Shown: piece after piece, positions 1-20,000 of the stretch | How positions within the stretch are numbered: the stretch's first letter is position 1 | How the letters are laid out: each line of letters opens with the position of its first letter | NCBI GenBank assembly: GCA_000182565.2 | Contig: KQ257476.1 | Reading direction: 5' to 3' (one strand) | Source: Spizellomyces punctatus DAOM BR117 | Lineage: Eukaryota | DNA length: 20,000 bases | Notes under the pieces: generated by a model | What the model saw: only the letters and a program-made list of their open reading frames with translations | What the model was told of the DNA's origin: nothing | Database searches by the model: none | Made by a program: the position numbers and the translations under genes

Positions 1-552
1 ACAACTATATCCGAACGCGGGAACTTCGGAGGATGTCCCAGCTCCTCCCCTACCGTCAAGGGGTTAGGTGAAAGGCACATGCCAATTCGATGGCTGACGC
101 ATGTGGTATTCTGTATTTGGTTATCACCGTGTATATGTGTTTCATAAATGTAGTGTAAATTGTCACCTGCAATAACAACCGCGTTGGCAAGACGCTATTA
201 TTCTTCCTCAATGAAGAGCCCCGTATCAATTTATCTACTTAGAAAACGCTTTTCATTGATATCATTCTCTCATCATCTGTGAGCCAACACAACCATGGTA
301 TCCCCATCAACAAAAGAGAAGGAAGAAGCCCTCCAGTGGAGGGCACAACATGCTCTACGGCTCTGGTAAGCTGACTAAGCCTCCGGTTAAGCCACGCCCA
401 GGACCCCGCCGACTGGCCATTCATAACACGTCACCTCAGCTGGCCGCATTCGTTTATGTTCTTCTCGCCCTCCCCACCGGATATGTTCCCCCAAATGCAT
501 ACGGGGGCAAGATATCACAGGCAGCGACTAGTACGTCGGTGAAATTGTATCG

Positions 553-699
553 CACCGCACAACAAACAACCCAAACGACGGACACGCTTAGGGAATCCCC
601 ACCACTTCAAACAACGGCCCAAACAACGGATACGTGATACGTGGGAAATCCTTACCCACACCAGACAATGGCTCGAATAACCCATGGTCGCAAAACGCA
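553..699 (+). repeat. Left arm of a ~145-bp imperfect inverted repeat (partner 1373-1516), internally made of degenerate ~45-55 bp units
   Basis: caccgcacaac...tagggaatccccacc...gatacgtgatacgtgggaaatccttaccc...catggtcgc aligns to the reverse complement of 1373-1516 (about 85% by eye, one 4-nt indel). The unit acaacggcccaaacaacgga recurs three times in degenerate form. Confidence 0.9.
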
Positions 700-761
700 A
701 GTGTGAAAAGCGGCGAGACGAAAATCCACCAAGCAGAATGTTTTGTCGGGGTGATAGGAAC

Positions 762-876
762 TCCTGCAATGGGATACCTCCTATCCCAGCAGACGAAGAC
801 CGGTGCCCGTTGTGCAAGAAGACGACATATCAATGTTCGTCGCGCGACGACAAGGGTTACAAATGCCACAAGTGCC
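762..876 (+). pseudogene. Fragment paralogous to the Cys-rich (putative Zn-binding) segment of the BTB gene at 8101-8973
   Basis: 115 bp match the reverse complement of 8376-8490 with 10 mismatches by manual count. Encodes CNGIPPIPADEDRCPLCKKTTYQCSSRDDKGYKCHKC versus CNGIPPIRADEDRCPLCKKSMYQYSSRDEEGYKCHKC. Confidence 0.85.
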
Positions 877-988
877 GCCTCAATAATTCGAATTCGATTT
901 CTGATGCAGTCAGTTCTTGGTGAGTGCACGAGAAAGTCCATTGCTCATGTGGCCACACTGAACTGAATCATCTGCTCTTGACAGCACA

Positions 989-1362
989 CAACAAATAGAA
1001 CCGAGTCGCCTGAGGTCAATACATCCTGGAACCTCTCCGCAAGGCCGTAAATCGCACGCTCCAATCGAATAGGCAATGCGGCCAACCTCATCCTGCCCTC
1101 GTCATTCCTATTATCTTGGTGCACCTTCTGGGAGATCCTGTGCAGTTTGTGGGGAAAACTGCCACGACACAGACCTGCGTGAAAGTTAATTCCCGTGGCC
1201 GCCATCCGGATCTGCTGCCGAGAAAGACCACGTCATCCGATGGATCTTTGGAACTTGGATTGCCGCTGAGCATTTGCCCGATAGCGCCGTAGGGGGGGGG
1301 GGGGGGGGGGGACTTGATTATCTGAAGCTTTGGCACATATGGAAATGTGCTGTCGGGAGTAT
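989..1362 (-). pseudogene. Internally deleted, frameshifted fragment of a paralog of the SpoIIIAA/Ycf45-like ATPase
   Basis: The reverse complement matches three blocks of the ATPase in order: ~3113-3215 (FPY.P.LQIIK..QMLSG.PS), ~3349-3366 (P.DDVV) and ~3502-3739 (MAATGI.FHA.LCRGSFP..LHRISQK...ERAIYGLAERFQD.L.S.DSVLFV). It stops just before Walker A and contains a 20-G homopolymer at 1292-1311. Confidence 0.9.
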
Positions 1363-1372
1363 GGGTGCACGG

Positions 1373-1516
1373 TCGCTTTTCGCGACCATGCGTCGTTTAG
1401 GCCGTTGTCTGGTGGGGGTAAGGATTTCCCACGTATCACGTATCTGTTGTTTGGGCCGTTGTTTGAAGCGGTGGGGATTCCCTAAACGTGCCCGTCGTTT
1501 GGGCTGTTGTGCGGTG
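1373..1516 (-). repeat. Right arm of the inverted repeat (partner 553-699)
   Basis: Reverse complement reads caccgcacaacagcccaaacgacgggcacgtttagggaatccccaccgcttcaaacaacggcccaaacaacagatacgtgatacgtgggaaatcc... Confidence 0.9.
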
Positions 1517-1520
1517 TGGT

Positions 1521-1553
1521 AAGGAGAAAGAGGGAGCCGCTTTGTGAAGACCA
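1521..1553 (+). pseudogene. Short sense-strand remnant of the 3' part of the ATPase paralog
   Basis: aaggagaaagagggagccgctttgtgaagacca versus aaggcgcaaaaggggggccgctttgtgaagacca at 4141-4174; 18-nt exact core. Confidence 0.7.
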
Positions 1554-2010
1554 GACCAATCTGTTCAGTGCATGCAAGCACGGGTTCACATTAGTTACAC
1601 ATATTTGACCAGTATGTAGTCTACCCTGAGCTACTCCATAAAATAATCAAGTACTGTTATTAGCTCGCTTATATGTTACATAAATATAGTTTAAAGCGTG
1701 ACAAGCAATAACAACAGCTTTGGCAAGAGATTTAAACCAGAAATAACAACAGCGTCATGATCCAATAAAAGAGTAGATCAGTTTGTTTATTTAAAAAACG
1801 CGTCACTAAGCCACTCTTGCCAGACAGAACGCTGCTTTCCAGACAGAGCTTATTCTCGTTGTCCAGCAGCGCTCTTTTTGATTGATTTCGATCTGAAAAC
1901 GCTCCATCATTGACACCATTTCCCCGCATCTATCCACACATACCAAACCCTACCAACAACCAACCACTTGAACCAAATCTCCCGGCCTTTTGAAATCTCA
2001 ACCCCAAAGC

Positions 2011-4387
2011 ATGCGGACCCCTGCGCAACAAGAGGAAGACGAAGCCTTAGCTTGGGTTCATACGAGAGTACGAACTATGTGCGCGAGAAACCAGGAATGG
2101 AATATCAGCGATCTGGTCAACGTGTTGAGAAGGGAAAACGACGCATTGACAGCCGCCTTCAGCAGAATAGGGAAGAACTGGAGTACCATTCTGGATAGGC
2201 ACTTTCCGAATGAGTTTGACTTCAGAACCGCGGAAGGAAGAACCTACCTGCGGCTCCGACCCGGCGGCGGCGGAACCCCGTCTGACGACGGCGGCTCTGC
2301 TGCCGTCGGGAAGGAAGTGGCTACTGACGTTGGGAAGGAGGTCGCTATTAACGTTGCGAGATTGGCTTTAGTGAGCCCAATGAGTAACCGAGCCAACGTC
2401 ACGAAAATAAACAGCAAGCAACTGTATGATGAGATGAGAGCGATCACAGAAGAGGCCCCGTACGTAGTCGTCCATGATTGGGGTTCTGCTTTTCTCGTTG
2501 GTGTTCCTGGGGGACGCACCTTTGTTGCTGTCCCATCCCTTCATGCCAGCAATATGAAAGAAATTCGAGATCATCAACGCAACTTGTTTGACAAAGGGAA
2601 GATGGTCATCAGTTGGCATTCCTCTGCTAGCCCTCCCGGTACTGAAGAGTGCACCGTTTGGAATTTCTACAGGGGTTTGGTACAACTGCAAAAGCCGTTG
2701 AAGAATAAGCTACTAATACCCATCAACGAAAGCTCGTACGAAGAATTTCGAGATGTTTTCGCCGCAACCTTCTCCATCCCAAACGTCTCCGTTCCTGAAC
2801 TTGGAGCGAACACCGAGCAATGGCTTACGTCGGCCGGCAATGAAGCGATGGCGTTGATTGATAGCTGCATTCTACTCGGCCAATTAAAAATAATGATCGA
2901 GCTGCGCTTATCAGAGGGCAAAGAGACAGTTGGCAAGGTTCCTAAGCTGCCGATTGTCGCCGCCTACGACGAAGACGCCTACGATATCGACTTATTAACA
3001 TCTTTTGACAAGGCGTGGAAGGCAATCCACCGTTTTCAGAACCCGACTGCAAAATTAGTCCCCGTGCCCCCATTCCCCGGTGGTGATATCCTTCAAGCCC
3101 GCAGGCAATGTCTTACTCCAGACGGCAGATTTCCATATGCGCCAGAGCTGCAGATCATCAAGCCTCCCCTACGGCGCATATTGCAAATGCTTAGCGGTGA
3201 TCCAAGTACCAAGGAGAACTACCTCGACCCATGGTACGACGAAGAAGATCGCGTCTATACTGTACACGAAGGCAGCCCCAGCGGCGTCGCCGGCTCCTTC
3301 CGGACGGCTGGTGATGCCGCCGGGGCCGCCACCGACAGTGAGCAAGGTCCATTGGATGACGTGGTCGACCTGCGACAAGGGCTCCTGGATGCTTTCAAAC
3401 CCACTGAGCTCGAAAACCTCAGTGAAATCTATCTGGATGTGGGAGACGCAGCGTCCGCTATCACGTTCAAGGGAGAATACCGGGAGTTCTCTGTGAAGCC
3501 TCTTTCTCGGGCGCAGATCCAGATGGCGGCGACGGGAATTCCCTTTCATGCCGATCTGTGTCGTGGCAGTTTTCCGAACGAACTGCACAGGATCTCGCAA
3601 AAGTTGCAGCGAGATGTGCTCGATGACGAGGGCAAGATGGGTTTAGCTGGATTGACCATTCGAGTGGAGCGGGCGATTTACGGGCTTGCAGAGAGGTTTC
3701 AAGATATACTGAATTCAGATGACTCTGTTTTATTTGTTGGCCTGCCGGGTGCTGGGAAAACCGCCGTGTTACGGGATGTGTGTGCATACATAGCAGAGGG
3801 AATCCATCCAAGAAAACTTGCATTAGTAGATTCATCGCAAGAACTTGGCGGTGCAGACTTCGTGCGGCACAAATGTCTTGGCCGTACAAGGTGGTTTGGC
3901 GGTTTGGGCTGGGAGGGCGATCTTGCGGAACTAATGTCGCTGATCATGCGCAACCACACTCCACTTGTGATGGCCACCGACGAGATCACGGCTCGATCGG
4001 AAATCGACGCCGCCCGCAGCATCAAAGAAAGTGGTCTTCGTATGCTTGCCACCTGCCATGGGTCATTCCAGGATTTGATCAAGCACCCTGACAAGAATAC
4101 TCTGCTCGGTGGTATTGCATCTGTGACAGTCACGGATGAGAAGGCGCAAAAGGGGGGCCGCTTTGTGAAGACCATGCAGTCGCGAGCAAAGAGTCCGATA
4201 TTCGATGTGATAATCGAAATCCACTCGAAGACACAGTATGTCGTCCTATCGAAACATCGGCGAGGCGGTAGATCGTGCCATTGACTTCCAACCTGTTGTT
4301 GCGGAGCATCGCTGGCTCGATGAAAGAGGAGTCCTGATGTCCCGCTTCTCGCCGACATTTATCTTTGAGATTGCTCCGACGTTGTGA
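2011..4387 (+). CDS. SpoIIIAA/Ycf45-family AAA+ P-loop ATPase with a long N-terminal extension. The uninterrupted ORF ends at 4284; a probable 1-nt frameshift at ~4246 extends it to 4387.
   Basis: First ATG at 2011. Family-type motifs: LHRIS, GLTIRVERAIYG, Walker A GLPGAGKT (3739-3762), VDSSQELGG, NHTP + Walker B VMATDEI, ATCHG, LLGGIASVTVTDE, PIFDVIIEI. No introns seen. Confidence 0.88.
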
Positions 4388-5425
4388 CGGTCGGCGAACC
4401 TCCAGGGGCTCCGGCGGCGTCGGTCAGCTCGATCGATGCTGCTGGAGCTCCCGGGCTCTGGCGCAATTATTGGTGATGGACACAAATGAGTGCGTGACAG
4501 ATGCGTAACGGTCATCATCCTGCTGCTGTCTTGGAATAACTTGTAAATTTGTGTATATCTGATCTGTGTTGCTTGCTGATGTGAAGATTTCTCGCTTCTG
4601 TATCATTTGCAATATAAAATATCTGAAACCATGACAGTTTGGTGACTTTCAAGTTCAGTCTGAATCGATTCATCACTTACTACAGTGTAGCGCCATTCAA
4701 TTGACATGGCCGACTGCTTTGACCCATTTTTCTCTTGAACTAGAACAGCAAATGGTGCTGGGTTTGTTACAGAGTACTTATAGAGAAAACATTCTCCGAT
4801 GCTAGGAAATACCCAGCCTCTTTTATTGCAGTTGAAAGCGTGACAAACTTGTGAACTAGTCTGTAATAGGTGGAAAACGGCCAGTCGATCATAGTTTGAA
4901 ATGTCGCGCTTGATCACGCTACTAAGTTCTCTAGGGAGTACCCAATATTGATAATGAATAAATCCTATGGAGGTTTCAATAACGACAGAGTTCAAAGTCC
5001 ACCCAACCAACTGTTTCATAGTATGCTACTATTATCGGTGCCTCACCAATGAGATTGCAAACTTGAGGAGTATACAATGTTGTGGTGTCATCGGTGAATT
5101 TCGACTTTGCAGGCCGGCGCTCTGTTATCATCCCCCTGAACGTAACAAAAACCCGAAATGATATCCTAGAGGTACAATTGTAGAGGTACAATTGTTGATG
5201 CCTTGCAAGAATGCATTTTGGCGCTTCTGGCTCGCGCACCGACTAGGCGGCTTCTAGCGCTATCACCAAAGGAACTGGCGCTAAGACGCGCATATCGTAA
5301 TTAAGAGACCCGCCGCGATTCCAGACATGCCTGAGTTCACAAGTCTGGAACAGAATGGCGGCATATTAAGTGGAAATGGCTTCTGATTCGTGACGGACAA
5401 TACTTCTTATGCTAATGATGTGCAG

Positions 5426-5468
5426 GAAAAAATACCTACGGAACCAAGAAAAAATAACTACGGAACCA
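5426..5468 (-). terminator. Duplicated Pol III terminator (two 22-bp units, each with T6 on the minus strand) downstream of tRNA-Asn
   Basis: gaaaaaatacctacggaacca (5426-5446) and gaaaaaataactacggaacca (5448-5468); the first T-run begins about 22 nt 3' of the tRNA. Confidence 0.7.
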
Positions 5469-5476
5469 CCTACGGA

Positions 5477-5562
5477 CGCTCCCGGCCAGGGTCGAACTGG
5501 CAACCTCTCGGTAGCTATTCTGGATAACAGCCGAACGCGCTAACCAATTGCGCCACGGAAGC
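5477..5562 (-). tRNA. tRNA-Asn(GTT) with a 12-nt intron (5513-5524)
   Basis: Minus strand GCTTCCG-TGGCGCAATTGGTTAGCGCG-TTCGG CT GTT A [TCCAGAATAGCT] A CCGAG-AGGTT-GCCAG TTCGACC CTGGC-CGGGAGC-G. Acceptor, D, anticodon and T arms all pair; the intron is at the canonical 37/38 position. Confidence 0.97.
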
Positions 5563-6437
5563 CTTAATTTTTCAGTGCTTGGGTGTAAATATGTGTATAA
5601 ATAAATATGGCACACGTAGCGCAAACTATTGCGATTGATTTATTTGGGATTTCCAATGAGCGATTTCCAATGCGCTCATTGCACCAAAACTGTGCCCAGT
5701 GGCACCCGTACACACCTTCTCAGGTGCCCAGTCAAATGAACACATGCAACCCGACGCAAAGACGGCTAAAAAAGGCTTTAGTTCCGTTGGTGCGTAGGCG
5801 TGTCGTCACAAAAAAAAATAGGTATGAAAAAAATAAACAGTTGGTGCTGCAAAGGGCTTTTGCTGAGTGGCGGAGAGGGTAAGCGTCCGAATCGCTGAGC
5901 CCCCCGCCGTTTTTCTTAAAGTTTCAGAGCCCAAAAAGCTTAGTAAGAAACTCTTAGTGTGTGTACGTGTGTGTAATTTGAATGGCTGACAGTTCCCCCC
6001 CAAATTTCAATTTGTCTGATGAAGGGATACATTCCGCAAGTCGCGCACTCACTACGAATTGTATCCTCTCCTTTTCTTTTTTTTCTTCTTCTTCTTTTTC
6101 TGTTTAGAACCCATGTCATTTAAAAACAAGGGAACGTCCTTTTGTCTTTTGTATCTTGTTCATTGGGACAGCTGTTTTGTTTCATAGGATATAAACTGAC
6201 CCATCACGCGGGTCACAAGGGAAACACCCCATAATAAAAGCCATAGTGTGCTCACTCGCAACACGGATCGGGACGCGGGATTGCGCAAGAAGGGAAAATC
6301 CAAAAGTATGTGTGTTGGGTGAATTGTCGTCATTTAATATACTGCCCGATGGGCTTTCTGTTTACTCACATTTTTGCTTTAAAAGCAAGAACACATTCCC
6401 GTATTTCCTTCGTTATTTCAACAATATACAAAAAGAC

Positions 6438-7187
6438 ATGCAGTTTCTCCCGTCTCCCTCTACACACGCTTTTTCGACTTCATCCACCAAATTGCCAAAA
6501 ACGCAAGCAACAACACATACAGCAGACGCCGCCCTAACGCGCGCGGCGGCCTCGTTGCTCTTTAGATTTCCTTCCGCTCAACCACAGTCATCACCCTCCA
6601 AGTCATTCGATACCTCATGCTCTCCATATAGATCTACTCTCACAACTCCAAGACTCAAGCTCGTGCCTGTCGCAGATATACCCAAGAGATTTTTGGATCA
6701 TGTAGCGGATTTACTAGATAGATTTGGGTTCAAGTCGATAGACGAGATGGACAAGCAACTTACGGGGCACCACGAAATGTGGATTATCGAATTACAAGAA
6801 GGGTCATCAAGTGTATCATCATCAACATTCTCATCATCATCTTCCCTGGCACCTCGTTATGTTGGCATAGTTGATTTACGTGTCCATTCCCTTCCTTACA
6901 CATCCTCGCCCGAGGCATCGCTCGAGCTATTGATCGCACCATTGTACCGAGGTCAAGGATATGCCACTGAAGCCGCCAAACACGTCCTAAAGCATGTTCT
7001 TCATCCATCGCAAGGACGCCCTCTGCACCGCGTCTCGGCAGCCACATCACCAGCATACCCGGCAATGGAGCGCGTTGTAGAAAAATTGGGAATGCAGCCA
7101 GCTGATAACCTCGGCTACTGTACATTAGATGATGCTAGGTACTGGGAGATTACCGAAGAGGGCTTTGCAGACTTGTGGTTGGAGTAA
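6438..7187 (+). CDS. GNAT family N-acetyltransferase, RimJ/RimL-like (Acetyltransf_3 type)
   Basis: First ATG at 6438. Motifs LTTPRLKLVP, YVGIVDL, acetyl-CoA motif A IAPLYRGQGYATEAAK, and MERVVEKLGM. Confidence 0.9.
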   Translation: MQFLPSPSTHAFSTSSTKLPKTQATTHTADAALTRAAASLLFRFPSAQPQSSPSKSFDTSCSPYRSTLTTPRLKLVPVADIPKRFLDHVADLLDRFGFKSIDEMDKQLTGHHEMWIIELQEGSSSVSSSTFSSSSSLAPRYVGIVDLRVHSLPYTSSPEASLELLIAPLYRGQGYATEAAKHVLKHVLHPSQGRPLHRVSAATSPAYPAMERVVEKLGMQPADNLGYCTLDDARYWEITEEGFADLWLE

Positions 7188-8100
7188 TTGTTATTGATTC
7201 AGAGCCTCTTTCTTTGTGCATGATTCTGTGCATTTTGCTTTAGACATACGTATACATTGATTTGCTATGTAAATATATTTTGTCCGTAAATATACTTTTG
7301 AGCACCATGTGTAATGTCCGTAGCACGCCCATAACATTCTCACTAACAGGGACATTGCAATCCAGGCCGACCTGGTGACTGCCGCATCACCAGACCAGCG
7401 AGCACAGTATTCCCAACGAAACCAGTTTTGCAATCGTGACGGTGTCCGCCGCCAATCCCCGCCACCAACCGCTGTCCAATACCCCCGGACACGAAATATT
7501 GGATGAGAAACCACAAGTGTAAGGAAGATGAAGGAAGATGAGCACAAAGAGGGGCCCCTGCACAGGTGGGACACACGTGAGCCTGTGTGGCTGAAGCGGC
7601 GAAGGAACTGGTTTCATACAACTCTCAGCTAATCCATTTTGTTGTCCCGAAATCGGCGACGATGCTGGGCTTGGCTCTTTGATTTGCCTGCGATCCAGAT
7701 GGTTTGCCCGAGGACACATTGTATGCAGTATTCAGCCAAGATGACACTTGCGCCCTCCATTTCTCCCAAACTTTGATCGGTATGTCGTTCTTTGACCACA
7801 TACGAACATGATCGTGCTCAAGCATGTATAGATTACTGCTATGATAATGCTAGTCTTATTGCCATATTGAAGAATACGTACACTATACTGCTAATTACAC
7901 CGCTTTGGTTGATAGTTTCAATATAAGTGGGAACATATACACTACACATTCGCCTCCCGATTTGTTGTGCGCAATATGTGGCGAGTCGATTCTACAAGCA
8001 GACGCACGTCAGAGCGGTTATTTCGTATCGTTAACGTATTTGAACAATCTGCAGGACGTGAAACACTTACCGAAAAGGATCCAGCTATGGTGCATGACGG

Positions 8101-8973
8101 CTAACCAAAGAGAACATGAAATGCTTCGTTGAAAGTTTCCAGTAACACAGGTGAAATCTGTAGGTGTCCAGAATTGATTTTTTTCTTGAAATGCTGAAGC
8201 CGCTTGGTCCATTTGTCCACTTTTGACTCCACTGTTGACGCCATCTTTTTGAGTTGCGTCCAAAGATTCAGTATGTTATAGCTGTGGGAATGTTGGCCCG
8301 CCGTTATCAACCAGATGATTGGAAGACATAGGGATACAAAAAGCTTGTTCATATCACAGCACTTCTTGCAGTGAAGGCACTTGTGGCATTTGTAACCCTC
8401 CTCGTCACGCGACGAGTATTGATACATCGATTTCTTGCACAACGGGCACCGGTCTTCGTCTGCTCGGATAGGAGGTATCCCATTGCAGGATTTGCTACAG
8501 CGTAAAGCAGCTTGAAAAATCGACAGCATCTGGTGGTCATCGAAAGACACGGTCTCCATAGCCACCCAAAGGTCCTGAACCATTTCTTTCGACCGGGCTA
8601 TCTTTCTCACTGCGGCACCTACGAGATCCAGACCCGAGAATTGCAACATGAACGCCATCTCCAAGTACTGCATGGCGCTCATATTGGTAATCGCAAGATC
8701 GTCCTCACGGTGGGTATACATGCACATGATTATCCGAGTAAAGGTCTCGTCATCGGAAGTGAATGCCTTAGCATGAACCTCGTAGAGTATCTCGCCAGAT
8801 TGCTCGTCGTTCCGCTTCTCTTCAAAGGACTTGTAGTGCTCGAAAAAGGCTGCCAATTGAAGGACCTCCATCTTGGCATAGAGAATATTGCCGTTGTTGA
8901 GCACAATCCTGGTGTCGGCATCGTTCTGGTTATTAAATGCAGGAAGACCAGCAGGCTTGATCGGTTTTGTCAT
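8101..8973 (-). CDS. BTB/POZ-domain protein with a Cys-rich putative Zn-binding segment
   Basis: ADTRIVLNNGNILYAKMEVLQLAAFF...DDETFTRIIMCMYT...LAITNMSAMQYLEMAFMLQFSGL follows the BTB pattern (D-V-L...AH-VL...F; F-LL-Y-YT; IT-N-LL-A-LQ-L). Followed by CxxxC, CPLC, CHKC, CKKCC. Confidence 0.75.
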   Translation of the reverse strand: MTKPIKPAGLPAFNNQNDADTRIVLNNGNILYAKMEVLQLAAFFEHYKSFEEKRNDEQSGEILYEVHAKAFTSDDETFTRIIMCMYTHREDDLAITNMSAMQYLEMAFMLQFSGLDLVGAAVRKIARSKEMVQDLWVAMETVSFDDHQMLSIFQAALRCSKSCNGIPPIRADEDRCPLCKKSMYQYSSRDEEGYKCHKCLHCKKCCDMNKLFVSLCLPIIWLITAGQHSHSYNILNLWTQLKKMASTVESKVDKWTKRLQHFKKKINSGHLQISPVLLETFNEAFHVLFG

Positions 8974-10139
8974 CGTCGTAGTGCTGGAGTGTAAGTCGCG
9001 ATAGAGCTTTCCAAGGAGAGCTTTGATTATTGGAAACCAATGGATTGAGCATCCATGGGAAACATCATATTACATCAATTCAACACACGGGTGACAGATG
9101 CTGGGCTTGTGAAGCAGAACGTGTATAGCAGGGATTTCATCACTTCTCCGTCCAACCCCGTGTGAACGTCAGTGATGGCTGGCATTTATCTCGATCGAAT
9201 CCGGCTTGAAAAACGTCGAGAACGTAAATGCTCATTTGCTCTCGTCAATTTTCTTGATTTTTGAGCTTTTACGGGCATGGTCTTTAAAGTGTTTTCCTGT
9301 TCACTATCCTCATCATATATAAGTTTCGCTTGTTAGCTTGGGATAGAGCACGCCAATTGCCTGCACTCTATGGTTTAATTCCTTTTGTGGATTGACTAAT
9401 ATCTGATGAGAAACATTCAGCGGTTGCATACGTTAGCGCTGCTAAAAGAAATAGAATACTTGAGCAATATACATCCCTTTTCCATAGATCTGACACATGA
9501 ATTGCTCAGAGCACTGTCAATTAGATTTTTCGACCATTGCTGCTTATGTAATGCCATGATCTTTTAGTGTTGCTGACATAAAGACGACTTCCATACTTCT
9601 ACAAAGTCGATATAATACAGAAGAACGGATCGGAATTTCTTCTTTTCTTTCTTAGACGGTAGATGCCGGAAGAGCTTCATTGCTCCATGCGCAGATGCAT
9701 GTGAGAGGCAGCTAGAATGGCGCAGGGTTCAGCCAAAGAGACCTACTTGGAGCGGCAGAGAGCTAGAACGACAAAGGAGGGGTGAACTAGCCTTTGATCC
9801 CATCCAGTGATAGCCACCTCTTTATCGTTTAACCTGGAAATAGAGCACGCCGATGTCCTGGGGAAAAACGCGCTTTCCTCAAAGGGAGCAGTCGTTAACT
9901 AGGAAGTGTGATGTGCCTGTTCAGATTGTGCTAATCACTAGGTACTTCAAGAATCAGTGACGGACATCATGATATAGCTGTTCAGCATCACCGCCAGTTT
10001 TCACTCCGTAAATTGTTATCAACTTATTATCAAACTGTCACCCATAGTCACATTATCCATTTACATTTTGAGGCCCATGTGTTCTAAAAATCTCATAGAT
10101 AGATCGCTGCTACCTAACGCTTCTCCGTGCCTAGATGCA

Positions 10140-11142
10140 TCAATATAATCCTTTAAAGGCTGTAACGTAGATAAAGACGATCGACAACAGGGCCAGAATG
10201 GTGCTCATAATCGTAAGTCCAAAACCAGCTCCAAGAGCCAGTTTTGAAAAGGTGACACCGTCAATACTTGAATCAGCCATATCTTGTTTGAACAACCCAA
10301 GCAGGATGATCGAAATAAGTTCAAAGATCACTAGTGGAAGGACGCCGCATAGGGAAATTGTGGGTAACAAGGTGAATAGGAGGGCGGCACCTGTAAAGAG
10401 ACGCTTGACACCTACCGGTGGTGAGTCCAGACACTATGCAGATTTGAGCAAAAACTCGGCGAGATGTTTTCCAGTAAAACCCGTATAGCACTGAACGATA
10501 GAATGAGAATCGTGGTCAGCGCCCGTTTGCAATGGACACAATGACTCGAAGTATTTGCTGATAACGGCTTCACTTACCCATGGCTGCGAAGCTGGCGATC
10601 ACCGCAAGGGGCATGAGAACTATAAATGAATATGAGCATTGACGGTTGCAAGCAAAACAAAAATTGCAGAAGCTCACTTTCGGCTCCCAGTAGCTTTGCG
10701 CAAAACGAGTCAGAACTATTCCCGGAACAAACGTCTGCCACTTTAATGCATTGCCCTGCAATACAAAAGTCATAGAGCCCAATCTTGGCGGGGAGTGTCC
10801 GGTACCTGAAGCAATGAGAATGCACCAAATGCAGAACTATGTCATGCTTCCATTGTTTGATTGAGAACTACTTGAGCGCGCTTCATACCGGCCGTTCACC
10901 CAATCGCCAAGCGCGGTGCCAACGATCGAAAAGATGGTAGTCAAGAAAAGACTGATGAAAATGGCCACACGCGGCCATGGAATATCGCTTTGGGTCGAGC
11001 CAGGTTGTTGCTTGCCAGTATCCTGGACTACGGCCACGGGAGACTCCAGATGGTGATCCGCGACCTTTTGGGTTGGAACGGACGCCGGATCTGCATAGAA
11101 ACCGTTGTTGGGAGGATGATTGTAAACCTGTTGTTGGGACAT
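10140..11142 (-). CDS. Claudin/PMP22/SUR7-PalI-like four-TM membrane protein, 229 aa, 5 exons (11142-10889, 10805-10678, 10619-10578, 10490-10416, 10330-10140)
   Basis: Four GT-AG introns splice into one open frame of 690 nt. Extracellular loop W...GLYDFC...C matches the claudin W-GLW-C-C signature. Four hydrophobic segments. Confidence 0.85.
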
Positions 11143-12057
11143 ATTGTGTCTCGCCGATGAATGAACGATAAGGAATAACGGTGGAGGCCTCAATCGGAGG
11201 GCCGGACTCCTCCGAACTACCTTAAATACTTTCGACAAAAAAAATCATCCTCCAGCGGCGATTTTGTGCAACTATGCTCGTATTCCACGGCAACCGGACT
11301 CAGCCATGTCCAAGACATAATCATGCGTGCTGCTGGGATCCCAGACACGTCTCTATGTACCTTCCTACTGCTTCTAAACCTGGTTTACCTGTATCTAAGC
11401 ATCCTAGAACCAACCAAATTCCGGTGAGGGCAGGCACCAGTAGGTGGATGTCTATTTAAGTTTCAGTGGGTAGTAGTTACGCGGTTGACCAACCATAATA
11501 TATTCCGTATGCATATATATCTAGTAGTAGTTAGCTTTATCCGGCCTGGTTGCTCCCAGACCCAAATGGTGCAATCGGTGACATTCGTTATTGGCAGTAC
11601 GCGTCGCGTTTTGCATATGGGGCATGCAGTAGCTCCATCAAACATGTAGAGTCATCCTCCAAAGTTGAAGGACATAGTTATGGTCATACTACAATGCTTT
11701 CTATCATTGATTCCATACATATTGGCTGAGCTCATTTCATATCAAGCTCACCAATTTCATCGTATCGAAACTTTTCGAAAAACATTCATACGTCTCTATT
11801 TCAGACCATCCCTATCGTAAGACGAACCAGGAAATCTGGGCGGGTATGGTCCAATGCGTTCAATTTTGATTCAGCAATGTAGAGGCAGCCAGCGTATGCA
11901 ACCAAAAACAGTAATCTTGTCTATTGCTTTCTGATAAGAGTACAGAGACAAGTGGTATTCGTACAGAATGCACAACTTTGCAGGTCCTAGAACGCTTTCT
12001 GCATTCCCTTTTCAACGTTCACAAATAGATACGCTTGTGCTTCAACTCTATTTCACG

Positions 12058-13464
12058 TCATAAACATCTAAATATCATTCCTCCAACCCGGCCCACAACC
12101 ATTTTTGGTAAAATCATTACCCGCCATATAACCCACAAAGCAAATTGGACAATTTCGCCCGCAGCGGATGTCCACTTCTTGACACTGTTACGCAGTGTAA
12201 GGAACCACTCGTCATGTGAGGGTGCTGCATCCGCTGCTGCCAGTTCGATGTCGATATCTTGCCCAGTATTGGCACGGACGACTTGAATGAGACAGAGTAA
12301 ATTTCTTGTTCCTTCATCTTCTTCTTCATCAGGGTTGGTCGATGGACATGGGCCCACGGTAAAATGAACCCAAGTGGGCACAGGATCTGATGATGTGTCC
12401 AGTTGAGAAGGCACCGCTGAGTCGAGGTATTTCGACGGCGATGGAGGAGGTGTAGGTAGAGGCGTGGACGGGTCGGCAATACTGGAGCTGCGGGAGGTAG
12501 ATCGAGGACTTTGAGGGACTGAGGTTGCGGTGGAGAAAAGTGGAGGTTCAAGTGGGCTGGCAGAGGACGTGGCATCATGCGGAGAAACATTTTCAGGGGA
12601 GAATGTGGGAGATAGATGAGGTCGAAGTTCAGGTGCGAGGCCGATAGAGCGAGATCGGGCCCGTGCGGCCATGTACGCATTGACTTGTTCAAAAACTTCA
12701 TCCGCATTTGCTTCGTCCGTGATCGTTTCATCAGGATTAGATACCATCTCAAAATCTTGCTTTTCTTCTTCATCATCAGCGGGAACTGCCACAGATCCCT
12801 CCCGCCCTTCGACAAGATCTCCATCTGCCCGCCCATCTTCTGTGCCTGACCAAGTCCAGCGAACCATAAACACAGCATAGCCATACGGTCTGCATGCCCG
12901 GCTCAACCCTCTGCATAGCTCCGCCACATCGTCCGGAGCCACAAAGCGCATTATGAAGCGATTCAAGAGGGACTCGGTATCATGTCCTAGAAACTGGGTC
13001 ATGGGAAATGCTTGGACGATTCTACCGAAAGAGTTCAAGCGCAGCACAATAGTTTCCGTCGGTGGCGGGGTCTCTACGTTTCGCACATTGGTATCCTCGG
13101 AATCCACCTCAATAGCTCGTGACAGGTCTCGCACATCCGTAATGTCTTCAAGAAACCAGACACTATACGCAATACCGTCTGTTTCGACTTGGTGCATGCA
13201 CACCTGAATGAATCTGGTATCTTCTTCAGCGTCCTCCTCCGGTGCTAACACTCGCATCAATCTCACAGATCCAACATTGCGGTTCGGTACATCGGAAGAA
13301 TCTGTGGCAACAAGTGTATTCCAGTCCCTGCCGACAATCGTTGAACCAGAAAAGAGACGTTCAGCAGAGGGCGACGCGGCAATGACCTTATTCTCCAAGT
13401 CAGTGAGAACGATAGCGCTGCTCGAAACCGGACAAGAGGATATGAGGTGCGGAGACTCCTCCAT
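12058..13464 (-). CDS. Tandem PAS-domain protein without a recognisable output domain
   Basis: ATG at 13464 (MEESPH). PAS1: AIVLTDLENKVIAASPSAERLF...IVGRDWNTLV...WFLEDITD. PAS2: IVLRLNSFGRIVQAFP...FLGHDTESLLNRFIMRFVAPDDVAEL. Confidence 0.8.
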   Translation of the reverse strand: MEESPHLISSCPVSSSAIVLTDLENKVIAASPSAERLFSGSTIVGRDWNTLVATDSSDVPNRNVGSVRLMRVLAPEEDAEEDTRFIQVCMHQVETDGIAYSVWFLEDITDVRDLSRAIEVDSEDTNVRNVETPPPTETIVLRLNSFGRIVQAFPMTQFLGHDTESLLNRFIMRFVAPDDVAELCRGLSRACRPYGYAVFMVRWTWSGTEDGRADGDLVEGREGSVAVPADDEEEKQDFEMVSNPDETITDEANADEVFEQVNAYMAARARSRSIGLAPELRPHLSPTFSPENVSPHDATSSASPLEPPLFSTATSVPQSPRSTSRSSSIADPSTPLPTPPPSPSKYLDSAVPSQLDTSSDPVPTWVHFTVGPCPSTNPDEEEDEGTRNLLCLIQVVRANTGQDIDIELAAADAAPSHDEWFLTLRNSVKKWTSAAGEIVQFALWVIWRVMILPKMVVGRVGGMIFRCL

Positions 13465-13964
13465 GAGCAAAAAATTGTAGTGTGAGCGGTGCAGAGTGCG
13501 GGGATTTGCGCGTTGAACGTCGCGAGAACGAGACTGCCCAGCCGAAGGGGGGAATAAGGTCAGCACACCCAATGTCCAGAACTGTCGGCCACACGAGAGC
13601 CACACACCTGCCACAAACTAAGCACAACCGAAATCAAGAACGTCATCGGCGAAATTAAAAGAAAAGTTTAATTTGGACACGTTTTTGTGGATCTGTTTTG
13701 CATCACGTGGGGTTGTTGGACAGTTTGTCCATTTATGGAAAGTTTATGGATGATGTCATCAATATGCTAACCAGCTGTGCCACACTTAACCGCCGGAACA
13801 CATTCTGACCCGACAATGTGGAATTAACGGGTGATCCGCCGGCCAATTCCACAGGCTCTTACCGCGTTTGTTTAATGAAATTAGGAGGGAAATGATCGAG
13901 TCTCTCAAAACCTGGCTGCTCTGCTCTGGCTGTTGCTTCAATTCGTTGAACGCATTTACACCAG

Positions 13965-15604
13965 ATGCTCTCAAGTTCCCTGCCGGCTATTCGACTTTGC
14001 ATCCTAGGTGCACGTAGCGTTACGTCGTCCTCTCGCTGTTGCGCCGCAGCACTATCTTCTTTCGGACGTTCATCCCTTGCAGGCACCTTTCCCACCTCCT
14101 CACCCAGCCTCATGCAATCGACCAGGACGGCTGCGAATGTTGCAACTGTTGAGTCGTTTTCAAAAGAACAGTTGCACCCCCGTTCTCTAAAGTCCTCTGA
14201 ACCGCCGACAGTTCCTACAATTGACTTTGGTTCATTTAATAATGTGACTGGTGAAGGTGCAAAACACGTCGCTGACCAAATTCTGAAAGCCGCCCTGGAT
14301 ACAGGTATTGCTCTCCATTTGCTAGGTCCCTTGGTGCGCGCTGCTTTCTGAATCACGCTTGTACTGGGACAGGCTTCTTCTACCTCTCCAATCACGGGGT
14401 TCCTCAAAAAGACATTGACGATATGTTTGAACTGGTAAGTTATTATATTACCGTCCACCGCCAAATGGTTTATGGTTAATTTTGGCCGCCTGCATCGTAG
14501 ACGAAGAGATTTTTTGCAAAAGGGAGTGCCCATAATGCCAAATATCCGTACAACCCAGAAATAAACTCTGGCTATCTTGGAATCGCAACAGAAAGGTACG
14601 CTCCTGGACTAATGCATACGTAGCAATAGTGAAAACTCATAGATAATTCTATGTTCCACAGACTGAATCCAAATTCAGACGAACAGGAGTACAAAGAGGC
14701 AGTAAACATCCCGAAATTGAATGGCCGTACCGCTCGTAAAGAGGACTTTGCTCCTGAATTAGCGAACAATTGGGAGCTGCTGACGCGGTTTCATCGAGTA
14801 AGAAACTCCAAACCATCAAATATAACTGGATCTAGTTCTCTTACGCATTTTATATGTTGCATAGTCTGCTCACGACTGCCTTCTCCGCGTATTACGTGCA
14901 TTTGGAATGGGGCTTCAAATTCCAGAGTCTGCTGGCGGCCTCGACTATTTTACATCCTGCCATCGTTACGAAGAATCGAGTGCTGATATCCTGCGAATCT
15001 TGTGGTACCCCGCTATACCCGCGGACAGAAGCACAAAATGGACGCGAGCTGCTGCGTAAGGCTTTGGATCATAAACAATGGTTTCGCCACTACTGACTTG
15101 ATACCGCAACGCTAGCCATAGCGATTACGGCAGCCTTACCTTATTATTCCAAGACTCAACTGGGGGGCTGGAGGCCCTTTTGCGGAGTGGGAACCATGAA
15201 CCGAAATGGATACCGCTCCCTCCACGCCCAGGAACCATTGTTGTAAACACGGGAGATCTGATGGAATTCTGGACTGAGGGACTTGTAAAGTCAACAGCTC
15301 ACCGAGTAGTGTTCCCGGATGGCCCTGCAGCCCATCAGGACAGGTCAGCACAGGTTTGAGATTTCCTTGTCAGCGCATAGAGCATACTAACGTGGCTCTT
15401 AGGTACACAATCGCCTACTTTGGGCAGCCCGAAGACTCTACACCACTGACTACAATTCCCAGCGAAATTGTCAAAAGCAAAGTCCTTCAGGATGCCAAAA
15501 CTGGGAATGGCGAAGCACTGTTCCGTGGCCCAACGTCCATGTCTCAGGAGAGGGCAATGACTGCTCTGGAACATTTGAGAATGAGGTTGAGCGAAATTCA
15601 TTAA
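13965..15604 (+). CDS. 2-oxoglutarate/Fe(II)-dependent dioxygenase (IPNS/DIOX_N family), 417 aa, 7 exons (13965-14304, 14373-14434, 14501-14595, 14662-14797, 14865-15055, 15116-15343, 15403-15604)
   Basis: Six GT-AG introns give a continuous frame with VPTIDF, GFFYLSNHGV, LRILWYP, HSDYGSLTLLFQD..GGLE, VNTGDLMEFWT, STAHRV and RYTIAYF (HxD...H triad, RxS/T). The Arg/Ser-rich N-terminus resembles a mitochondrial presequence. Confidence 0.95.
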
Positions 15605-16957
15605 GTGGCCCGTAGGCTCTACTGCGGGATGGACATTTATTTTGATTTTTTGTCGAATATTTGGCTGCATTGCGGTTCTGCAGTCGGTGTAGTTTAGCTT
15701 AGTTTTATATGTATAGTCAAAATGGTGCAAGCTGTAAAGTTATTAGAATTGATATGATGTGCAATGAGATACCTCACAAGATAATGGTAATTTTGGCACC
15801 GCCGGCAATTCCTATGCTTTTCGATCTTGGAAAGCACAAGCAAAAACTTCTCCGATTTACTCTATGGACCGCCTGCGTGTGACTTCATCTCGGCCGACAT
15901 TATTCTTTGAGCACCTGCTGAACTCTACGGCACAGCTGTCTCATTCAGGTTTGTATGGACATCTAAGGGGCTCTTGTGGTGCGACGCAATTGCTCATACC
16001 TATATCCCCGGCAGCTTGCAACCAAATGTATCGCAGTGAACGGCAACAGCCCGTGTTCAGCTCGAATCTTGCAAAATTCCTACACAGCCTGCAAATGCAA
16101 GTGATACACCTTCTACCGCATTACTTTTGCAGTTGCCCAGTTTTTTTTTTTTTGTTTTTTAAATAGGCATTGTTCACTGGCTTAAGAAAGCAGCACCGGC
16201 TATTTCTGCTATGGAAACTGCTACAGTTGTAAGTCATTGGATCCTTCTCAAGTACTCATGTACGCCATCGAGTCTCGTTCTGAGAACTCATTTATCACAT
16301 TTCATCCTGCTAGTAGTAGGCAGTAATGAAGTTCGGTCATGCATGTATGATGCTACCGCTGACGGCGTTGTTCACGTATGGTTTATGAAGGAACAGCTCC
16401 TTCCAGTTGTGAAAGATCCAAAGAATGTCAATGGCAACTGCCTAACCCCATATCCTGCATTCACCCCAAGTGAAATTCTCCTCACTCTGATCTGATCATT
16501 GCGGTCACATTTATTCATGTTTCTATAGGAAATGCTGCGTTGACATGCTCCCAAGTATGTGTATGCCCCTTCCTTGTTCAATTTCCTGACATGCTCCAAA
16601 GTATATATGTGCCAACCGCAATTCCGTCAACTGCTATCTCTGCGCCTCTTGAGTAGGCACGGATATCGCCCCCATCCGCTGTCCTGACCGAACTGATTCG
16701 TGGCAGCGTTGATACTCTGCTCGAGAAACATCGCTTGTGGTCTTCTAATGGCCAATGCCCCGGTCATTCTTGCTGGTGGATATATCGTGCCCGGGCAGCA
16801 TGAACCAACGAAAGAAAGGAAAAGAAGGTGGTAAGTGTACGTCCAAACATAGAGTTGATGTGGATGCACCCCAATTGACACTACTAAGTGCTGCCTCTTT
16901 TGCACGTATTCACATGGACTATTCGGCCACGGCGCGTTAGAATCGTAAAGGGATAAG

Positions 16958-17219
16958 GCTGCCTGCTCCTGCTTAGCGCCGACCGAAGTCAGAAACCGGA
17001 TCGGTGTAGGGACCAGCGAAGATTCAGCAATCACCGCCAGTCCAGCCTCCGAACTGGTGCAGAACACTCTCTTTCCAACCAACCCATTTGGAATGGAAGA
17101 AAAAGAGCGGCTGGGTCGCGGTCAAGCGCGCACAGGGTCTACCGAAAGGTAGACCTAAAGTTGAACCCATTGCACGGTTATCGTGCGGCTTGAGGGATCC
17201 CTCCTCTCCCCACAGCAAC
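16958..17219 (-). ncRNA. Unidentified structured RNA, copy B, inside putative intron 17255-16919
   Basis: About 90% identical to copy A while flanks diverge. Terminal stem GTTGCT/GGCAGC, C(UUCG)G hairpin CTGAC-TTCG-GTCGG, hairpins GGTCTACC/GGTAGACC, GCACG/CGTGC and GGACTGGCGG/TCGCTGGTCC. G-U pairs indicate the minus strand. Donor GTAAGG at 17255, branch CTAAC at 16940-16936, acceptor TAG at 16921-16919. Confidence 0.65.
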
Positions 17220-17602
17220 GTCGAATGATTTGGAAACCATGAAAACTCACCTTACTGTTTCGTTGCTTGACGCGACGGAGAGCGGATGCGCGAGCCAGGT
17301 GTGCCGGGGCAGGAAGCGAGAGCCAGGTCAGACAGCAGACGATGAGGCCGCTTTGGCTGAGGAAGTTCGGGAAAATGTGTGCAAGACTCGCCGAAAACGA
17401 ACGCCAAATTGGACGTAGACGGGCAGTATGAACAGTCCGAGAAAGAAACAAAAAAAGATGATCAGCATACATCCGAAAAGTATGTTCATGCACCCCATTT
17501 GACTACTATAGAAGTTGCTGCCTCTTTTGCACGGAAAAATGTCAAATCATTGACCCGCTAGACGATTCGTCTAGGGACGCGTTAGAATCGTAAAGGGATA
17601 AG

Positions 17603-17860
17603 GTTGCCAGCTCCTGCTTACGCCGACCGAAGTCAGAAACCGGATCGGTGTAGGGACCAGCGAAGATTCAGCAATCGCCGCCAGTCCAGCCTCCGACTGG
17701 GTGCAGAATACTCTCTTTCAAACCGACCCATTTGGAATGGAAGAAAAAGAGCGCTGGGTCCGGTAAGACGCGCACAGGGTCGACCGAAAGGTAGACCAAA
17801 AATGAACCCATTGCCCGGTTATCGTGCGGCCTCAGGGATCCCTCCTCTCCCCACAGCAAC
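17603..17860 (-). ncRNA. Unidentified structured RNA, copy A, inside putative intron 17896-17571
   Basis: Same fold as copy B, with terminal stem GTTGCTG/TGGCAAC. Donor GTAAGA at 17896, branch CTAAC at 17585-17581, acceptor TAG at 17573-17571. Confidence 0.65.
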
Positions 17861-17980
17861 GTCGAAATGATTTGGGAACGATGAAACTCATCTTACCGTT
17901 TCTTTGACGCGAAGGTCGCTCTTTGGGGGAGCGGCGATGAGGTTGGGAGGAAAACGGGAAACGCGTTGAGAGGAGAGGCC

Positions 17981-18100
17981 TTAAATACTGCGCAAAACCC
18001 CCTTGATGGAACGGCACAGTCATGAAATGTGATCATGTAACCAAAAGAAGATTTATGAAATTGTTACGGCACAGTCATGCCGAAGAGACTTGGTCACGTG
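17981..18100 (-). promoter_or_regulatory. Candidate Pol II promoter of the structured-RNA host transcript
   Basis: TATTTAA (17987-17981) followed by a pyrimidine-rich stretch, about 85 nt upstream of the first donor. Exact 14-mer acggcacagtcatg at 18011-18024 and 18066-18079. CACGTG at 18095-18100. Confidence 0.4.
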
Positions 18101-19712
18101 TGTGTCATATAACCTAGTTGGGATAAATGATATTGATTTCATTCCATTTGCGAGCGCAAAAATCACGATCGCACTGAATGCTATGCCTTGGAAGAGCGGT
18201 ATCTAGTGGTTCTTACCAATACCATCAGGTGCCATTTCTATCACAAGCAATTGATCAGATTGTATTTTAGAAGCGAGGAATAGGATAGCAATGGACAAGT
18301 TCCTCCACCGGCCATTGAGACAAAGTATGAGACGTATAGCAAGAGTCTAACATACCGTTCCGTTTTCGAATTATGCGGGGATTATTAGACATATGTGGTA
18401 TTCGCAGCCGCAAAGTTCAAGTAACTTTTACAAAGATGGTATTTGAAATGAACGTATGCTACGGCAAGAGTACATTCGTGCAGGATGTTTCCACAAGGAC
18501 ACCGTCGCTGCGCGTGCATGCTCAAAACAGTGCAGCACGCGGAGATAGGACTGAGGTTCGTGCAGGTAGGACAGCTGACATTTTCCAGTGTCAAGTGGCA
18601 TGGTTGATACAGAAATGTTTCCTCATGGATTGATGGTAGCCTGCCAAATGCGCTCTCTCGGGACGTTAACATTTCAGCATAATTTCTGGCCGCATAGGGT
18701 TCCTTTAGTCTGCAAGGATGAAACCATAAGAAGCAATTCACCATTAAGTCATAGGAATATCTGCAATAAAGCTGCTAGTCATGGGCTTGCGAAATGGGAC
18801 GATAGAATGTCGGCATAATCGCCCAGGTCTCGCTATGTAATTAGAACTACGACCCTTGATATGGAGATGAGCCAGCATAGTCCACAGGATCTAGTCACTA
18901 ATAGGCATTCCCAGCCTCTTGTACAGCGTTGAGTTCGAGGCAAACTCATCAGCAAATTTGATATGGACATGTATGGCCTGGCATGTTCTCATTATCCACA
19001 ATTCACTACATTGGCTCGGAGGATAGATAGAGAGGGTCACGCTGTCGAACGATATGGTCCACATAAGAGCAGGCTATTACAACATCAGAGCCTGGTATCT
19101 CGGTGGGTGGGAGAGACAGTCGATAGTTGTAGGAGGGTTTTGGACTTGGAAATACACTGATTCATGATCGGTCGTAAACGCCATGGAGTTATTCTGATTA
19201 AATCTACTGAACAAAGTCAAAGTAAAAACAAACTGGCAAAACTGATGGAAACATCGTTCAATTACAGCCAAAATTCGATCACGATATCTTGAGACAAAAC
19301 ATTGCTAATCCCATGTGGTCTGTTGGTCGGAATCAGAAATGTGATCGCAAACTCTAAGATAGGTACCTGCGAAAAATGAAGTTTGACCAAACTGTTGACA
19401 TTGTGAAAAAATGGGTGAGCCACGGATTTTCAGTAGGTTGATCAGAATGGACGTTGGTTACAGAGTTTATTCCTAGAGACCAGGAAAGCGACCAGGAAAG
19501 CGACTTAGGCAGGAGGAAGAATCATCGTCTTATTACTATTTCCACTGCATCAAGGAGACAGGCATCAACAAGTTGAAATACAAGAGCAATCTTCCCCTCC
19601 CATAGATTCCCGTATATAACGTTGATATGGTGCCCTCTGACCAAAGATCAGTATGGCCATGCCGACTTTGGTAATGATGACAGGCGCCAGAAGTTTCAAA
19701 TCAAGGAGACAT

Positions 19713-20000
19713 TTAAGCCAAGGCACTGGCCACGATGACTGGAGGAGTGGTAACCGGAGGCTTTGTGGAAGAGGTAGCGCTCTTGGAAGGACTTTGTTTC
19801 AACACTTCCTCGACAGTAACGCCAAGCTTCAGGAGACACCAGGTCTCAAAGCATATGGAAAAGATCCTCACATAGGCATCGATGGGTGTGAAAGTGGTCC
19901 GAAGACTGGTGATTTTTAAAGCTGTATCGGCTATTTTTCGAAAAGGATACGTGAGTGTAAACAGCAATCAACGCAGAAAGGTATCTCACTCACTGAGTTG
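19713..20000 (-). CDS. Last exon (19930-19713) plus the end of the previous exon of an unknown gene continuing beyond the window
   Basis: Intron 19993-19931 (GTGAGT...CTCAC...AATAG) splices in frame to QLTDTALKITSLRTTFTPIDAYVRIFSICFETWCLLKLG...ALA*, a hydrophobic helix followed by an S/T/P-rich tail. Confidence 0.55.

What the first reader, a model, noticed from the sequence alone, without database searches (positions are those of the whole stretch)
16919..17896. Two tandem spliceosomal introns each carrying the same unidentified ~260-nt structured RNA in an apparently non-coding host transcript
Seen: two ~90% identical blocks on the minus strand, each bracketed by a GTAAG donor and CTAAC...TAG. 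The introns are 326 and 337 nt, about 4-5 times longer than the other introns here. The core closes 5'-to-3' with a terminal stem and holds at least five hairpins, including a C(UUCG)G tetraloop. Several differences between copies keep pairing (U-A to U-G in the terminal stem; CCAGTT versus CCAGTC against GGCTGG), though two weaken a stem in copy A. The sequence between the copies is not conserved and has no convincing ORF. Established: fungi host snoRNAs and TPP riboswitches in introns. I could not find C/D boxes, a canonical H box, the TPP core, RNase P/MRP CR-I/CR-V, SRP helix 8, U-snRNA or hammerhead motifs. Inference: a possibly undescribed class of intron-encoded RNA (stable intronic RNA, RNP scaffold or splicing-control element).
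Basis: partly seen in the sequence, partly recalled or inferred. Interest (0 to 1): 0.85.

Follow-up and report, generated by a model that had tools for sequence, protein, structure and literature searches.

The report
Duplicated long structured introns, chytrid fungus
Two neighbouring copies of an unusually long, well-folded intron-like RNA element sit in an apparently non-coding gene of the soil chytrid Spizellomyces punctatus; it matches no known RNA family, but it is still open whether it is a useful RNA, a splicing aid or a self-copying intron.

Summary
The repeat is real. Two minus-strand blocks (17571-17896, 326 nt; 16919-17255, 337 nt) each run from GTAAG to CTAAC...AG. They are 95% identical at aligned positions. 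The window is from Spizellomyces punctatus.

- Rfam gives no hit, even at E<=10.
- Both copies fold on their own into the same three domains, closed by two long-range helices.
- The 18 core substitutions spare or compensate base pairs on the minus strand only.
- The introns are better conserved than their flanks.

Against it:
- The duplication is not confined to the introns. Flanking 'exon' sequence is duplicated too.
- A low-coverage DNA run labelled as the same species holds at least four more copies, which are diverged or carry deletions. One has lost the GT donor.
- No spliced read was seen. About 13 RNA reads, from paralogues, run unspliced across the donor.
- Long, structured, near-identical fungal introns with compensatory changes are already described (introner-like elements and same-gene duplications, PMC3609843).

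No related sequence from another species could be fetched. Verdict: a genuine unidentified structured element, most likely a segmentally duplicated long intron whose folded core is under constraint. A new RNA class is not shown.

The parts
17981..17987 (-). TATA-like TATTTAA, 91 nt upstream of donor A. Putative Pol II promoter of the host transcript; copy B has no counterpart.
   Evidence: Read. Function is inferred.
18011..18079 (-). Two exact copies of the 14-mer CATGACTGTGCCGT (18011-18024 and 18066-18079) just upstream of the TATA-like box. Possible promoter element.
   Evidence: 2 matches; 0 of 200 shuffles give 2.
17897..17955 (-). Putative exon 1. The 5' end is only guessed, about 30 nt after the TATA-like box. 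Its last ~20-60 nt are homologous to the 3' end of exon 2.
   Evidence: The transcript start is not shown.
17571..17896 (-). Intron-like copy A, 326 nt: GTAAGA donor, CTAAC at 17585-17581, AG at 17572-17571.
17595..17852 (-). Core A, 258 nt, from GGGGAGAGG to CCTTATCCC (the closing helix). Domain I is 17756-17842, domain II 17710-17752, domain III 17612-17708.
   Evidence: Domain z-scores: -1.66, -2.82, -1.95.
17256..17570 (-). Putative exon 2, 315 nt, with no supported ORF. It holds a conserved ~48-nt block at 17486-17533.
   Evidence: (family D6).
16919..17255 (-). Intron-like copy B, 337 nt: GTAAGG donor, with a second GTGAGT 5 nt downstream. CTAAC at 16940-16936, AG at 16920-16919.
16950..17211 (-). 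Core B, 262 nt. Domain I is 17113-17201, domain II 17066-17108, domain III 16967-17064. This is the better-folded copy.
   Evidence: Domain z-scores: -4.06, -4.80, -2.06.
17907..17911 (-). CGCGT in exon 1, predicted to pair with ACGCG at 17578-17582, which overlaps the branch site. This is the terminal stem of copy A. In copy B the same stem is 17270-17274 with 16933-16937.
   Evidence: helix 1: 5 pairs, invariant in both copies. Prediction only.
16510..16918 (-). Putative exon 3, running to an AATAAA at 16515-16510. It holds a conserved block at 16862-16906. The 96-codon open frame P0003 has no homologue.
   Evidence: The 3' end is not shown, and no RNA read was laid here.

Best explanation
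A roughly 640-bp exon-intron-exon unit was duplicated in tandem within an apparently non-coding, TATA-driven minus-strand transcript of Spizellomyces punctatus. Further, decaying copies of the unit lie elsewhere in the genome.

Each unit carries an unusually long spliceosomal intron (326 and 337 nt). Its middle 258-262 nt fold into three domains. Two long-range helices loop this core out. One is GGGGAGAGG/CCUUAUCCC. The other is a terminal CGCGU/ACGCG stem that joins the exon just before the donor to the nucleotides at the branch site. With the core looped out, the donor lies about 53 nt of linker from the branch site.

The folded core, not the exons, is the part kept by selection. Most likely it leaves the transcript with the excised intron as the host's real product, as snoRNAs do in non-coding host genes. 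It lacks snoRNA boxes.

Shown: the duplication and its extent, the splice-like signals, the common fold predicted independently for both copies, the strand-specific sparing and compensation of pairs, the lack of any Rfam or protein match, and the existence of paralogues.

Inferred: transcription from the TATA-like box, actual splicing, release and stability of the core, and any function.
For: - Organism: the window ORF at 2011-4281 is 100% identical to SPPG_08794 of S. punctatus DAOM BR117.
- Repeat and signals.
- Extent of duplication: 499 aligned columns at 82.6%.
- Intron versus flanks: the intron has 16 mismatches in 323 aligned positions and 17 gap columns. The flanks have 28 mismatches in 176 aligned positions and 98 gap columns.
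- Fold: both copies independently give the same domain I, II and III folds. In copy B, 0 of 200 shuffles fold as well for domains I and II, and 4 of 200 for domain III.
- Helix 4 carries five substitutions, and all keep pairing: G-U to C-G, G-C to A-U, G-U to G-C.
- Permutation over the well-aligned core (18 substitutions), with copy A's MFE as reference: 2 broken pairs against 8.5 expected (P=0.00045), and 2 compensatory pairs against 0.14 expected (P=0.007). The plus strand gives P=0.25 and 0.23.
- Several helices rely on G-U pairs, which exist only on the minus strand.
- No Rfam hit at E<=10.
- No Pfam hit for 7 ORFs. Searches (plus-strand core ORF; exon-3 frame) found no protein homologue.
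- A TATA-like box and a repeated 14-mer lie upstream of copy A only. That fits one transcript carrying both copies.
- Contigs of two other public runs hold 196-197 nt of the core with 3 differences each and nothing else of the 2.2 kb laid.
Against: - No splice joint at 17897/17570 or 17256/16918 was listed in any of the four runs laid.
- Only 32 RNA reads were laid, from about 6% of run X21. Six were at least 99% alike. About 13 reads run across donor B without splicing. All of these carry 4 fixed differences, so they come from one or more expressed paralogues.
- No RNA read lay on exon 3.
- Whole-intron MFE z-scores are weak: -0.84 and -1.85.
- With copy B as reference, copy A's changes break 6 pairs against 9.1 expected (P=0.087). 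Copy A looks mildly degenerate.
- Similarity runs past the donor into the exon.
- In one paralogue (X2 record 2) the exon part is identical over 35 nt, while GT has become CG and the intron's 5' part carries most of the 30 mismatches and 14 gapped letters.
- Gene conversion between the copies could also keep them alike. The X9 and X12 contigs mix A and B states at 17677 and 17065.
- 99 of 103 predicted pairs never vary.
Confidence: 0.4

Rival explanations
1. It is an introner-like or other self-copying repeat. On this reading the unit belongs to a low-copy mobile or segmentally spreading DNA family. The stable fold serves its propagation, or merely lets it be tolerated as an intron, and it has no cellular function.
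For: - Run X2 (DNA-like, low coverage, same species label) holds the exact locus unspliced (record 6, 17194-17863, 0 differences).
- X2 also holds at least four diverged copies: record 2 with 30 mismatches, 14 gapped letters and GT changed to CG; records 3 and 8 with internal deletions; and record 7.
- Introner-like elements are described as longer than regular introns, with lower free energy, canonical splice signals and many compensatory mutations. They decay in sequence and length (PMC3609843, passages read).
Against: - Similarity is not confined to the intron. Copies A and B and X2 records 2, 7 and 8 share exon-like flanks. That points to DNA-level duplication of a larger unit, not intron transposition.
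- Only a handful of copies were seen.
- There are no inverted repeats of 20 nt or more, no tRNA, 5S or 7SL head, and no poly(A) tail by reading.
- Copy number could not be measured because no genome is held.
- No paper in the library links introners with Spizellomyces in this sense (2 papers, titles and abstracts only). One search found 1 paper for introners with Chytridiomycota; the passages read report no chytrid introners.
Confidence: 0.25
2. It is not an intron but a discrete RNA of about 335 nt. On this reading its ends pair (CGCGU...ACGCG), and it is cut out of a polycistronic precursor carrying two copies. GTAAG and CTAAC are then internal motifs.
For: - High conservation between A and B starts at the 5' strand of the terminal stem, 10-15 nt before GT. 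It ends at the 3' strand, right after CTAAC.
- RNA reads from paralogues run unspliced through the donor (about 13 reads, no joint).
- The X12 RNA-library contig runs through the branch site and about 6 nt past the AG.
Against: - Both copies keep a good donor and a CTAAC placed 11 and 18 nt before an AG. That is unlikely to be retained by chance in both.
- Weaker similarity continues further upstream and downstream of the terminal stem.
- An internal T5 run argues against Pol III (by reading).
- The reads are few and come from other copies.
Confidence: 0.15
3. It is a neutral duplicate. On this reading an ordinary tandem duplication is kept homogeneous in its middle by gene conversion, and the folds are incidental to a GC-rich sequence.
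For: - The X9 and X12 contigs carry mixed A and B states at 17677 and 17065.
- Whole-intron z-scores are weak.
- Copy A carries destabilising changes.
- Only two sequences were compared.
Against: - Five substitutions in one helix all keep pairing, and the signal is confined to the minus strand.
- Domains I and II of copy B beat all 200 shuffles.
- Conversion alone does not explain why the tract should end at the intron borders.
Confidence: 0.12
4. It is a diverged member of a known RNA family that Rfam models miss, such as U17/snR30-type H/ACA, RNase MRP or U3.
For: - Two copies of U17 sit in consecutive introns of a non-coding host gene in humans. This is recalled; only listed papers naming U17HG.
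- The size fits.
Against: - cmscan of 2 kb on both strands against 4227 families gave no match at E<=10.
- By reading, there is no ACA 3 nt from a plausible 3' end, no hinge box between two hairpins, and no RUGAUGA/CUGA pair next to the terminal stem.
Confidence: 0.05

Closest known systems
Same-gene intron duplications (SGD) by segmental duplication in fungi (Collemare et al. 2013, PMC3609843; passages read)
   Same: Near-identical introns lie side by side in one transcription unit, with the exon sequence on each side duplicated as well.
   Different: The paper reports SGD introns with the length and free energy of ordinary introns. These two are about 3.2 times the one annotated intron measured here. 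They have well-folded domains. They are better conserved than their flanks. The host seems non-coding.
Introner-like elements (ILEs) of Dothideomycetes (same paper; the original 2012 report is only recalled)
   Same: Canonical splice signals, greater length than regular introns, stable predicted structure, compensatory changes, and decaying copies.
   Different: ILEs occur in tens to hundreds of copies in unrelated genes. Here only a handful of copies were seen, and they share flanking exon-like sequence. The taxon is a chytrid. My searches found no report of ILEs in chytrids.
Non-coding snoRNA host genes with the functional RNA in consecutive introns (U17HG/SNHG3, GAS5, SNORD116-type repeat units). 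This is recalled; one search gave listings only.
   Same: A TATA-driven transcript without a supported ORF, introns better conserved than exons, and the same RNA in two neighbouring introns of a tandemly repeated unit.
   Different: There is no C/D or H/ACA box arrangement and no Rfam hit. Conservation covers the whole intron, including the donor and branch regions, not just an inner cargo. Release of a stable RNA is not shown.
Zipper stems of long S. cerevisiae introns (Rangan et al. 2025, PMC12350175; passages read)
   Same: [quoted passage not shown] Here it is a 9-bp helix with 44 + 9 = 53 nt of total linker, inside the paper's 42-85 nt range.
   Different: The helix ends 9 nt from CTAAC, under the paper's 20-nt minimum on the branch side. 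The looped-out part is a conserved three-domain core, whereas yeast zipper regions are poorly conserved.

Membership tests
Introner-like element (ILE) | Canonical donor, branch point and acceptor | tested here: met
   GTAAGA/GTAAGG donors, with CTAAC 11 and 18 nt before AG in the two copies.
Introner-like element (ILE) | Longer than regular introns, and more stably folded | tested here: inconclusive
   326 and 337 nt against one annotated intron of 102 nt (n=1). Whole-intron z-scores are -0.84 and -1.85. Domain z-scores run from -1.66 to -4.80.
Introner-like element (ILE) | Many near-identical copies in unrelated genes | not testable with these tools
   No genome is held. Contigs of run X2 show at least four further copies. 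Both metagenome scans were uninformative.
Introner-like element (ILE) | Similarity confined to the intron (flanks unrelated) | tested here: not met
   A and B align over 499 columns including the flanks. X2 records 2, 7 and 8 carry exon-like flanks.
Same-gene duplication (SGD), segmental type | Duplicated intron with duplicated exon sequence on both sides, in one gene | tested here: met
   That both copies lie in one transcript is inferred, not shown.
Box C/D snoRNA | RUGAUGA and CUGA boxes next to a terminal stem; a match to an Rfam model | tested here: not met
   No Rfam hit at E<=10. By reading, the bases before the 3' strand of the terminal stem are CUAA, not CUGA, and AGAUGAG in copy A is GGUGAG in copy B.
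Box H/ACA snoRNA (including U17/snR30) | Hairpin-hinge(ANANNA)-hairpin-ACA, with ACA 3 nt from the 3' end | tested here: not met
   No Rfam hit. The only ACA in the 3' half (CCCUACACCG) is followed by a further conserved hairpin and the closing helix.
Zipper-stem intron (S. cerevisiae definition, PMC12350175) | Stem of at least 6 bp; total linker 42-85 nt; at least 10 nt from the 5'SS | tested here: met
   A 9-bp helix (helix 3). It starts 44 nt after the donor and ends 9 nt before CTAAC, giving 53 nt of linker.
Zipper-stem intron (S. cerevisiae definition, PMC12350175) | [quoted passage not shown] | tested here: not met
   9 nt between CCUUAUCCC and CUAAC in both copies.
SINE / MITE | Terminal inverted repeats, or a tRNA/5S/7SL-derived head with an A-rich tail; target-site duplications | tested here: not met
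   0 inverted repeats of 20 nt or more in 16000-19000. No Rfam match. No A-rich tail by reading. Target-site duplications were not looked for systematically.

The most novel reading that the evidence does not exclude
Chytrids may have a so far undescribed family of structured RNAs of about 260-335 nt. Each would have three domains closed by two long-range helices. They would be made from the introns of dedicated, tandemly repeated non-coding host genes, as snoRNAs are, but without C/D or H/ACA boxes. They would act as a stable RNP or as a splicing-control element. The decayed paralogues would be dead gene copies.
Probability: 0.2. Interest if true: 0.7.

Novelty: new variant of a known kind. 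Interest (0 to 1): 0.4.

Why it matters
If the core is a stable product, it would be a new RNA family from an early-diverging fungal lineage whose non-coding RNAs are almost unstudied. It would also show that the 'non-coding host gene' arrangement is used for cargo other than snoRNAs.

If instead it is a self-copying or segmentally spreading structured intron, it would extend introner-like behaviour to chytrids. It would offer a small, tractable case of how long introns stay spliceable in a genome of short introns, by looping out the insert. S. punctatus is reported to be transformable (recalled).

Either way the element is absent from Rfam, and a genome-wide and cross-species search is worth doing.

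Tried and rejected
1. Whole-genome search: not possible, because no genome is held.
2. Earlier findings of this scan: four look-ups, all empty.
3. First metagenome scan, a 26-nt pattern from the 5' core with 3 N: 0 hits.
By eye, nearly all sit in a ...YDTSGPYTDP... coding context, the conserved motif of bacterial thiC (protein name recalled). None resembles the core beyond the 19-mer. I treat this as coincidence, not homology. In that frame the window has a stop 7 codons upstream and no further resemblance (by reading).
5. Viral contigs: two patterns, 0 hits each.
6. Looking for copies through spurious ORFs in protein databases:
   - plus-strand 88-aa ORF: none;
   - exon-3 frame P0003: none;
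   - minus-strand 63-aa ORF: two hits, P0004 (12 weak stretches in a 63-aa tandem-repeat protein) and P0005 (a bacterial-type repeat protein). I judged both to be repeat-inflated artefacts.
7. More copies inside the window: blastn with word size 7 and nhmmer --max found only A and B.
8. Tandem Repeats Finder: nothing. Its longest period is 500, and this repeat has a period of about 644.
10. The bacterial promoter/terminator scan is irrelevant for a eukaryote and was at shuffle level.
11. The conserved ~48-nt block in the 'exon' is not specially folded (z = -0.03 and -0.14). By reading it has no conserved C/D boxes.
12. Considered and dropped by reading only:
   - a spliced-leader-like reading: the leader differs between copies, and the Sm-like AUUUUUGG is in copy A only;
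   - a telomerase template: none found;
   - LTR/TRIM or split-direct-repeat ends: no TG...CA ends, and no element ORFs nearby;
   - an rDNA-derived piece: X2 depth over the core is about 9 or less against about 3 for single-copy sequence.
13. Hand-mapping of X2 record 2's listed differences onto the fold gave a mixture of kept and broken pairs, as expected for a dead copy. It was not computed and is not used as evidence.
14. Supplementary tables of the introner surveys could not be seen. They might list chytrid genomes.
Full report
**What is there.**
On the minus strand, two blocks repeat with a spacing of 641-645 nt. They form direct-repeat families of 133, 69, 43, 41 and 21 nt at 88-95% identity. 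Reading the sequence gives these boundaries:

| Copy | Range | Length | GT | CTAAC | AG |
|---|---|---|---|---|---|
| A | 17571-17896 | 326 nt | 17896-17895 | 17585-17581 | 17572-17571 |
| B | 16919-17255 | 337 nt | 17255-17254 | 16940-16936 | 16920-16919 |

The window comes from the chytrid Spizellomyces punctatus DAOM BR117. The ORF at 2011-4281 is 100% identical to SPPG_08794. The one annotated intron I could reconstruct in the window, in that gene, is 102 nt. The two blocks are thus about 3.2-3.3 times as long (n=1).

**The duplication is larger than the introns.**
blastn aligns 17906-17420 with 17265-16792: 499 columns at 82.6%. Segment by segment:

| Segment | Matches | Mismatches | Gap columns |
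|---|---|---|---|
| Introns | 307 | 16 | 17 |
| 60 nt upstream | 37 | 5 | 36 |
| ~170 nt downstream | 111 | 23 | 62 |

So a whole exon-intron-exon unit was duplicated in tandem, and the intron part has stayed much more alike than its flanks. That matters, because the two 'cargoes' are not independent.

**Is it a known RNA?**
- cmscan of the whole window at gathering thresholds finds only a tRNA at 5477-5562.
- cmscan of 16400-18400 with permissive filters finds nothing, even at E<=10.
- By reading, I see no C/D box pair next to the terminal stem and no hairpin-hinge-hairpin-ACA layout.
- No ORF in or around the unit has a Pfam match (7 ORFs).
- No ORF has a database homologue. The two hits are repeat proteins, which I regard as artefacts.

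**Is it folded, and is the fold kept?**
Whole-intron MFE z-scores are unimpressive: -0.84 for A and -1.85 for B. For the unit bounded by the terminal stem they are -1.46 and -2.60, against -0.89 and -1.74 for the reverse complements.

Taken apart, however, both copies give the same three domains independently:

| Domain | z-score, copy A | z-score, copy B | Shuffles folding as well (copy B) |
|---|---|---|---|
| I | -1.66 | -4.06 | 0 of 200 |
| II | -2.82 | -4.80 | 0 of 200 |
| III | -1.95 | -2.06 | 4 of 200 |

RNAalifold adds two long-range helices. One is GGGGAGAGG/CCUUAUCCC, which closes a core of 258 or 262 nt. The other is a 5-bp stem, CGCGU/ACGCG. It pairs exon bases 10-15 nt before the donor with the bases at and after the branch A.

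Of 103 predicted pairs, 99 never vary, 2 changed on both sides and 2 on one side. With two sequences the tool's own shuffle control is uninformative (123 of 500).

I therefore asked a different question. Take the MFE of one copy alone: do the other copy's substitutions avoid or compensate its pairs more than randomly placed substitutions would? Over the well-aligned core, with 18 substitutions:

| Reference | Broken pairs (observed / expected) | P | Compensatory pairs (observed / expected) | P |
|---|---|---|---|---|
| Copy A, minus strand | 2 / 8.5 | 0.00045 | 2 / 0.14 | 0.007 |
| Copy B, minus strand | 6 / 9.1 | 0.087 | 2 / 0.15 | 0.008 |
| Copy A, plus strand | 6 / 7.8 | 0.25 | 0 / 0.12 | 1.0 |
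| Copy B, plus strand | 6 / 7.9 | 0.23 | 1 / 0.13 | 0.12 |

An earlier run that included a misaligned stretch gave P=0.0017. The asymmetry between the two references reflects that copy A carries mildly destabilising states: a U.C mismatch in the UUUC hairpin and two lost pairs in domain II. There is thus a modest, strand-specific signal that an RNA fold on the minus strand is being kept. It is best preserved in copy B.

**Expression and other copies.**
The single read-laying run covered 16100-18300 with four runs.

- *X2*: contigs labelled as the same species, with DNA-like low depth.
  - It holds the locus exactly and unspliced (record 6, 17194-17863, 0 differences).
  - It also holds at least four other, diverged copies.
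  - Record 2 has 30 mismatches and 14 gapped letters over 17099-17302. Its GT donor has become CG, yet its last 35 nt of exon are identical.
  - Records 3 and 8 have internal deletions.
  - Record 7 is another diverged copy.
  - Several of these carry exon-like flanks. The family therefore spread as a larger DNA unit and includes dead copies.
- *X21*: raw RNA reads, about 6% of the run read.
  - It gave only 32 reads, of which 6 were at least 99% alike.
  - About 13 reads pile up over 17241-17284 and run straight across donor B. All carry the same four differences, so they come from one or more expressed paralogues.
  - No splice joint was listed, and no read lay on exon 3.
- *X9 and X12*: contigs of 196 and 237 nt, the second from an RNA library of a root metagenome.
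  - They cover 17647-17842 and 16953-17149, with 3 differences each. They cover nothing else of the 2.2 kb laid.
  - They carry mixed A and B states at 17677 and 17065.
  - I cannot tell whether they come from the same species, a relative or a paralogue. An RNA library may also contain DNA.

Splicing, a stable product and the host transcript therefore remain unshown. The little RNA evidence there is does not show splicing.

**Context.**
A TATA-like TATTTAA lies 91 nt upstream of donor A (17981-17987). It is preceded by two exact copies of a 14-mer (0 of 200 shuffles give two). Copy B has no such upstream element. That fits one transcript carrying both copies. An AATAAA lies at 16515-16510.

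**What it most likely is.**
The facts fit best a segmental, same-gene-type duplication of a long intron whose looped-out, three-domain core is under constraint.
- The closing helix leaves 44 + 9 = 53 nt of linker between donor and branch site. That lies inside the 42-85 nt range used to define yeast zipper stems (PMC12350175).
- The 9 nt on the branch side is below that paper's 20-nt minimum.
- Because the intron is better kept than the exons, and the spliced transcript has no supported ORF, I think the core is the product, as in non-coding snoRNA host genes.
- My confidence in this whole chain is only about 0.4, because transcription, splicing and release are all inferred.

**Rivals.**
- *An introner-like or otherwise self-copying repeat (0.25).* Long, stably folded, near-identical fungal introns with compensatory mutations and rapid decay are exactly how introner-like elements are described (PMC3609843). 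But those sit in unrelated genes in tens to hundreds of copies, whereas here the flanks travel with the intron.
- *A discrete RNA of about 335 nt defined by the terminal stem, not an intron (0.15).* The unspliced reads and the match between the high-conservation borders and that stem favour it. The well-placed donor, branch and acceptor signals in both copies speak against it.
- *A neutral duplicate homogenised by gene conversion (0.12).*
- *A diverged member of a known family missed by Rfam (0.05).*

**Novelty.**
- The sequence family is not in Rfam.
- I found no paper connecting Spizellomyces with introners (2 papers, titles and abstracts only) or with such an RNA (7 papers, titles and abstracts only).
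- I found none describing introners in chytrids (1 paper; its passages, read, mention none). PMC4457414 does not mention chytrids.
- Supplementary tables could not be seen.
- The kinds of thing it could be are all known: a duplicated structured intron, an intron-hosted RNA in a non-coding host, or an introner-like element. I therefore rate it a new variant of a known kind and of moderate interest.
- The bold reading, a new box-less intron-hosted RNA family of chytrids, keeps a probability of about 0.2.

**What could not be done.**
No relative from another species could be fetched. No genome is held. Viral contigs gave nothing. The decisive tests are a whole-genome and cross-species search with covariation analysis, full-depth RNA-seq mapping and a northern blot.

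Noticed in passing
window 5477-5562 (-): tRNA gene with a 13-nt insertion after the anticodon loop, so an intron-containing tRNA. Rfam tRNA score 52.6 bits.
   Followed up: no
window 990-1378 (-): A diverged partial copy of SPPG_08794, the gene at 2011-4473 (+). tblastn gives 74.7% over 79 aa and 53% over 45 aa. It looks like a pseudogene fragment just upstream, in the opposite orientation, and suggests a duplication-prone region.
   Followed up: no
window 18011-18024 and 18066-18079 (-): The exact 14-mer CATGACTGTGCCGT occurs twice, 55 nt apart, just upstream of the TATA-like box of the putative host gene. 0 of 200 shuffles give two matches. It is a possible transcription-factor site.
   Followed up: partly
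window 17486-17533 and 16862-16906 (-): A second conserved block of about 45-48 nt (GTGCAAAAGAGGCAGCA...TGGGGTGCAT) lies 25-40 nt after each intron, in the 'exon'. It is not specially folded (z = -0.03 and -0.14) and has no conserved C/D boxes by reading. Its purpose is unknown.
   Followed up: partly
window 17641-17659 and 16997-17015 (-); loci L001-L118: The 19-mer GGTCCCTACACCGATCCGG of domain III equals the codons for GPYTDP. No similarity extends beyond the 19-mer. I take it as chance.
   Followed up: yes
window 16541-16567 and 16587-16613: A 27-nt direct repeat (85% identical, spacing 46) lies in the putative 3' part of the host transcript (family D5).
   Followed up: no
window 17241-17256 (-): Copy B has two overlapping donor-like sites 5 nt apart, GTAAGG and then GTGAGT. 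Copy A has only the first, with ATGAGT at the second position. Alternative donor use is possible.
   Followed up: no
window 14651-15604 (+): ORF fragments here look like a multi-exon 2OG-Fe(II) oxygenase-type gene. This rests on a motif recalled from reading and was not searched. It ends about 1 kb from the putative 3' end of the host transcript, and the two converge.
   Followed up: no
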